IMG/VR virus record: IMGVR_UViG_3300044684_000224
Span: 14,820 to 78,819 of that record
Reading direction: 5' to 3' (one strand)
DNA length: 64,000 nucleotides
DNA from: a virus
Below, piece after piece: positions 1 to 64,000 of the stretch; position 1 is the stretch's first letter; the number at the start of each line of letters is the position of its first letter. The position numbers were made by a program, and so were the translations under genes. Under the pieces are notes generated by a model. The model did no database searches, was not told the DNA's origin, and saw nothing but the letters and a program-made list of their open reading frames with translations.

Positions 1-534
1 GGTGACGAGGCGGTGCAGTACCTGGCGGTGACGCAGCAGGCCGACCAGATCAAGGCGGTGTTGGCGGCTGGGGATCCGGTGGTGTTCGGGTTCACCGTGT
101 ACGCCAGTTTCGAGTCCGACGCGGTGGCGCAGTCCGGTGACGCTCCGATGCCGGCGCCGGGCGAGCAGGAGGTGGGTGGGCACTGTGTGGTGTGTGTCGG
201 CTACGACGATGCCCGTGGTGTGTGGATTTGCCGCAACTCGTGGGGCACTGGCTGGGGTAAGGGCGGCTATTTCACGCTGCCCTACGCCTATCTCACCGAC
301 GGGAATTTGGCGTCGGATTTCTGGACGGTGAAGCAGGTGACTGTGGCGCAGCCGTCGCCGTCTCCTGTCCCGCCGCAGCCCGGTCCCGCTCCGCAGCCGC
401 CGACGCCCAGTCATGACCCGGCAGATCTCGCACTAGTGGCCACACTCGGTCCGTGGAGTCGTGAGCACCACATCGGCAAGAACGAGGTCGCCGCACGGGC
501 GTTCATCGCATGGCGCGAAACGAAAGGGCTCTGA
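1..534 (+). CDS. Papain-like C1 family cysteine peptidase, C-terminal part (5' partial)
   Basis: Catalytic His motif GGHCVVCVGYDD and Asn motif RNSWGTGWGKGGYF; frame is open from base 1, so the catalytic Cys lies upstream of the window; Pro-rich linker near the end. Confidence 0.85.
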   Translation, partial: GDEAVQYLAVTQQADQIKAVLAAGDPVVFGFTVYASFESDAVAQSGDAPMPAPGEQEVGGHCVVCVGYDDARGVWICRNSWGTGWGKGGYFTLPYAYLTDGNLASDFWTVKQVTVAQPSPSPVPPQPGPAPQPPTPSHDPADLALVATLGPWSREHHIGKNEVAARAFIAWRETKGL

Positions 535-536
535 CG

Positions 537-770
537 ATGGTCGACAACCAGCACATGCAGATCAAGGGATACAGGGACCTCACGCAGGACGAGATCGACC
601 TGATCAACGAGGTGAAGCGCATGGAGCAGGGCGTGGCCGCGCTCCTGCGGCGCATCGGCGAATCCGGCGGCACGCCCCGTGAACTGGCGATCGCTCGGCA
701 TCACAGCGAGGACCTGTTCTCCCGTGCGGTCAAGGCGGTCGCCAAGCCGGCGAATCCGTACGAGGGCTGA
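537..770 (+). CDS. acb2: Anti-CBASS Acb2/Tad1-like cyclic-nucleotide sponge protein
   Basis: N-terminus MVDNQHMQIKGYRDLTQDEIDLINEVK matches the Acb2 signature as I recall it ([26 protein letters not shown]); C-terminal RAVKAVAKP resembles RAIAQP; 77 aa. Confidence 0.8.
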   Translation: MVDNQHMQIKGYRDLTQDEIDLINEVKRMEQGVAALLRRIGESGGTPRELAIARHHSEDLFSRAVKAVAKPANPYEG

Positions 771-774
771 CGCG

Positions 775-1059
775 ATGGACGAGCATGACGAGGGCCACGA
801 GTTGGTGATGCCGTTCGTCACCGTGGCCACAGTGGGCGGTCCGCACGACGACGAGGCGTACACGGCCGGCTGGGAAATGGGCTCGCTCGACGCCGAGCTC
901 CAGCATGCCGCGCCGGCCATAGTGGAGCGCACGATCCACGAGTGCAACGCGAAACAGGCCGACCTGATCGCGATGCGGCATGGCTACCTCGTGAACCTCT
1001 ACAACCTCGGCGACGGGTGGATGTCGCTGAAGCTCACGAAGCAGTCGGAGCGTGTGTGA
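775..1059 (+). CDS. Hypothetical phage protein
   Basis: 94-aa ORF tightly packed in the operon. Confidence 0.6.
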   Translation: MDEHDEGHELVMPFVTVATVGGPHDDEAYTAGWEMGSLDAELQHAAPAIVERTIHECNAKQADLIAMRHGYLVNLYNLGDGWMSLKLTKQSERV

Positions 1060-1358
1060 TGCAGTACGGATGGAAAGGCGCCCGCGCCTACCTCGTCGTC
1101 GGTGTGCGGCTTCTCGCGCTGGGCGTGCTGCGCCACTTCGGCGTCAAGGCGTACGACTTCGACGACAACACGGCCGTACGTGCCTACGTCCTGTCCTGCG
1201 CATTCGAACCGGTGGTGACCGAGCGTGCTGAGACAGTCCAAGTCGGCTGGCAATGTCCGCACGCCTCAATGACAACCGGCGGCCTCAGTGGCATCGAGGC
1301 GTTGAGTTCGACGTGTGGCTGCCGGATGACGCCGGTCTACGACATGGCGAGGCTGTGA
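1059..1358 (+). CDS. Hypothetical protein
   Basis: TGATG coupling at both ends. Confidence 0.5.
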   Translation: MQYGWKGARAYLVVGVRLLALGVLRHFGVKAYDFDDNTAVRAYVLSCAFEPVVTERAETVQVGWQCPHASMTTGGLSGIEALSSTCGCRMTPVYDMARL

Positions 1359-1527
1359 TGTCCCGCTGGCGCACCCCGCGCGACTGGTACCGCACCCGTC
1401 TGGCGATGCAACGCTCCCAGGCCCAGGAGCCCTGGACATGTGGGGCGTGTGGCCGCTACCTGTACGGCTACATCCGGCACTGGCACTACACGCTGAGGTG
1501 GATCTCGGGATGGAAGGAGCCAGCGTG

Positions 1528-1743
1528 ATGAACCTCAACGGCACCAACGATTCGGCCGATCGGATCGCGGCGCTGGAACGGCAGATCGCTGCGATGCAGG
1601 CCGAACTGGCTCTGCTGAAGGGTGCACGGGCCGTGCCGACAGACGGCATGTGCGCGTCGTGTCGGCTGGCGTTGCAGCGCGGCGGGTCGGCGGTGTGCAA
1701 CTGCACCACGTTCGCCCCGAAGATCATGTGCGCGGTGACGTGA
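1528..1743 (+). CDS. Hypothetical protein (coiled coil plus Cys cluster)
   Basis: Coupled start; DRIAALERQIAAMQAELALL followed by CASC and CNC. Confidence 0.5.
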   Translation: MNLNGTNDSADRIAALERQIAAMQAELALLKGARAVPTDGMCASCRLALQRGGSAVCNCTTFAPKIMCAVT

Positions 1744-2069
1744 TGGTACTGACGAGCGATCCACATGATCCGCGCCTGACGCATGGCGTCGACGCCGAGC
1801 CGGTACCGCAAGCGCCGGCATATCTGGTGCTGTCCGACGAGGAACGAGCCAAGGGATTCGTGCGGCCGGTTCGCCGGTCCTATCAGCATCAGGCGTGCGG
1901 GACGATCACGACGATGGGCCGGTCCATCGCCGAGACCTACGCCGCGCAGCCGACGTTCTACGGCGCGACATACTGCTGCGGGTGCAGGAAGCATCTGCCG
2001 GTCGGGCCGGACGGCGAGTTCGTCTGGGTGGAGAACGGCGAGCCCACCGACCTGAAGGTCGGCGCCTGA
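1743..2069 (+). CDS. Conserved phage Cys/His-rich hypothetical protein
   Basis: EERAKGFVRPVRRSYQHQACG and FYGATYCCGCRKHLPV; a family I recognise from phages, function unknown; TGATG coupling. Confidence 0.7.
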   Translation: MVLTSDPHDPRLTHGVDAEPVPQAPAYLVLSDEERAKGFVRPVRRSYQHQACGTITTMGRSIAETYAAQPTFYGATYCCGCRKHLPVGPDGEFVWVENGEPTDLKVGA

Positions 2070-2259
2070 TGGCCGCGATGATGCGTTCCCGCCAGTACGG
2101 CAACCCGTGCCGGGTCGAGGGCCACGGCTCTCGGTGCGAGGTCTCGCACGAGCGTCCCCTTGTCCACCGGGCATGGGAGAAGCGCGCGTGGCGCACAGCG
2201 GAGTTGGGACGTGGCACTACGGGCCAAGCGCGGACAGCGAACCGTTGGAGCGTGGGCTG

Positions 2260-2451
2260 ATGTTCCGGCCCGGAGGACACAACCCCCACACCGTCTACTG
2301 GGACGACGAGGGGTCCGATCCGAACCGGTTCGTCGCGGTGGCCATGACACCGACGGCGGCGGTGCGGATCGCTGATGCCCTGAACCGGGCGGGCGTCGAA
2401 GGGGACTGGATTGACGCGCTGCCGCCAATTCCGAAAAGGGGGACAGCATGA
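2260..2451 (+). CDS. Hypothetical protein
   Basis: TGATG start; ATGA overlap with the endolysin start. Confidence 0.5.
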   Translation: MFRPGGHNPHTVYWDDEGSDPNRFVAVAMTPTAAVRIADALNRAGVEGDWIDALPPIPKRGTA

Positions 2452-3308
2452 GGACTCTCTACGATTCGACCAACTGGTCCGCCATCCCGACCACGGCGCA
2501 GATGGTCGCCGGCTACGTCCCTCCGTCCGGATTCGCCTGGCCCCAGTCCGCATGGAACCGGTTCCCGAACAGCATCCATGTCCGGATCACCCCGCAGGTG
2601 TCCACCACTGGTGTGGGTGTGCAGGTGCTGGACGTGGAGCAGGGCGACGCCACCCCGGCACAGGCGCCCGGCTGGGTGATCACCCAACGTCGGCTGGGCC
2701 AGGCCCCGACGGTCTACTGCTCGGCCGCACTGTGGCCCACCGTGCAACGGGCGTTCACCGCGGCCGGTGTGCCGCACCCCTGCTACTGGATCGCCGCCTA
2801 CCCCGGCGGCGGCCCGACGCTGCCCACCCTGAACGGCATCACCGCCGTGGCCCACCAGTACGCCGACCCGACCACTTCGGGCGGCGACTACGACCTGTCC
2901 GTCGTGGCCGACTTCTGGCCCGGCGTCGACCAAGGAGGAAACATGACGACCCCAGTCCAGATCGACCTCAACCAGCCGCTGCCGGACCCGGCGTCCGTGG
3001 CTGGCACCGGCACCGTCGGCGAGGCACTCACCGTGATGCTCGGCGGCATCGCCGGCAAACGCAACGCCGGCGCCGGCGCGGTCGAGGAAGCCCAGATTGA
3101 CGCCGACCTGCACAACGTCCTCGCCGCCGTGGCTGGCGCCGACTCCGACGTCAAGGCCGGCATCGCCCAGGTGGCCTCTGCCATCGCCGCACTCCCGGCC
3201 GGACAGCCACCGACCGATGCCCAGATGCAGGCCCTCACCGCCGCGGTCACCAAGGCACTGCCCGGCTACACCGTCAACATCACCCCAACCGCCGGGAGCA
3301 CCTCATGA
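2448..3308 (+). CDS. Putative endolysin (GH25/DUF1906-like glycoside hydrolase)
   Basis: LYDS, LDVEQGDATP, PTVYCS, YWIAAY, AHQY and YDLSVV motifs of GH25-like barrels; precedes a holin-like gene. Confidence 0.65.
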   Translation: MRTLYDSTNWSAIPTTAQMVAGYVPPSGFAWPQSAWNRFPNSIHVRITPQVSTTGVGVQVLDVEQGDATPAQAPGWVITQRRLGQAPTVYCSAALWPTVQRAFTAAGVPHPCYWIAAYPGGGPTLPTLNGITAVAHQYADPTTSGGDYDLSVVADFWPGVDQGGNMTTPVQIDLNQPLPDPASVAGTGTVGEALTVMLGGIAGKRNAGAGAVEEAQIDADLHNVLAAVAGADSDVKAGIAQVASAIAALPAGQPPTDAQMQALTAAVTKALPGYTVNITPTAGSTS

Positions 3309-3496
3309 GCCGCTACGCCAAGGCCATCGCCGCACTGCTCGGCGGGCTCACCCGGGCCGTGGTGATCGGCATCCTCGCCCTGGTCCACGTGCACATCGAC
3401 CCGACACTGGCGGCCGGGATCTGCACCGTGCTCGCCACCCTGGCCACGATCATCGCCCCGGCGAACAAGACGGCCGCCAAGCCACCGGCTGCCTGA
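3305..3496 (+). CDS. Holin-like small membrane protein
   Basis: 63 aa, two hydrophobic helices, YAKAIAALLGG N-terminus, basic tail, ATGA-coupled to the lysin. Confidence 0.65.
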   Translation: MSRYAKAIAALLGGLTRAVVIGILALVHVHIDPTLAAGICTVLATLATIIAPANKTAAKPPAA

Positions 3497-3506
3497 TCCC
3501 TGAACG

Positions 3507-3545
3507 CTGCCCGGCCGGTCGCCGTGGGGACGACTGGCCGGGCAG
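3507..3545 (+). terminator. Stem-loop after the holin
   Basis: CTGCCCGGCCGGTCG / CGACTGGCCGGGCAG, 14 of 15 positions paired. Confidence 0.5.
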
Positions 3546-3581
3546 TACCCCGAGATTCCCCACATCCCCACAGGAGAAGGC

Positions 3582-4238
3582 ATGTCCAACATCCAACTGT
3601 TCAGCAACGACGAGTTCGAGTTGTCCGTCGAGTACATCGACGACACGTTCCGCGCGTACGGTCCACATCTGGCACGCCAACTGGCGTTTCGGGACGCGTA
3701 CGACCTCGTCCGCAACCTGGAGTCTGACGAAAAGACGCAGGTCGAGACGCACCGGACTGGTCCGGTGCCTGTTGACCAGCAGATATGGTGGCTGACCGAG
3801 CCGGGATTCTTCCGCGTGATCTCGCAGCGCCAAGTGGCTCGCATCAAGGACAGCGAGACCCGCGACAGAGTGCGCCGCTTCCAGCGGTGGGTGTTCCACG
3901 AGGTGCTGCCGTCGATCCGGCGTCACGGTGCCTACGTCATCACCGAGCCGGCATCGCTCACCTGGGAGCAGACCGCGCAGCGCTTGTACCAGATGTACGG
4001 CCTGCCGCTGTGTGCCGCGCAGATTACCGGCACGCTCAAGTCCGCCGGGGTACTGCGCCAGAACGGGAACCCGTGCGTGAAGTACCGAGACTGGTTCTGG
4101 ATGACCGGCACCGGAACGGTGAACGTGCTCGACTTTGTGCTGCCGAAGATCGCGGCCAAGCTGACGGAGACGCGTTCGAAGATGCTGGAACGCCAGCAGT
4201 GGTACCAGCTCCGGCTACAACTCGATCCGTCACCCTGA
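3582..4238 (+). CDS. BRO-N family antirepressor-like protein
   Basis: LTEPGFFRVI and RFQRWVFHEVLPSIRRHGAY, the Bro-N signature; GGAGAAGG RBS. Confidence 0.85.
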   Translation: MSNIQLFSNDEFELSVEYIDDTFRAYGPHLARQLAFRDAYDLVRNLESDEKTQVETHRTGPVPVDQQIWWLTEPGFFRVISQRQVARIKDSETRDRVRRFQRWVFHEVLPSIRRHGAYVITEPASLTWEQTAQRLYQMYGLPLCAAQITGTLKSAGVLRQNGNPCVKYRDWFWMTGTGTVNVLDFVLPKIAAKLTETRSKMLERQQWYQLRLQLDPSP

Positions 4239-4268
4239 GACCGGCCACGCGCCCAGAAGGAGCACCCG

Positions 4269-4493
4269 ATGATCGACCTACCCCCCGACCAGGAGTACAA
4301 CGCTCGCGTCCACCAGATCGCCGAAGTCCTCCGCACCCACCAATACGACGAAGGCACCGACGGCCGCTACTCGGGCCGGTGCTTCTGCGGCAACCAGATG
4401 GGCGACCAGGAGAACCACCAGGCCATGGCCCTGATCCAGGACGGCCTAGTCCCGCTCCACCAGCCGCCGATAGAAGCGGCGGTCAGCGCGTAG
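4269..4493 (+). CDS. Hypothetical protein
   Basis: AGGAG RBS, 74 aa, CFCG..H motif. Confidence 0.6.
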   Translation: MIDLPPDQEYNARVHQIAEVLRTHQYDEGTDGRYSGRCFCGNQMGDQENHQAMALIQDGLVPLHQPPIEAAVSA

Positions 4494-4537
4494 TTCGACC
4501 CCAGACCGGCCGGCGTCCTTCCCCCGTCGCCGGCCAC

Positions 4538-4582
4538 GAAACCCCCTCGCCACCACCGTGCCGCGGTGGCGAGGGGGCTTTC
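4538..4582 (+). terminator. Intrinsic-terminator-like hairpin
   Basis: GAAACCCCCTCGCCACC ... GGTGGCGAGGGGGCTTTC. Confidence 0.6.
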
Positions 4583-4976
4583 GACGTGCCTGCATGCATG
4601 CGGACCAAGAGCGGGTTTGTCGATCTTCGTTAGCGCCAATGACCTGCGATTAGGCGCAGGACCAGCGTCCTGCGCGACCGTTGGCCCGTGGCCAACGGTC
4701 AGGGCCGACGACAGGGCATGATCACGGTCGACGTGCCAGCCTTCCTGACCAGGTCATATACCGAAAGTCTAGATCAAATCGAACAGGAGCGGCATGCATC
4801 GCTAGATCGAATGACACGCGTGTAGTTCCCAAGGCGCTCACGGGATGAAGCCGTCGTTAAGCAGCGGTAGGCTACGAATCAATGAAGCCCGGGGCCGATT
4901 GCGCCGGCCCCGGGCTCATGCTCCCGCGTAGTACCCGCTACCGGGAGCGTGGTCACCCACGAAGAGAGAAAAGAGA

Positions 4977-5729
4977 GTGACAGTGCACCCTAACAGTGGC
5001 GAGGTTGCCCGCGCGGCGAACGATGGTCACGAATCCGTCTTCGACAAGATCAAGCATGTGGATGCTCGCGGAGAGTGGTGGTCCGCCCGCGAGTTGATGC
5101 CTCTGATGGGTTACAGCCGGTGGCAGGTGTTCGAGGTCCCGCTCAACCGGGCCATGAAGGCCGCCGAGAACACGGCCATGAACGTGACCAGCCAGTTTAC
5201 GCGATCCCGTAATGTGGCGCCCCGCTCTCAGGGTGGCGGCAATGCCCAGGATGATTACCAGTTGTCCCGGCAGGCCGCGTATCTCGTGGCCATGAACGGC
5301 GATCCGAACAAGGTCGAGGTGGCCGCTGCGCAGGCGTACTTCGCGGCACGCACCCATGAGGCTGAACTTGCCCAGCAGGAGCATGACGCGCTGCCCGACT
5401 GGGCGGTCCAGCAGATCGCGACGATCCGGCGCGTCGGCCGCCTCGAAGTCGAGCAGAAGATGCAGGGCGAGCGGCTGACTGCGGTCGAGTCCCGCGTGGA
5501 CGGTATCCAGGGCCGCTACGACTGGTACACCGCGCTGGGGTACGCCCGGCTGAAGGGGCTTCCGACGGCGCAGGGATACCTACAGCGCCTCGGGAAGTTG
5601 GCCGCGAACATCTGCCGCCGCGACGGCATTGAGCCGGAGACGGCTCAGGATCGGCGGTACGGCGGTGTCGGGTCGTATCCGGTCGCCGCACTGGACGAGG
5701 CTGCGACCCACCTGTCGCACGCGGCGTAG
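4977..5729 (+). CDS. DinD-like/BRO antirepressor
   Basis: WWSARELMPLMGYSRW and YQLSRQAAYLVAMNGDPNKVEVAAAQAYFA, typical of DinD-like phage antirepressors. Confidence 0.85.
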   Translation: MTVHPNSGEVARAANDGHESVFDKIKHVDARGEWWSARELMPLMGYSRWQVFEVPLNRAMKAAENTAMNVTSQFTRSRNVAPRSQGGGNAQDDYQLSRQAAYLVAMNGDPNKVEVAAAQAYFAARTHEAELAQQEHDALPDWAVQQIATIRRVGRLEVEQKMQGERLTAVESRVDGIQGRYDWYTALGYARLKGLPTAQGYLQRLGKLAANICRRDGIEPETAQDRRYGGVGSYPVAALDEAATHLSHAA

Positions 5730-5778
5730 TTCCCCTCGTCGGCGCGTCGACATACCATCGACACGCTGACCGTGGGAG

Positions 5779-5994
5779 GTGATCTCTGTGGGTGTGATCT
5801 TCCGGTCGCCGGACGGCCAGCACGTGATCACGGCGGACAGTCACCACGAGGCCGAGGACCAGATCCGCCAGTCCGGTGGCAGCCCAGCCGACTGGACGGT
5901 CGAGCTCACCCAGATCACCCGACAGGTCAACCCGTGGACCGAGTACTCCACGAACCTGCCGTGGCCCGGCTGGCGGGTCAGGCTCAACCCGTAG
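5779..5994 (+). CDS. Hypothetical protein
   Basis: GGGAGG RBS; 71 aa. Confidence 0.5.
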   Translation: MISVGVIFRSPDGQHVITADSHHEAEDQIRQSGGSPADWTVELTQITRQVNPWTEYSTNLPWPGWRVRLNP

Positions 5995-5998
5995 CGGG

Positions 5999-6217
5999 TC
6001 ACAGGATGTCGCCCGGCGCGTCGCGCCACTCGTCGATCTCCCGGAAGTAACCCTCCAGGGTGGCCGAGGTGGGGGAGTGACCGGTGATACTGGAGATGGT
6101 CTTGCGGTCATGCCGGGCCCGCCGCGCCTCGGTGGCCAGGCCGGCGCGCAGGCTGTGACCCGTGAGCCGGATCGGCACGCCCGCCAACTGCGCTTGCCGA
6201 CAGGAGAGGTCACCGTC
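5999..6217 (-). pseudogene. Tyrosine recombinase C-terminal remnant (Cre-like)
   Basis: LTGHSLRAGLATEA (HxxR), ITGHS and LEGY; about 70 codons only, bounded upstream by the stop of the next gene, with no N-terminal Arg/Lys motifs. Confidence 0.8.
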
Positions 6218-6388
6218 CTACTTCTTCCGCTTGTTCGTGTTACGAGGTGGAGGCTGGTCGGCGGGCATCGGGTTGTTCTTGTTGCCCTTGCCGGCTTCCC
6301 CGTCGTTCCACCAGCCGCTACCGCCGCACTGGGTGCAACCCCGGAGCGGACCACGAGGACCGGCGCACACCTGGCAAGGCCGTCGCAT
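6218..6388 (-). CDS. Small zinc-finger protein
   Basis: CQVC and CTQCGGSG motifs; 56 aa. Confidence 0.5.
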   Translation of the reverse strand: MRRPCQVCAGPRGPLRGCTQCGGSGWWNDGEAGKGNKNNPMPADQPPPRNTNKRKK

Positions 6389-6392
6389 CGCG

Positions 6393-6653
6393 TCAGACGC
6401 GCCACGGCGAGTCGCCCGTCCGGTCGGCCAGTTCGGTGCCCTGCTCCAGCGCGAGCACCAGTTCGCAGGCTTGACAGCGGCCGAACTCGTCCTCCGGGTC
6501 GGTGAGCGTGGCCGGGTCGGCGACGATCCCGGCCGGACACCGGGACTTCCACCGGCCACCCTCGACCACCTCGTGCCACGCGTGGTCCAGGCCGTCGCGT
6601 GGGTCGGTCAGCCACACGCCCCGGATGCCGCCGGGCTCGGTGTGCGCGGTCAT
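6393..6653 (-). CDS. Small zinc-finger-like protein
   Basis: HAW..SRC..GRCQAC pattern; AGGAG upstream. Confidence 0.55.
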   Translation of the reverse strand: MTAHTEPGGIRGVWLTDPRDGLDHAWHEVVEGGRWKSRCPAGIVADPATLTDPEDEFGRCQACELVLALEQGTELADRTGDSPWRV

Positions 6654-6893
6654 CGGCGGGTCTCCTGCGGCTTCGGGTCGGCGGGGCGCGGCTCGGGCGC
6701 GTTCGGCGGGTTGCAGGCGCACTCCGGGCCTGCGTGGCACTGGCTGGACAGCCACCGCGGACACGCGGCGCGGCGCTGCGCCTGGGGAGTCGCTGCGCTC
6801 ATGGCCGGCTCCGATCGGGACCGGTGGGCGCGACCGTCTCGGGGTGAACAGCCGCACCCACCGGAGTAGGGGAAAGTCGAGGACTAGGCATGG

Positions 6894-7205
6894 TCAGCAC
6901 CGCCCGGATTGGGCGATCACCGACATGACGGCGTCCGCTTGCGCTTCGGTGCCGCCGTAGCGCTGCGCCAACCCGACCGGGTTGGCCAAGTAGGGGCACG
7001 CCCGCGCCAGGATTGCTTGTACCTCGCCGGGGGTGACGGTGACACCGGTGCCGACCGCTTGCGCGGTCAACGCGGCGGCGAGACGCGCGTCGCTCCACGG
7101 CGCCGGCCGCGGACGGGGATGGTCGGGGGCGGCCAGCAGGGACACGACGACCACGAGGGTGAGCGCGGCCAGGATGACCCCGACGATGCGGGCCGCGCGC
7201 ATCAC
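6894..7205 (-). CDS. Membrane-anchored or secreted hypothetical protein
   Basis: N-terminal hydrophobic helix. Confidence 0.55.
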   Translation of the reverse strand: MMRAARIVGVILAALTLVVVVSLLAAPDHPRPRPAPWSDARLAAALTAQAVGTGVTVTPGEVQAILARACPYLANPVGLAQRYGGTEAQADAVMSVIAQSGRC

Positions 7206-7618
7206 GCGACACCCCCCGGGTGGTGCGCCGTGACCCCAGAAGCGGGCGCGCGTCCTGGGGCCACGGCGAGCTGGGGCACGGCAGGGACAGCGTCTAGGAA
7301 GGCTGCCCCTGCCGTGCGGTGCGCAGCGGAGCAGGAAACAGAGGTGTGCTCCGCTGCGCGGGACGCGGCGACGGGGGAGGACCCCACCCCGCGTGGAGTG
7401 GGTGGGATGGTCGCCGCGCAGCCGCCGGGATCACCGACGGCGGTTCGAGAAGCTGTAGCGAGTAGGTGGACCAGGGCACGGGCTGATTCCGGATCCAACG
7501 TGGCCGACCCGACCGCAGGCCACCCCAACACCACGCCAGCGGCGTCCGGGCACACGGCCAGGTACCGGACACGACCCGCGAAGTCCCGACAGGGCAGGCG
7601 CCAGCCGTGGGAGGTCAT
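7202..7618 (-). CDS. Hypothetical protein
   Basis: ATGA-coupled at both ends in the leftward operon. Confidence 0.5.
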   Translation of the reverse strand: MTSHGWRLPCRDFAGRVRYLAVCPDAAGVVLGWPAVGSATLDPESARALVHLLATASRTAVGDPGGCAATIPPTPRGVGSSPVAASRAAEHTSVSCSAAHRTAGAAFLDAVPAVPQLAVAPGRAPASGVTAHHPGGVA

Positions 7619-7800
7619 GTCAACTCGCTCTGGGCGATACCGATCGCGGCACCCAGTTTGATGCGAACCTCCTGGACGCGGTCCTCCGTGCCGTGCCAGG
7701 ACTTGCCGGCCGGCTCCATGTGAATCGACACAGGGCCGCCGGGTTCGGTGATGATGACCAGGACAGTGCCGGCGTTGTCGGTCGTGGTCCACCTGGCCAT
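7615..7800 (-). CDS. Hypothetical protein
   Basis: First gene of the leftward operon divergent from the XRE gene; 61 aa. Confidence 0.6.
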   Translation of the reverse strand: MARWTTTDNAGTVLVIITEPGGPVSIHMEPAGKSWHGTEDRVQEVRIKLGAAIGIAQSELT

Positions 7801-7837
7801 GTCGTTGCCCCGTCCCGGTAGGCTGGAATAATCGACC

Positions 7838-7869
7838 TGTTACGTAAACAGAGTGCGTGTTACGTAACA
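7838..7869. promoter_or_regulatory. Paired palindromic operator-like sites between divergent genes
   Basis: TGTTACGTAAACA (7838-7850) and the perfect palindrome TGTTACGTAACA (7858-7869) in an AT-rich intergenic region. Confidence 0.65.
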
Positions 7870-7931
7870 ACATAGCAATACCCTAACCGGGGGACATCAG
7901 GGCGACTGTGACCGGGTCGTACGCTTGCTAC

Positions 7932-8777
7932 ATGGCTGGAAACAGGGGCACCGCACACGAACTCGGCGCTGCCCTGCGTGCACTCAGGAGTCGCGCCGGG
8001 CTGACCACGCGCGCACTCGGCGACAAGATCGACGCTAGTGCTACGAACGTCTCCCACTGGGAACGCGGCGAGCGGCTCATTGCCGAACGACGGCTCGTGC
8101 GCTTCCTCGACGCCGTAGATGCCACCCCTGACGAGAGGGAAGAGTTGCTCGGCCTCCGTCGCCACGCGGACGGCCCCGGCCAACTCGTAGCCGGCACGCC
8201 GAGCATCGGCGCCCAGTTGGCCCAACTGATCGAATACGAGCAGGTCGCGCGCAGGATCACCGCCGTCGCGCCGCTACTCGTTCCAGGTCTCCTTCAAACG
8301 GGCGACTACGCTCGCGCGACCCTGAAGCATCACCGTGACATCGACACGCGTGTGGCGCTACGCCTCGGGCGCCGCGACATCTTGACGCGCACCAGGGAGC
8401 CTGCCGAGTTGGTCGCACTGATCGACTCCGAGGTGCTGGTGCGGCCAGTCGTGCGCGGACAGCCGTCCGTCATGGCTGAGCAACTACGCCATCTGCTCAC
8501 GATGAGCGCCCGGAACAACATCACGATTCAGATCGTGCAGAGCGCGACGGTTGGTTGGACACCAATCCTGGCCGGACCGTTCATCCTGCTCGAATTCGCC
8601 ACCGCGACACCAGTCGTGCACTTGGAGCACCACAGTGCAAGTGCGTTCCTATGGGAGGAGGAGGACGTCCAGCGCTTCACGGCTGCGGCCGAGGAGATCC
8701 GTAACGCGGCGATGACCCTGGAGGATTCATCCAGGGTCATCGCCGAGATCGTCAATGGGATGGAGACGACAACATGA
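7932..8777 (+). CDS. XRE HTH regulator with DUF5753 (Scr1-like) domain
   Basis: N-terminal HTH (LRALRSRAGLT..VSHWERGER); LVPGLLQTGDYA and RLGRRDIL motifs of DUF5753. Confidence 0.9.
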   Translation: MAGNRGTAHELGAALRALRSRAGLTTRALGDKIDASATNVSHWERGERLIAERRLVRFLDAVDATPDEREELLGLRRHADGPGQLVAGTPSIGAQLAQLIEYEQVARRITAVAPLLVPGLLQTGDYARATLKHHRDIDTRVALRLGRRDILTRTREPAELVALIDSEVLVRPVVRGQPSVMAEQLRHLLTMSARNNITIQIVQSATVGWTPILAGPFILLEFATATPVVHLEHHSASAFLWEEEDVQRFTAAAEEIRNAAMTLEDSSRVIAEIVNGMETTT

Positions 8778-8959
8778 CGGTACCAACCAGAGCGTCGAGG
8801 TGGCGGAAATCGAGCCGCAGCGACGGACATGACACCTGCGTCGAGGTCCATCACGACCTGACCGCAGTCCGCGACAGCAAGAACACGGCCGGTCCGACCC
8901 TGCGCGGTGACGTGACCGCGCTCGTCGCGGCCATCAGGGCCGGCAAGATCGGCCGATAG
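8774..8959 (+). CDS. DUF397 domain protein (Scr2-like partner)
   Basis: WRKSSRS..CVEV..AVRDSKN..GPTL. Confidence 0.92.
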   Translation: MTVPTRASRWRKSSRSDGHDTCVEVHHDLTAVRDSKNTAGPTLRGDVTALVAAIRAGKIGR

Positions 8960-8969
8960 TCTGGTCAGG

Positions 8970-9000
8970 CGCCCCCGACACTGTCATGGTGTCGGGGGCG
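8970..9000. terminator. Bidirectional terminator-like hairpin between convergent genes
   Basis: Perfect 12-bp stem CGCCCCCGACAC / GTGTCGGGGGCG with a 7-nt loop. Confidence 0.7.
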
Positions 9001-9003
9001 TCA

Positions 9004-9528
9004 CTAGTTACTACCGATGGTCAAGCCGATACCAGCATGCGCCACGTCAGGCGTGAACACCTGCGTACCACGGTGCGATACCGTCACCGAATAGGACGCC
9101 TCGTTCAACGGGATGTCGGACACAGAGAACGGCAGTACACAACTGGGCAGGACAGTCCCCATATCCGGTACGCCCTCACCGAGTGCGCCAGTTCCCAGAA
9201 CCTGACCCTGTGGCCCGGTCACGACAACCGCAGTGCCCGGCACAAGATCCGAATACGGGCCTTCGCCCTGGCAGTTCGTGCTCGTCATCACCAAATCCGC
9301 AAGCCCGATAGTAGGCACCACTGTTAGCGAACCACGGAGCGTGAACGTCGCGGGCGCGCTCGGTGCAGGTTTCGACGTGAACGCACCGGACAGGGCAAGT
9401 GTCCCTATGATGATGACTGCGGCTAACGCTGCGCTGAGTACGCCGATTGCGATCCAGAGCGGGCGTCTCCTTGAGGGGAAACTCTGCGGCAGCGGCGACT
9501 GGGGTGGCGGTTCGAGCGGCATGGACAT
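9004..9528 (-). CDS. Membrane-anchored beta-rich protein
   Basis: Pro-rich N-terminus, one TM helix, two Cys in an Ig-like ectodomain. Confidence 0.65.
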   Translation of the reverse strand: MSMPLEPPPQSPLPQSFPSRRRPLWIAIGVLSAALAAVIIIGTLALSGAFTSKPAPSAPATFTLRGSLTVVPTIGLADLVMTSTNCQGEGPYSDLVPGTAVVVTGPQGQVLGTGALGEGVPDMGTVLPSCVLPFSVSDIPLNEASYSVTVSHRGTQVFTPDVAHAGIGLTIGSN

Positions 9529-9641
9529 AGCGGCCCTCTCGGGTGGCGTGTTCGACCGTCCGGGTATCGGCCCGGTCGCCGTGGGCGTTACGCGGGTCGC
9601 GATGACTCGATCTGCGTAACAGTATCGGGTGCGTCGCCTTT

Positions 9642-9983
9642 TCAAACGTCCTGACGAAGGTCCGGATTCGCGGCACGGATAGCCGCGACGAGTTCGTGTG
9701 CCTGACGTGCTTGTTTCCGGGGTATCTCTTCCACCAGGTACTGGTCGCCGTTGCGGATCGTCAGGTGCAGCACGCCTTTGTCCTTTTTCGCCGCCAGGGC
9801 GAATACCCCGAGGACAGCCACCCTGGTCAGGGTCGCGTGCCGATCGGGGCCTGTGTCGCTGAGCGTGGCCACCGCGCCGGCAAGCGGGATCCGCACCGGC
9901 AGGAAGCCGCCTTTGGGGGGTGGCCCGACGATCTCGTGTCGACGCTTATTGATGTAGATCTTCACCGATGTCCCCTTCTCCAC
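9642..9983 (-). CDS. Hypothetical protein
   Basis: 113-aa ORF; internal GTG start possible. Confidence 0.55.
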   Translation of the reverse strand: MEKGTSVKIYINKRRHEIVGPPPKGGFLPVRIPLAGAVATLSDTGPDRHATLTRVAVLGVFALAAKKDKGVLHLTIRNGDQYLVEEIPRKQARQAHELVAAIRAANPDLRQDV

Positions 9984-9987
9984 AGGT

Positions 9988-10434
9988 TCAGCGGCAATCT
10001 TGGGGCGCCCGTTTCGCGAGGACGCTCACGTCACCGTCCCACACGTCTTGCGGCGGGAGGGGGTACGCCTCGTCTCCGTTCAGCGCCCAGATCTGGTCGG
10101 TGTACTGGCTGGCCTCGCTGGTGGTGTCGGTGACGTGGAACAGCGCCTTGCTCGGGTGGTTGGGGTCGCAGTAGACGACCCCGCCGGCGATGCCGTCGAA
10201 AGGCCAGTCCGCGCCAACATCGGCCTGGCTGACGCGGACGGATGTGATGTCCGCCTGGGTCGCGGTGGGTGTGCCGGCCGTCCCCGACGGGGACTGCCCA
10301 CACCCAGCGGTGATCACTCCCACTGTGAGCACGGTGGCGATACCGGAGATCCACCCGCCGCCGCGCGGCTTTATCGAGGACACGACACAGGTCCGGACCA
10401 TCAGGCACTCCAGGGCTGGGGGGGCATGCTGCAC
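9988..10434 (-). CDS. YebY/DUF2511-like lipoprotein
   Basis: Lipobox-like TAGC, then VSQADVGADWPF..VYC..ALF..WALNG.A resembling DUF2511. Confidence 0.55.
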   Translation of the reverse strand: MQHAPPALECLMVRTCVVSSIKPRGGGWISGIATVLTVGVITAGCGQSPSGTAGTPTATQADITSVRVSQADVGADWPFDGIAGGVVYCDPNHPSKALFHVTDTTSEASQYTDQIWALNGDEAYPLPPQDVWDGDVSVLAKRAPQDCR

Positions 10435-10637
10435 CGGTATCGCGGCGGCTGGTTCGCCGGTTACTCCTGGCCTGGAATTGTCACGGATCTGTCCATGCCG
10501 TGCTGCACGTGATCCCGCTGGCCCTAGGACTACATACCACTGGCAGGGTCATGCGCGTACGACGTGGTGCCGCGGTCGCTCGTGCGGGTGGTGATCCGGC
10601 GGATGGTCGTGGTGGTCATCGGGTGGTCCTCTCGGGG

Positions 10638-11075
10638 TTAGGCGGCCGTGGTGAACGCGGCGAACGGGTCGACCGGCCGGGCCAACTCGACGGGCTCGAC
10701 GTGCCTTCTCGGCGCTGGAGCGGTGTAGCCACTCAGGGCCTCGGCACTGGCCAGGTGGTAGCAACGGCGCCCGTATTGGCCGGCTTTGCAGGTGCAGGTC
10801 GCGGCGACCGGGTTGACCTCGTACAGCACCGTCCCGTCGCTGGACACGGCCAGGTAGGTGCAGCCGATCACCGGGACGATGCCGCCGTCCTCGATCAGCT
10901 CCAGCGCCTTCTCGGACACCTCGACCGGATCACCCTTCGCCGCGACGGCCTGTTCAACCTTCGCGGCACAACCCCGGCCGTAGCCACCGTTGCGCTGGGC
11001 CTCGGCGATCGACCGGGCCGAGGTGAGGGAGCGACCGCACTTCCGGCACGTGATGTGGGCGGTGGTGGTGGTCAT
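10638..11075 (-). CDS. DUF6011-like zinc domain plus SWIM zinc finger protein
   Basis: CRKCGRSLT..GYGRGC and CTCKAGQYGRRCYH (CxC..CxH). Confidence 0.75.
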   Translation of the reverse strand: MTTTTAHITCRKCGRSLTSARSIAEAQRNGGYGRGCAAKVEQAVAAKGDPVEVSEKALELIEDGGIVPVIGCTYLAVSSDGTVLYEVNPVAATCTCKAGQYGRRCYHLASAEALSGYTAPAPRRHVEPVELARPVDPFAAFTTAA

Positions 11076-11100
11076 GATTACCGCTCCCTTGCTGCTCAGC

Positions 11101-11165
11101 GCTAGTTTCTATCCATATAGAAACTAGCATCGGCACCGGCGGACCGCAAGGGGTTTCTATCCATA
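11101..11165. promoter_or_regulatory. Operator pair between divergent genes
   Basis: Perfect 12-bp inverted repeat GCTAGTTTCTAT-CCAT-ATAGAAACTAGC (11101-11128); GTTTCTATCCATA recurs at 11153-11165. Confidence 0.7.
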
Positions 11166-11189
11166 GAGATAAGCCGATACGCTTCCCTC

Positions 11190-11450
11190 ATGAGCGAGGA
11201 GGGCCAAGAGCCGAAACGGAAGCCGGGACGACCTCCGACCGGCCGCACGCCCGTCCGAAGCGTGCTCATGTCGAAAGCCCGTTGGGATCACCTCGGCACG
11301 GCCAGCGCGTCGGCTGGCAGCAACCGCAGCCAGGTACTGAATGACCTGGCCGCTTGGTATCTCCGCGAGCCGCACGCCAAGCTGCCCAAACGCCCGGACG
11401 CCCCGCCCGCCGAGCAGGCCGAGGACGACGCGCCGGCCAGCGACGAGTAG
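11190..11450 (+). CDS. Ribbon-helix-helix-like small DNA-binding protein
   Basis: PGRPPTGRTPVRSVLMS..W..L..RSQVL...YL pattern; probably leaderless (TACGCT 7 nt upstream). Confidence 0.65.
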   Translation: MSEEGQEPKRKPGRPPTGRTPVRSVLMSKARWDHLGTASASAGSNRSQVLNDLAAWYLREPHAKLPKRPDAPPAEQAEDDAPASDE

Positions 11451-11461
11451 CCGCACGAGCA

Positions 11462-11968
11462 TCACGACGTCAATGGCCTGTTGGTCGGCGGCGCGACCTG
11501 CGGTGATTCAGAGCGACCAGCGGTTTTGCCGGTAGCTCGGACGGCGGCGCACTCCGGTCCAATGCCGCGCATCTTCGAGTCGGGGTCAGTCAGCGCCTTG
11601 CCGCAGCAGCCGCAGCGCCCGGTGAGTTTGCCGAACTGGATGCGGTGCTCGTCGAGGTCTTCGCCGATCTCAACGATGTCGGTGGCGCGCTGGAACTGCC
11701 GCCCGACCAGGGCAATGGCTGCGTCGTACTCCTCGAACGTGATGCCGTTGCCGAGGAGGATCGACTGCCGCCACGCATCCCGGCCAACCGTGCGGCCGTT
11801 CTTGTACGTGCGAGGTGTCTTCCGCTCGTACAACGTCCATCCGAGCAGGCGGTACGGGTCGTCGTCCTCGTAGACGGCCACCGCGTAGTAGCCGCGGGGA
11901 ATGGTGTGCCAGTCGGCGGCGGCTAGCTTCGCCTGCCGCTCTGCGAGCCAATCTCGGCTGTCCGTCAT
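11462..11968 (-). CDS. DUF6011-domain protein
   Basis: FGKLTGRCGCCGKALTDPDSKMRGIGPECA. Confidence 0.75.
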   Translation of the reverse strand: MTDSRDWLAERQAKLAAADWHTIPRGYYAVAVYEDDDPYRLLGWTLYERKTPRTYKNGRTVGRDAWRQSILLGNGITFEEYDAAIALVGRQFQRATDIVEIGEDLDEHRIQFGKLTGRCGCCGKALTDPDSKMRGIGPECAAVRATGKTAGRSESPQVAPPTNRPLTS

Positions 11969-12252
11969 GACGTCACCCGCCCGACGTTGCGTCCGACGAT
12001 CAGCGCGTCCACCCGGGCCGCGGTCGCGTCGTCGCTGGCGCGGATCTCGCCCAGCAGCCGCGCCCGCACCAGGTGCAGGTCCCGCACGGCCGAGTCGATG
12101 GCGGACACCGCGTCATTCGCCGCGCGCCGCACGGCCGGCTGCGCCTTGGTGTCGTCCCGCATCGCCCACAGGGCCGCGGCGGCGGACAGGTCCTCGACGC
12201 GCTCACGGATGTCAGTGACCACGTCCACGGTGCGGCGGGTGGTGTCCGTCAT
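11965..12252 (-). CDS. Hypothetical helical protein
   Basis: GGAGG RBS; ATGA coupling. Confidence 0.6.
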   Translation of the reverse strand: MTDTTRRTVDVVTDIRERVEDLSAAAALWAMRDDTKAQPAVRRAANDAVSAIDSAVRDLHLVRARLLGEIRASDDATAARVDALIVGRNVGRVTS

Positions 12253-12361
12253 CGTGTCTTCCTCCGCAGCCAGCGTCGTAGCGCGGTGCGGATGCGGCGG
12301 CCGCGGGTGATCCTGGCATGCCGGCTGGCGCCTTGGCGGTTGAGCCACTGCTGGAGGTCAC

Positions 12362-12586
12362 TCACCGCGCACCCCGACGGCCGAGGGCGGTGACGATGAG
12401 GTGGGCAGCCTCGAACGCGACCCAGCCGATCAAACTGAAGGTGCCGACGTAGAGCAGGAGCCACAGGCCTGCGGGGGCGGCGGCGAGGATGCCCATGATC
12501 GTGGCGAGAAGGACGGCGGCTGGGATGAGGATCCCGGCGGCGCGCTGGTTGGTGCGGCGCACGGTGGACGAGCGGCTGGTAGGCAT
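12362..12586 (-). CDS. Small membrane protein
   Basis: Two hydrophobic helices; GGAG RBS. Confidence 0.6.
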   Translation of the reverse strand: MPTSRSSTVRRTNQRAAGILIPAAVLLATIMGILAAAPAGLWLLLYVGTFSLIGWVAFEAAHLIVTALGRRGAR

Positions 12587-12835
12587 GGACGGCTCCTAAG
12601 GTCGAAGGTCGTCCAACGAGATCAACAAGTGCCCACAACTCGCCTGATAACCTGGCGTGTAGCGTCCTGACCTGGGCTGCAATAACCCTGGTCGGCGTAG
12701 CGGTTAACCCGGTGACACCCCCAAGATGCCTGGCGAACCCATGCGCGTCCAACCGAGCCGGGCCCGGCATATGACCAGTGAAGACACCCGTTGATGTAGT
12801 TGGCTGCCGGCTAGCGTAGCGCACACTCACCGGAT

Positions 12836-13768
12836 ATGGTGAAAATCGTGTCCGACGAACTCTCTGACCTTCTGCGCAGCTTCCAGATCCACGTCCGTGC
12901 CGAGGGCCGCGCGCCGCGCACGGTGACCATCTACAGCCAGGCGGTCCAGTTCTTCGCCGCGTGGCTGACCGACCAGGGGCGCCCCGCCACGACAGACGAA
13001 CTGACCAAGGACAACATCCGGCGGTGGCTGGCCGAGTTGGGCGACACCAAGAAGCCCGGCACCGTACTCACCCGCCACATCGGCCTGCACAGGTTCGGCC
13101 GGTGGCTGGTGGCCGAGGAGATCCTGACCAAGCATCCGATGGACGGCCTGGAGCAGCCGCAGGTGCCCGCGTCGCCGGTGCCGGTGCTGTCGGATGAGCA
13201 ACTCGCCGCGTTGCTCAAGGCGTGTGCTGGGGCACGGTTCTACGACCGGCGCGACGAGGCGGTGATCCGGCTGCTGCTGGACTCCGGGCTGCGGGTGTCG
13301 GAGCTGTGCGGGCTGCCCCGGTGGAAGCCGGGCGAGGGGGGTGCCGCGGTGGGGATCGACGTGGCCGACCAGATGGGCATCGTGCTGGGTAAGGGCAGTA
13401 AGGCGCGGGCGTTCTACTTCGGTGCCCGCACGGCGCGGGCGCTGGATCGGTACCTGCGGGCGCGGGCCAAGCACCGGCACGCCGACAGTCACGCGCTGTT
13501 TCTGGGTGAGCGGGGTGCGCTGACCCCGGACGGTGTGCGGGAGATTCTGCGGGTGCGGGCAGAAACGGCCGGCATCGGGCATGTGCACCCGCATCAGCTC
13601 CGGCACACTCACGCCCATGACTTCCTGCTGCACGGAGGCCAGGAGCGCGACTTGAAGCGGCTGATGGGCTGGTCGTCGGACACGATGCTGGAGATCTACG
13701 GGGCGTCGGCCGCCGACGTGCGGGCGGCGTCGGCGGCGCGCCGGATGCGACGTGGCGATCGGGTGTGA
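12836..13768 (+). CDS. int: Tyrosine integrase/recombinase
   Basis: SAM-like N-terminus, LLDSGLRVSEL (Arg), GKGSK (Lys), HPHQLRH (HxxR), LMGW and EIY (catalytic Tyr). Confidence 0.93.
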   Translation: MVKIVSDELSDLLRSFQIHVRAEGRAPRTVTIYSQAVQFFAAWLTDQGRPATTDELTKDNIRRWLAELGDTKKPGTVLTRHIGLHRFGRWLVAEEILTKHPMDGLEQPQVPASPVPVLSDEQLAALLKACAGARFYDRRDEAVIRLLLDSGLRVSELCGLPRWKPGEGGAAVGIDVADQMGIVLGKGSKARAFYFGARTARALDRYLRARAKHRHADSHALFLGERGALTPDGVREILRVRAETAGIGHVHPHQLRHTHAHDFLLHGGQERDLKRLMGWSSDTMLEIYGASAADVRAASAARRMRRGDRV

Positions 13769-13903
13769 CCATTCGTGGAGGGTCATTTTGCCGACGCTTG
13801 ACCTCGCGGTTTGGCACTCTGTAACCGGTCTTCACCCAATCGGGTGAAGATTAGATTAATCTGTAGCGAACGGGTGGTGCCAAGAGAAACAACGCATGGA
13901 GGA

Positions 13904-13916
13904 CCCCCCCCCCCCC
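13904..13916. repeat. Poly-C homopolymer (13 C)
   Basis: Direct count in the sequence. Confidence 0.85.
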
Positions 13917-14188
13917 GTCGATATGGATCAAGGACGGTCTCCATGTGTACACGGCCGCTGGCCATCGCTGCTGGCATGAGCGCTGCTCTTATGCTGTGGT
14001 TTATTTACCTGACAGATCATGGTCACACTTCGCCGACCGTGTGGACCAGTGCGGGCACGGGGGCGTGTGTTGTCGCGTGGTGGTACTGCTTGGCGGATTG
14101 GCGGCTGGCGAGAGGGTCGAAAGAGGGCCGCAGCCCGAAGAATGATGGGGACGCGGACTCGACAGTGCGGCGACTCGGCTCGCGGTGA

Positions 14189-14578
14189 TCACATTGGTGT
14201 TGCGTCCCTTTTGATCTCGCACAGTTTCGCAACGATGGACTGCGCCTCGGACGGTGCCACGAGCACCGTCCGAGGCTTATTGGTTTCCTTCGGGCCGACG
14301 ATGCCGTGTTCTTCGAGTTCGTTCATCAACAGGTTGGCCATGCCGTAGCCACCGCGGAGCTTCCTTGCCAGCATGGCATGTGAACCGTACTGGGATGTTA
14401 TGACTAGCTCGGCTGCGAGTGCGATGAGAGGGGCTTCTGGTGGCGCGATCGTGGGCGTCCACCGTGCCCAGGGGTCGGCCTGCTGCCTGGATCGTCGTGG
14501 CGGTGGGGGCACGGTGGGCCGCTCGGCGATGCGGATGAGGGACGAGATGAGCGCGAGGATCGCTCTGGCCAGTTCCAT
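14189..14578 (-). CDS. Stand-alone FtsK gamma (KOPS-binding winged-helix) domain protein
   Basis: AAELVITSQYGSHAMLARKLRGGYGMANLLMNELEEHGIVGPKETNKPRTVLV matches the FtsK-gamma consensus; no motor domain. Confidence 0.85.
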   Translation of the reverse strand: MELARAILALISSLIRIAERPTVPPPPRRSRQQADPWARWTPTIAPPEAPLIALAAELVITSQYGSHAMLARKLRGGYGMANLLMNELEEHGIVGPKETNKPRTVLVAPSEAQSIVAKLCEIKRDATPM

Positions 14579-14586
14579 TGTGGCTC

Positions 14587-14991
14587 CTATCCGGTTCGCC
14601 GGCGCCGGAACGCGCGCTGTTCGTTGATCCAGTCCACGGCGTCGTTGAGGCGTTTCAGGGCCTCGTTCCGGCCGTGTTTGTCTTCCCAGAACTTGTAGAC
14701 ATCCATCAGTTCCCGCTGTTCCTCTGTGAGCGGCGGGGGCTGTTCTCGTTCCAGTGGCAGTGGGTCGCCGCCGGCAAGGACAGACTCGAACGAGCCGGGC
14801 CCTAGGCCGATCACCGGCTCCATCTGCGCGGCCTTGTGCGCCTGCGGCAGTCGTGTGCCGTCTTCGACGCCGGTCCAGGTGCCGCGGTCGACGCCCGCCT
14901 GCGCGGCCGCCGACCGGATGCTTAGTCCTCGCCGTGTGCGTTCTCGGCGCACTATCTCGGCGAGCCGTGCCCTGTGTCCCCCGACTGGCAT
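14587..14991 (-). CDS. Immunity repressor (CI-like XRE HTH)
   Basis: RERTRRGLSIRSAAAQAGVDRGTWTGVEDG; divergent from a Cro-like gene and near the integrase. Confidence 0.85.
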   Translation of the reverse strand: MPVGGHRARLAEIVRRERTRRGLSIRSAAAQAGVDRGTWTGVEDGTRLPQAHKAAQMEPVIGLGPGSFESVLAGGDPLPLEREQPPPLTEEQRELMDVYKFWEDKHGRNEALKRLNDAVDWINEQRAFRRRRTG

Positions 14992-15127
14992 GGTGGCTCC
15001 CTATTGCCCGGTTTGGTTGTGGACTCTAGTGGAACTTGGCCGCACTGTGTAACCCCTTCGCCACATGTTGACGTGTGTGGTCGAGGATGGTTGTGGAATC
15101 TGGTGGTACTTGGTAGCGTCCGGTGGC

Positions 15128-15370
15128 ATGGGACCGAATCCGCCGAATGTCGCCATCGACGGTGACGAGCTGCGGACGAGACGCAAGTTCGCGGGCTACT
15201 CGCAGATCGAACTGGCCGAGCAGGCGGAGATCACCAACCGCTACGTCAGTGAGATCGAGCGCGGCAACCGAAAGTTCGTGAGCCCCGCCGTGTTCGTCCG
15301 TCTCTGTGACGCCCTCGACATCCGACCCGACCAGCGGTGGAAGCTCGTCCGTTCGGCGGTGGCGTCGTGA
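15128..15370 (+). CDS. Cro-like XRE HTH protein
   Basis: LRTRRKFAGYSQIELAEQAEITNRYVSEIERG. Confidence 0.85.
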   Translation: MGPNPPNVAIDGDELRTRRKFAGYSQIELAEQAEITNRYVSEIERGNRKFVSPAVFVRLCDALDIRPDQRWKLVRSAVAS

Positions 15371-15639
15371 GCACCACACCCGCGCAACGCTCCGCCAACG
15401 CCTCCATCGCCGCGCACAGCATGTGGGCACGTTGCCCGGACCGGGCCAGACGTCTGCGCAACGCGCACGCCGCCCTGGAGGCCCGCATCGCCCGTGACTT
15501 CGGCATCCCGGCCGACCTGCCGCCGGCCGAGTACGCGACGCGGATCGAGTCGGCGAAGCGGGCCTACTTCGGGCGGCTGGCGCAGCGGTCGGCGAAGGCG
15601 CGGGCGGCGAAGCGGTTACGAGCGGGTGAGGCGGCATGA
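15367..15639 (+). CDS. Conserved actinophage hypothetical protein
   Basis: ASIAAHSMWA..AKRAYFGRLAQRSAKAR, a family I recognise downstream of Cro; GTGA coupling. Confidence 0.7.
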   Translation: MSTTPAQRSANASIAAHSMWARCPDRARRLRNAHAALEARIARDFGIPADLPPAEYATRIESAKRAYFGRLAQRSAKARAAKRLRAGEAA

Positions 15640-15916
15640 ACGCCCGCACCACCCCGCCCGGCATGGTCGACATCCGGCGCCGCCCCGACGAGAGCGCCGA
15701 GCAGGCCCTGACCGGTGACCCGGACGACAAGAAGTCGAAGCCGGTGGAGCAGTCGAAGCCGGCCGGGAAGGACGGACCGAAGTGACCTCGCAGCCCAGTG
15801 ACGACGAGATCTTGGACGGTCTGGCCCGGAACCTCAACCAGGGTGCTGAGCGGGCCGCTGAGGACCGGGCCACGCAGCGTGCTGCTGATGCGGTGAAGAA
15901 AGGGGGAAAGTCGTGA
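15636..15916 (+). CDS. Two tiny coupled ORFs (15636-15785 and 15782-15916)
   Basis: ATGA/GTGA overlap chain linking the Cro operon to the Cas12 gene. Confidence 0.5.
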
Positions 15917-17589
15917 GCGATTTCGATCTCAACCAGGCGGTCGCCGACGTGCCCCATTCGACCCCCCTGGCCGACTACGCAACAGTCGTCTATCAGTACG
16001 GATGCCCGCACTGGGCGGACTTTGACGACATCGCGATGGAGCAACTGCGGTTGGCTCACAACCTCCGTAACCGTCTTGTCGAGATCGAACTGGCACACGA
16101 GGCGGCGCTGGCCGCTGCTCTCGCCGAGGACCCTTCCGTTAGTGCCGCGCAGGCCGCGCTGGCGGATGCCGACCAGGCAGTGAAGGACCTGGAGGAGCGT
16201 CTGCTGCGGGAGCGGGTGACGGATCGGTCTCGCGTGGCCCGAGTTGAGACGAAGGGGGCCATCAAGGCTGCGCGTGCCGCGCGGTCGGCTGCCAAGGTGG
16301 CGCTGAAGGCTGCGAAGGCGGCTGCGCGGGCGACACAGCGGGAACGTCGTGGAGAACTCCGGGACGCCCACATGGCCGCGCTGACCCAGGCGCGTGCCGC
16401 TGCGGTTGCTGACGGGCTGTTCTGGTCGACCGCGACCGATGTGTTGGACCACCATCGGGTCGCGGCGAAGGCAGTGATCCGTAAGCGTGTCGCTGGCCAG
16501 CCGGCCCGGTTGCGGTTTCACCGCTGGGATGGGTCGGGGACCTTGACCACGCAGGTGCAGTGGCAGACGGGAGGCCCGCTGCCGTCGCCCGCCGCGCTCG
16601 CCGCCGGGTGGGGTGGGTTGGCGACGTTGTCGCCGTGCGGCGACCCAGCGGTGCGTCCCCGGGGCGCCGAGCGGTTCGGCGAGCTGGCAATGCGGGTGCG
16701 CAGCGCCGACCATGGCGGGGATCACCGGCTGGTCGTCCCTGTGATCTTGCACCGGTGGATGCCGGCGAATGCGGAGATCAAGCGTATTCAGGTGAGTCGC
16801 CGTGCGGTCGCGGGCCAGCACCGGCTGTTCGTGTCGGTGACCTGCCGTGTGCCGGCGCCGGTGCCGTCCCGGTCGAGGACGGCTGTCGCGGTTGATGTGC
16901 AGTGGCGCGGTGTCGGTGACGGCAATGTGCTGGTGGCTCGGGTGGGTGTGTCTGGCGGTCCGGTTCCTGCGCCGCCGGATGCGGTGCGCGAGTTGTGTGT
17001 GTCGCGTCCGGGTGGTGTGGACATGCACGCCAGTGCCGAGTGGCGGGCGGTCCTGGCCCGTGGTGAGCGTATCCAGTCGGTGCGTGACGAGATGCTGGAC
17101 GACCTGCGGCCCCGGCTGGTGGAGGCGCTGGCCGACGCGGCTGTTGCCGACGCGGTGGGTGTCACGGGTGCCGTGGTGGCGCGGTGGCGGTCACCGGGTC
17201 GGTTTGCGCGGTTGGCGCGCGTGTGGCCGCAGGATCATGCGCTGGCGGTGCCGCTGGAGTTGTGGCGCGCGCGGGATCGGCACCTGTGGGAGTTCCAGTC
17301 GCATGAGCGCGCCCAGATTCTGGGTCGGCGTCGCGAGGTGTACCGCTGTTTCGCGGCGTGGCTGGCGGGGCACGCGTCCGTGATCGTGGTGTCCGATGTG
17401 GATATCGCTGAGGCGCGGCGGCGGCCGGATGTGTGCCAGGACGATCCGCATGGTGCGCGTGGCGCGCGGCGTCTGGTGCAGTTCGCGGCGCCGGGGGAGT
17501 TGCGGGCGGCGATCGTGGCCGCTGCGGCTCGTCGGGGTGTTGAGGTGTTGTTCGCGTCCCAGTCAGCGACGACTGAGGTGGCGGCATGA
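15913..17589 (+). CDS. cas12m: Cas12m-like (type V-M, formerly V-U1) effector, C-terminally truncated
   Basis: Motifs shared with MmCas12m as I recall it: EQLRLAHNLRNRLV, long REC coiled coil, GLFWSTATDVLDHH, RLRFHRWDGSGT, PVILHRWMPANA, RuvC-I AVAVDVQWR, VVARWRSPGRFARLA, RuvC-II VIVVSD, FAAPGELRAAIV; adjacent to 36-bp CRISPR repeats. Confidence 0.85.
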   Translation: MSDFDLNQAVADVPHSTPLADYATVVYQYGCPHWADFDDIAMEQLRLAHNLRNRLVEIELAHEAALAAALAEDPSVSAAQAALADADQAVKDLEERLLRERVTDRSRVARVETKGAIKAARAARSAAKVALKAAKAAARATQRERRGELRDAHMAALTQARAAAVADGLFWSTATDVLDHHRVAAKAVIRKRVAGQPARLRFHRWDGSGTLTTQVQWQTGGPLPSPAALAAGWGGLATLSPCGDPAVRPRGAERFGELAMRVRSADHGGDHRLVVPVILHRWMPANAEIKRIQVSRRAVAGQHRLFVSVTCRVPAPVPSRSRTAVAVDVQWRGVGDGNVLVARVGVSGGPVPAPPDAVRELCVSRPGGVDMHASAEWRAVLARGERIQSVRDEMLDDLRPRLVEALADAAVADAVGVTGAVVARWRSPGRFARLARVWPQDHALAVPLELWRARDRHLWEFQSHERAQILGRRREVYRCFAAWLAGHASVIVVSDVDIAEARRRPDVCQDDPHGARGARRLVQFAAPGELRAAIVAAAARRGVEVLFASQSATTEVAA

Positions 17590-17703
17590 ACACATATGCC
17601 AGCGCGAAGGCTTCGTATTCGCGACAGCGACCAACTGGTCAGCTGGACGGCGATTTCGGTGAGCGTGGTGGAAATGCCAGCGCGAAGGCCTCGTATTTGC
17701 GAC
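17590..17703 (+). CRISPR. Degenerate mini-array (2 repeats, 1 spacer of 42 nt)
   Basis: 5'-eroded repeat 17590-17625 (last 30 nt have 2 mismatches) and repeat 17668-17703 (2 mismatches to consensus). Confidence 0.85.
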
Positions 17704-17737
17704 CCGTCCATGAACTGACCCACAAGCAGGAGGCGAC

Positions 17738-18241
17738 ATGAGCGTGACAGTGACAGTGCCGGACGACCCGATCTCGCACCAACTGACCGAGTTGATCCGC
17801 AAGGGCGCCACCCCGGAGGACGCGGCCACGGCCGTGCTGGAGCCCTACCAGCCGACGCCTCTCGCAGGCGAGGCGTGGCGGGTGGTGCGGGATGCGGCGT
17901 TGAAGATTTCACGGCTGGCGGCCAGGGCTGCGGAGGACCGCGCGTTCCAGCCGGCGGGGGAGCGCACCGCGCGGGAGGCACGGTTGGCGATTCCCCGGGT
18001 CCGGTTCCGGGTGGGCGATGGCACCGAGGTGGAGTGGGGTCGGGCGACTGTGACGCAGCATCAGGCACGGATCGCGTGGCAGCGCACCCAGATGGATGCG
18101 ATCGCCGTGGATATCGACCGGCACACGGGGGCGGTCGATTTGATCGAACAGCACGGGGTTTCCTGCCTGGACGACATTCCCAACTGGCCGGATTTGCTTC
18201 CTGGCGTGTTGGACGGTGCGAGCGGCTCGGTGGCGGCCTAG
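17738..18241 (+). CDS. Hypothetical protein embedded between the two CRISPR array segments
   Basis: GGAGG RBS; 167 aa; GDGTEVEWGRATVTQH..HGVSCLDDI; function not recognised. Confidence 0.75.
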   Translation: MSVTVTVPDDPISHQLTELIRKGATPEDAATAVLEPYQPTPLAGEAWRVVRDAALKISRLAARAAEDRAFQPAGERTAREARLAIPRVRFRVGDGTEVEWGRATVTQHQARIAWQRTQMDAIAVDIDRHTGAVDLIEQHGVSCLDDIPNWPDLLPGVLDGASGSVAA

Positions 18242-18398
18242 GTACTGGGGACCGCTCGCATAGGTGGGTTGATCTGGAGGTTTAAGCGCGGTGGAGATCA
18301 TGGTGACACGGGATGCGGTGCTTGCCGAGGGGTGCTCCGGGGGACCGCTCGCGTTGATCTCCGCTGCCGCAGGTCAGGGTTGCCAGAAACAGGTAGCC

Positions 18399-18805
18399 GT
18401 GGAAATGCCAGCGCAAAGGCTTCGTATTTGCGACAACGTCATCCGCGCGCCCTTGACGCGGGTGTCCGCCACGGTGGAAATGCCAGCGCAAAGGCTTCGT
18501 ATTTGCGACTTGAACCCCGCCTCCATCATCTCGACTTGGACCTGCGCGTCGTGGAAATGCCAGCGCAAAGGCTTCGTATTTGCGACGGGTACGGAGTGGA
18601 ACAACTTGGCGAGTTCGTCGACCGGGTGGAAATGCCAGCGCAAAGGCTTCGTATTTGCGACGACCGGTTGGTGGCCGCAGTCATCAAAGGCTGGAGTGGA
18701 AATGCCAGCGCAAAGGCTTCGTATTTGCGACTCGTCGGTCACCGGTCGCCCTCCTGTCGCAAGTCGCCGGTGGAAACGCCTGCGCAAAGGCTTCGTATTT
18801 GCGAC
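18399..18805 (+). CRISPR. CRISPR array, 6 x 36-bp repeats GTGGAAATGCCAGCGCAAAGGCTTCGTATTTGCGAC, 5 spacers
   Basis: Repeats start at 18399, 18474, 18551, 18626, 18696 and 18770 (last has 2 mismatches); spacers 39, 41, 39, 34 and 38 nt; 3' hairpin CGCAAA/TTTGCG followed by AC. Confidence 0.98.
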
Positions 18806-19004
18806 GGGACCTGTGGCGCGAGGCCAAGCGGATACACGACGAAATAGACGAATGACCAAGCGCGGCCCGCTCGCTCTGGCAGGAGCTCACGGGCCGCTAA
18901 CCCTAGGAGACGAGACCTCCCATGGCTGGAGAAGACGGTAGACCCCATGGCCCTGATCACCAAACCGCGCCGATTGACGGCTCACCGCTGGGTGGTGGTC
19001 GGTG

Positions 19005-19395
19005 ATGGGCAAGAAGAAGGACAACGGCGGCTATCGGTACACGGCGAACGACCGGGATCTGCGGCGCTCGTGCCCGCTGACGCTGGTCCTGCTGGCGGGA
19101 TGGCCGGCGTTCGGCGTGCTGGCCGCGGTCAGCGCCGTGAAGGGATGGCTATGAGCAACAACCGCAAGGACTACGGGCCGTCCGGGTGTGCGAAGTCGAT
19201 TCGCCGGTCAGCGTTCCTGCTCGGTCTGATCGTGGCGCTGCTGTTGCGTCGGAGGTCTCGGTGACCGAGGAGATGCTGGCGGTGTACCGCGACGCGGTGG
19301 ACTGGACGACCACCCGATTCGAGCCGCGGTCCTCGCATGACTGGGGTGTGCTGGCCCGGTTGGCGGAGGCCCTTGTGGAGGACGAGACCCCTTAG
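19005..19395 (+). CDS. Three small coupled ORFs (19005-19154, 19151-19264, 19261-19395), the first two membrane-associated
   Basis: ATGA/GTGA overlaps; hydrophobic C-termini. Confidence 0.45.
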
Positions 19396-19456
19396 ATACA
19401 GCGCGGTCCGGGATTGCCGTCCCGGACCGCATCACCAGACTTGAAAGGACTTCCCA

Positions 19457-19897
19457 ATGTCTGATTCTACCGCACCCATGGAGTGGCTCGCGTCGCTTCG
19501 TCGTCACCTGATCAAGCACTCCCTAGACGACGTGGTCACCGCCATCAAATTGCCCGCGTATGGGGCGACCGGCATGGTCCACGTGTATCCGTCGCGCGGC
19601 ACGGATCTGTCGATCCTGGCCGAGTTTCTGTGCAGTCTGCGCGGCACCACGGTGTTGGCCGCCGACTTTCCGACGGATCGTGACCGCGTGGTGCATCTGC
19701 ATGCGATAGGCGGGATGGGTGATGGGTCGCCGTTGAAGGTCATAGTGATCGTGGAGCACGAGGAGTTCGACCTGCTAATGGCGAACGCGTCGTTGATCCC
19801 GGGTGCCGATGTGTCGGTCGATCTGTTGCTGCGGTTGGTGGACGCGTCCACTGCTGAGCGCCGCCCGGTCGTTGCCGGATCGGCGGTGTCGTCATGA
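19457..19897 (+). CDS. Hypothetical protein
   Basis: GAAAGGA RBS; 146 aa. Confidence 0.65.
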   Translation: MSDSTAPMEWLASLRRHLIKHSLDDVVTAIKLPAYGATGMVHVYPSRGTDLSILAEFLCSLRGTTVLAADFPTDRDRVVHLHAIGGMGDGSPLKVIVIVEHEEFDLLMANASLIPGADVSVDLLLRLVDASTAERRPVVAGSAVSS

Positions 19898-20000
19898 CCC
19901 CGGCACAGGTGGCGAACGCTGATCAGTTCGAACGGTCCACTCCTGCCCTCGCGGGTTTGGCTGCCATGCTGCTAATCCGTGCGGCCGAAGCGGGTGCGGC

Positions 20001-20811
20001 ATGAGCGCTCTGGTGTCGGTATCTCAATCCGCAGTGGACGGATGGCTGTGGCTCACCGCATGGCTGGTGCTGGGCGTCTATGTGGCGGCGCGTATTGCGC
20101 GGTGTCTGATCGACCGTGCGGACGGGGCCGTGTCGCGGTGGGTGTACGGGCACCGGGAGCGGGACGAGGATGCCGCGTACGAGCAGGGGTATCGGGATGG
20201 CCAGGAGTCCGGAGGTGTCGAGGACGTGGCCAAGGCGGCTCGCGAGCCAACCGGGCGTCATTCCGCCGAGAGTGCAGCCGAGGTGACCGGTGCGTTGTCG
20301 GTCGTGGCTGGGGAGATCCAGGACCCGGTCGGTGTCGCGTTCGGACAGGACGGTGGGGCGCCGTGAGCGGCAACGGATTCCGCATCACGTGCGAAGACTT
20401 GGCGACGGGCGAGAGTTCGACCGTGGAGATCGTCAGCGGCGACTTCATGCTCATCCCGACCGGCACGTGCTACCTCCACAAGGTCGCGAAGTACACCAAC
20501 GGAACTGTCGTGCTCACACTGAAGGGCTACGCGCCGCTGCGAGGTGAGACCTCGTGAGCTACGAAAGCAGGGCCTACGACAAGCCCAACACGGACGGCTT
20601 CCCGCCGGACCCGGTCGTCGTGCTCGTCGTCACCGGCACGCATGACGTGTCCCGCTTCGTGCACCTGCTGTCCGGCGGTCAGCCCGTCATCGAGCAACTG
20701 ATCGTCGGCAGGCGTGTCCGTGAGCAGGTGCGGCGCCACAACGGCGGCCTGGCCGCGCTGAAGCTTCTGGCTCAGCACGGTGGTCCGGACTTCACGCAGG
20801 AGGCGCCATGA
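20001..20811 (+). CDS. Three coupled hypothetical ORFs (20001-20366 with TM helix, 20363-20557, 20554-20811)
   Basis: GTGA overlaps; phage-like codon bias. Confidence 0.55.
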
Positions 20812-21104
20812 AGCACGAGCTGAAGACGCTGCCGGCCTACTTCGATCGACTCGAGGATGGCAGCAAAACGTTCGAAGTACGTCGTGATGACCGCGGCTTC
20901 CAGATGGGCGATGAGTTGTGGCTGCGTGAGTACGACCCTGATCGCTGTGTCGCGCACAACATCCGCCATACCAGATGTGCGGCATACACGGGCCGTGAAC
21001 TGGAATTCAAGGTGGGATTTGTCTTCAAGGCTGGCGTCGGCGTGGACCTCGGCGGGTACGTGATCCTGTCGCTGCTGCCGATGGATGGCGGTGATCCGTC
21101 GTGA
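20808..21104 (+). CDS. DUF3850 / ASCH-PUA-like protein
   Basis: KHELKTLPAYF..GSKTFEVRRDDRGFQMGDELWLREYD..GYVILSL. Confidence 0.85.
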   Translation: MKHELKTLPAYFDRLEDGSKTFEVRRDDRGFQMGDELWLREYDPDRCVAHNIRHTRCAAYTGRELEFKVGFVFKAGVGVDLGGYVILSLLPMDGGDPS

Positions 21105-21183
21105 GCGTGCATGCCGTCCAAGTGACGCGCGTGGTGGTCGTCGGCGGCATGGGGTGCGCCCTGTTTCTGGTGATGGTGACGCG

Positions 21184-23585
21184 GTGAGCGCGCCGGCCGA
21201 GTGGCCGCCTCCCGGCTACACCTTTGCGTGGACACCCACCACTGTGGCTGAGCCGGGCACGAACTGGGAAGCGTTGCCGCCTAACGCCACGCCTCGGTCC
21301 TGTCGGTATCGCACGTCGCCAACGGGTGTGTGCGAGGGCGATGCAGTGGCGCGAATGCGTCTGGTCGCCAACGGGCACGTGCAGTGGCGGTACTTCTGTG
21401 AGGCCCACCTGTACGGCCGGCGCCTGCGTGACGGAGTGCTGGTGACCGCGGTGCTGGTCCCGATTGGAGGTGTGGCGTGAACCGCTTCATTGTTGACGTG
21501 GTCGTCGCGGCGATTGCTACGCCCATCCTGCATGCGTACTCCCAGCCGCTGTTCCACGCGGCTATCTCGTGGCCGGTGTCGGTCGTGGGTGGTCTCGTCT
21601 TGGGTTTCGGCGGCTGGTGTGCCTGGTTCTGGTTCGTCGATGGCGTTGAGGACGGTGACTGGTGGTGAGCCTCGACTTCGACGACGCCTACGCGCGCTCC
21701 ACTGAGGAGCACACCTTCAGCAACTCGACCATGTGGGAGATCTGGTCCGGTAACTGGTGTGCACGCTGCAAGCGTGAGGCACCGCTGCGCGCTGGCCTGA
21801 AGGGCCAGATTGGCTGCCCGTTGGTCGCGGTCGCTCTGTTGGGCCGGAAGCCAGCGGAATGGCTGCGGCAACCTGACTCGGAGATCGAGACCGAGAACGG
21901 CTACGACGTGGCGAATATCTTTCACTGTATCGAATTTCGTGGGCCGGACGGCGGCGGTGGCAGCGAGCCGGGCCCGAAGCCGGACCCGCGGGGGATGGAC
22001 GGCTTGTTCCCGCGCCCTGAGCGTCGGGCGCGGATGTTTGTGCAGCCGCAACCGGAGCACGTCTTGGCAGGTGCGCCGTGACCTCTCATGTGCACCGTCG
22101 TCATCCGATCCTGGCGCTGCGCCGACAGTCCTGGTGCCTGCCGGCCGCGTTCGCTGCGGTTTGTGCGCTGGCTGCTATCTGGTGGGTGGTGGCGACAGCA
22201 TGACGATTTCCCACTGCCCGCGCTGCGCGGCTGACCTCCGTGAGGAGTGGGTCAGCGGAGACGGCTCTCGTGTCATCGGCGTCAAGATCCGTGGCGTCTA
22301 CGACGGAGTCCTGTTCTACCTCTGCCCGGCCTGCGACGACACATGGAACCGATGGTCAGAGGACCATCCGCTCTTCGCCGTTGCTGAGCGCCATATGGCA
22401 GAGAGGAAGGCCGCTCGATGAGCGTCGCGCCCATGTGGATTGTCATTGCTGGCGCTGGTTTCGTCGCCCTCCTGGCTGCATTCCTTCTAGGTCGGTGGCG
22501 CTGGCTGGAGGACCACCCGCAGCCGGAAACCGAGCCCGAACCGGCGCTCGTCGAAGCGAGACACCGCGCCGAGGACAAGGCGGAGGGCTTGCCGCCAGAA
22601 GTCCAGTTCTTCCGTGGTCTTGCCGACACGGTGCCGAATATTCGGCTGGCCGCGCTCGCCGAGCAGGCCGCGGTAGCCAACGTGGAACTCGGGGGTGAGC
22701 GGTGAGCATCTATAGCACCGAATGGGACATTGACTCCAGCGATCACCGCGACGACTGCGCCCGGTGGCGGGACTGCGCTTGCGACGATCCGTTTTCGCAT
22801 GGCCGGTGGATGGGCACGGGGCAGCATCATTTGGCTTACGACCGCAGTCGGGCATGCACGTGTCTGTGCGGTCCGATCGCCTACCGAGGCAGCCACATCG
22901 TGCCGTCCGAGCAGGACGAGCGCGGCGGTTCGCTGACGATGGCCACGATTGCCGGGTTCATCACGCGGGACGGCCGGGACGATGGCCCGGAGGACGAGGA
23001 CGCGGTCTGGCCTTTTTTGCGCGTCTCGCTGACGCCAGCGTTGGGTCCGAACCCGGCCGCGCGTCCGCGTCCGTGGCTGGATCGCCTGATCCGTCTGTTG
23101 CCGCTGCGGTGGCGGTGGCGGATCTCGGACACGCTGCGCGGCAGGTACTGCGAGGACGTGGTGCTCGACCGCGAGCAGATTGTTTCGCTGCGGGACTATC
23201 TGACCGAGGTGCTGGACCGGATACCGCCGGCCGATGGTGCGGCGCCGGCCGATGGCGTGTCCCCGCTGGCGGTGGGGTGATGGCGGACGAGGAACAGGAG
23301 CCCCGGCCCGGCGAAGTCTGCGGTACGTACGCGATGTACCAGAAGCACTACAAGCGCGGCGATAAGCCGTGTCAGGACTGCGCCCACGCTCACGCGGTCT
23401 ACATGAACCGCTGGCGTCGCCGCAATGGACGGACCAAGACGGCCGCAGTGCCTTACGCAGTGCTCGGTGAACTGCTGCTGGCGTTGCCGACGGACATGGA
23501 GGAGTGGGCGGAGAAGCAGCTCGGCGACGCGGTCGTGACGAACGCGATCGAGGCGGCCGAGGAAGCGCGGGGGTGTGCCTCGTGA
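21184..23585 (+). CDS. Run of small early genes (21184-21480, 21477-21668 membrane, 21665-22081, 22200-22421 zinc ribbon, 22418-22705, 22702-23280, 23280-23585)
   Basis: Overlapping start/stop junctions; several CxxC motifs; functions unknown. Confidence 0.55.
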
Positions 23586-23596
23586 CCGCGGCCGCC

Positions 23597-24343
23597 CTAG
23601 TCGCCGTCCACCGGCACGTCGGGACGCGGGCAGGCGCACGCGCGCCGAATGGCCTCCACGGTGTCGTCGGCTACACGGGCCAGTACGCGGGTGCCGTGGT
23701 GGATGAGGTCATGCGGGAGGACCACATCCTCCGGGAGGTCATCGATCTCCTTGCGGGACTCGCAGAAGTATCCGTCTCCGTACTCGATGCGCACGATGAT
23801 CCGCATGGGTCACGCCTTCTTCCGGGGCTTGATGGAACAGCGCCCGACGTGGTGTCCGGGCGCCGTGGGGGAAGAGGGTCAGTTCTCGGTTGGCGGCAGC
23901 CTCAGGTCGAGCACGCGACCGAGATAGGGATACGTGGCCATCTCCGCGTCTTGGTTGGTCCACTCGGCCGGCCGTCCGTCCGTCCAAAACAGCCACCACT
24001 CACCCGCGTACACGGCGACGCCGCTGCCCGCCGGCCAGTCGAATGCGCGCACATCGCCAACGGTATGGACCTTGAGCACGACGCCGTCATCCTCATCGGC
24101 CAGAACCGCGCCGTTCCATTCATACGCGCGGAGCCCTCGCTCCGCCGCGATCTTCCCTGCCAGGAGGCAGGCGGCGTGCTCGGTCGGCTCACCGTCGACC
24201 TCGATGATCTCGTCTACGGTCGGGTCACCGAGCGTGTAGATCTCGACGCGGTAGGCGTCGTCGTCGACGCTGTAGCCAACGGTGACGTACTGGGTGGTCG
24301 TCGGGTTGGTGACGGGCGTGAAGGTGCGGGTGCGTCCGGGCAT
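23597..24343 (-). CDS. Two leftward hypothetical genes (23597-23806 and 23879-24343)
   Basis: GGAGG RBS before ATG 24343; opposite orientation to the operon. Confidence 0.6.
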
Positions 24344-24373
24344 GGTGTCCTCCGTGTCTCTCGGTATGGCTCC

Positions 24374-24403
24374 AGTGTACCTACACCGGCATGTGTAGTG
24401 CAA
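24374..24403 (-). promoter_or_regulatory. Leftward promoter TTGCAC-N18-TACACT with palindrome CTACAC-N6-GTGTAG in the spacer
   Basis: Read directly; palindrome at 24381-24398. Confidence 0.55.
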
Positions 24404-24411
24404 CCGGGTAG

Positions 24412-24621
24412 CTACGACCGGCTGTCCTCGCGCTCGGCCGCAGCGATGATCGAGTCCACTGTTGGGCCACCGACACCCAACACCTTCGCGATCCGGTACT
24501 TGCTCCACTTCGCCTCGCGCGCTGCCATCACGGCAGCCTGTCGCCGCAGGCGGGCCGCGTCCGCCGCACGCATCGCGTCCTGCGCTTCCGTGAGCTCTCG
24601 TTCGATCTCAGCGTCATCCAT
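24412..24621 (-). CDS. Small HTH protein
   Basis: RRQAAVMAAREAKWSKYRIAKVLGVGGPTVDSII. Confidence 0.7.
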   Translation of the reverse strand: MDDAEIERELTEAQDAMRAADAARLRRQAAVMAAREAKWSKYRIAKVLGVGGPTVDSIIAAAEREDSRS

Positions 24622-24727
24622 GGGTGGAGGGTACCGCACATCACCAAGCGTGCGCACACATGTTGACGTAGGCACACTGGTATGTGTAAGGTCGAGCTAT
24701 CAGCAAGACCAGCAAGGAGCAGCCGAG

Positions 24728-25317
24728 ATGACCACCGGCGACCTGATCCCCTACATGGCGACCCAGCACCTCAACCTGGACGGCCCGACCGGTGCGAACG
24801 CCGCCCGCGACGCGCTTCAGGCGCTCGGCGACCGCGACTTCGAAAAGGCCCACTCCATCGAAGACGCCTTCGTGTGGGCCGTCATCCAGGCGATCGCGGA
24901 CGGCCACCCGGACCCGGTCGGCCTGGCCAAGTCCGCACTGGTTGTCCACGAAGCCGACTTCGCTCGCTACACCGCCTGAAGGAGGCCGAAATGACCACCG
25001 AGACCACCGCCAGTGACGAGTACCTCTGCGCCTGCGGGCACTCGAAGTTTGAGCACGCCGGTCGCACCCACCGTGGCATCTGCTACCCGTGCAACGGCAA
25101 CGGCGGTTCTGCGGGTGCGCCGGGGACCTACTGCTCTCGGTACCGCAAGCCAGTCACCACCGAGCAGGGCCAGTCCGTCTCCGAGGTCCCCGGCAAGCCG
25201 GGCCGTGTCATCACCGGACGACCCCAGAACGTCGAGATCCACAACCCGACGACGGCCGATCCGTTTGCCTTGGTCCCCGGTGCATATGGATACGACTGGG
25301 AGGTGGAGGACCGTTGA
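24728..25317 (+). CDS. Two hypothetical genes (24728-24979 and 24991-25317)
   Basis: AAGGAG and GGAGG RBS. Confidence 0.6.
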
Positions 25318-26498
25318 CGCTTACAGACCTACCCGAGACTTGGCTCACCATTCCTGGATTTGATGGCCGTTACGACGCGTCCTCGCTCGGTCGCATCCGG
25401 AGCAACGCGAGGACGCGCCACCCTAATAGGATCATGAAGTCTCATATGATCGAGAAAGGGAACGGGCTCAGGTATCGTCGCGTAGCGCTTAGCCCTAAGG
25501 GTGGACCCAATGTCGCGAGGCCAGTCCACGTCTTCGTGGCTAGCGCGTTCCACGGCGAGCGTCCGACGGGGCAGCACGTCCGCCATCTCGATGGCGACTC
25601 GCTCAACAACTGCGCGTCAAATCTGGCGTGGGGTTCCGTTTCTGAGAACACACTAGATCGGGTGCGACACGGAACCCACAACGAAACTAGGAAGACCCAC
25701 TGTCCTCACGGGCACGAGTACACGCCGGATAATACCTACCGTACACGCAAGGGTCACCGTATCTGCGTAACTTGCAAACTGGCCGATAACCGCCGTCGCA
25801 AGCGTCAACGAAGTCTCCTTCGGCGCGCCCAAAGGAACAGCGCGCTCGCCGCGCCGGCCGAACCCGTCACGAAGCCCAATCAGCAAATGACCATCAACGA
25901 CAGAAAGAGGCAGCGAAACATGCGGTTCAAGAAGGCAGCGCTCGCGGCGACCGGCGTGGTGGTGCTCATCGCGGCGACGGCGTGCACGTCGTCGAGTTCG
26001 GACAACGCGCAGATGCAGTCGCAGGCGGTCACCGAGAAGTACCAGGAGGCCAGTCAGAAGCAGGTGCCCTACAGGCAGCCCACGAACTGGCTGGAGCGCA
26101 CCGAACTGAACAAGCACCTGGCCCGGCAGGACGACCCGAACGCGATCCGCTACGTGGTGCTGATGACCCAGCAGGGTCAGGTGATCGCGCAGTACGTCAT
26201 CAAGGGCATGGTGTTCGACCCGAACAGCCAGCTGACCAACGACCAGCAGATCGTGTCCGGCTGGTCGGGCGGCTCGTCGTCCACCTACTACAGCCAGGTC
26301 GTGAACGCACCGGGCGACAACGGCACGTGGGGACCGGAGGCCGGCTCGGCGGCGTTCTTCACGCAGCAGGACGTGGAGGTGCAGATCCCGCCGGGCGTGT
26401 GGTGGGTCGAGTCGGACGCGCCGCAGAACTTCACGTCCACGCCGCTGCTGACGATCGCGGCCGACGCGACGCCCTCGACACACGCGGGCGGCAAGTGA
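25314..26498 (+). CDS. NUMOD4-HNH endonuclease in frame with a downstream lipoprotein (second start ATG 25920)
   Basis: WLTIPGFDGRYDASSLGRIRS (NUMOD4), VHVFVA..VRHLDGDSLNN..NL (HNH), THCPHGH; then MRFKKAALAATGVVVLIAATAC signal/lipobox with its own RBS. Confidence 0.8.
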   Translation: MTLTDLPETWLTIPGFDGRYDASSLGRIRSNARTRHPNRIMKSHMIEKGNGLRYRRVALSPKGGPNVARPVHVFVASAFHGERPTGQHVRHLDGDSLNNCASNLAWGSVSENTLDRVRHGTHNETRKTHCPHGHEYTPDNTYRTRKGHRICVTCKLADNRRRKRQRSLLRRAQRNSALAAPAEPVTKPNQQMTINDRKRQRNMRFKKAALAATGVVVLIAATACTSSSSDNAQMQSQAVTEKYQEASQKQVPYRQPTNWLERTELNKHLARQDDPNAIRYVVLMTQQGQVIAQYVIKGMVFDPNSQLTNDQQIVSGWSGGSSSTYYSQVVNAPGDNGTWGPEAGSAAFFTQQDVEVQIPPGVWWVESDAPQNFTSTPLLTIAADATPSTHAGGK

Positions 26499-26998
26499 TG
26501 GGACTGTGGCGTTCGGCCGACGGGTGGGCCAGCGATTTCCAGCGCAAGCCGGGGATCACCGTGTTCAAGGCGGTGTTCTGGATCGTCCTGCTGGGCGTGT
26601 TCGTCGTGGTGGTCCTGTGGACGACCGGCGTGGTGACCGCCCCGTGGAAGGGCAAGGGCGACGCCTACATCCAGAAGAACTCGGCTGACAACTGGGTCGC
26701 GGCGCAGCGCACGTTCCACCAGGAGAACAACGACTACACGGCGGACCTGGTGAAGATCCGGGACGCCAAGACGGCACTGACCCAGTTCGAGGCTGGCGCG
26801 AAGCCGCACCCGAACTCGATCGCCGCGTTCCAGTGGCAGCAGCAGGACACCAACCTGCGCACGACGCTGACCGGTCTGGAGCAGGGCTGCGAGCAAGTGG
26901 CCGCGAATTACGCGACCGACGCCCAGTCCTACCTGACGGAGTCGTTCCGGGACGCTGGCCTGCCGGCGACGCTCGACGCGGCTGCGTGTAGCCGATGA
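26498..26998 (+). CDS. Membrane-anchored coiled-coil protein
   Basis: One TM helix then helical domain; TGATG-coupled to the lipoprotein. Confidence 0.7.
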   Translation: MGLWRSADGWASDFQRKPGITVFKAVFWIVLLGVFVVVVLWTTGVVTAPWKGKGDAYIQKNSADNWVAAQRTFHQENNDYTADLVKIRDAKTALTQFEAGAKPHPNSIAAFQWQQQDTNLRTTLTGLEQGCEQVAANYATDAQSYLTESFRDAGLPATLDAAACSR

Positions 26999-27067
26999 CC
27001 GGCGACGGCACGGGCCATTCCGAAGTTGGTCCGTGCCGTCACGCCCATTGTCCTTCCGCTGCCCCGT

Positions 27068-27249
27068 GTACCGCCTGAGACCACCGAGGAGACGACAAGC
27101 AATGGCCGACGAGGACGACGACTGGGAGAACGGCGACGCCTACAACTCGGCGGGGCCGTGGAAGTGCGGCATCACCGGTCGCGATTGTCCGGCTGACCCG
27201 GAGCAGACCAAGAACTGCCCCAAGTGCTGAGCGCGTACCGCCTGAGACC
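27068..27249 (+). repeat. 15-bp direct repeat GTACCGCCTGAGACC (27068-27082 and 27235-27249)
   Basis: Each copy precedes a GAGGAG RBS; the pair brackets the ORF at 27102-27230. Confidence 0.8.
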
Positions 27250-28504
27250 GAGGAGCCGAAATGAACGAGAACAACGAGACCGCCGTACCGCTCGACCGCG
27301 AAGCATTGAAGGCACACGCCCGCGCCAAGGCGTTCGACACCGGCCGGGACTGCGAGCACTGCGACGGCGAGGGCAAGGTCTACCCAGGACGCCGTGTCAT
27401 CCACACGCGCCTGGGGGGCTCCGGTGCCGACTGGGACGAGGACGCAATCTGCCGCGCGATCGACGAGGCGGCGGACCTCCAGTGGGGGCGTGGCCTGTTC
27501 GGTCCGTTCCTGGCGGTCACGAACACCGACGGTAAGACGCTCCTCGTGGAGATCCCGCCGATGGACAACGAGGTTCCGGCATGACCACCTCCACTGCTCC
27601 CTCTCTGCTGCTGTCTGTGGTGGACGAGGACGAGGACTTCGACCCGAACTGTCTATGCCCGGACGGGATGCCGTGCTGCTGCATGGCCGAGTCCCGCGAT
27701 CCGATGGAGTGGTGATGAAACCGATCAACATCCGCGTGGCCAGTGACGTGCCGGCGGAAGACCTGGCGCAGCACATCGCCGACGCGCTCGACTTCGACGA
27801 CCTGATCGAGTTCGTCCGTGTGCTCGACGAGCGTGTGTCGGATTGGGACTTCTCGCGCAAGGTCTGGGAGTTCGGCGAGGAACTGCGTGCCGCGAAGGCG
27901 AAGGAAGACCAGCTCGACCAGGAGGCCGGCACTGTCGCGAACGCCGGATGGGGCGAGCAAGTTCCCGCTGTGGCTGCGGCGGGACTGGAAGACGAGCGGG
28001 GGATGGAGAGATGAGCGACGGGGCCAGTGTCTACGTCCACGATGGCGACGAGCGCGGTGTCTACCTCTACACCTACTGGTACGGGCCGGAGCTGCCCGAC
28101 ATGGTGTGGAAAGCGCTGGCGCGCAGGCAGCGCTGGAACGACGACGCATACCTCGCCCGGATCATTTTCAACACGATGACGAAGGGCCGCGAGGACGCGG
28201 AGATCGGCTTCGGGATCTCCGCCTACGAGATCGGCGCGAACTACGTCATCGACGTGGATACCGCCGCACAGCAGGTGACGGTCGGCGACGAACCGGTGCA
28301 GTCCTTCCGCGACTTCATCCACGCCGCCCGGACCGGCGGTGCGCGATGACCCGCCTTCTCCGCCGCTCCTGGTTGCGCCTCTGCCGTTTCGTGTTGTGGC
28401 CGTGGCGATACATGCGGTCGGTGACGTGCCGAGCCGCATGGACTGAGGCCGATGACCTCGATGTTGAGTTGGAGTGTGCCGAGTACCGATGGGGGCCGAT
28501 GTGA
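27102..28504 (+). CDS. Run of small hypothetical genes (27102-27230, 27261-27584, 27581-27715, 27715-28014, 28011-28349, 28346-28504)
   Basis: RBSs and overlapping junctions. Confidence 0.55.
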
Positions 28505-29052
28505 CTGACGAGCGACACGTGGTCATCGTGGACGTCGAGACCTCCGGGTTGCTTCCGGATCACGACGTGGCCGTGGAGGTCGCCTGGTGGGACCTCGCCA
28601 CCGGGGAACGCGGATGCTTCGTGCCGGTCCATGACGTGGCGTGGGTGCTGGAGCACGGCAACCCGCAAGCGTTGGAGATCAACGGCTACCGGCGACGGCT
28701 GGCAACGGCGAAGCAGGACGAAGGTTACCTGCTTCAGCGACAACTGAAGGGCACACTGCGCGGGAACACGATCGCCGGCTCAAACCCGGGCTTCGATGTG
28801 GATTTCCTGCGCAAGCTGATCCCGTCCACGCCGTGGCATCACCGCAAGCTGGATCTGGCCACGTATGCGGCTGCGGTGCTCGGGATTCCGCCGTGGCAGT
28901 TGCCGGGCTTGTCGTCGGTGTGCGAGCGGCTGAGCATCCTGAACTCCGCGCCGCACACGGCCGAGGGCGACGTGGACGCGACGGGCCACTGCTTCTTGGC
29001 GTTGTTCGAACTCGCCGGTGTTTCGGCTGCTGCTGAGGGGAGGCAGCAGTGA
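28501..29052 (+). CDS. DnaQ-like DEDDh 3'-5' exonuclease
   Basis: VIVDVETSGL (ExoI), GSNPGFDVDFL (ExoII), HTAEGDV (ExoIII). Confidence 0.9.
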   Translation: MTDERHVVIVDVETSGLLPDHDVAVEVAWWDLATGERGCFVPVHDVAWVLEHGNPQALEINGYRRRLATAKQDEGYLLQRQLKGTLRGNTIAGSNPGFDVDFLRKLIPSTPWHHRKLDLATYAAAVLGIPPWQLPGLSSVCERLSILNSAPHTAEGDVDATGHCFLALFELAGVSAAAEGRQQ

Positions 29053-29905
29053 TGGCCCGCTACGTGCTGATCCGCATCGAAAGCGACGTGGAAGCCGACC
29101 GGCTGATCGAGGACGCCCGCGACTACCCGGACAACCCGATCCTCACGCCCTCCCAGGAAAACGACGTGCACGCCACGGTGGTGAACCACTGGAGCGCGGA
29201 CGCGGACTGTCCTCCTGGCTGTACCAAGCCGTGCTGTCAGCCCACAGCGGCGCAGTTCCCAGGTGAAGCAGGCGAATTCTGATGGGCGCAGAGATCGCAC
29301 CCCTGACCGGCATCGATCAGGTACTGCTGCGCCTGACCTACCTGAAGGTGATGGCTGCGGCAGTGGCCGAGGCCGACAAGGATGCTCGGACAGCAGCGGC
29401 GAAGTTGCTGCGCAAGGGTGACACGCTGGCCTGCTGGTCTCCGCTCGACCCCGACGCGCTGATGTCCCGAGTTTCCATGTCCAAGCCGAAACCGGTCGCG
29501 AAGGTCACCGATGCGGCTGCACTGGACCAATGGATCCGGGAGAACTACCCGGACAAGGTGCGCACCGAGGAGAGCATCGTCGGTACCGATGCCGAGGTGA
29601 TCGCTGTCCTGCGCGAACACGCGCCGCACCTGCTTGCCAAGACCAGCACGGTACCGGGCTGGGCCGTGAACGAACTGCTCACCCGATCCAAGGGTGCCGG
29701 CGAGCCGGCCGGTTTCGGCGGCGAACTGGGTGAGCACGCACCGCCCGGCATCGAAGTCTCCAATCCGCACGGCGTCCTGTCCGTCACCGTCGACCCGAAG
29801 ACCGGACCTGCCGCGATCCGTGAACTGTGGGACGCGCGCTGGTTCGGGATGGACGGCACCGTCATCGCACTACCAGGAGGTGAATCCCATGACACTGAAG
29901 GTTAG
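29049..29905 (+). CDS. Two hypothetical genes (29049-29282 and 29282-29905)
   Basis: Coupled; typical position before the recombinase. Confidence 0.6.
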
Positions 29906-30905
29906 GAAGCCCAGCGGGGTAGTGCCATGGCCGCTGGTGCTGATCGAAGGCCCGGAGAAGTCGGGCAAGTCGTGGGCGTGCGCGGAGTTCTCCGCCTCGG
30001 AGCGTGTCGGCCAGACCTACTGGCTGGATCTGGGCGAGGGTGCGGCGGACGAGTACGGCGCGGTGCCGGGTGCCCGGTATCTGGTGGTGGACCACGACGG
30101 GACGTGGCGAGACATCATCGGCCAGGTCGAGGAGGTCAAGGCCGAAGCGGAACGCGCCGCGAAGGCCGGGGAACCGCCCGTGGTGCTCGTAGTCGACTCT
30201 ATGACCGCCGAGTGGGCGATGCTGTCGGACTGGGCGAACCAGCGGGCCAAGAAGACCGAGTCGAACCGGAAGAAGCTTCAGGCCAACCCGGACGCCGACA
30301 TCACGGTGTCGATGAACTTCTGGAACGACTCCACCGCCCGCCACCGCAAGCTGATGACGATGCTGTTGACCTTCCCCGGCATCGTGGTGATCACCGCGCG
30401 GGGCAAGGACACCGCCGAGGTCGGTGACGACGGGAAGCCGACCGGGTCGAAGACCTACAAGGTCGAGGGACACAAGACGCTGGCCTACGACGCATCGGTG
30501 TGGGTGCGCATGTCGCGGGAGTCCGCGCCGATCGTGGTCGGCTGCCGCTCGGTGCACCACGGTGTTCGCCCTGGTAAGGACGACCCGGTCCCGGTGCCGA
30601 ACTTCCGGGTGGAGTGGCTGGTGTTCGAACTGCTCGGCTGCGACCCGCAGACTGCCGAGTCGCGGGACGTGAAAGCGCTGGACGGCGGTGAGGCAACACC
30701 GGAGGAGATGGGCATGTCGCCGCTCGATGCGCTGAAGACGGAGATCTGGGCCGAAGCTGGCCGGCACGGGTTGCAGGACAAGGGCAAGCTCGCCGACGAC
30801 TACGCGGGCTGGTCGGAAGGCGCGGAACTGGCGAAGGCCGGGATGGCCGAACTGACCGAATACCTCGGTCACCTGCGCAAGCAGTCGGCGGGTGACTCGA
30901 AGTGA
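29889..30905 (+). CDS. AAA/RecA-fold ATPase, Sak4-like recombinase
   Basis: Walker A GPEKSGKS, Walker B VLVVDS. Confidence 0.8.
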   Translation: MTLKVRKPSGVVPWPLVLIEGPEKSGKSWACAEFSASERVGQTYWLDLGEGAADEYGAVPGARYLVVDHDGTWRDIIGQVEEVKAEAERAAKAGEPPVVLVVDSMTAEWAMLSDWANQRAKKTESNRKKLQANPDADITVSMNFWNDSTARHRKLMTMLLTFPGIVVITARGKDTAEVGDDGKPTGSKTYKVEGHKTLAYDASVWVRMSRESAPIVVGCRSVHHGVRPGKDDPVPVPNFRVEWLVFELLGCDPQTAESRDVKALDGGEATPEEMGMSPLDALKTEIWAEAGRHGLQDKGKLADDYAGWSEGAELAKAGMAELTEYLGHLRKQSAGDSK

Positions 30906-31279
30906 GCTACGAGCCGTTGTCACCGATCGACGTGGAGCAGCGTCTCCGTCAGTCCGTGTCGGACATGACGAAGGCCGAGCAGGCGCTACGGGCAGCCCGG
31001 GACAGCGAGACGGACGCGGAGATCGCCTACAAGCGGGTGTATCGGCGCGCGATGCTCTCCCCGAAGTGCCCGAAGGTGACACGCGGCGGGTTCACGGTGA
31101 CCGAGCGGGACGCATGGGTCGATGAGGAGTGCGCCGCCGAGTGGGAGCGGTACCGGCTGGCGCAGACGGCATGTCAGGCAGCGCAGGACCATGTGCGGTC
31201 CGTCCGTGATATCGCCGTCGCGGTCCAAAGCATCGGTGCCCTGGTGAGGACCGGCTACTCCGTGGCAGGTGCGTCGTGA
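30902..31279 (+). CDS. Hypothetical helical protein
   Basis: GTGA coupling; 125 aa. Confidence 0.65.
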   Translation: MSYEPLSPIDVEQRLRQSVSDMTKAEQALRAARDSETDAEIAYKRVYRRAMLSPKCPKVTRGGFTVTERDAWVDEECAAEWERYRLAQTACQAAQDHVRSVRDIAVAVQSIGALVRTGYSVAGAS

Positions 31280-31448
31280 TCTGCCTTCCGCTTGCCGTAA
31301 CGCTTCGGTCGCTACCGCAGGTGTGCGAGGTTTGCCGTGGTCGTGAGCGTGTGCTGATCGCGAGCCCGAAAGCCACGCACTCGGCTGTCGTCCCGTGCCT
31401 TCACTGCCGCTGGGGGCTTCCTATTGTGCAGATGCCGGGAGGTGGGCG

Positions 31449-31904
31449 ATGAAGCGCCTCTTGGTCACCGGTTCGCGGTCCTGGACTGACCGCGCCAAGA
31501 TCCTGGCCGAGTTGGACATCGCCCGCGCAGAACTGGGCGACGACACCGTCCTCGTCCACGGTGACGCCCGAGGTGTGGACCGGATCGCTGCGCACCTGTG
31601 GCACTGCGAATGGGGCCTGCCGGTCGAGGATCATCCGGCGGACTGGTGTGGCCCGTGCCGACCAGAGTGCAAGCCGAACCACCGCCGCGCCAAGGCGTCC
31701 GGCCTGCCGAAGGTGTGTCCTGCGGCGGGGATGTACCGCAACGCCGACATGGTCGCGTTGGGTGCGGATCTCCTCCTGGCGTTCATTCTCGACGAGTCGC
31801 GTGGGGCTACCGGGTGTGTGCGGCTGGCCCGTAAGGCTGGGATTCCGGTGCGGATCTTCCGTGCGTCGTCTGCCCTGTCTGTGCCGATCGGAGGCGAGCG
31901 GTGA
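31449..31904 (+). CDS. DUF2493 / SLOG-family protein
   Basis: LLVTGSRSWTDR..LVHGDARGVDRIA..RNADMV..LLLAF..GATGCVRLA. Confidence 0.85.
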   Translation: MKRLLVTGSRSWTDRAKILAELDIARAELGDDTVLVHGDARGVDRIAAHLWHCEWGLPVEDHPADWCGPCRPECKPNHRRAKASGLPKVCPAAGMYRNADMVALGADLLLAFILDESRGATGCVRLARKAGIPVRIFRASSALSVPIGGER

Positions 31905-32215
31905 GCGAGAGCCTGGTTCACATCTACTGGAAGTCCAACCGCTTCCTGCGCAAGCGCTATGTCCGCTGCCCGACTGATGAGTGCATCACTGAGTTCGTCG
32001 TTCGCTTCGAGGCGTACCACGGCGACACCTGGATGTGCTGCAAGTGCGGCGACTCGTGGTCCGATGAGGGACTGAACTACCGGCCGTTTGAACGCGACTG
32101 GCGCAAGAAGGCAGCGTCTTACCATCGGCGTCTGTGGGATCTGGCCACGCACGGTCCGTCGCCTACCTATGACGACTTGTATGCGGAGCCGGCCAGGGTG
32201 GGTGGTGCGTCGTGA
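31901..32215 (+). CDS. Zinc-ribbon hypothetical protein
   Basis: CPTDEC and CCKCGD. Confidence 0.55.
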   Translation: MSESLVHIYWKSNRFLRKRYVRCPTDECITEFVVRFEAYHGDTWMCCKCGDSWSDEGLNYRPFERDWRKKAASYHRRLWDLATHGPSPTYDDLYAEPARVGGAS

Positions 32216-32742
32216 AGAAGTCGCGCCTGAACCGCACCACGGGGTTGCGCCGCACGCCGATGCCGCCCCGCAAGACCCCGCTGGAGGGCAAGCGCCTGTC
32301 CTCCAGCGGCCTGGACTCGGTGGACCGGACTGGCTTCCCCGCGGCCCGGTCCGCCGAGCCGATGCGCCCACCAGTCAAGCAGCGACGCCGCGACACCGGA
32401 CCGCGCAAGTCCGTGGCGGACCTGGCGCGGGAACGCTTCGGTGACCTCTGTGCCCGATGCGGCTTGCCGGGCCACACCATCCAACACCGGCGGCCGCGCC
32501 AGATCGGCGGTAGCCGCGATCCGCGCATCAACGCGCTGCCGAACCTCGTCCTGCTATGCGGTGACGGGACAACGCTGTGCCACGGCACCGTGGAGTCGCA
32601 CCGGACTCAGGCCCAGGCCGATGGCTACCTCGTGCGCTGGCCGACCGATCCGCGTGACGTGCCGATGCTGCTGTGGGACGGCCGGCGCGTGCTGCTCACC
32701 GACGATGGGCTGTGGACCGAGGTCGAGGCTGGTGCGGCATGA
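32212..32742 (+). CDS. HNH nuclease-like protein
   Basis: CARCG..IQHRRPRQIGG..NLVLLCG..CHGTVESH. Confidence 0.8.
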   Translation: MKKSRLNRTTGLRRTPMPPRKTPLEGKRLSSSGLDSVDRTGFPAARSAEPMRPPVKQRRRDTGPRKSVADLARERFGDLCARCGLPGHTIQHRRPRQIGGSRDPRINALPNLVLLCGDGTTLCHGTVESHRTQAQADGYLVRWPTDPRDVPMLLWDGRRVLLTDDGLWTEVEAGAA

Positions 32743-33651
32743 GGTGCCTCGGGAAGGTCCGGTATCCGACGCAGGACGAAGCCGAAACTGCGCTTCGTGA
32801 GGTACGTGCGTGGCGCCGCGCACGCCAGTGGCACGGGAAACACGAGCAGAACACGTACGAGTGCGGCACGTGCGGGTCCTGGCATCTCACATCCATGTCG
32901 GAGCGTGAGCGGGAACGTAAGGCGCAGTTGATGGCGGGCATTGCCGAGTTGGCTGAAGTTTCGGACGTGGCCGCTGTGGCGGCAGGGGAGGAAGCAGAGT
33001 GATCGACAAGTCGACGGAGCTCGCCGAGCGCGTGATCGACAAGTGGGCCGAACAAGGAATCGTGACTCTGGCCGATCCCGACGGCACTCTCCAGTGCGAC
33101 ACCTTCGGCCGTGAGTCGGATGTGGTTTACCGCGCCGCGCTCGCCGCCGCCGGCCTGCTCGCGCTGCCACAGCCACTACCGCCGTGCAAGGACTGTGGCG
33201 GCAAGCTGGGCGACCCGAGCGGCGAGAATCTGGTGTGCACGTCCTGCGGCACTGCATGGGCACGCGAGGCCGTCACGTCGGCATTCCCGGACGACGAGGC
33301 CGCGATCGAGCGCATGGCGCTCGCAATCGGGGATCAGTTCTTCGGTTCGCCGAAGTGGACAGGCGAGATCGAGGTTAAGGCGGACAGCGAATGCAGCCTG
33401 TGGCGTGACCTGGCTCTCGTTGCTCTCGCTGCACTGAGGGGAGAGCAGGCATGACCAACACGCGACTTGCCGGCCACACGCTCGACTCCGAGGGCGCGGC
33501 ATTCGACGGTCGTGGACGCCGCGTCCGCGACAGCCGTCTCGGGTACGGCGTCTGCTCCTGCGGTGACATGTCCGAGTTGCTCACGTCCAACAATGCCCGG
33601 AAGCGCTGGCACCGCGACCACAAGGCTGAGATCCGCGGGGAGGCGTCATGA
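32739..33651 (+). CDS. Three hypothetical genes (32739-33002, 32999-33454, 33451-33651)
   Basis: Coupled; zinc motifs (YECGTCGSWHLT, CKDC..CTSC, CSCG..WH). Confidence 0.6.
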
Positions 33652-35294
33652 CCGAAAACCTTGCTCGGGACCTCGCCGAGGCGCTGGCCTTGAAGTTCAC
33701 CAGCGACGTCGGCGCACGCAACTCGAACTGGGACATCGACGGCCCGGACGACGCGTCGAACCCCTATCACCTGACGGTGCCGATGGAGCAGCGCATCGAG
33801 CGCGACCTAATGGTTACTTTCAAGGCTGGCGACGGGCATCTGTCGCTGCGGCCAGCGACGATCCCGGAAGTCGTGAACGTCGCGCTGCCTGTCGTCCAGG
33901 CCGCTATCTCTGCCGCTGTCCAGCAGGAGCGGGCACTGTGCACGGAGGAGGTCGAGAAAGCCACACTGGCCCTGACGGATGCCATGGCTCAGCGCTGGCG
34001 GCTGCGGCAGGCGTGGCAGTCGGCACGGCGTGGCCGTGAACGCGCCCGCATTGAACTGCACGAACTGATCGATGTTCTGCCGTGCGACCACTGCCATGAC
34101 ACCGGCATCGAACCAGCTGAGTTTTCCGGGCACGACGAGACCGGCGCCTTCCTGGTGGACGAGGACCGTCCTTGCCCGAAGGGTTGCGAGGTGCGGCGGG
34201 ACATCGCGGAGGTCATGGCCGAACGGGACGAGGCACGCCTCGACATGGCGGGGTTAGAGGCGAACCTCCATTACGTCCACACCACACTGATCGAGCAGTT
34301 GGACCTCCCGAGCGACATGTCACTGCCGGACGCGTTGTCCGCAGTCGGCACGAAACTGGACGAGGCGTACCGGCATGCCAACGCGGTCGCACTCGATGCC
34401 CGTAAGCGCATCGACGAGCTGAGCGGCGAGTTGCGCGACCGCACCGAACTGATGGTCATGGCCGGTGTGGACGCTGACGACGCTGCGGAAGAAGTCGAGG
34501 ACTTGCGCGAGTCTCGTCTTCAGTGGGCTGCTGAGGCGATCGACGCTGAGGCGAAACTGGATTACGTGCTGTGGCTGCACGCCGAAGCGGTGTGGCAACA
34601 GGAGCAGCAGACGGACAGGCTGAGGCAGCAAGTTGCCGAACTGATGACCCAGCGGGATTCCTGGCAGAGGTTGGCCACAGATGCGTGCGAACGCGGCCTG
34701 GCTGCGCAACAAGACTTGGCCGAGTTGCGTGCGGCTGCTGCGGACGCTGTAGCCCCCGCAACGACCGCCACTTCCGAGCAGCGGGAGGAGGGACCAGATC
34801 ACGGGGAAGAAACCGCCGCCAAGACGCAGGGTCGGGAGCTGACCGGTTCGGCCGTGCTGGAGCCGGGCGCCGTAACGGCTACACCCGCTCGTCCCTCCTC
34901 CCGCGCCGATGTGCTGTATCCGCCGAACGCAGACGAGTGGTGCAACTGCCAAGCCATCCCCGGCACCCCGAACTATCCGGGACCGTGGCATCCGGTCGGC
35001 GACTCGGGCGCGGACTGCAAGCGAACGCCCGATTCCCTGAATGCCGGCACCGACGATTCAGGGAAGCCTGAGCAGTGGGACCTCAGCGACGAGTGCGAGG
35101 TACTGACCGGCGGCGTCTGGACTCGGGGCGTCGTTGAGGGCGTGCGCTACGGGGGTGGCGAAGTGACGTACGACGTTGGCCTGGATGACGACTACGAGGT
35201 CAACGTCTATCCGCACCAGATGCGCCGTCCTGTCGAAACTGTCGAGCTTCCGGCTGTCCCACTGCAAGGAGAGGAGAGCGCCGATGAGCGCTGA
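33648..35294 (+). CDS. Large mosaic coiled-coil protein
   Basis: 548 aa; heptad-rich centre, CDHCHDTG zinc motif, possible SH3/Tudor-like C-terminus. Confidence 0.65.
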   Translation: MTENLARDLAEALALKFTSDVGARNSNWDIDGPDDASNPYHLTVPMEQRIERDLMVTFKAGDGHLSLRPATIPEVVNVALPVVQAAISAAVQQERALCTEEVEKATLALTDAMAQRWRLRQAWQSARRGRERARIELHELIDVLPCDHCHDTGIEPAEFSGHDETGAFLVDEDRPCPKGCEVRRDIAEVMAERDEARLDMAGLEANLHYVHTTLIEQLDLPSDMSLPDALSAVGTKLDEAYRHANAVALDARKRIDELSGELRDRTELMVMAGVDADDAAEEVEDLRESRLQWAAEAIDAEAKLDYVLWLHAEAVWQQEQQTDRLRQQVAELMTQRDSWQRLATDACERGLAAQQDLAELRAAAADAVAPATTATSEQREEGPDHGEETAAKTQGRELTGSAVLEPGAVTATPARPSSRADVLYPPNADEWCNCQAIPGTPNYPGPWHPVGDSGADCKRTPDSLNAGTDDSGKPEQWDLSDECEVLTGGVWTRGVVEGVRYGGGEVTYDVGLDDDYEVNVYPHQMRRPVETVELPAVPLQGEESADER

Positions 35295-36498
35295 CGATCT
35301 GATCGAAGCGGTGTTCGTCAACATGTGCCCGGCCGAGGACCGGAAGTACTACTCCGATTCCGAAGTCGAGGGCTGGCGCAAGGATGCCCGTGCCGCTGTC
35401 GAGATCGTGCTGCGGGGACTCGTCGAAGCCCACTTCGGCCCGCTCGACTCGGATGAGGATGTCGACTACCACTATGCCTGCGAGGGGCTGGCGCAGGACG
35501 CGTGCGACATGTTGCGGGAACTGGTTGAGCGTGGTGCTTCCGAGGCGGTACAGCCATGACCATCCACTTCGACATCTGCTCCGGCCAGGACTTCCCGGAC
35601 CTGGGCCTGTACTGCTGCTACGGCGTCACCATCAACGGGCCGTCCGGCTGCACCTGCTGGGAAACCGTCTACGGCCACGAGCAGGCACCCCCTGTGACGG
35701 GGCAGCAGCCGACGACGCGGCGGCTCATGTGCGAGGACTGTGCGTATCGGCCCGGCAGTCCGGAGAAGCGCGACGACCCGATGTACCGGGGCGACGCCAA
35801 CGACTTGGAGATGGCCGCCGAGACGGGCCAGTTCTACTGCCACCAGGGCTTGCGTCGCATCCTGGGGTGGCGGCATCCGTCTGGGGCGTGGCATCCCGCA
35901 CCGCCGGGCGGTTATGACCCGCCGGTCGTGGACAACATTCCGTACCGTGTCGATGGGTCGCCGGAGGAGTTGTGCGCCGGCTGGGACGCGCGGCGTCGAG
36001 CACTGGAGGCCCAGTCGTGACGAACTCCAGCGAAATCGCGCGCCTCGCACTCAAGCGCATGGACAGCCACGAAGCAGAGTCGTACGAGGGCGGTGGTTCG
36101 GAGACCTTCGACGACCCGGACGGCGCCCTGCTGCGCTACAGCCGCGCCCTGCGCCGCGTCATGGCGCTGTGCGACACATGGGAGATGGCGCGGACCGCCT
36201 GGGACCCGAGACCTACCGAGGCCGGCTTCCGTGACCGCATCCGCCAGGCCATCGGCTACGAGATGGGTGTCACCCAAGCGCCACCGGAAGGGAGCGGACC
36301 GTGAGCAACCTGGACGCGGCACTACGTGCACGCCTAGCGGCTGACGTTGATCGCGACTTGCATGAGTGCGGCGCTGCCTACCACGACGCCCTGACAAAGG
36401 TCGTGGACCTGTGCGACCGGACGATCTGGATTCTCTCCGCGAACGACGTGCGCGCTGCCATCGCTGAGGCTCTGGGTGTGCCGGACGGCCAGCCATGA
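35284..36498 (+). CDS. Four hypothetical genes (35284-35559, 35556-36020, 36017-36304, 36301-36498)
   Basis: Overlapping junctions; 35556 is Cys-rich (CEDCAYRPGSPE..FYCHQG). Confidence 0.6.
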
Positions 36499-36842
36499 CG
36501 CGCCGCATGTCCGAAGCCGAATGGCAGACGCGCGTCATCGACACCGCACGCCTGAAGGGCTGGCGTGTTGCGCACTTCCGGCCGGCACGCCGCCAGTCCG
36601 GCGGCTACAGCACGCCCATGACAGGCGACCGCGGTTTCCCGGACCTCGTCCTCGGCCGTGGCGGGCGGGTGCTGTGCGTGGAGTTGAAGACGGATGTGGG
36701 CCGGTTGGGTCCGGGCCAGGAGGACTGGTTGCTCGCGCTCGGCGACCACGGCCGGCTGTGGCGGCCGGTGGACTGGCCGCACGTTCTGGCTGAACTTTCC
36801 GCGCCAGCCGGCTGTCACATCACCATCCAGGAGGCGACATGA
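36495..36842 (+). CDS. VRR-NUC domain nuclease
   Basis: GFPDLVL..LCVELKTDVGRL..Q..W (PD-(D/E)xK). Confidence 0.85.
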   Translation: MTRRMSEAEWQTRVIDTARLKGWRVAHFRPARRQSGGYSTPMTGDRGFPDLVLGRGGRVLCVELKTDVGRLGPGQEDWLLALGDHGRLWRPVDWPHVLAELSAPAGCHITIQEAT

Positions 36843-37081
36843 AGCCCAGTAAGCCGCGACGCTGCGGATGTGGTCGGCCAGCGACCCATCGCCTGAAGGG
36901 TGGCGTGTGCACGATGTTCAAGCGCTGGACACCGCAGGGTGAATTCCCGCTGCGGTTCCCGCGCGACTATCCGGCAGTGTGCCGCCGCTGCGCCTGGCAC
37001 TGGCATCGGTTCTACGGCGGCCGGATCTACCGCTGGCGCACCGTTCCGGGTGGCGTGCCCGACTACCGGGACACGCCGTGA
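36839..37081 (+). CDS. Hypothetical protein
   Basis: Coupled; CGC and CRRC. Confidence 0.5.
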   Translation: MKPSKPRRCGCGRPATHRLKGGVCTMFKRWTPQGEFPLRFPRDYPAVCRRCAWHWHRFYGGRIYRWRTVPGGVPDYRDTP

Positions 37082-37485
37082 GCTCGCGCGGGCTTTCGCA
37101 GCGGAAGCACTCCAGCGGCCAGTGGAAGCTTTGCGTCCACTGCGGGGCCAAGTTCGTGCGCCGCGCCAACCTCTCCACGCCGGAATGGGGTAGGCGCCGC
37201 TACTGCTCGAAGTCCTGCTCGGCGCGGGCCACCATCGCACGACCCGCCGACCGGCAGGACGAGCTCGCCGCTCTCGGTCAGGACGTCCGGGAACGCGGCG
37301 CCTGCCGGGGAAGCACGGCGAACTTCGTGCCTGATTCCAAGATGGAAGCGGCTGACGCGCTGCGTGAGTGCCGGGCTGCTGACTGTCCAGTCCGGGCCGC
37401 ATGCCGAGCCTTCGCTGTCGGTACCCACGCTTACGGGGTGTGGGGCGGCGAGTACTTCACGTACGGGGAGGTGAAAGCGGCGTGA
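37078..37485 (+). CDS. whiB: WhiB-family regulator with an N-terminal zinc finger
   Basis: GACRG..ECRAADCPVRAAC..GVWGG; extra CVHCG..YCSKSC. Confidence 0.8.
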   Translation: MSSRGLSQRKHSSGQWKLCVHCGAKFVRRANLSTPEWGRRRYCSKSCSARATIARPADRQDELAALGQDVRERGACRGSTANFVPDSKMEAADALRECRAADCPVRAACRAFAVGTHAYGVWGGEYFTYGEVKAA

Positions 37486-37948
37486 GTGTCCTCATGGAAT
37501 TGTCCACAGGAATTGTCCACACCTGTGGATGTGAAACAGTGCGTGAAACATTCCTTGTGGACAACACGCTGGTAGACGTGGGTGTTGGACACGTGATCGG
37601 CGATCCGGTTGAATTGCTGGTGACACCACTTCTTCCCGCCGCGAAGTGTTCCGGCGGTTGCTATTGCGTGAAAGACCGGTTCGCGTGGCGATGCGTCGTC
37701 TGCCACTGCTTGTGTTGATGGGAGTCGACCTACATGGATATGGGCCTGGTGGACACCCTGCACGCCGAGATGATGGCGGCCTACGAGACCGCCCGTCTGT
37801 CGATGCTGGCATGCCAGGAGACCGGTTCCAGCCAGGACCTTGAGCGACATCAGGAAGACCTCCGTGCCGCGATGGCGCTGTCCGTCGCGTACCACGACGA
37901 GGCCGAGCGGGTGTGGTTCGCGCAACTGTCCGAAGGCGAGGTGTCGGG

Positions 37949-39034
37949 ATGTCATGGCCAGCCATGAAGTGGGCGGTCGAACAAGCGCCGATCCTCACCA
38001 GCGACGCCGGCCGGCGTAACTCGTCCGCAGCGCACGTGTTGCAGATCCTCGCCTACCACGCGGACACCGACGGTGTCGCGTGGCCATCTCCAGAGCGCTT
38101 GGAGCAGGAGACCGGCCTGGGTACGTCCGCAGTGCGCGACGCGTTGACCGCGCTGGAGGACGGTGGCCTCGTCGAGCGCGAGGTGGTGGACGGGGTGACG
38201 CGGTGGCGGTTGCAGATGGACCGTCAGCGCGATGTGCCGATCCAGCAGGAGATCCGGGAGAAGATTGAACGGCGCCAGGAGCAGGCTCGGCTGCGTCAGG
38301 CGAAGCGACGCGGGCTGCGGTCCGCCGCGTCGTCTGTCACGCCGGAATCCAACGTGACTGTCACGCTGAACGGCGGCGTGACAGACGACGATGTCACGCT
38401 GAACGGCAACGTGATGTCACGCTGGAATCCGGAGAATGTCACGCTGGAAACCAACGTGACCCATATAAGGAATGAACAGTCAGTTGAACAACCACTAGAA
38501 CCTCCAGCGCCGCGGACGCGGCGCAGACGAACGCCGGACCCTGCGGAGACGATCAACGGCTTCGCCGACTTCTGGGCCGCCTACCCCAAGCGCGGCGGCC
38601 GGAACATGGCCAAGGACGACGCCCGGAAGGCGTGGGGCTCCACGCTCAAGGCGATCAGGAAGCCTGACGACGACGGGAAAACCTGGACGGTCGAGCAGAT
38701 CGTCGCTGGTGCTCGCCGGTACGCCGTGGAGTGCGAGAGCCTACGCGACCGGCAGTTCGTGAGCATGCCCGCATCCTGGCTTCGTGCCGGCCGGTGGAAG
38801 TACGACGACAACGACCTGAGCCCGGTGGGCCGCGACCCGCGTGAGTTCCTGCGCGACTGCTGGCGCAAGTCCAGCGTGCGGGAGATTCACCGGTTCTTCA
38901 CCAGCGGATACGTCCAACCGCCTGCCGGTGACGGCGACTACGTGACGACCGTGCTGGAGCCCTACAACCGCCGCTGGATCGAAGAACACGAGACCGAAAT
39001 CCTCGCCCGACTAGCCGCTTCGGAGGCATCGTGA
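37949..39034 (+). CDS. Replication initiator / helicase loader-like HTH protein
   Basis: LAYHAD..AWPS..L..ETGLG..VR.AL..L (HTH), FADFWAAYPKR, MPASWL; immediately upstream of DnaB. Confidence 0.8.
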   Translation: MSWPAMKWAVEQAPILTSDAGRRNSSAAHVLQILAYHADTDGVAWPSPERLEQETGLGTSAVRDALTALEDGGLVEREVVDGVTRWRLQMDRQRDVPIQQEIREKIERRQEQARLRQAKRRGLRSAASSVTPESNVTVTLNGGVTDDDVTLNGNVMSRWNPENVTLETNVTHIRNEQSVEQPLEPPAPRTRRRRTPDPAETINGFADFWAAYPKRGGRNMAKDDARKAWGSTLKAIRKPDDDGKTWTVEQIVAGARRYAVECESLRDRQFVSMPASWLRAGRWKYDDNDLSPVGRDPREFLRDCWRKSSVREIHRFFTSGYVQPPAGDGDYVTTVLEPYNRRWIEEHETEILARLAASEAS

Positions 39035-40359
39035 CCGACGACCCGACCATTGCCCTGGCCCGCGAGGACGAGGAGCGCTACCTGCTGGGCCTGCTGCTGC
39101 CCGTCACGCTGCACACGCTGCGCGAGCGGGCACTGGACCAGGTCTCGCCCGAGCACTTCGGCTCCGGCCACTACGGCGGCATCTGGGCGGCCGCCCAGCG
39201 GCTGCGGGCCAACGACCGGCCGATCAACCGCCGCAACCTGGTTGCCGAGTGCGGCACCGAGGCGGGCGGGTCGCGGGTGCCGCAACTGCTGGACCAGTTG
39301 GTCGGCTACATCCCGCCGCAGCACGAGTTCGCCCGGGTCGTGCGGGACGTGGTCACCGCGGGGAAGTTGCGCATGCTCGTCGGGGCGTGCGTGCGGGCGA
39401 TGCAGCGGGCGATGACGGCGGAGGATTTCGGGCAGGCGTACAGCGTGGCGCTGGAGGAGTTGGAGCGGTTGGCCGAGCAGGACGAGGGCGACGACCTGGT
39501 GCCGATCGGGCGCATCGTCGCCGAGTTGGGTGAGCGGTTCAAGGCAGGGCCGGGGAACCGGGCGATCCCGTCGCCGTGGCCGGACTTCAACGAGCGCGGC
39601 GCCGGCGGCTTCCACCGCGGCCGGCTCTACGTCATCGGCGCCAGGCCGGGGGACGGGAAGTCCATCGCGGCGCACCAGGCGGCGGCGCACGCGGCCGAGT
39701 GTGGCCAGCATGCCGTGATCTTCTCGATGGAGATGGGTCGCCACGAGGTGGGCGACCGGCTGCTGGCCAACGGCAGCCGGGAGCTGGACGAGCGCGGCAA
39801 GCTCGGCCCAGGGATCGACCTGGGCGAGATCACGGCGATGCGGCTGTCGGCGGACTCGTGGCGCCGCTACGGCGAGTTCGCCGACAGGACGCAGGGCTGG
39901 CCGCTGTGGGTGGTGGACCGCGGCGGGCAGACGGTCGAGTCCATCAAGTCGACCTGCCGGATGATGAAACGTCGCCGCGGGCTGGACATGGTGTGCGTGG
40001 ACTACCTCCAACTGCTGTCGATCGAGAGCATCAAGTCCCGCGAGCAGCAGGTGTCGGAGATAGCCCGCCAGTTCAAGAACTTGTCGCGGGAACTGGAGTG
40101 CGCGGTGCTGTTGCCCAGTCAGCTCAACCGCAACAGTGTGCACCGCGGTAAGCCGTCGCTGGCCGACCTGCGCGAGTCTGGCGGTATCGAGGCGCACGCC
40201 GATGTGGTGGTGCTGTTGTCCCGTGGCGTGTTTCCCGACGACCACGGGCAGGCGGGCCTGTATGACGGCACGATCGACCTGGATGTGGCGAAGAACCGGT
40301 TCGGGCCTGTCGGCTCGATCAACCTGCCGTGGCGAGGTTGCTATGCGTCCATCGGATGA
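39031..40359 (+). CDS. dnaB: Replicative DNA helicase (DnaB-like)
   Basis: GARPGDGKS, FSMEM, VCVDYLQL, SQLNR, LRESGGIE.HADVV, KNRFGP. Confidence 0.95.
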   Translation: MTDDPTIALAREDEERYLLGLLLPVTLHTLRERALDQVSPEHFGSGHYGGIWAAAQRLRANDRPINRRNLVAECGTEAGGSRVPQLLDQLVGYIPPQHEFARVVRDVVTAGKLRMLVGACVRAMQRAMTAEDFGQAYSVALEELERLAEQDEGDDLVPIGRIVAELGERFKAGPGNRAIPSPWPDFNERGAGGFHRGRLYVIGARPGDGKSIAAHQAAAHAAECGQHAVIFSMEMGRHEVGDRLLANGSRELDERGKLGPGIDLGEITAMRLSADSWRRYGEFADRTQGWPLWVVDRGGQTVESIKSTCRMMKRRRGLDMVCVDYLQLLSIESIKSREQQVSEIARQFKNLSRELECAVLLPSQLNRNSVHRGKPSLADLRESGGIEAHADVVVLLSRGVFPDDHGQAGLYDGTIDLDVAKNRFGPVGSINLPWRGCYASIG

Positions 40360-40593
40360 CGGCCGGCTACCGCAGCATTTGGACCCGGCACGGGCGACCG
40401 CGCTGGACCGTCTGCGGTATCCGTGGGTGCACGACCCGCAGTGGCAGTCACCGCACCAGAAGGCGCACGGCCACGACTACATGGGCGGCCCGGTGGACGC
40501 GAAGACCGGCGCGTGCCGGCTCTGTCCAGATGCGCCGGACTACCTACGTAAGAGCATCGAGACTGATCCTGCGACGTGCGAGGGGGAACGGCT

Positions 40594-41577
40594 GTGACAC
40601 TGAACGTAAGACCTGTTGACATGGTCGAACTACGCGCCGAGTTGATGCAGGACGTATCCAATCGGGGTGCGGAAAGGTACCGGCGCATCATCATCGCAAA
40701 CGGAGGGCACCCGCTGGTCTCTACGAAGGACCCAGCGAAGGCTGGGCTCGCTATGGCGGACGCGGAATATCAACGTCTCAGTATGTCCGAGCTTTACCAT
40801 GTCAGTGCAGACATGGTCGATCTTGCGGTTATCGCGGAGCGGTCCCTTCCTGGGTTCAGGTTCGTACCGGAGGATCTGCCGTCACATTTCGGGTTCTTGT
40901 ATTTTGATAAGCCAATTGAGTGGGATATTGACTCAAGTTCGGAGGCTGTAGTACGGAGAAGCTCCGTCGTCGCAGTATCGTGGGGGATATTGGGGAAAGC
41001 ACCGCAAGTCGACGTACATCCGGGCGCCGATGTCTGGATCAGTTGGTACGCCGACGCTCACGAATTCTTCTATCGTGAATTCAACGCTGGTCGGTTTCCT
41101 GGGGTATCCGCGAGAGAGGCAGAGTTGGCACGGCTAGGCCCACGTCTCGAGTTGGCCCATGAAACTACTATGTGGTTCGGCGATACAATAGAGGCCGAAG
41201 AATACGAACAGGTACGCAGTAATAGTACGACTATCGAACTATTAGGAATACTGAAGACGGTCTGGTTGTTGATGGGCCAGTCGCTGGCATCGGCGGAACA
41301 GGCCAAGTACGACCGCCCATCTCTGCGACGACTGAAACGCGCCAGCCGTGAGCCGGCACCAGTGCGAGTCATAACCCTGCGGCGTCAGCCAGCGGACACA
41401 GGAAGCCATGACAGCGACCGCGAGTACCACCACCAGTGGGTGGTCCGCGGCCACTGGCGCAAGCAGTGGTACCCGAGCGTGAATGACCACAGGCCAGTGT
41501 GGATAGCGCCGCACATCAAAGGCCCGGAAGGCGCTCCGCTGCTCGGTGGCGAACGCGTCTACTCGCTCAAGAGATGA
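40594..41577 (+). CDS. Conserved phage hypothetical protein, lower-GC
   Basis: C-terminal WVVRGHWRKQWYPS..WIAPHIKGP motif; AT-richer codons in the central part. Confidence 0.75.
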   Translation: MTLNVRPVDMVELRAELMQDVSNRGAERYRRIIIANGGHPLVSTKDPAKAGLAMADAEYQRLSMSELYHVSADMVDLAVIAERSLPGFRFVPEDLPSHFGFLYFDKPIEWDIDSSSEAVVRRSSVVAVSWGILGKAPQVDVHPGADVWISWYADAHEFFYREFNAGRFPGVSAREAELARLGPRLELAHETTMWFGDTIEAEEYEQVRSNSTTIELLGILKTVWLLMGQSLASAEQAKYDRPSLRRLKRASREPAPVRVITLRRQPADTGSHDSDREYHHQWVVRGHWRKQWYPSVNDHRPVWIAPHIKGPEGAPLLGGERVYSLKR

Positions 41578-41613
41578 GCCTGTCCGCCCACGAACCCACC
41601 CAGGAGCCCCAGG

Positions 41614-42027
41614 ATGCCTGAACGGATACAGCGCAGACGTACCAAGGGCTGGCGCATGCCCGAAGGCGCGATCTATGTCGGCCGGCCGACGCCATGGGGA
41701 AGCCCGTTCTACATCGGCCAGTACGGCGACGCACGGAACTGGCTCGGCTGGTACGCCACCACGCAATCCGACACCGAGCACTTCCACACCAAGGACGAAG
41801 CGCTCGCCCGCACGGTCGAGGTCTACCGCGAATGGACCGCAGGGGCCGACGGGTTTCCCACCTCCTACGTGATCGACGGACACACCTACTCGCGACGCTG
41901 GGTGCTGGCCAACCTCGACCAGTTGCGCGGAAAGGACCTGGCCTGCTGGTGCCGGGTCGGCCAGCCTTGTCACGCCGACCGCCTACTTGAGCTCGCCAAC
42001 CCGCCATTGGAGCCCAGTGATGCCTGA
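41614..42027 (+). CDS. DUF4326 domain protein
   Basis: IYVGRPTPWGSPF..LRGKDLACWC..PCHADRL. Confidence 0.9.
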   Translation: MPERIQRRRTKGWRMPEGAIYVGRPTPWGSPFYIGQYGDARNWLGWYATTQSDTEHFHTKDEALARTVEVYREWTAGADGFPTSYVIDGHTYSRRWVLANLDQLRGKDLACWCRVGQPCHADRLLELANPPLEPSDA

Positions 42028-42352
42028 CTACGCCATCGGAGCCGTTGAGTCCAGCACGCCGAAGGCTGTCCGCGAGGCGCTGTGCGCCGCTCAGTCCGCG
42101 CTTACCGAACGCGCGGAACGCGGCGTCGATGTGGACCGCGTTCCGGTGTGGATCGGCCACCTCCAGAGGTTGATCGACGCCATCGACACGGCCGTCGAGT
42201 GGGGTGTCCGGCAGGAACCCGGAGTCACCCAGTTCGACGACCAGGAAACGGCGACCATCATGGCCATCCCGATGCGGTACCCGTTCTCGACCGAGGTCGT
42301 CTGGCGGATTGTGACGCCGTGGCTGGCGCTGCCCGCTGACGAGCAGCCATGA
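42020..42352 (+). CDS. Hypothetical protein
   Basis: Coupled ORF. Confidence 0.55.
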   Translation: MPDYAIGAVESSTPKAVREALCAAQSALTERAERGVDVDRVPVWIGHLQRLIDAIDTAVEWGVRQEPGVTQFDDQETATIMAIPMRYPFSTEVVWRIVTPWLALPADEQP

Positions 42353-42444
42353 CCCGTATCCCCGCGCATCTGGACCACCTGCCGACGTGGCGCGGCCTGC
42401 CGGTGCCGTACCAGTCCCATGCACTCAGCGGAGAGAGACTTTGA
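42349..42444 (+). pseudogene. Orphaned N-terminal fragment homologous to the gene at 42899
   Basis: MTRIPAHLDHLPTWRGLPVPY versus MNIPEHLKGRPTERRGLVIPY. Confidence 0.55.
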
Positions 42445-42902
42445 TGACCAAACCGAGCCCGTCGCTGCTGGAGCGCCTGATGCTGCGATCAATCCAGCAA
42501 GGTGGCTGCCTGGTCTGGACGGCCGCCACCAACGCCAACGGTTATGGAGTCATATCCATTGGTGGCCGCGCCCACTTAGTGCACCGCGTGGCCTGGGTCG
42601 AACGGCACGGGCCGATTGCTGACGGTATATGCGTTCTGCACCACTGCGACAACCCGCCATGTTTTTCCGATTCTTGCCTGTTTCTCGGCACGCGCACTGA
42701 TAACAACGCAGACAAGGTAGCGAAGGGGCGTGCCCGTGGCGGTCGGTGGCACGCTGAGTTGACGCATTGCCCGGCGGGGCACGGGTACACGGAAGAGAAT
42801 ACGTATCGGGATGCGAAGGGCTGGCGCAAGTGTAAGACCTGTGTTCTCGCGCAACAGCGTAGATACCGCCTCAGGCGCCTCCGTGAGAGAACTGCCTCAT
42901 GA
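42444..42902 (+). CDS. HNH homing endonuclease
   Basis: CLVWTAATNANGYG..VHRVAW..VLHHCDNPPC..LFLGTRTDNNAD..THCPAGH. Confidence 0.9.
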   Translation: MTKPSPSLLERLMLRSIQQGGCLVWTAATNANGYGVISIGGRAHLVHRVAWVERHGPIADGICVLHHCDNPPCFSDSCLFLGTRTDNNADKVAKGRARGGRWHAELTHCPAGHGYTEENTYRDAKGWRKCKTCVLAQQRRYRLRRLRERTAS

Positions 42903-43471
42903 ATATCCCCGAGCATCTCAAGGGGCGACCCACGGAGCGGCGCGGTCTCGTGATTCCCTACATCAACCGCCGCGGCACGGGTGAGCGCGAGGACGACTGG
43001 TCCATCCGGTTCGACCGGACACTGGGCCGGGTCGCGGCGTTCATGGCCGACGAGCCGGACGCGCCGCCGGACTTCACGCACCAGTGCATCCAACGCCAGC
43101 GGGAGTGCGTGCTGCGCGGGCTGTGCCAGGTGTGCGAGCGGCCGCTGGACTGGTCGGACCGCCGACTCGTGGTTTCCTCGGTGTCGATCGAGACGGTGGA
43201 AGTCGAGGGACGTCGGGTGCCGGTGCTGACGGAGCCGTGGCTGTGCCCGGGATGCGCGCGGTTCGCCGTGCAGACGTGCCCGGCGCTGATTCGTCGTAGC
43301 CGGGACGAGGGCCTGTGTGTCGTGGCCGTCTCGAAGCCGGCGGACTGTCGGATCGTGTTGTCCTCCGGCTGGCTGGAGGGCCGCTACGAGGCGGCGACGA
43401 AGGCGCATCCGGTGGCGATGTGGGCGAAGATCCTCGTTCTCAACGGGACGGTGGTGGACAACGATGGGTGA
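42899..43471 (+). CDS. Cys-rich hypothetical protein
   Basis: RQRECVLRGLCQVC..EPWLCPGCARFAVQTCP. Confidence 0.7.
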   Translation: MNIPEHLKGRPTERRGLVIPYINRRGTGEREDDWSIRFDRTLGRVAAFMADEPDAPPDFTHQCIQRQRECVLRGLCQVCERPLDWSDRRLVVSSVSIETVEVEGRRVPVLTEPWLCPGCARFAVQTCPALIRRSRDEGLCVVAVSKPADCRIVLSSGWLEGRYEAATKAHPVAMWAKILVLNGTVVDNDG

Positions 43472-44174
43472 GCCGTACTACCGCGACGACCACGCGACCC
43501 TCTACCTCGGTGATTGCCGGGACGTGCTGCCGGACCTCGCTCCCGTGGACCTCGTGCTGACCGACCCGCCCTACGGGGTCACCTACGAGAGCAACCACGC
43601 CATCGGGCGAACGGCGAACACCAACAACCGGATCAGCAACGACGGAACACGTTTGTCCCTGGCGCTGTACCGGTCGGTGCTGCCGTTGCTCCGGGCGAAT
43701 CACGTGCTGTGGGCGACCCGCTGGGACGCATGGCCGGACGTGTGGGCTCTCCTGGGTCAGTACTGGCCGCTGCGGGGGCTTCTCGTGTGGGACAAGGGCA
43801 GCCCGGGGATGGGGGACCTGAACCACTGGGGGCCGTCCTACGAGCTGTACGCGTCGGCCGGGTATGGCAAGACGGTCGGTAGCCGGGACCAGAGCGTGCT
43901 GCGGTTCCCCAAGGTCAGTTCGACGCGGCGGCACCACCCGACCGAGAAGCCGCTGCCGCTGCTGACTTACCTGATCGGCAAACTCGATCCGTCGTCGCTG
44001 CTGGACCCGTTCGCCGGCTCGGGCACGGCGCTGGTGGCGGCGAAGAACCTGAAGGTCCCGGCCATCGGCGTCGAGTTGGATGAGCGGTACTGCGAGGTGG
44101 CGGCGAAGCGGTTGGCCGGCGTCGACCCGCGCGCCGATGAATCCAGCCCGGACCTTTTCGAGGTGATCACATGA
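43464..44174 (+). CDS. Orphan N6/N4 DNA methyltransferase (beta class)
   Basis: LYLGDCRDVL, LVLTDPPYG, HPTEKP, LDPFAGSGT, GVELDERYC; no cognate restriction gene seen. Confidence 0.93.
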   Translation: MGEPYYRDDHATLYLGDCRDVLPDLAPVDLVLTDPPYGVTYESNHAIGRTANTNNRISNDGTRLSLALYRSVLPLLRANHVLWATRWDAWPDVWALLGQYWPLRGLLVWDKGSPGMGDLNHWGPSYELYASAGYGKTVGSRDQSVLRFPKVSSTRRHHPTEKPLPLLTYLIGKLDPSSLLDPFAGSGTALVAAKNLKVPAIGVELDERYCEVAAKRLAGVDPRADESSPDLFEVIT

Positions 44175-47100
44175 CCGGCTCGATGGTCCTGCCGAACCCG
44201 GACTGCCCGAACAGCGCGGCGCATGAGTTGCGACCCAAGGGCTACCTGGCGCATTCGGCGTGGGCTGACGAGATGGCCGAGACCCACGAGCAGCAGCAGT
44301 GCCCGGAGTGCAGCCTGTGGGTCATCTGGGTGCCGAAACAACCCGACGCAGCGCCAACTGTCGGCGCTGCCCACGAACCCAAGGAGACGAACGAATGAAC
44401 GACCGACCGAGCCTCGACGACCAGATGGCGGACGCGGTCCGCAACCAACGCGAGCACGTCCGCGCGTCGATGGCCGTGGACCGGCGCGGCTGGACGCGGC
44501 AGCAGTGGATCGACGACGCACGCCGCCTGATGCACGACCTCGACGGCAGTGTCCTGGCACTGGTGAACGGTCACGTGATGGCGTTGCTCGACGAGGTCGG
44601 CGACCGCACGCCCCGTAGCGTCGCAACGCAGCCTGCGAAGCGGTACGCGCTGGTTCAGGACGACGACTGCCACTGGTACGTGGTCGAAGCCGACCGGGTC
44701 GACGAGTGGTACGAGCTGGACGACGACCAGATCAACGCCGGGCAGCCATGGATGCGGCAGGTCGGCGGAGCACCGAACCAGGTGACGTTCACCGACCCGC
44801 TGATCTTCGGGAAGCCCTTCGTGCAGGACGAGCCCGGGGAGACGGAATGAGCTACGACAACGGCCGAGGACTCGGCACATGGCATGGATCGGAAACGGCA
44901 CCCGATGTGCGCGTCGGTCAGATCTGGGCCGACAACGACTGGCGCAGCAAGGGCCGCACGCTGCGTGTCGACGAGGTCAAGCACAGCTCGCGGATGGGCA
45001 AGCAGGTCGCGGTGTGCACGATCCTCACCAACGCCGATCGGGTGCAGGCCGAGGTCGATCGAGGCAGTCCGTGGGTGAAGGATCGTCGAGGCAAGACCAC
45101 GGAGGTCGGCGTGGAGCGCATGAAGCCAACGTCCACCGGCTACCGCCTCGTTCAGGATGTGCACGAGGAGGCAAAGGCGTGAGCGCCGACGAGATCGAAC
45201 AGCGCCGAGTGAGACGTCCGGCCCGTGGTGTCTACGCGGCCGGTCTGCTGCTGAGTTTGCTCACCTGTCTGGGCATCATCGGCTGGCTCGTCGGGGTCGC
45301 TGTCCACGACAGTCACAACGACGCGACGTGGCTCATCTTCCCGGCGCTGTTCGCGGCGATCGGCTGTGTCCGGCGCCTGGGCTGGCTGGCCGGCATCCAC
45401 GAGGACGACTGATGACCGCTGAGATCGCCGTAGAGCCTCCGAAGCTCACCGCCGCGGACCTACGTCGGGCAGACCGCGAACGCGAAGCGGCAGCCAAGCG
45501 AGCCGTCGCTGTGGCTGCCCCGGAGCGTGGTGGTCTGCACCCGGACCCGCTGAGGACCACGTTCGCCCAGCCGCCGTTGGTCGACTGTCTCGACTGCGAC
45601 CGCCGCAAGATCGCCGCGTGGCTGTTGGGTGGACGGTTCGACTCGACCCGGTGCACACACGGAGGGACGACGACATGAGCACCCGGTGGCATCCGCTTGG
45701 CGCGAAGATGAGCTTCGAGCGCCCCGAGGTCGGCGCGCTGATCGCGTACGACCACGCCGCGTATCGGGTGATCGAGGTCAACGAGCCACCTGAGGATCTG
45801 TGGTCGGACGAAGAACGCATCGCGGTGGCGGCGGGCAGTCGTAGCCGCCCCTACGTGGCCGTGGTGCGCCCGGTGTCCATCGGGGGCGACGACCCGCGTG
45901 CGCGTGATCACGATCTCCACCTGGGCGCGCGGCGTGCCCTGACCCAGTGGTGGATCTACCCGACCGAGCACTACCCGGTGTGCGCGACCTGTCATGAGCC
46001 GTTGCCCTGTCGCGAGGTCAGCGCGACGGAGCAAGCCCGGCAGGCCATCGAGCACATGGGCCGGTTCGAGTCCCCGAACGTCTGCCCGGCATGCGAAGGG
46101 CTGATTACAATCGGACAGCGCCGGCAGACGTTCAACATCAACCTGGAGATCCCCGGCGGCCCGCCGGTGACCTTCCATCTTCGACAGAAGTGCTTCCCCT
46201 CGGCGTACCGATACGAGATGCGGCTACGGAAGGCATTCCCAGAGGCCGAGCCGCTGCTGTGCGGGGGCCTGTGGCGCGACACCGCGTGCGACCACGGGCC
46301 GGCCGGATGCACCAGTGACGACTGTCCAGGTTCGGGCGCGGTGCACGGGGAGCGCGGCTGCCACTACTGCCCGAAGCCCCAGCGTCGGCGGCGCGCGACG
46401 AGCGGCCAGTGTCGCCATTGCAGCCGTCCGGTGCGCCGGGACGACACCCGCAGTGGCCTGTGGGTCCATGTCGGCACTGATCTGCCGCGGTGCGCAGGCG
46501 CGGATGCGGTGGCCATGCCGAGAGGAATCCAGCCGTGACCGCCCCGCTGCCTCCGAATGTCCGTCCCGGCTACCGATGGGTGCGGCGTACCGAGGACAAG
46601 CCGCACCGGTGTCCTGAATGCCATGCCGTGGCGACATGGGACCGCAAGCACGCCGGTCCACGGACGCGCCTACGGTGCCCGCGCTCGTGCGGCGTCCAGT
46701 GGCGTTACGGGGCGCGCATTGAGCGTCGCGGGCGGTGGATGAAGGAGTTCTTCCGGACGTATGGAGGTTCCGATGCCTGACCTGTCACCGCTGCCGGGTG
46801 TCCGTCCCGGCCAGATCTGGGACGAGGTCCAGCCGAAACGCCGAGCCAAGGCGCACCGCTGGACGGTGTTCGCCGTGGATCACATGTTTGTCGTGCTGAG
46901 GAGGGGAACGGTGCCGGACGTGGTGGCCCGACAGACGTTCCGCGATGGCTTTGAGCAGCGCTACCGGCTGGTGTCCGAGCCCGCTCCGATGGATGTGGGT
47001 TACCTGAGCCTGCCGGCCGAGGTGCAGCAGGAGACCGAGAGGGGAGAGCAATGACCGACCACCTGAACGGCACGCAAACGGATCGCGGCTTTACGCGCTA

Positions 47101-49108
47101 TCCGCCGTTGCCAAATGTGTACGGCGGCCATGTCCGCGTGTACGAGTCCTCATCGGCCAGTGGTCCGCACGTGTGGTTGCAAGCCACCGCGCCGCAGAAC
47201 GCGAATAATCCAACGGGCGTGCTGATGGACGACGTAGCTGTTCTGCTGACTGCCGAGGATGCGTGGCGGCTATCGGAGCAGATTCAGGTGCTCGTCCGTA
47301 ACCACTATCAAGGCGACGCTCGGCCGCCGTGGGCCATCGGTAGCGACGAGGCGAACGCCGATGACTGAGTCGCCATTGCTGACCGTGTGGCACATCTGCC
47401 CGTCCGGCATCCGTTCGTCGTGGGTGCCGGACTACAGCGCCGACAAGCCCGACCGCTGCCCGTGCTGCGGCGCTGAGTTCGTCTACACGACGGACGGCTG
47501 GGTCCAACTCGACGAGAGGACAGGAGGGCAGGAGTGACCGAACAAGCCGCCGAGCGCTCCGACCGGGACATGCGCCGGGAGATCGTGCTGCGCGAGATCA
47601 ACCAAGGCGCCCTGGCCGGCATGCAGTCCCAGATCACCGAGGAAGCAGCGGACCTGGTGCTCGACGCCCTGGACCGCTACGACCGGTGGAAGGCGCTGCG
47701 GGACGAGATGCTGGCCGCACGTGCGGAGGTGCTGGCCGACCATCCCGAGGTTGAGACAGCAGCCGAACTGGCCGCGTTCCTGCCCGCACATTTCCAGTCT
47801 GCGTACTGGGACTGGCAACTGGGCAACTACTTCGCCGCCGAGGAGGCGTTCGATGCCTGAGTCCGTCACTGAGTGGGCTCTGCGCTGGCCCGCTGGTTTC
47901 GTGAAGCCCTGCGCCAACGAGCAGGAGGCCCGGGACGCTCTGGCGTTGATGCGGGACAACCCGGTCCTGGTGCGGCGCACGGTGACCAGCACGGAATGGG
48001 AGGAGGTGGCCGGTGATGGGTGAGTCGTTCACCGAGTGGGGTGTCCGCTGGGATGGCGGCTTCTGGTCGCCTTCCACGCAGCCCCTCTTTGGCGGCGTGG
48101 TTGACCACGAGGAAGCGGTCCGCGAGTTCGCGAAGGGAATTCCTGCCGACCGGCACCCCGTTGTGGTCTGTCGCACTGTCACGCGCGCGGAGTGGCGGGA
48201 GGTGGCGCGCAGCGAGGACGAATCGCCGGCCCAGTACGACCGCAGGCTGTGTCGTTCGTGCCAGCAGCCGGAATGGCCGACGCACGTAGCCGACGCGCCA
48301 GGCGGCACCGTCAAGCACCCATACGTCGCCCCAGTGGGCACCGATGGCTGACCCAATCCCCGATATCCCGGTGTACGGCGTGGACTTCGGTTCCCGCTGC
48401 CCACTCAGGCCACCGTGCGAGATGTGCACCCGTCCCGGGCGTCCCTGCGGCCAGTGGGAAGGGCTCGACACCGACGAGCCTGACCGCTTCTGCCCGTGCT
48501 GCGGGTGGCAGCGCCGCTACCACTCGGAGGTGGACGTCGATGGGTGAGCAAGCATCCGACCGAGTCGGCGACGAAACCGCAGGTCGCGAAGAATCACCGC
48601 AGACCAACGACCCGACCAGCCTGTCCCCCTCCCCGGCTTCCGTGCTGTTGTCGGTCAACATCGGCACCGACACGCAGACTGCGCTCGCGGACTTTATAGC
48701 CCTCTACGGCGTCTCGCTGACGGAGGCGCTGCGGCGCCTGGTGGCCTACGGGGACTTCGTGGCCAGGGAGATCCATGCCGGGCACCAGGTGCTCGTGAGG
48801 GACGGCGACGAGGTGCGGGAGGTGACCCTGCTGTGACGCCACCTGAAACCTCTGCGTGCCGCAGCCGCGACGCGGTGGCGAACTCGGAGCCCGGTTCGAT
48901 GTGCAACCACTTTCGCTCGCACGATCCTGGAGGACTGACACTGATGGGTTGGATCAAGAATAATCTCGGCAAACCCAAGGCTGATGAGCGGCCGAAAGGA
49001 TCCGATCACACGTATACCTGGTCGGCATGGGGTGACTCGGATCTTGCCTGGCAGGAGGAGCGCACCTGTGCGTGCGGTAACAAACAAACCCGAAACAAGC
49101 GCACTTGA
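44171..49108 (+). CDS. Dense run of small hypothetical genes (starts 44171, 44395, 44847, 45179, 45412, 45675, 46535, 46773, 47051, 47361, 47534, 47853, 48016, 48344, 48540, 48833)
   Basis: Continuous ATGA/GTGA/TGATG coupling with RBSs; no family recognised with confidence. Confidence 0.55.
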
Positions 49109-49165
49109 ATCCACTGAAAATCAGTGTTGAACTGCGATAATGATACCAAGAGACGGGGGAAGTAG

Positions 49166-49621
49166 ATGGGCTGCGACATACACACCTACGTTGAGCGCCA
49201 GAACGCCGATGGCGAATGGGAACGCATCGAAGGCGAGCCATTCGATGTCCGGAGCTACGGCATGTTCGGTTTCCTCGCCAACGTGCGGAACTATTCGGAG
49301 GTGCCGACGATCGCGCTTCCGCGCGGGTTGCCTTCGGATGCGTCGGACTATGTAACGAGCGAGTGGCAGTACTGGCTGAGCGATGGTCACACGCCCTCGT
49401 GGTTGACGGTCGAGGAGTTGAGCGCTTTCGACTACGACGCCGAGTTCGAAGACCTTCGGGTCACTCGTGGCGGCAACGGCGGCTGCACGGCGGAGCCGGG
49501 TGGCGGCGAGATGACCACGTTCCGGGAGTTCTTGGGGCCATCGTTCTTCGACGACCTGACGGTCCTGCAAGCCGCAGCGGCCGAGGGGCCCGTCCGCGTC
49601 GTGTTCTGGTTCGATTGCTGA
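49166..49621 (+). CDS. Conserved phage hypothetical protein
   Basis: MGCDIH..RSYGMFGFLANVRN..RGLPSDAS..HTPSWLTVEEL..RVVFWFD. Confidence 0.8.
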   Translation: MGCDIHTYVERQNADGEWERIEGEPFDVRSYGMFGFLANVRNYSEVPTIALPRGLPSDASDYVTSEWQYWLSDGHTPSWLTVEELSAFDYDAEFEDLRVTRGGNGGCTAEPGGGEMTTFREFLGPSFFDDLTVLQAAAAEGPVRVVFWFDC

Positions 49622-49627
49622 GGGGTG

Positions 49628-50101
49628 ACGATGCCTGACGACGTGTCCGCTCTCCTTGCCGCTATCGCTGAGACCGAACGGATAGCCCGAGAAGCAACGC
49701 CTGGACCCTGGACCGCCTTCCCGCCTGGCGACATCGCCGAGTGGACGGTCTACGGCGAGGGCTGGGCCATCGCGCACGCCGCACAGTACGGCAGTGAGTG
49801 CATGCACAACGAGGCAACGAAGCTGCGCATGCCCGCGACTGTGGTTGAACATGCGAACGCGAACGCCGCTCACATCGCCCTTCAGGACCCTGCCTCCACC
49901 CTGCTGCGCTGCGAGGTAGACCGGGAGATCGTGGAGCTACACGCGCCGCACGGTGAGTGGCGTGGCGACGATATGCAGCGGATCTGTGTCACGTGCGGAC
50001 GTGGCCATCCAGACGGCGGGTGGGTGGAAGGCTTCTGGCCATGCGACACCATCCGCGCTCTGGCCCGCTTCTACCGTGTGGAGGTGTCCGATGGCGGATA
50101 A
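49628..50101 (+). CDS. DUF6221-related / Ead-like protein
   Basis: AREATPGPW..NAAHIALQDPASTLLRCE..WPCDTIRALA. Confidence 0.6.
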   Translation, partial: TMPDDVSALLAAIAETERIAREATPGPWTAFPPGDIAEWTVYGEGWAIAHAAQYGSECMHNEATKLRMPATVVEHANANAAHIALQDPASTLLRCEVDREIVELHAPHGEWRGDDMQRICVTCGRGHPDGGWVEGFWPCDTIRALARFYRVEVSDGG

Positions 50102-50322
50102 GGCAAGCCGCGCGATCTGGCGGGAACTGGGAGCGCCGAGTCGGTGGAAGCTGCACCGGCCACGCTTCTACCGCTACCGCGTTGCCGAAGCGGGCATCGG
50201 CGTGAGGTGGAACAAGTACTCCGATCACGCGCCGATCGGCGTTGCGGTGACCATCGGCCGGTTCGCCTACTGCGTCAAGTGGGCCAGTCTGAAAACCAGA
50301 CGCCATGATCCGGTGATGTCCG

Positions 50323-50832
50323 ATGTCCAGTGACCTCGCCGAGAGGCTGCTCGCTGCGATTGAGAAGAGGGCAGCGGATGCCCGTGCGCACCTCGCTGTC
50401 CTGCGCGACCTTGAGGTCAATCCGCAGGCTCGGCGCCCGAGACTGCGCGCCTGTGTCGAAGCGTGGCCCGGCTGCGCCGAGGGGGAGTACGACCCGCGCT
50501 GTTGCCGGTTCCCGAAGTCGTGCTCGTGTGACATCTACAGCGACGAGCACGTGTTGCCTGAGTGGCTGGAGGAGGTCGAGCCGACGACGGTATCAGCCGG
50601 GGACTCGTCCGCTGCTGCTGATCTGCGCCGCTGCGAGGCCGACAAGCGCATCGTGCAGCGCTACCAGGACGCCGAGCAGCAGTACCACGGCATCCTGGAG
50701 TTGTTCGTTCAGTACGGGCCACCAGACGCGTTGGCCAGAACGCTGATGGAACTGCACAAGCAGTCCTATGACGCGCTGAGCGCTGTTCTGGTCGACCTGG
50801 CCGAGGGCTACGGACTGAAGGTGACAACGTGA
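50323..50832 (+). CDS. DUF6221-like protein
   Basis: DLAERLLAAI..LRRCEADKRIV..LAEGYG. Confidence 0.6.
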   Translation: MSSDLAERLLAAIEKRAADARAHLAVLRDLEVNPQARRPRLRACVEAWPGCAEGEYDPRCCRFPKSCSCDIYSDEHVLPEWLEEVEPTTVSAGDSSAAADLRRCEADKRIVQRYQDAEQQYHGILELFVQYGPPDALARTLMELHKQSYDALSAVLVDLAEGYGLKVTT

Positions 50833-51004
50833 GCGGCCATGCGCGCTGGGGAATTTTCCTGCTTGGGGCATGCGCCGGGCTAGGAACAGCCGATGGGATT
50901 CTCTGGCTGTCCGGCCGAGGAAGCCTCCCACCCTGGTGGATGCTGCTGTGGCTGGCGCTGTTCGTCACTAGCCTTCAGTTGCGCAAGCATGATCGGAGTC
51001 GGTC

Positions 51005-51388
51005 GTGACCCCGCTGGACGTCTTCAGCCTCGCCTCCGGTGTTGTCGCCGTGGTGCGGCACTACCTGCCGTCGCTGGACCTCGACGCGTGGCGCAGGGCA
51101 GCAGCGGCTCGTGCTGAGGAGATCGAAGCTGAGATTGACCGCCTGCTCGCGGAGATTCGATCGATCCAGTGGAGCGATCCCGGGACGCCCGCTCGGCCGC
51201 CGCACGCCGAGGCCATCTCGGTCCGATGGCACCGTGAGCGTCCCGCACTAGAAACCGGCGCTTCGCGTCGTGTCGAGTGGAATCGGTACGTGGCGCCATC
51301 GCCAGCGTTCCCTACTGGGCAGCGTGAGAGCTACCTCGCCGACGAACTGGCGCACTACGCCGCCGCGGTCATCAAACGAGCGAACTGA
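51005..51388 (+). CDS. Hypothetical protein
   Basis: 127-aa ORF with RBS. Confidence 0.5.
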   Translation: MTPLDVFSLASGVVAVVRHYLPSLDLDAWRRAAAARAEEIEAEIDRLLAEIRSIQWSDPGTPARPPHAEAISVRWHRERPALETGASRRVEWNRYVAPSPAFPTGQRESYLADELAHYAAAVIKRAN

Positions 51389-51400
51389 TATGGAGATCCC

Positions 51401-51943
51401 ATGATCCGTGCCTTCCTGGCCGGTGTCGTCACCCTGCTGGCCCTGTGTGGCTGCCAGAGCCCCACGACACCACCCACGAACTCTCCGGCCGTCACAGCCA
51501 CTCTCGCGGCCGGGTCCTGCCACCTCCGCATGGAGGACGGTCAGCCACTCCCGGACCCGGCCTGCACGCCGGGCGCGCTCAACCCGAACGTGACGCAGGC
51601 GACCATCGGGAGCACGATCTGCCGGCTGGGATGGACGAAGACGATCAGACCGTCCGTCGCGTACACCGACGCGCTCAAGCGGCGCGGCATCGTGGCGTAC
51701 GGCTACTCGGACAAACGGATGGGCGCCTATGAGGAAGATCATCTAGTCCCATTGGAATTAGCTGGAAATCCCACTGCACCGACAAATCTGTGGCCCCAGC
51801 CCGGCGGTTCGCCTAATGGAAAAGACCTGGTAGAAGGTACACTCAATCATGCGGTTTGTGCTGGGAAAGTGAGCCTAGCCGCAGCCCAGAACGCGATCGC
51901 GAAGGACTGGGTAACAGCCGAGAGTGTACTAGGACTGAAATGA
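51401..51943 (+). CDS. Secreted lipoprotein with an HNH-like domain
   Basis: Lipobox LCGC; LPDPACTPGA..YEEDHLVPLELAG..NLWPQP..KD.VE. Confidence 0.75.
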   Translation: MIRAFLAGVVTLLALCGCQSPTTPPTNSPAVTATLAAGSCHLRMEDGQPLPDPACTPGALNPNVTQATIGSTICRLGWTKTIRPSVAYTDALKRRGIVAYGYSDKRMGAYEEDHLVPLELAGNPTAPTNLWPQPGGSPNGKDLVEGTLNHAVCAGKVSLAAAQNAIAKDWVTAESVLGLK

Positions 51944-52404
51944 CTCCAACCCGCCGCAAGCCTGGATCAATGTATGGCTGGCCATGGCGCGCGAAGTTGG
52001 CCGTGGTGGTCGAACGGGGTGCGCCTGACGAGTGCTGGCCGGCACGTTGCGGTATCGATAAGGATGGCTACGCCCACCTGAGCGCGTTCGATACCAAGGA
52101 GACGCTAGTCCATCGACTGGCCGTCATGGCCGATGGCCGCGAGATCCCGCCCGGCCACGAGGTAGACCACGTGGCCGAGAGGTGCACCCGGCGCGACTGC
52201 GCCAATCCCCGCCACCTGGAGGTCGTACCGAAGCGGGAGAACCTCCGCCGCGCCGCCGTGAGACGCCAGAAGGCGCGGTTCTGCATCCACGGCCATGACC
52301 GTTCCGACGCCTATCCGGACGGTAGCTGTCGGACCTGCAAGACGATCTACGGTCATGCCCGGTATGCGGCCAAGAAGGCTGCGCGGCTTCGGGATGCCGC
52401 GTGA
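51940..52404 (+). CDS. HNH endonuclease
   Basis: ECWP..DGYA..VHRLA..EVDH..CTRRDCANPRHLEVV..ENL. Confidence 0.88.
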   Translation: MTPTRRKPGSMYGWPWRAKLAVVVERGAPDECWPARCGIDKDGYAHLSAFDTKETLVHRLAVMADGREIPPGHEVDHVAERCTRRDCANPRHLEVVPKRENLRRAAVRRQKARFCIHGHDRSDAYPDGSCRTCKTIYGHARYAAKKAARLRDAA

Positions 52405-52461
52405 TCTCCTCGGACTGGGTCAAACTCGGGCAGGTGCTCGGTGTATTGCACTGATCTGGCC

Positions 52462-52848
52462 TCAGCGCAACCCGAGCCAGTCCTTCACCGCCATGCGGTC
52501 CACGCCGGCCGCGGTCGCGAACCCGGCCTGCGACCGCACCCCGCGCGCCGACCGGTCACCTACTCGCACCAGCGTCACCGCGGCCTGCCGCAGGGCGGCT
52601 TTCGCGTTTGCCTCGGCGACCCGCGCCCGGGTCAGTGCCGCACCCAGTTCGTCCACGACGTTCTCGGGTGGCTCGACGAGCAGTCGGTACGCCACCGTCA
52701 GGGCTGTCTCGCGGTCGTCGGCGTCGTCCGGGTCCGGGTAGCGGGCGGCGATCTCGTCGGCTGTGCGGAGCAGGTCGCGGATCTGATCCTCGGTGAGACC
52801 GTGGTCGTCGCCGAGCCACGCCTCGATCTCGTAGCGCTGCATGGTCAA
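52462..52848 (-). CDS. HTH-containing protein
   Basis: C-terminal SQAGFATAAGVDRMAVKDWLG. Confidence 0.7.
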   Translation of the reverse strand: MTMQRYEIEAWLGDDHGLTEDQIRDLLRTADEIAARYPDPDDADDRETALTVAYRLLVEPPENVVDELGAALTRARVAEANAKAALRQAAVTLVRVGDRSARGVRSQAGFATAAGVDRMAVKDWLGLR

Positions 52849-52869
52849 TCTTTCTCTTCTGGGCTTCAG

Positions 52870-53490
52870 TCAGTGTGGATGGTGTGCTCGCCGGCAGTCA
52901 GGGCATCGGCAGCGATGTCTCCTGTATCCGCCGGGAGAGCCGTGATCGATAGCGGGGTCCCGTCCGGCGATCAGCGCGGCGTCCAGTTTGTCGGCGAAGC
53001 CCCTAGTGATCTTGGCGAGAGCCCAGATCTGCTGGGTGGTGGTGCCGACCTGCATAGCCGCTTGTGGCACGGACGCACCCGTGCGCAGCAGTCGAAGGAG
53101 TTGCCGACGTTCACGGCCGGACAGTGCGGCCCTTGCGCGACTTCGACGCCAACGTCGCAGGTCAGCGTTGTGGGCGCGACGGCACCGCTCGCAGCGGCAC
53201 CCCGCTCGCCAGCGGCTAGGGCTGCCGTGGCCAGAGCGAGCGCGCCGCTCTTCTCTCGAACCCTCAGTGGCGGCCGCCGTGCACGCTGCGCACCGGCATC
53301 CCCAGTTCGAATACGTGTTCCGCGACCCATGCACCGAGGCGCCCGTCGCGACGAGAAGCCCGCCAACGAGGACACGGCTGGCATACCGTGCGGCCTTCGC
53401 TTTCCTTTGGCGGAGCCTGTGTCCGGAGGTGCACACCTCGCATCTGCATCCCCGGTTGACGTAAGCGCTCGCACCATGTTGCCAGGTCAC
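52870..53490 (-). CDS. Protein with four HG-x-GCRC-xx-C repeats
   Basis: HGASAYVNRGCRCEVC, HGSRNTYSNWGCRCAAC, HGSPSRWRAGCRCERC, HGSPGGYRRHRCRCPDC, with an HTH-like segment before the last repeat. Confidence 0.7.
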   Translation of the reverse strand: MTWQHGASAYVNRGCRCEVCTSGHRLRQRKAKAARYASRVLVGGLLVATGASVHGSRNTYSNWGCRCAACTAAATEGSREERRARSGHGSPSRWRAGCRCERCRRAHNADLRRWRRSRARAALSGRERRQLLRLLRTGASVPQAAMQVGTTTQQIWALAKITRGFADKLDAALIAGRDPAIDHGSPGGYRRHRCRCPDCRRAHHPH

Positions 53491-53496
53491 TTGCGG

Positions 53497-53853
53497 TCAG
53501 TCCTCCAGGGCGTCGTAGGCGGCGCCGATCAGGTCGAAGAACTCGTCGTCGATCGGGGCGACGGAGATGATCCGGGTGGGGTGGACGAGCAGCTCGCCGT
53601 ACTCGGCGTCCAGAGGCTGGTCCGCGGACGGGGTGCCGTCCAGTTCGACGAGGACCCAACCGGGGGAGCCGTAGGGGATTCCGCTGCCGGCGAAGGCGAG
53701 GTAGGCGGCGAGGGTTTCGCGGCTGTCGCAGACGGAGACGCCGTTGCGGGTGAGGTCGTCGCGGTGCCAGGCGTCGGAGGTCTGGAAGGTGGCGTCGAGC
53801 AGGTCGGCGGCGTTCCGGTCGGGGCTCTGGACTCGGTAGTAGCTCGTCGTCAT
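53497..53853 (-). CDS. Hypothetical protein
   Basis: YYRVQ..GVSVCDS..VLVELDG; could be an ADP-ribosyltransferase-like fold (R..S..E), unverified. Confidence 0.6.
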   Translation of the reverse strand: MTTSYYRVQSPDRNAADLLDATFQTSDAWHRDDLTRNGVSVCDSRETLAAYLAFAGSGIPYGSPGWVLVELDGTPSADQPLDAEYGELLVHPTRIISVAPIDDEFFDLIGAAYDALED

Positions 53854-53893
53854 GTAGATGAGTCTACACCAAGATGTGTAGAGCTGTCTACAT
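53852..53893 (-). promoter_or_regulatory. Leftward promoter TAGACA-N18-TAGACT with nested palindromes
   Basis: CTACAC-N6-GTGTAG at 53864-53881; ATGTAGA/TCTACAT outer pair. Confidence 0.55.
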
Positions 53894-54012
53894 CAGGAGG
53901 GCAGGTGCTCGGTGTCCTCCACTGACCTGCACGACGTGTTGCCTGTTTCCTGTCCAGCCACGCAACAGGCAGACCCTCCCGCCGCGACCGAGCCGGAGGG
54001 AGGCTTGACGCC

Positions 54013-54609
54013 ATGACGACCACCACCCTGATTCCCGGCCTGACCCTCACCGACAACCAGTACGAACTCGCCGCGTCCGCCGTGGCCCAGCACGCCCCCG
54101 ACCTCGGCCCGCTGACCCGGGAGGCGTTCCTCGACCTCCCCAAGTGGTGCCTGGTGCCGGACGACCGGGGCGAGCTCTCGAAGGCCGAGTACACCCTCCT
54201 GGCCACCGAGGACCGGACGGCGAAGCTGAACCTCTGGTACCGGGCCGACACCCGTGGAGGCGTGAAGCCGCTCCCGCACAACCACCGCTGGCAACGCTTC
54301 ACCAGCCACATCCTGTCGGGCGGCTACGACGAGGACCGCTACGACCTGCGTGACGACGAGCGCGCACCCGTCGCCTCTGCCTCCGTGTCGCACGTGGCCG
54401 GCCGGTCGAACACGGTCCTGCACGACACGTACCACGAGGTCGTCGCCATCCACGATCCTGGTGCGACCATGACTCTGATGGCGTGCGGCTACGGCCGCTT
54501 CGGCGACTGGTGCCATCTGGACGTGGACAGCGGGCGGTTGGTCAAGGGACAGCCGGTGGCCGACTTCGAGCGCATGTTCGACGCCTTGAACCCACACCTA
54601 CGGCGATAG
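54013..54609 (+). CDS. Cupin-fold protein
   Basis: PHNHRWQRFTSHILSGGYDE..TYHEV..TMTLM, cupin metal-binding motifs. Confidence 0.65.
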   Translation: MTTTTLIPGLTLTDNQYELAASAVAQHAPDLGPLTREAFLDLPKWCLVPDDRGELSKAEYTLLATEDRTAKLNLWYRADTRGGVKPLPHNHRWQRFTSHILSGGYDEDRYDLRDDERAPVASASVSHVAGRSNTVLHDTYHEVVAIHDPGATMTLMACGYGRFGDWCHLDVDSGRLVKGQPVADFERMFDALNPHLRR

Positions 54610-54618
54610 GAGAACGGC

Positions 54619-55328
54619 GTGACCTACGCCGACGTCGTGGCCATGTACGAGCGGTTCAAAGAACCGCCGGCGCCGATCGAGCCGATCAAACTCACCTGCG
54701 AACAGCGCGACTGGATGAGGCAGCAGGTGACCACCCTCCAGCCGAACGCCTACGAGCTCGCCCCGCTGCTCGGCGTGCCAATCCACCTCGTCGAGGATGC
54801 CGCCGAGTCCACACCGGTGCAGCAGCAGTGGAACGACGGATGGCCCGGTGTCACGGTCCGGCTTCCCGGTCGGTGGTGGTATCGCTGGACCGCCAGAAGG
54901 AAGAAGTGGGTGTACCTGTCCACCTTGATCCGTCGCATGTACCGGGGGAAGCCGTGAGCGAACCACAGGAGTACGACATCGAGGACCTGGACTCGCTGAC
55001 CCGCGACCAGCTCGGCGAGATCGACCCGATGCACCGCGTCCTCGCCGACGTGCTGGACGACTGGGTGGCGCGCCGGTTCGGAATCCTGTCCGGACACCAT
55101 GGCATCGGCCTGTTCCTGGACCTGCTGGCGGCCGAGGGCTACCGGGTCACGGCGATCCAGAAGCCGTACATCGTGGAAGGCTCGCCGAGCGGTGAATGGT
55201 GGGTGCTGCGGACGGATATCGGCGCCGAGTACGTCACGTCGGCATCGACGCGTGAGGCGGCGCAGGAGATCGCGGACCAGAAGAACGCCGAGGCCCTTGG
55301 CGCCCTACTGCCGCCGCCGACGGAGTGA
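54619..55328 (+). CDS. Two hypothetical genes (54619-54957 and 54954-55328)
   Basis: RBS and GTGA coupling. Confidence 0.55.
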
Positions 55329-55579
55329 TCACGTGAGCGCTCCTGACCGCCGCCTCCTGCGCTGCCTCTCGGCGCTCACCGTGGTCGTGCTAGTGGCCAT
55401 GGTGACGATCGGACTGGTGTTGAGGTGAGCGGCGACGAGTGCGACGCCGCGCGACCGGAGATCGCCGCGTGGCTGGAGTCCGTCGACAAGCTGCACGACG
55501 CCGAGCGGCGTCTACGTGAGGTTCAGGCGGTCGCGGCGGCCGAACTGGTCCTGCTGGAGGCGCAACTACCGTGACGGGG

Positions 55580-55993
55580 TCACGCCGCGAGCGCGAACAC
55601 CGCGAACGGGTCCGCCGGCACCAGCTCGACGCGCGGGCGCCGCGGCTTCGGCATGGCCAGCAGCTCGACCGCGACCCGGTGGTAGCACATCCTGCCGTGC
55701 AGGCCGGCCGGGCAGTTGCAGGCTTCGCCGGCGACCAGGTAGGTGCGCTGCCCGTCCGAGCTGACGGCCCGGTAGGCGCGGCCGTGGTGGACGGTGACCA
55801 TGCCACCGGTTTCGATGAGCTCGACAGCCTTGGCGACCTGCGCGGGCTGGTGGGTGCTGGCCTGAGCGGCTTCGGCGATGCGCTTGGCGCAGACCGGCCC
55901 GTAGCCTGCGGCGACCGATTCGGGGTCGGTGAGGGTGCGTCCGCAGCGTCCACACTGGGTGGTCTGGGTGGTGGTGGTTCCTGCGTTCGTCAT
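55580..55993 (-). CDS. DUF6011-like plus SWIM zinc finger protein (paralog of 10638-11075)
   Basis: CGRCGRTLTDPESVAAGYGPVC..AVSSDG..CNCPAGLHGRMCYH..DPFAVFALAA. Confidence 0.8.
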   Translation of the reverse strand: MTNAGTTTTQTTQCGRCGRTLTDPESVAAGYGPVCAKRIAEAAQASTHQPAQVAKAVELIETGGMVTVHHGRAYRAVSSDGQRTYLVAGEACNCPAGLHGRMCYHRVAVELLAMPKPRRPRVELVPADPFAVFALAA

Positions 55994-55999
55994 ACCTAT

Positions 56000-56058
56000 A
56001 GTGTAGCTCGGGTGGGACCCACCCGCAATACCGTGAATCACCATGGGACCCACCATGG
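56000..56058. promoter_or_regulatory. Divergent promoter/operator region
   Basis: Leftward TTGCGG-N17-TACACT with palindrome GGGTGGGACCCACCC (56010-56024); second site CCATGGGACCCACCATGG (56041-56058). Confidence 0.6.
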
Positions 56059-56071
56059 TACGATTGTGACC

Positions 56072-56263
56072 ATGCCGACACCCGGACGACCGAAGCTCAC
56101 CGTACGACTGGATGAGGAGGAACTGCGCCTACTCCAAGCCATGGCCTACAACGCTGGCACCACTGGTGCCGAACTGGCCCGGTCGGTCCTCCTCGACTAC
56201 ATCCAAGCCAACAGGGACGCCGCATCGGCGCCTGCTATGCAGCCGGAGGACGACCGTGGCTGA
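56072..56263 (+). CDS. CopG/RHH-like DNA-binding protein
   Basis: PKLTVRLDEEE..L..A..GTT.AELARSVLLDYI. Confidence 0.75.
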   Translation: MPTPGRPKLTVRLDEEELRLLQAMAYNAGTTGAELARSVLLDYIQANRDAASAPAMQPEDDRG

Positions 56264-57640
56264 CGAACTGACGCCGCAGCAGCACCTCGACGCAGCCGAG
56301 GAGGAGTTGCGTCTCGTCGACGCGAACCTGGTCCCCGGCCAGAGGAGGATGGGCGTCATCTCGATGCACCTGTTCAAGGCCGACTGGCACCTGCTGAAGG
56401 CCAAGGCGGCGTTGTTGCGCGAGGAGATCCACGACGCACAGATGCGACACAGGAGCGCCCATGACTGAAGCGAACATCCTCGCCCGCCACGAGTTCGGCC
56501 CGATGGTCGGCGATGTCCACAACGCGCACCGGCTGCTGCGCTCGCTGCGCCACACCGAGCAGGACGTGAACGCGGACACGGTGGCCGAGCATCTCGGCGC
56601 GGCGTGTGATGCCCTCGCTGAGGCGTTGGCCGAGATGTATGTGGCGTGCGGCATTGGGGACTTGATGCCTGACCCGCGCTCGGTGAAACCGGGGTATGTG
56701 GGTTACACGTTGCGGCAGATCGCCGAGATGGAGGCACGACGTGGCTGACGAACTTACCGCCGACCAGCACTACGCGTTGGCCATGGACTTCCGCAACGAG
56801 GCTCGGATCAGCCGCGAGTTCGACGGCGAGCAGCGGATGTTGGCCCGGGCCCAGTTCCACGCCACCATGGCTGTCGCGGCCCGGCTAGCCGGTTCGTCGC
56901 AGCCACTTGACGCTCCGGCGCCTATGTCGCGCGCCGAGTTCCGGTACGAGCAGCAACGCCTCGCTGACCGCCTCCGTGGCCCACTGCCGAAGAACGACCC
57001 CAACGGGCTGATCACCCGCGTGAAGGAACTCGCGAAGGTGGTCACTGAGGGCATCGTGGACGGTCAGGTCACTGAGGCGCAGGCCGGTTACATCGCGGTC
57101 GCGCTGTTCAACAACGGACTGCTGAGGAGAACCGGTGAAACTGACGCCTGATCACACGCTCGCCGAGTGGGAGCGGTTCGCCGCCGAGGCCGGCATCCCC
57201 TACGTGGCCACTCGCGACAAGGTCACCGTCGGCGACCCTGGCCGCGCGAGTGTTGCCTATGACGCTGTCGTGTCCCAGCAGGTTCGGCTGTATGCCTGGG
57301 ATCCCAAGCGTGAGTGGTCGTTCGTTGAGATGACCGCCGCGGACGCGCGCCGCTTGGCGGCCGAGCTGATGTTCGCGGCCGACCGTGTTGACAACGGTGG
57401 CCAAGATGCGAAGCAGGAGCACTCATGACTGACTCCGTGCGCCAGGAGATCGCGGACCTACTAGACCTGCCGGCCGAAGTGCTGGAGCCGACTGCCGAGG
57501 AGGTCGAGCTGCGACGCCGGTTCGAGGAGTACCGCGCCGAACTGCCCGGCCGGCTTGCCCGCGCCGCGGCCGACGCCACGGAGATCGGGCACCGCGAGGG
57601 CTGGCTACCCGCCAACATGACCATTGAGGTCGTGTCATGA
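56256..57640 (+). CDS. Five small genes (56256-56468, 56461-56748, 56741-57151, 57135-57428, 57425-57640)
   Basis: Overlapping junctions; the first and third share an MADELT..QH N-terminus. Confidence 0.6.
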
Positions 57641-58068
57641 CTGATGACCTGGTGGCTTTCATCCTGGCCCGAATCGCCGAGGATGAGCAGGCGGCGATTG
57701 ACGCCAACGCTGAGCACGAGCGGTACCCGTCCGGTCCGCGTCGGCACACGATCCGCTACCCGCATCCGCAGCGGGATGCCACCGCCGACCTCAACGGCCA
57801 CTACAACGTCTCTCGCGTGCTCTGTGGTGTCACCGCGAAGCGGCAGATGGTCGACCTCTGGAAGAGCACGTTCGAGTGGTCGCAGCACCCCGACTGCCCA
57901 CCAAGTGAGCGAGCAACGGTCGCTGCTGCCGCGCGCGGGCTGCGCGAGGCTCTGCAACTGCTGGCGGTCGAATGGGGGATGCATCCGGACTACCGACGTG
58001 CCACGAACTATGAGGCGCGATTGCAAGCGTTGCTCGATTCAGGCGGCAGGCAGGCGGGTTCGGCGTGA
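57637..58068 (+). CDS. DUF6221 family protein
   Basis: DDLVAFILARIAEDE..RVLCGVTAKR..LQLLAVEWGMHPDY. Confidence 0.8.
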   Translation: MTDDLVAFILARIAEDEQAAIDANAEHERYPSGPRRHTIRYPHPQRDATADLNGHYNVSRVLCGVTAKRQMVDLWKSTFEWSQHPDCPPSERATVAAAARGLREALQLLAVEWGMHPDYRRATNYEARLQALLDSGGRQAGSA

Positions 58069-58616
58069 CCGATGATCTGGTGGCCTTCATCAAGGCCCGA
58101 CTTGACGCCGATCAGAACGCCGCACAGCAGGCGCTCGACGAGCTGAAGGCCCACGGCGGCAACGAGCATCTGCCGGACCACAAGCGGTTGAAGTTCCCGT
58201 TCCCCGAGTGGTTGGCCCGATGCGTGCACGACACGTTGCAGAGCCCTCACCGCGTGCTCCGTGCCGTCGAGGCCAAGCGGCGCATGCTGGCTCGCCACAA
58301 GCGCGAAACCGACCTGTGGTGCGACGACGACGGACAGCCCCTCGATGTCGACCTGTGCATGATCTGCGCCTACGGCCGGTCCTGCTCCTGCTGCTTCGAC
58401 CGCGAGTACGACGGCCCGTTCGCGAAGTGGCCGTGTCCGGAAGTCCGTGACATCGCCTCGGAGTGGGCGACGCACCCGGACTACAGGCCCGAGTGGGCAC
58501 CGCTCGAAGATCACAAGGGTGCCGAGTCTGCCGAGGCGGTACTCGATTCAGTCGCGCCTATACCGCCCACCGACCAAGATCGACCGGTTGGCGACGGCTC
58601 GCGAAAGGACGCGTGA
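58065..58616 (+). CDS. DUF6221 family protein
   Basis: DDLVAFIKARLD..RVLRAVEAKRRML..WATHPDYRPEWAP. Confidence 0.85.
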   Translation: MTDDLVAFIKARLDADQNAAQQALDELKAHGGNEHLPDHKRLKFPFPEWLARCVHDTLQSPHRVLRAVEAKRRMLARHKRETDLWCDDDGQPLDVDLCMICAYGRSCSCCFDREYDGPFAKWPCPEVRDIASEWATHPDYRPEWAPLEDHKGAESAEAVLDSVAPIPPTDQDRPVGDGSRKDA

Positions 58617-61600
58617 TGGGCCGCATCGAAATCCCCCGCGCCGGCGACGACTGCCGCACTGCCTACCGAATCGACTGGGGCTACACCCCCAACATCGACT
58701 TCACCGTCACCACTGACCAACTCGCCTTCTACGCCACCATCCCGCCGGAGCAGTTGCGCCAACTGGCGGATGCGTTCGCGAAGGCAGCGAACTGGGCCGG
58801 TGTCGGCGTGCCTGTCGTTGCGCGCTACCGCGGGGAGTTCGGCAGCGAGTACCACGTGCACGCGGACCGGTCCGTGTCCTACCACTCGCAGCCACCGCTC
58901 GAACTGCTTGCGCTCACCGCGGACGAGGTCGAAGCGGAAGCCGCCGCCGGTCACCTCCAACGCCTGTACGAACCCGGCGAGTGCCCGTGCCTCGCGTGGG
59001 CGCAGGCGGACATGCGGCAGAGCCACCACGGCATCGAGCATCACCAGCGCTGCGACGGAACCGGCCACCACCTCGACAAGCCACGCGAGGTGGATGTCGA
59101 CGAGGACGGTTGGTGCCGGTGCGAGCGGCACCAGCAGTGGAAACGCGACGTGCAGTCTGGTGACAGCGACCATCCGTTCGCTGGCATGTGGGCGGCGCAC
59201 CACTGCGACAACGCCTGCGTGTGTCCGACCCACGGCATCCCGCTGTACTACGAGCCCGCAGCCGGCAAGCACGGATGCATGGTCCCGAACTGCACCTACA
59301 AAACCACGCCAATGCCGTGGCCGTATCCCGCCGGACCCGAATTCCTGCCGGCGCACACGCGGCAAGTGGCCCGCGCGATGTGTCCGTGTCTGCGCTGGGC
59401 TGTCGCCGACATTCGGACCGCCGCGTACCCGAACGGCCACCACGAGTTGTGCGACGGCCACGGCAACCGAAAGGACCAACCATGACGCCCGACCTACTGA
59501 AGGCCGAACGTGTTGATTCGGGCTACGGCGTGTGCTGGCGCGGTCGGCACGCGGTCATCACGAACGGCGCCACCCACACCGTGCACGCCGAAGTCGTAGT
59601 CGGCGACCGAGACCTCGTGCTCTACGTCGAGCCGCTTGTTACCGACGAGTTGCATGAAGGTCCAGATCAAGGACGACCCGAGGCGCGGCGTGTACTGGTC
59701 CACCGACGCCGGCGTCTGCATCGCCAGCGCGACCTCGACCAATGTCGAGGTCGCCGAGTACGCGCCCGCCCGCGTCCGCGACGCCGCCCACGCCGCCGGC
59801 CGGGACTCGCCGCGAACCTCGATGCCGACCTACGCCACTACCTCGGCATGACGCTCCCGCCGGATGAATCGCTCGCACCGTAGCCGAAGGACCAGCAGTG
59901 GCCGACACGCTCACGATCAACGACCAGCTCACCGCCCGGTTCGCCACCGAATGGGACACCGGAATCGAGTACGCCCGCCTCACCGACGGCGACTTCGTCC
60001 TGATCATGCTGAAGGACGACTTCGACGTGCTCGCCACCGACCCGATCGCGCTCGTCTCGTACTTCGACGCCAAGCGCGCCGAACACGCCGCTGGCCAGCC
60101 CACCGGGACTACCCGTGCCGAGCGTGTCGGCCAGTTCCGGGCCGCACTCGTCGCAGCGACGGGAGACGAACTGTGATCACACTCCTGCTGCGACTGCTGC
60201 GCGTGCCGTGCGGCGCGTTCGGTGGCCAGTGGCCCGATCGCTGGACACGCTGGTGCATGAAGCGGTTCGGTCACAGTGACTCGTGCGCGTTTGACTTCGG
60301 CCGGCAGCCATTGGACCGTGAACGCCGACGTGCCCGGGGGTGGGACGATTGACCGACATCATTGATCTGATCGACCAGGCCATCACACCCACCTGCGCCC
60401 AGTGCGGCGCCGAACTCGGCGACAGCCTGTCCAACTACTACTGCGGACCCGACTGCCAGAAAGCCTGGAACGAGGCCCGCAGCGTGCCGCTCGTCGGCTA
60501 CCGCGAACCGTCCGACCTGGAAGCGCACTACTCGAACCAGATCGAACTGGCCAACCCGGAGACGATGCCAGACCGGCCCGACGACGGATACGACGGCTAC
60601 ACCGTCGTGAGCGAGACGCCGGCCCGCGACCCGTTCCGGTCGCTGCGCGACAGGACCCGTGGTCTACCTGCGGCCAGGAGGATTGTTGTCACGTCAAACC
60701 CCTGTAACCCTGGCGGAACGAGCCTCCCGAGCTACCTCACCGACGACCGCACCTACCGCTGGTTCGGGCCACGCCGCACGCACCTGCTCGACACCGGTGC
60801 ACCGTGGATCCGGTCACTCATCACGCCGGCGCTCGGCGACTACGTCAACTCGATCCGCCTCGAACAACGCACCGACACGCCGACGGTCGCCATGTTCATC
60901 GGCGGCTCACGCCACGGCCAAACTATCCCGGTCACCGCGCGGCCACAGCAGACGATCGAGGTCTACGTAACGCGGGCACCCACCCTGAGCGACGCGGCGC
61001 TGTTCCTCGCCGACACCATTCGGTTCGAGCGCCGGTTCTACCACCTGAGCCACCATGCCCACGGCTACTGGTACTACCTGTACGACCAGCACAACGACAC
61101 GGTCGTCCCCGCCACCGACCGGCACCCCGAACTCACCATCGAGCGCTACCATCAGGACTTTCCGCGCGATACGTCGTCAGCGCGGGTCACCGACGGCGAG
61201 TTCCACGTCGTCGGCAACTTCCCCAACCAACTCCTCGCCGACCATCCGGCGCTCCGGGCCTGGTTCGCCCACCACAGGACGATCGAGACCCAGCGTGTCA
61301 CCGACGGCTCGTGGGAGATCACCGAGCCACGGCCACCGTTCCGGAGGGAGCAGACATGACCAACGTCGAGCCACACTGGTGCACCGACCACCTACCGCAG
61401 TGGAACGCAGGCGAACCCGACGACGCTCAATGCGCGGCCTGCGGCCAGTGGCATCACTTCGGTGACGCGTTCCCGTTCGTCAACGCGTGGCGCCCGATGA
61501 CCCGGCTGGGCGTGTGGTGGCGGCGTAAGCGCGGCGTGCTCGGCGACACAACCTGGCAGCCTGGTGTCGGCCGGTACCGCATCAGTGAGCATCCCGAATG

Positions 61601-61816
61601 GGCACCCGCACCATGAGCGACCTGTACGAGGACGAGCCGCTGACCCTCCGTGGCCTGATCCAGCGCCTCGCCGACGACGACACACTGTTCGACCAGCCGG
61701 TCCATGTAGACATCCCAGACCGGGACGGCACCTACCTCGACTGCCTGATCACCGGGCTGACCGTCCGGGACGGACGCCAGGAGTTGGTCTACGAGCGGAA
61801 CCGAGACGGACGGTGA
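58616..61816 (+). CDS. Late part of the rightward run (58616-59485 Cys/His-rich, 59482-59883, 59898-60176, 60349-61359, 61356-61616, 61613-61816)
   Basis: Coupled ORFs; functions not recognised. Confidence 0.55.
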
Positions 61817-61839
61817 GCAGGGGGGCGAGCCGGTAGACA

Positions 61840-62415
61840 TCACTGGCGTTGCTCCAGCGGGCCGGACGAGTCGACGGCGAGCAGTCCTTCGAGGCGAGCA
61901 ACCTTGCGGTTCAGTTCCTCCACCGAGACGTTGTGCTCGACAAGCTTCCGACCCTGCACCTTGAGTCGCCCCTCGGTGATTGCCTGCGCCTGTTCCAGTG
62001 AGGTGATCCGTTGGTCGTGCTGCCGAAGTTGCCGGGAGTGCGCGTCCAGCCTGATCGTCTGCTGCTCGTGCTGGGCGAGTTCCAGCACGCTCAGATCCTC
62101 GACGCGCGTGCCGCGCAGCGTCTCCAGCCCTCGCCGGACCTGCCGGCCGGCGCGCTTCCGTCGATTGCGCGCCTGGTCGGCATGCTCACGTGCGGCAGCT
62201 ATGCGGTAGCCGACGCCGCGCACGTTCACCGCAGTGCGACGGTCGCGATCCTGAAGTAGCCGGATGGCGTCATACAGGGCCGCTCGACTCGCCACCAGGT
62301 CAACGCCGCTGGCCTCGTCCAGTTCCGCGAGGGTGAACACCTGGTCGACTCCACCGGTACGCAGCACGTTGTAGATCAGTTCACGCTGCGACAGTTCCGC
62401 CTTGGTCTCGAACAT
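61840..62415 (-). CDS. Winged-helix plus coiled-coil protein, coupled to the RAMP gene
   Basis: 191 aa MFETKAELSQ..; FTLAEL..helix..VNVRGVGYRI wing; heptad C-terminus; TGATG overlap at 62413-62417. Confidence 0.75.
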   Translation of the reverse strand: MFETKAELSQRELIYNVLRTGGVDQVFTLAELDEASGVDLVASRAALYDAIRLLQDRDRRTAVNVRGVGYRIAAAREHADQARNRRKRAGRQVRRGLETLRGTRVEDLSVLELAQHEQQTIRLDAHSRQLRQHDQRITSLEQAQAITEGRLKVQGRKLVEHNVSVEELNRKVARLEGLLAVDSSGPLEQRQ

Positions 62416-63023
62416 CAGTCGACCACCTTGAAGGTCGAGACCTGGAAGCGCCCGTAGCGGAGACGGAAGTCGCCGAGTCCGGCGATGGCGCCAGCGCGGT
62501 CCACGATGGTCTGGAATTTGTCGATGTCCAGCACGGTGTCGTCCACCTGCCACAGGGAGGTCAGTGCCCATTTGTGGAGCTTCGGACGGCAGCGCATGAT
62601 CTTCACTCGCTGCTGCCCGGTCGGCCGGTAGTCGACATACGGCGAGCCTTCGAGCCCAGCACCCCAGAGTTTGTCGAGGGTACGCGGCCCCTCGTAGATC
62701 AGGGGGAGTTTGCCGTCTTCGGACGCGTCGGTCAGTCCGTCGCGGATGTAGCCGCCGTCCGATGTTTTCTTCGCCGCCGCGTGGATGGACGCCCACATCA
62801 TCTGCGCCGGCAGGTATGGGCCGTAGACCTGGTCCCAATACCAGGACATCTCCCATTCCAGCCACGCAATGCGGAGCAGAACCTCCTCGGTCTTGTCCTT
62901 CCCGCGCTTGCGGGCGAGAGAGGTCTTCTCTTTGTTGCTGGGGTCGAACGGGTTTACCAGGCGTTCGGCGTTGTGGATGAGCAGTGGACGGGTGCCACTG
63001 ATGCCGATCTCGATGGTTTTCAT
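62415..63023 (-). CDS. Stand-alone RAMP/Cas7-like RNA-binding protein (VIPR-like effector)
   Basis: N-terminal strand IEIGISGTRPLLIHN, GPYLPAQMMWASI, RCRPKL..W and C-terminal Gly-loop AGAIAGLGDFRLRYGRFQV, characteristic of RAMPs; AAGGGAG RBS; no other cas genes nearby. Confidence 0.72.
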   Translation of the reverse strand: MKTIEIGISGTRPLLIHNAERLVNPFDPSNKEKTSLARKRGKDKTEEVLLRIAWLEWEMSWYWDQVYGPYLPAQMMWASIHAAAKKTSDGGYIRDGLTDASEDGKLPLIYEGPRTLDKLWGAGLEGSPYVDYRPTGQQRVKIMRCRPKLHKWALTSLWQVDDTVLDIDKFQTIVDRAGAIAGLGDFRLRYGRFQVSTFKVVD

Positions 63024-63093
63024 GCAGGACTCCCTTGTGTTCGAGCGGTCCTATTGCCAAGTGAGGCGCGCTGCCTCGTGGCGTTTACCGCTC

Positions 63094-63370
63094 CTGTGCG
63101 CGCCAAGGACTCGAACCCTGGTGTCTGCCCGTCACGCTCCGTCCCTACCTCACCTCGCCTGGCCACACCGCACCTCGCCGGACCCAGCCCAACCCAGCCC
63201 CACTGTGTGCGCCGGGGCCTCGAACCCCGGTGACTGCCAGTCGCACTCCGTTGCCAAACCTTGCCCTGCCACACCCAACGCAGCCGTACCGAACCACGCC
63301 GCACCGGACCCCACTCAGCCTCACCTCATCGCACCCAGCCATGCCACACGGTGCCAAACACAGCCCTACC
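63094..63370 (-). ncRNA. GGY-NN pentamer guide-like RNA array: two units, each a pentamer tract plus a 48-nt structured tail
   Basis: Tract A 63251-63370: 24 pentamers, 19 exact GGY and all 24 with Y at position 3. Tail A 63203-63250. Tract B 63145-63199: 11 of 11 GGY. Tail B 63094-63141. Tails are 39/48 identical. Confidence 0.85.
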
Positions 63371-63377
63371 AAAGAGA

Positions 63378-63401
63378 GCGTCCAGGACCAGCGTCCAGGA
63401 C
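63378..63401. repeat. 11-bp direct repeat GCGTCCAGGAC x2 upstream of the pentamer array
   Basis: 63378-63388 and 63391-63401. Confidence 0.75.
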
Positions 63402-63540
63402 GTACACAGTGAACCACCTGTCCAACTATTCGTCCAGCGCAACGAGAATCACCAATTACGACCAACGCGTATCAACGGAATCGGGAACGTACCAACGCAT
63501 GCCGATTTGTACGCCGCAGTGCGGCCGATGCTCCACATGC

Positions 63541-63891
63541 TCAGTCCCACAGTGCCCAGAAGTGCTCGACGAACAGCTTCAGCGCCTCGTCTATCGCTGC
63601 TCGTTCCGCCTTCTCCCGTTCGATCGCCTGCGAGTAGGTCTCACCCTCGACGTGGCGGTTGAGGTCAACCTTGAGTGGGTCGACGATGCGGGTGAGGGTG
63701 TCCCGCCATTCCTCCTCGGTCATGCTTGGGTCGTAACCCATGCCGTGGTCTCGGAGGTGTTCCACCGTCCCAGCGATCACCGAGGCCAGGTAGCAGTGGA
63801 GTTCCCACACATCCCGCTCCGACCAGCCGCGCCGTGCACGCTGGATGCGCCACTTCATCGTCCGCAGCGGCTTCGTGAATCGGGGCATCAT
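63541..63891 (-). CDS. Conserved phage hypothetical protein
   Basis: RRGWSERDVWELHCYLA..W..L..I..EALKLFVEHFWALWD. Confidence 0.7.
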   Translation of the reverse strand: MMPRFTKPLRTMKWRIQRARRGWSERDVWELHCYLASVIAGTVEHLRDHGMGYDPSMTEEEWRDTLTRIVDPLKVDLNRHVEGETYSQAIEREKAERAAIDEALKLFVEHFWALWD

Positions 63892-64000
63892 GAGGCCGCC
63901 GAGATGTCGCCGCGACTACCGCGCCACTCCACCCACAGGGCATGAAGCCGAACAGTGTCCGACGCCGAGTACCCCGTCAGCCGTAGGTAGTCACCGTCGG

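Follow-up and report, generated by a model that had tools for sequence, protein, structure and literature searches.

A VIPR locus from an uncultured actinobacterial phage, with tRNA-like T-loop minihelices predicted behind its putative guide RNAs

The closest described relatives of the locus considered here are the VIPR (Viral Interference Programmable Repeat) systems, a CRISPR-like kind first described in 2026, in which Vipr, a minimal Cas7-like RAMP protein, is combined with vrRNAs made of 9–16 YNNGG repeats and a structured 3' tail (bioRxiv 10.64898/2026.04.26.720920). By the definition given there, a vrRNA has at least four tandem YNNGG units, typically 9–16; each repeat is bound by one Vipr protomer, which holds GGY, and the NN bases pair with double-stranded DNA, one target base being skipped per unit. 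The skipped bases fall mostly at wobble positions, the 1-nt skip rule has been experimentally established for GGY/NN vrRNAs, and the VIPR complex silences the transcription of rival phages and satellites (bioRxiv 10.64898/2026.04.26.720920). In Escherichia phage SUSP1 the tail is a pseudoknot that stays on the RNA and caps the filament, whose assembly runs 3'-to-5' from the tail (bioRxiv 10.64898/2026.04.26.720920, 10.64898/2026.04.26.720927). Arrays of vrRNAs interspersed with hammerhead ribozymes are found in VIPR types I and V (bioRxiv 10.64898/2026.04.26.720920, fig. S19).

The present locus comes from the IMG/VR record IMGVR_UViG_3300044684_000224, of which positions 14,820 to 78,819 were analysed, a stretch of 64,000 nt hereafter called the window. 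The source contig is viral, 93,360 bp long with around 66% G+C, and its DNA bears a weak similarity to sequenced actinobacterial phages; the sequence is present in two DNA metagenome runs, from soil/rhizosphere, and was found in no RNA run. The minus strand, read from about 63400 to 61840, carries two vrRNAs, then vipr and then a coupled candidate for the accessory gene vap, in the following order:

63377..63401, minus strand: direct repeat of 13 nt (TCCTGGACGCTGG followed by TCCTGGACGCTC) that adjoins tract A on its upstream side and ends a few bases before the first pentamer
63251..63370, minus strand: repeat tract of vrRNA-A, 24 GGY/NN pentamers, 19 of them with a perfect GGY
63204..63250, minus strand: tail A, a tRNA-like T-loop minihelix predicted from covariation and the covariance model R1
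63145..63204, minus strand: repeat tract of vrRNA-B, 11 perfect GGY/NN pentamers (63199-63145) with a degenerate AGTGG (63204-63200) in front
63095..63144, minus strand: junction unit GGACG and tail B, a second predicted T-loop minihelix (R1 60.6 bits, E 1.2e-12)
62415..63023, minus strand: vipr, 202 aa, a Cas7-like RAMP protein, with the ribosome-binding site AAGGGAG before its ATG
61840..62415, minus strand: candidate vap accessory gene, 191 aa, its start overlapping the vipr stop (TGATG)

The product of vipr matches the PDB entry 36pp_D, 'SUSP1 Vipr protein', with a phmmer E of 3.8e-14 (residues 1–196 against 1–188) and about 28% identity; it was assigned to phrog_4652, and its AlphaFold2 model (pLDDT 93) finds its best Foldseek matches in Csm3/Cmr4. 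The locus is a phage-borne, CRISPR-like VIPR system, and the explanation taken as a whole—that an uncultured actinobacterial phage carries a VIPR system whose tail-capped guides act in the manner proposed below—appears highly probable. The gene that follows vipr is a candidate vap on the strength of synteny and a weak similarity: its homologues adjoin vipr in nine other loci, including gp33 of Mycobacterium phage LittleE, and it gives a weak local BLASTP match (E 0.002) to the gene that occupies the vap1 position in phage wV8, a member of the SUSP1 clade. No Pfam family was matched by this candidate. Its N-terminal part has the look of a winged helix by eye (motif VRGVGYRI), followed by long helices, perhaps a coiled coil, and there is a structural resemblance, at low TM, to GntR/MarR regulators, the single-sequence AlphaFold2 model being of low confidence at the N-terminus.

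Set beside the Type II VIPR systems of SUSP1 and of a Pseudomonas fulva prophage (bioRxiv 10.64898/2026.04.26.720920, 10.64898/2026.04.26.720927; PDB 36pp), the locus shares a Vipr of the same length that can be aligned end to end, GGY/NN guides placed upstream of vipr and each followed by a structured 3' tail, carriage by a phage and an absence of self-targeting; the candidate vap would match their accessory gene in being small, coupled and probably of winged-helix type. The locus departs from them in that the host is probably an actinobacterium and that one tract has 24 units, which exceeds the published range of 9–16. A broader parallel might be struck with the Cas7 backbones of Class 1 CRISPR systems (Csm3/Cmr4), with which the present Vipr shares its fold and, as a family trait, the principle of a guide RNA that is coated by a protein filament and has bases flipped out at regular intervals. 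Unlike those systems, the locus has no repeat-spacer array and the vipr-vap unit lacks cas5, cas6, cas8 and cas10; moreover, the period is 5 rather than 6 and there are fixed bases inside the guide. The direct repeats of 20–40 nt with unique spacers that make up a CRISPR array are wanting here, the only repeat having a 5-nt period.

The tracts were re-read from the minus strand and re-cut by script, which returned NN strings identical, letter for letter, to those decoded in the earlier note: AG TG TT AC GT AT TG GC GA GA TG GG for units 1–12 of tract A, CC GC GT TC AC TG TG GT AG AA TT AA for its units 13–24 and TG TG TG CC GA GC GT CA GA GA AG for tract B. The pyrimidine that the note had claimed always to occupy position 3 is indeed there as C or T in all 35 units of the two tracts taken together, with G at position 2 in 34 of the 35 and at position 1 in 31. 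The five units with degenerate triplets (TGT, CGT, GAT, AGT and CGT) all belong to tract A, and tract B is flanked by one more degenerate unit on either side, i.e., AGTGG (63204-63200) and GGACG (63144-63140). When (GGYNN)x5 was sought with at most one mismatch, 23 matches were obtained in the 64-kb window, all on the minus strand within 63142-63355, against an expectation of 1.13 and a maximum of 5 in shuffles (none of the 100 shuffles reached 23); tracts A and B are the sole occurrence in the whole 93-kb genome. That the tracts are no microsatellite, as the note had also argued, is borne out by two of the five positions being unconstrained and by the silence of Tandem Repeats Finder on them, a silence that is expected since the units have just three of their five bases in common.

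Comparable pentamer arrays emerged from a scan of IMG/VR in more than 120 viral contigs ranging from 39 to 70% G+C, and in one of these contigs the array stands directly before a homologue of the gene downstream of tracts A and B. A comparison set of 909 units in 73 tracts was drawn from 17 related actinobacterial VIPR loci with G+C-rich arrays; across it, G-G-Y is kept at 93%, 94% and 95%, respectively, and the information content of the NN positions is 0.05 and 0.00 bits, every one of the 16 dinucleotides being used. The earlier note had taken the tracts for an information-carrying scaffold, and had named as the pattern that would speak against this an NN that is invariant among relatives while GGY drifts. 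The 17 loci present the opposite, with GGY conserved and NN free, and thus the reading of scaffold plus information holds.

These figures bear also on another reading of the tracts, i.e., that they are a scaffold or sponge RNA for an oligomeric protein, each subunit of which would bind one GGY in the way that TRAP binds (G/U)AG triplets, and that NN carries no target information. A 5-nt period with a fixed triplet does resemble TRAP sites, and the absence of any target found (see below) would suit such an RNA; it was in fact the initial favourite, and was dropped once the partner protein was matched to Vipr. The partner is a homologue of a protein that has been experimentally shown to present NN for pairing with DNA, and the near-uniform NN of the G+C-rich arrays is a better fit to diversifying positions that bear information than to neutral spacers. 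We therefore regard a TRAP-like RNA as very improbable, and return to the tracts as the repeat parts of vrRNAs.

That the tracts are guides with their specificity in NN, and that one target base is skipped per unit in a codon-like manner, had been proposed before the partner protein was recognised as a Vipr. The first proposal gains support from what has been published for GGY/NN vrRNAs, the membership of the locus among them being shown by the Vipr homologue; the second coincides with the published 1-nt skip rule, and the Vipr homologue adjoins the tracts. By analogy with SUSP1 and P. fulva, one Vipr protomer would sit on each pentamer, holding G-G-Y and presenting the two N bases, which would pair with a double-stranded DNA target in which each third base is passed over; transcription of a rival phage, a prophage or a satellite would be blocked by the resulting filament. 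Under the 1-nt skip, tract B would read around 33 bp of target and tract A around 72 bp.

The searches for such targets allowed either no mismatch or at most three, which makes them far less sensitive than a search by the published criterion, where a match of NN at 80% or more suffices under the 1-nt skip rule (bioRxiv 10.64898/2026.04.26.720920). Exact NNx searches of IMG/VR gave no match for the full tract B, for its units 1–9 or 3–11, or for units 1–10, 8–17 or 15–24 of tract A, and those of JGI metagenomes gave none for the full tract B or for units 13–22 of tract A. No NNx target was found in 47 actinophage records with up to three mismatches, in 401 Actinomycetes genomes with up to two, or in four actinobacterial genomes with VIPR loci with up to three, and 73 related guides run against 1.9 Mb of collected loci showed no enrichment at any skip length. 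Given this insensitivity relative to the 80% criterion, the negatives are no argument against guide function. Within the phage's own genome, the enrichment of gapped matches over shuffles that the earlier note had proposed to look for did not materialise: of the skips 0–3, skip 3 alone is conspicuous, because there the gene matches itself. The best self-match under the 1-nt skip covers 56–77% of NN, which lies within the range of shuffled guides; there is thus no self-target under this rule, as the preprint reports for its own systems. At skip 0, tract B matches one site of its own genome at 18 of 22 NN bases (reverse strand, position 175527 of the concatenated search string) against a best of 17 among 60 shuffles, which is probably due to chance. 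As no target was found in the collections searched, it is from membership of the family that we infer tracts A and B to encode guide RNAs.

Among the 73 tracts of the comparison no other is as long as tract A, four of whose five degenerate units fall within units 1–12. This excess over the other 72 tracts, together with the clustering of degenerate units and the lack of a target found, would be in keeping with a decayed or inactive VIPR remnant whose tracts are drifting, chiefly in the first half of tract A. Such wholesale decay is nevertheless improbable for the locus: vipr and the vap candidate are intact, coupled and conserved, tract B and units 13–24 of tract A are almost perfect, and both tails keep all of their covarying pairs. 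Within the preferred reading of a VIPR system with guides in both tracts, tract A may be two guides fused together, or may be partly decayed. Its unit 12 (AGTGG, 63315-63311, minus strand) has the same letters as the opening unit of tract B (63204-63200), which follows a tail. This shared unit suggests an origin of tract A by fusion; it may be speculated that two guides were joined after loss of an intervening tail, with the upstream half decaying.

The feature that sets the locus apart is the RNA behind each tract. The tail is a structured RNA, and the support for this is comparative. In its roughly 45 nt, the 5' strand of a closing stem is followed by an 11-nt linker with GGCAG and by a 6-bp stem that bears the loop UUCGAGN; the other strand of the closing stem and a terminal AC complete the module. 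In tail A the closing stem of 5 bp is predicted to join 63246-63242 with 63211-63207, and the 6-bp T stem to join 63230-63225 with 63217-63212 around the loop UUCGAGG, with a pseudoknot pair 63233:63218 and the conserved unpaired AC at the end; under R1 it scores 67.1 bits (E 2.6e-14). Tails A and B are identical at 40 of 50 bases, and both stems show compensatory changes between them. A motif search recovered 122 copies of the tail in 74 viral contigs, and the 91 distinct copies align without gaps. In this alignment 87% of the cells are paired, and covariation amounts to 0.449 as against 0.092 in shuffles (0 of 500) and 0.05–0.09 when partners are slid. The pairs 7:44, 8:43, 9:42 and 24:38 change on both sides in 23–50 sequences each. 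Pair 19:34 is paired in 100% of the copies with six pair types and, along with the invariant C20:G33, would tie the linker to the T-loop's 3' side in an H-type pseudoknot. The closing stem is counted as 5 bp rather than 7, since columns 4:47 and 5:46 are unpaired. Judged by folding energy alone, the structure is not significant (z -1.8 and 0.0).

The loop carries an invariant UUCGAG and is closed by G27:C35, which agrees with the T-loop consensus, G-C closure included. The T stem and the closing stem are contiguous on the 3' side, and the AC after the closing stem is conserved and unpaired. The tail thus shows what defines a T-loop minihelix—a 7-nt U-U-C-R-A-N-N loop, closed by G-C, on a stem continuous with the one that joins the ends. 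Structured tRNA-like modules that serve in processing are known from several settings, e.g., mascRNA at the 3' end of MALAT1, the tRNA-like domain of tmRNA and the tRNA-gRNA arrays engineered for CRISPR multiplexing. Like the mascRNA and tmRNA modules, the tail has an acceptor-like stem stacked on a T arm, a UUCGA T-loop and the G53-C61 closing pair, and sits at the 3' end of a functional RNA; unlike them, it has a closing stem of 5 rather than 7 bp, lacks the D and anticodon arms and has the extra pseudoknot pair from linker to T-loop.

The tail was also considered as a tRNA, a tmRNA or a member of a known RNA family, and rejected as such: ARAGORN called no tRNA or tmRNA gene in the 64-kb window, and no Rfam family reached its gathering score. 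At E of up to 10 the only Rfam match was mascRNA-menRNA, which is non-significant (E 3.1; 16 bits, where the gathering score is 42.5). A DNA-level mimic, i.e., an attP or the 3' half of a tRNA, was likewise rejected because both strands of the closing stem exist and covary.

In the 93-kb genome the covariance model R1, which was built from the aligned copies of the tail, detects nothing beyond tails A and B; it detects independent copies behind GGYNN tracts in loci of LittleE, Nonomuraea, Micromonosporaceae and Mycobacteriales, and none in coliphage wV8. Other actinobacterial phages, LittleE and Trine among them, also have the T-loop tail in their VIPR arrays. The tail stands behind most tracts of the 17 actinobacterial VIPR loci, as against none of the five tracts of wV8, a phage of the SUSP1 clade, and only 13 of 331 tracts in 80 random viral contigs that bear VIPR. 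The SUSP1 tail is itself a pseudoknot fold and not the acceptor/T-arm minihelix with a T-loop that is predicted here. Two subtypes of the tail were seen to alternate within one array, both in Nonomuraea sp. (L212:4599-5800) and in a Micromonosporaceae bacterium (L213:1639-2450): subtype 1 has the linker CUGGCAGNCA and the loop UUCGAGN, subtype 2 the linker GAUGGUCGUA and the loop UUCGACU, and both end in the same unpaired AC.

Among 47 viral records with the tail motif, a Vipr occurs in exactly the six in which GGYNN arrays precede the tail. In the other 41 the motif stands alone, with 1–4 copies per genome and no vipr detected; 32 of these records are at least 90% complete, and many are Streptomyces phages. 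These solo copies in records devoid of a detected vipr point to a role of the module that is independent of Vipr. Such minihelices without a GGYNN tract are exemplified by those of Streptomyces phages Sujidade (L001:1227-1270), phiScoe10 (L002:1501-1550) and Joe (L003:1501-1547), with more among L015-L087. They lie on the coding strand in unannotated intergenic gaps of around 65 Streptomyces phages (Arquatrovirinae and others), and the changes in their acceptor and T stems are compensatory. The solo element seems to be undescribed, and to have no Rfam family.

Two roles may be considered for the tail at the end of a guide. Its pseudoknot pair between linker and T-loop suggests that it would act like the SUSP1 tail and form a cap at the 3' end of each guide. 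The tail may further mark the cut site of the array transcript: tract B begins on the base right after the terminal AC of tail A, and since the next guide starts there without a spacer, a cut is needed behind this AC. The arrays interspersed with hammerheads offer a parallel, in that a structured RNA module likewise lies between consecutive guides, where the array must be cut. Unlike those arrays, the tail here holds no hammerhead (there is no Rfam match) and by its appearance looks like a substrate of tRNA enzymes rather than a self-cleaver. Host tRNA-processing enzymes are thus the obvious candidate for cutting the array, though we would put this tentatively, at somewhat below even chances.

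A tail that is purely a retained cap and an anchor for Vipr assembly like the SUSP1 pseudoknot, owing its tRNA look to a convergent T-loop and serving as no tRNA-enzyme substrate, is a reading that falls just short of an even chance. It draws on the retention of the SUSP1 tail on the mature RNA, where it caps the filament, on the perfect covariation of columns 19:34 beside the invariant C20:G33, on the presence of the tail type in VIPR arrays of actinobacterial phages and genomes and its absence from coliphage wV8, and on its going uncalled by ARAGORN and the Rfam tRNA models. It is harder to square with the solitary elements of the 41 records without a detected vipr, and with the abutment of the next guide on the tail, where something must cut. 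The fuller form of the processing view holds that the tail is a host tRNA-processing signal, that the arrays are natural tRNA-guide RNA arrays and that the module was borrowed from the solo elements of Streptomyces phages; RNase P would then cut on the 5' side and the enzymes that trim tRNA 3' ends would act behind the terminal AC. In this full form the proposal is rather unlikely. A bolder version has it that the solo elements may be decoys of the tail that titrate a rival's Vipr.

Upstream of the array, the 13-nt direct repeat may be an operator (e.g., for the winged-helix partner protein) or an element of the array promoter; a simple scan recognised no sigma-70-like promoter for the array.

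Thus, the locus adds to the VIPR systems one from an uncultured soil actinophage that weakly resembles sequenced phages, and extends them into a lineage that goes unmentioned in the main texts of the preprints. The skip mechanism was already published (April 2026). The tRNA-like T-loop tail has no mention in those main texts, in which the words tRNA, RNase P and Streptomyces do not occur either. A cultured counterpart exists in the cluster J mycobacteriophage LittleE (L208:2160-3960, genes 33-34), in which gp34 is the vipr and gp33 the vap homologue. Five guide tracts with T-loop tails lie on both sides of its vipr and vap homologue. The whole set, annotated as hypothetical or left without annotation, is wedged in behind the tape measure gene, with further tail genes on its other side. 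As LittleE has the same architecture and grows on M. smegmatis, the question of the tail is open to a direct test at the bench. It is a lead worth following that the guides of actinobacterial phages end in a tRNA-like minihelix, a fold that also occurs solo in Streptomyces phages. If host tRNA enzymes do cut at the tail, this would explain how the arrays mature, and these phages would possess a natural counterpart of the engineered tRNA-gRNA arrays.

Follow-up and report, generated by a model that had tools for sequence, protein, structure and literature searches.

tRNA-like modules at the ends of guide tracts in a phage VIPR locus

Layout and identity of the locus

The window analysed here is a 64,000-nt stretch of a 93,360-bp genome of a soil phage with 66% GC, the host of which is presumably an actinobacterium. 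Near the right-hand end of the window, the minus strand carries a short tandem repeat, two tracts of phased pentamers, each followed by a tRNA-like module, and two overlapping genes. Listed from 5′ to 3′ on that strand, and named with the terms of the VIPR systems introduced below, the features are as follows.

63377-63401, minus strand: tandem 13-nt direct repeat built on a near-palindromic GTCCTGGAC core (1.9 copies at 100% match in Tandem Repeats Finder)
63251-63370, minus strand: vrRNA-1 guide tract, 24 phased pentamers, 120 nt (GGY/NN pattern)
63247-63250, minus strand: junction CGGA from the last repeat of vrRNA-1 to tail A
63207-63246, minus strand: tail A, a type-1 tRNA-like module of 40 nt with the loop TTCGAGG (covariance model, structure scan)
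Between tail A and the vrRNA-2 tract, minus strand: seven separating bases, ACAGTGG
63140-63199, minus strand: vrRNA-2 guide tract, 12 pentamers, 60 nt (11 GGY-NN and one GGA-CG)
63098-63137, minus strand: tail B, a type-1 tRNA-like module of 40 nt with the loop TTCGAGT and two G-U pairs
63024-63096, minus strand: spacer of 73-74 nt from tail B to the vipr ATG, ending in AAGGGAG
62415-63023, minus strand: vipr, 202 aa, a minimal RAMP protein with the G-loop GLGDFR...YGRF (homology to SUSP1 Vipr)
61840-62415, minus strand: vap-like accessory gene, 191 aa, its start overlapping the vipr stop (TGATG)

The two tract-to-module junctions are built alike. The four bases CGGA that precede tail A also precede tail B, where they consist of GA and the two bases that end the tract before it, and in both tracts the module begins 2-4 nt 3′ of the last repeat. 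An unpaired A, reminiscent of the discriminator base of tRNA, lies 3′ of each module (63206 for tail A, 63097 for tail B) and is followed by CAG. The spacer downstream of tail B may be read as a 5′ UTR, with AAGGGAG as a ribosome-binding-like motif. At the other end of the array, the 13-nt tandem repeat lies directly 5′ of the first guide tract, at the end of an AT-richer stretch, and is a candidate operator or promoter-proximal element; it may be bound as an operator by the vap-like winged-helix protein, or contribute to the promoter of the array. A sigma-70 consensus promoter scan near the repeat and the array returned no promoter.

[quoted passage not shown] Their Vipr protein, a minimal RAMP of about 20 kDa, polymerises on a vrRNA of ~100 nt that consists of 9-16 GGY/NN pentamers followed by a conserved 3′ tail, and the complex reads double-stranded DNA via the NN dinucleotides with a 1-nt skip (10.64898/2026.04.26.720920, 10.64898/2026.04.26.720927). 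The 202-aa protein of the window matched PDB entry 36pp_D, ‘SUSP1 Vipr protein’, over its full length (phmmer E 3.8e-14, residues 1-196), and a profile of 13 Vipr homologues matched the same entry, the sole solved structure found, at E 4.3e-51. It contains the conserved GLGD[YF]R..[YF]GRF motif, matches the unnamed PHROG family phrog_4652 (E 2e-36) and has 6,638 representative relatives; Pfam gave no match for it, and a single-sequence AlphaFold model (pLDDT 30.6) was not used. The 191-aa protein is 25% identical to gp33 of Mycobacterium phage LittleE (E 1e-12), which follows the LittleE vipr gene. It also matches phrog_5926 (E 1.2e-5) and shows a weak similarity to SUSP1 vap1 (E 0.002) around a common GVGYR motif.

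Given the Vipr homology, the GGY/NN rule, the 12 units of the second tract and the vap-like gene, tracts and protein together represent an already described kind of system, and the locus is, judged by these sequence comparisons, a phage VIPR system. The preliminary description of this DNA, made from the sequence alone, had taken the pentamer tracts for guides, which agrees with their assignment as vrRNAs beside an adjoining Vipr RAMP gene. Among the closest known systems is the type II system of Escherichia phage SUSP1, which has a full-length homologous Vipr and, as in the window, a small accessory gene that overlaps or abuts vipr. In SUSP1, as here, GGY/NN pentamer guides lie in intergenic DNA flanking vipr, each with a conserved structured 3′ tail. 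The tails themselves differ: that of SUSP1 is an AT-rich hairpin with a pseudoknot and no T-loop signature, whereas that of the window is a tRNA mimic, and our covariance model of the latter (R1, see below) misses the SUSP1 tails. When 7.9 kb of the window were compared with cultured phages by blastn, no relative was found.

The 24 units of vrRNA-1 stand in one register; 19 of them open with GG, and the remaining five retain the second G. Its 5′ half (12 units) is the more degenerate, four of these units lacking the first G, and the tract as a whole exceeds the published range of 9-16 units. It may represent two fused guides that lack an intervening tail, or include a long leader; tracts of 18-24 units also occur in two other loci of our collection, L022 and L080. 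In vrRNA-2, 11 of 12 units follow GGY, and the unit count equals the 12 Vipr protomers seen on SUSP1 vrRNA by cryo-EM. Within the 93-kb genome, a period-5 GG signal of 12/12 was found at this locus only, the background maximum being 7. Target scoring with the 1-nt-skip rule over 1.86 Mb of sequence gave a best score of 18/24, equal to that of shuffled guides, and an exact search of IMG/VR for the full vrRNA-2 pattern returned no match. Several other readings of the tract (a site for a TRAP-like ring protein, two-tier G-quadruplex arrays, a reverse-transcriptase template, a glycine-rich coding repeat and a Rho utilisation site on the opposite strand) were dropped because the VIPR identification explains the tract and the G-U pairs of the tails fix the strand.

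Searches of the locus revealed neither a Cas6-like gene nor a ribozyme, hammerheads included, as expected from the preliminary description, in which Cas6 was thought to be replaced. Ribozyme families were found neither in the window at the gathering score nor in 62950-63600 at E values up to 10. PHROG matches on eight ORFs included no cas annotation, and Pfam searches of six neighbouring ORFs gave no match apart from one sub-threshold Fer4_5. The arrangement is also not that of a CRISPR array with Cas6: the separators are not identical repeats (nine differences in 40 nt), and the ‘spacers’ are pentamer tracts.

Structure of the tRNA-like module

The module consists of a 5-bp acceptor-like stem stacked directly on a 6-bp T stem that is closed by the 7-nt loop TTCGAGN, and an 11-nt linker, ACYGGCAGNCA, with an invariant GG, runs from the 5′ acceptor strand to the T stem (structure scan). 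This is the anatomy given in the preliminary description, a 5-bp stem on a 6-bp stem with a 7-nt TTCGA loop, and it is borne out by both the structure scan and covariation; the module length of 48 nt given there has to be corrected, since the paired core measures 40 nt.

Tails A and B show nine differences, eight of them at paired positions, and pairing is preserved at all eight. These eight comprise one T-A to C-G and one G-C to A-T double change, two changes that give G-U pairs, and the tertiary pair between linker and T loop, which is U-G in one tail and A-U in the other. The remaining difference affects a linker base that has no partner; the earlier statement that most of the nine differences preserve pairing is therefore accurate. 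The G-U pairs exist on the minus strand only, which implies that the RNA is read from that strand.

A covariance model from homologous loci had been proposed in the preliminary description as a check on the fold. We built such a model, R1, from 94 distinct modules that aligned without gaps. The seed pattern used to collect them fixed parts of the loop and linker and left the stems and the tertiary pair unconstrained. In the 64-kb window, R1 found tail A (66.9 bits, E 6e-14), tail B (58.9 bits, E 5.8e-12) and no other match, so that the two tRNA-like modules said to end the pentamer tracts are indeed present, on the minus strand and within the interval first assigned to them. Among the 94 modules, 98.9% of pair cells are paired, against 74% in shuffled alignments and 35-55% when the partner column was slid, and in 234 cells both partners have changed in a compensatory manner. 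Covariation is seen at each of the five acceptor pairs and at three of five scored T-stem pairs; the other two are invariant G-C, and the sixth T-stem pair is a near-invariant C-G. Unexpectedly, the variable linker base pairs with the last base of the T loop in 94/94 modules, with all four Watson-Crick combinations represented.

The positions that correspond to G53, T54, T55, C56, R57, A58 and C61 of the T arm are invariant or at least 90% conserved in the 94 modules, a conservation that is partly due to selection of the sequences, since the seed pattern fixed part of this signature. The linker GG is placed where the D loop of a tRNA would supply G18 and G19. The likeness to a tRNA minihelix and elbow thus comprises a G-TTCRANN-C T loop with G-C closure, the two G's, an unpaired purine and a coaxial stack of 11-13 bp (11 bp in the modules of the window), compared with 12 bp in tRNA. 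In contrast to tRNA, the module has no D stem, anticodon arm or encoded CCA, its acceptor-like stem measures 5-7 bp, and it has an extra pair that joins the linker to T-loop position 7. We conclude that the modules are true mimics of the top half of tRNA, the acceptor/T-arm domain.

Thermodynamic folding alone was not significant in this GC-rich sequence, with RNAfold z-scores of -1.87 and -0.12 for the isolated modules and similar outcomes for guide plus tail, and the support for the fold therefore comes from covariation, not from energy; the minimum free energy fold of tail A does recover both stems. General tRNA searches were silent on the modules because the D and anticodon arms are absent. 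ARAGORN called no tRNA at the modules, in the window or in the whole genome, and the Rfam tRNA model returned nothing there even at E 10, while finding a true tRNA elsewhere in the genome. A canonical cloverleaf could not be drawn, as only 11 nt separate the acceptor strand from the T stem. The best Rfam match of tail A was mascRNA-menRNA, at 16.0 bits against a gathering score of 42.5 (E 2.5). A further T-loop-like motif in the window, GGTTCGAGTCC at 46063, lies inside a coding sequence, forms no module and was rejected.

A 102-nt tRNA gene lies ~1.5 kb past the right end of the window, on the same strand as the VIPR locus (L213:1495-1596, minus strand; genome coordinates C1:80314-80415). It scores 46.7 bits with the Rfam tRNA model, above the gathering score, and is missed by ARAGORN. 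It holds ~40 nt in the anticodon region where the model expects 11, which may be an intron or an oversized arm.

Occurrence of the modules with and without Vipr

tRNA-like tails of two sequence types occur in about 20 VIPR loci, including that of the cultured Mycobacterium phage LittleE, in which vipr is gp34, the vap homologue is gp33 and the guides carry such tails. In every fetched locus that combines pentamer tracts with modules, a Vipr gene is present in the same orientation (L004, L018, L022, L025, L063, L071 and L072), and the same holds for three actinobacterial genomes, namely an Aquihabitans metagenome-assembled genome (MAG), a Micromonosporaceae isolate and Amycolatopsis antarctica. 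In these loci, guide and module units are arranged head to tail, up to seven or more in a row, the next guide starting 2-8 nt past the module. The last guide of LittleE (L106:3930-4010) is followed by a plain hairpin and then by a GC-rich hairpin, terminator-like by eye, without a tRNA-like module, which fits the idea that a module is needed only where another RNA follows.

The closest relative of the window's Vipr (57% identity) is encoded in locus L080, which has three guide units upstream and eight downstream of vipr-vap. Its tails are of type 2, with the linker (G)ATGGTCRYAG and the loop TTCGAYT on the same architecture as type 1, and the stems of its array vary from copy to copy and compensate. 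In the Vipr tree, the window, with type-1 tails only, is sister to L080, with type-2 tails only (support 98/95). Both types are mixed within single arrays in L071, L063 and L022. A scan for type 2 found more than 100 loci ranging from 28 to 73% GC, and among 83 distinct type-2 copies the four variable T-stem pairs are 96-99% paired and use all four pair types. A Vipr gene was found in 8 of 78 type-2 loci, including AT-rich phages with RGT-type pentamer guides. In four VIPR loci with a GC content of 37-40% (L122, L125, L126 and L140), RGT-NN pentamers replace GGY-NN and the tails are GC-rich and of type 2.

Modules that stand alone, apart from any Vipr, are more numerous than the VIPR-linked ones. 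In a blastn comparison of the region with cultured phages, the modules alone were matched, in 65 records (64 Streptomyces phages and one Gordonia phage), and the top-listed matches lie in unannotated intergenic DNA. A type-1 pattern scan of IMG/VR gave 76 loci, many of them with two to four copies on one strand. About 68 of these 76 loci and about 70 of the 78 type-2 loci contain neither Vipr nor pentamer tracts, which brings the Vipr-less phage loci to well over 100. Where flanks were examined, the solo modules lie in the short interval that separates a stop codon from the following, co-directional gene. The recurrence of the module in unrelated surroundings is also apparent in a wastewater run, in which many contigs match only the 42-nt module of phage Joe and have flanks that are all different. 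Rfam 15 has no family for the solo modules, and a full-text literature search returned no description of them.

Several further observations bear on this solo family. Vipr-less Streptomyces phages of the Arquatrovirinae carry two to five type-1 copies per genome (L001, Sujidade; L002/L074, Joe; L013, L014 and L026), as do about 60 other IMG/VR loci; the modules are co-oriented with the genes and sometimes have a hairpin 3′ of them (Sujidade, Joe and others). In L109, L110, L111, L115, L117, L118 and about 20 more loci with a GC content of 42-50%, a highly conserved element of ~90 nt recurs with hardly any change on many metagenomic contigs. It comprises roughly 45 conserved bases and then a type-2 module, and looks like a larger non-coding RNA that ends in a half-tRNA. 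Contigs of Bacteroidota and Gemmatimonadota MAGs (L085, L087, L091 and L095) bear type-1 modules with a near-identical core and AT-rich flanks. Such type-1 modules far from Actinomycetota suggest either spread by phages or strong constraint by a universal partner.

Proposed guide maturation and alternative roles of the module

We propose the following scheme for the locus. A single minus-strand transcript would comprise vrRNA-1, vrRNA-2 and then the vipr-vap mRNA. Each GGYNN guide in it would end in the 40-nt mimic of a tRNA top half, in which the acceptor-like stem is coaxial with the T arm and the linker supplies the two G's of D-loop type and the Watson-Crick pair to the last T-loop base. 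Host enzymes of tRNA maturation would recognise this shape and cleave the precursor where the modules begin or end, with RNase Z acting 3′ of the unpaired A and RNase P possibly at the 5′ edge of the stem, and would thereby free unit-length vrRNAs and the vipr mRNA without Cas6, a ribozyme or separate promoters. Should the 3′ cut alone take place, the product would be a ~107-nt guide with a tRNA-like cap, close to the published ~100 nt, and the same cut would define the 5′ end of the next guide; the retained module could then act as a compact 3′ cap, in the role of the SUSP1 pseudoknot. An RNase P cut 5′ of the module would yield a tail-less guide. A search of sequencing runs for the locus returned two DNA data sets from soil or rhizosphere, which may be its source, and no RNA run; for the phage Joe locus, such runs matched small shares only.

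With modest confidence, and from sequence comparison, we lean towards cleavage of the precursor at the edges of the modules by enzymes that act on tRNA in the host. One module separates the two guides and the other separates vrRNA-2 from the vipr mRNA, and the solo copies are intergenic. A minihelix made of acceptor stem and T arm suffices as a substrate for RNase P, for RNase Z and for the CCA-adding enzyme. The hosts vary widely in base composition, and all that stays conserved among them is the universal set of tRNA elbow and T-loop features, which favours a host factor that reads tRNA shape. Certain properties of the module count against such cutting. The acceptor-like stem has 5 bp, not 7, and no CCA is encoded; the stack of 11 bp may be cut inefficiently or out of register by enzymes that gauge a length of 12 bp. 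Position -1 is usually occupied by A, whereas bacterial RNase P favours U there. T-loops are, moreover, a general RNA building block outside tRNA as well.

Comparable arrangements are known from other systems. At mascRNA (MALAT1/MEN-beta) and at the t-elements of plant mitochondria, cleavage by RNase P and RNase Z sets the termini of the adjoining RNAs; there, as in the window, an acceptor/T-arm structure is embedded in a longer non-tRNA transcript. These are eukaryotic or organellar and have a fuller cloverleaf. The likeness is one of architecture and not of sequence homology, and for the window cleavage is a proposal. In synthetic polycistronic tRNA-gRNA (PTG) constructs, guides alternate with tRNA-shaped spacers from which RNase P and RNase Z of the host can set them free. 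In a different guide system, the window resembles a naturally occurring version of PTG; PTG is engineered and uses full tRNA genes, whereas the element of the window is a 40-nt half-tRNA that may stay on the guide.

The VIPR preprints describe pseudoknot tails in the SUSP1 clade, staggered and hammerhead-interspersed arrays, and single-guide systems (10.64898/2026.04.26.720920, 10.64898/2026.04.26.720927). In the hammerhead-interspersed or staggered arrays of types I and V, ribozymes lie between the guides, or cut sites are common to neighbouring vrRNAs (fig. S18-S19, 10.64898/2026.04.26.720920). Like the locus studied here, such arrays separate their guides by an element that needs no Cas6-type protein; the hammerhead separator, however, cleaves itself, whereas that of the window has no ribozyme signature and resembles a substrate of host tRNA enzymes.

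The strongest competitor of host-enzyme cutting, which we nevertheless regard as rather unlikely, holds that the module does no more than provide the vrRNA with a structured 3′ handle or cap, equivalent to the SUSP1 pseudoknot and read by Vipr or vap for filament nucleation and 3′ protection. General nucleases such as RNase E, J or III, or exonucleases that trim as far as the structured element, would produce the guide ends, and the tRNA likeness would reflect reuse of a stable T-loop fold. The published vrRNAs do carry an invariable structured 3′ tail that caps the filament, in which protomers resolve from 3′ to 5′, and their common tail is described as making the vrRNA competent for Vipr complex formation; because the SUSP1 tail is needed for this step, the module might chiefly be a Vipr handle. 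The pairing of linker and T loop, furthermore, makes the module formally a hairpin with a pseudoknot-like contact, and a guide that kept its tail would match the reported vrRNA length of roughly 100 nt. Opposed to this is the abundance of modules in phages that have neither Vipr nor a pentamer tract. A single Vipr would also need to tolerate both tail types, and stems that vary strongly, in one and the same array, and sister Vipr proteins use different tail types. For these reasons we favour a host factor over a Vipr-specific handle. The two accounts overlap, as a handle is compatible with a 3′ cut by RNase Z.

The prevalence of solo modules, together with the many wastewater contigs that share only the Joe module amid unlike flanks, would suit yet another account, in which the modules are independent tRNA-like RNAs, such as decoys for tRNA-targeting defences or toxins or substrates for CCA addition or aminoacylation, and adjoin guides only because both occupy non-coding stretches of early operons. 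We consider this improbable, since each guide in the VIPR loci is succeeded, after a short and constant interval, by a module that keeps the phase of the array, which is the arrangement expected of a vrRNA part or of punctuation. That the modules resemble tRNA by chance, derive from tRNA pseudogenes or are attP-type copies of host tRNA 3′ ends, and have no function as RNA, as the silence of ARAGORN and Rfam and the weak z-scores might suggest, is hardly credible in view of the massive covariation between the 3′ strand and a 5′ acceptor strand that any attP copy would lack, the orientation that always matches the flanking genes, the G-U pairs on one strand only and the hundreds of copies in unrelated phages.

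VIPR itself is known; the tRNA-like tail and the solo family are undescribed in the accessible literature. In the texts of the VIPR preprints, supplements apart, the word tRNA does not occur and neither RNase P nor RNase Z is linked to VIPR, and how guide arrays become single vrRNAs is stated for the ribozyme-bearing VIPR types only. RNase P, RNase Z and the CCA-adding enzyme all recognise the portion of tRNA that the tail imitates, and the tail thus offers a concrete hypothesis for maturation free of Cas6, and one that is testable in a cultured system, because LittleE has the same arrangement and M. smegmatis is genetically tractable. For engineering, a 40-nt separator processed by the host could multiplex VIPR guides.

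The solo copies constitute a widespread, strongly covarying phage RNA without an Rfam family, which may be a general device for mRNA processing or stabilisation. Somewhat more speculatively, the half-tRNA could belong to a very large uncatalogued family of phage ‘punctuation’ RNAs (28-73% GC) with which phages would recruit RNase P, RNase Z and perhaps the CCA-adding enzyme of the host for cleaving and capping polycistronic RNAs, and that several VIPR lineages would have co-opted for the maturation of guide arrays without a protein or ribozyme of their own.
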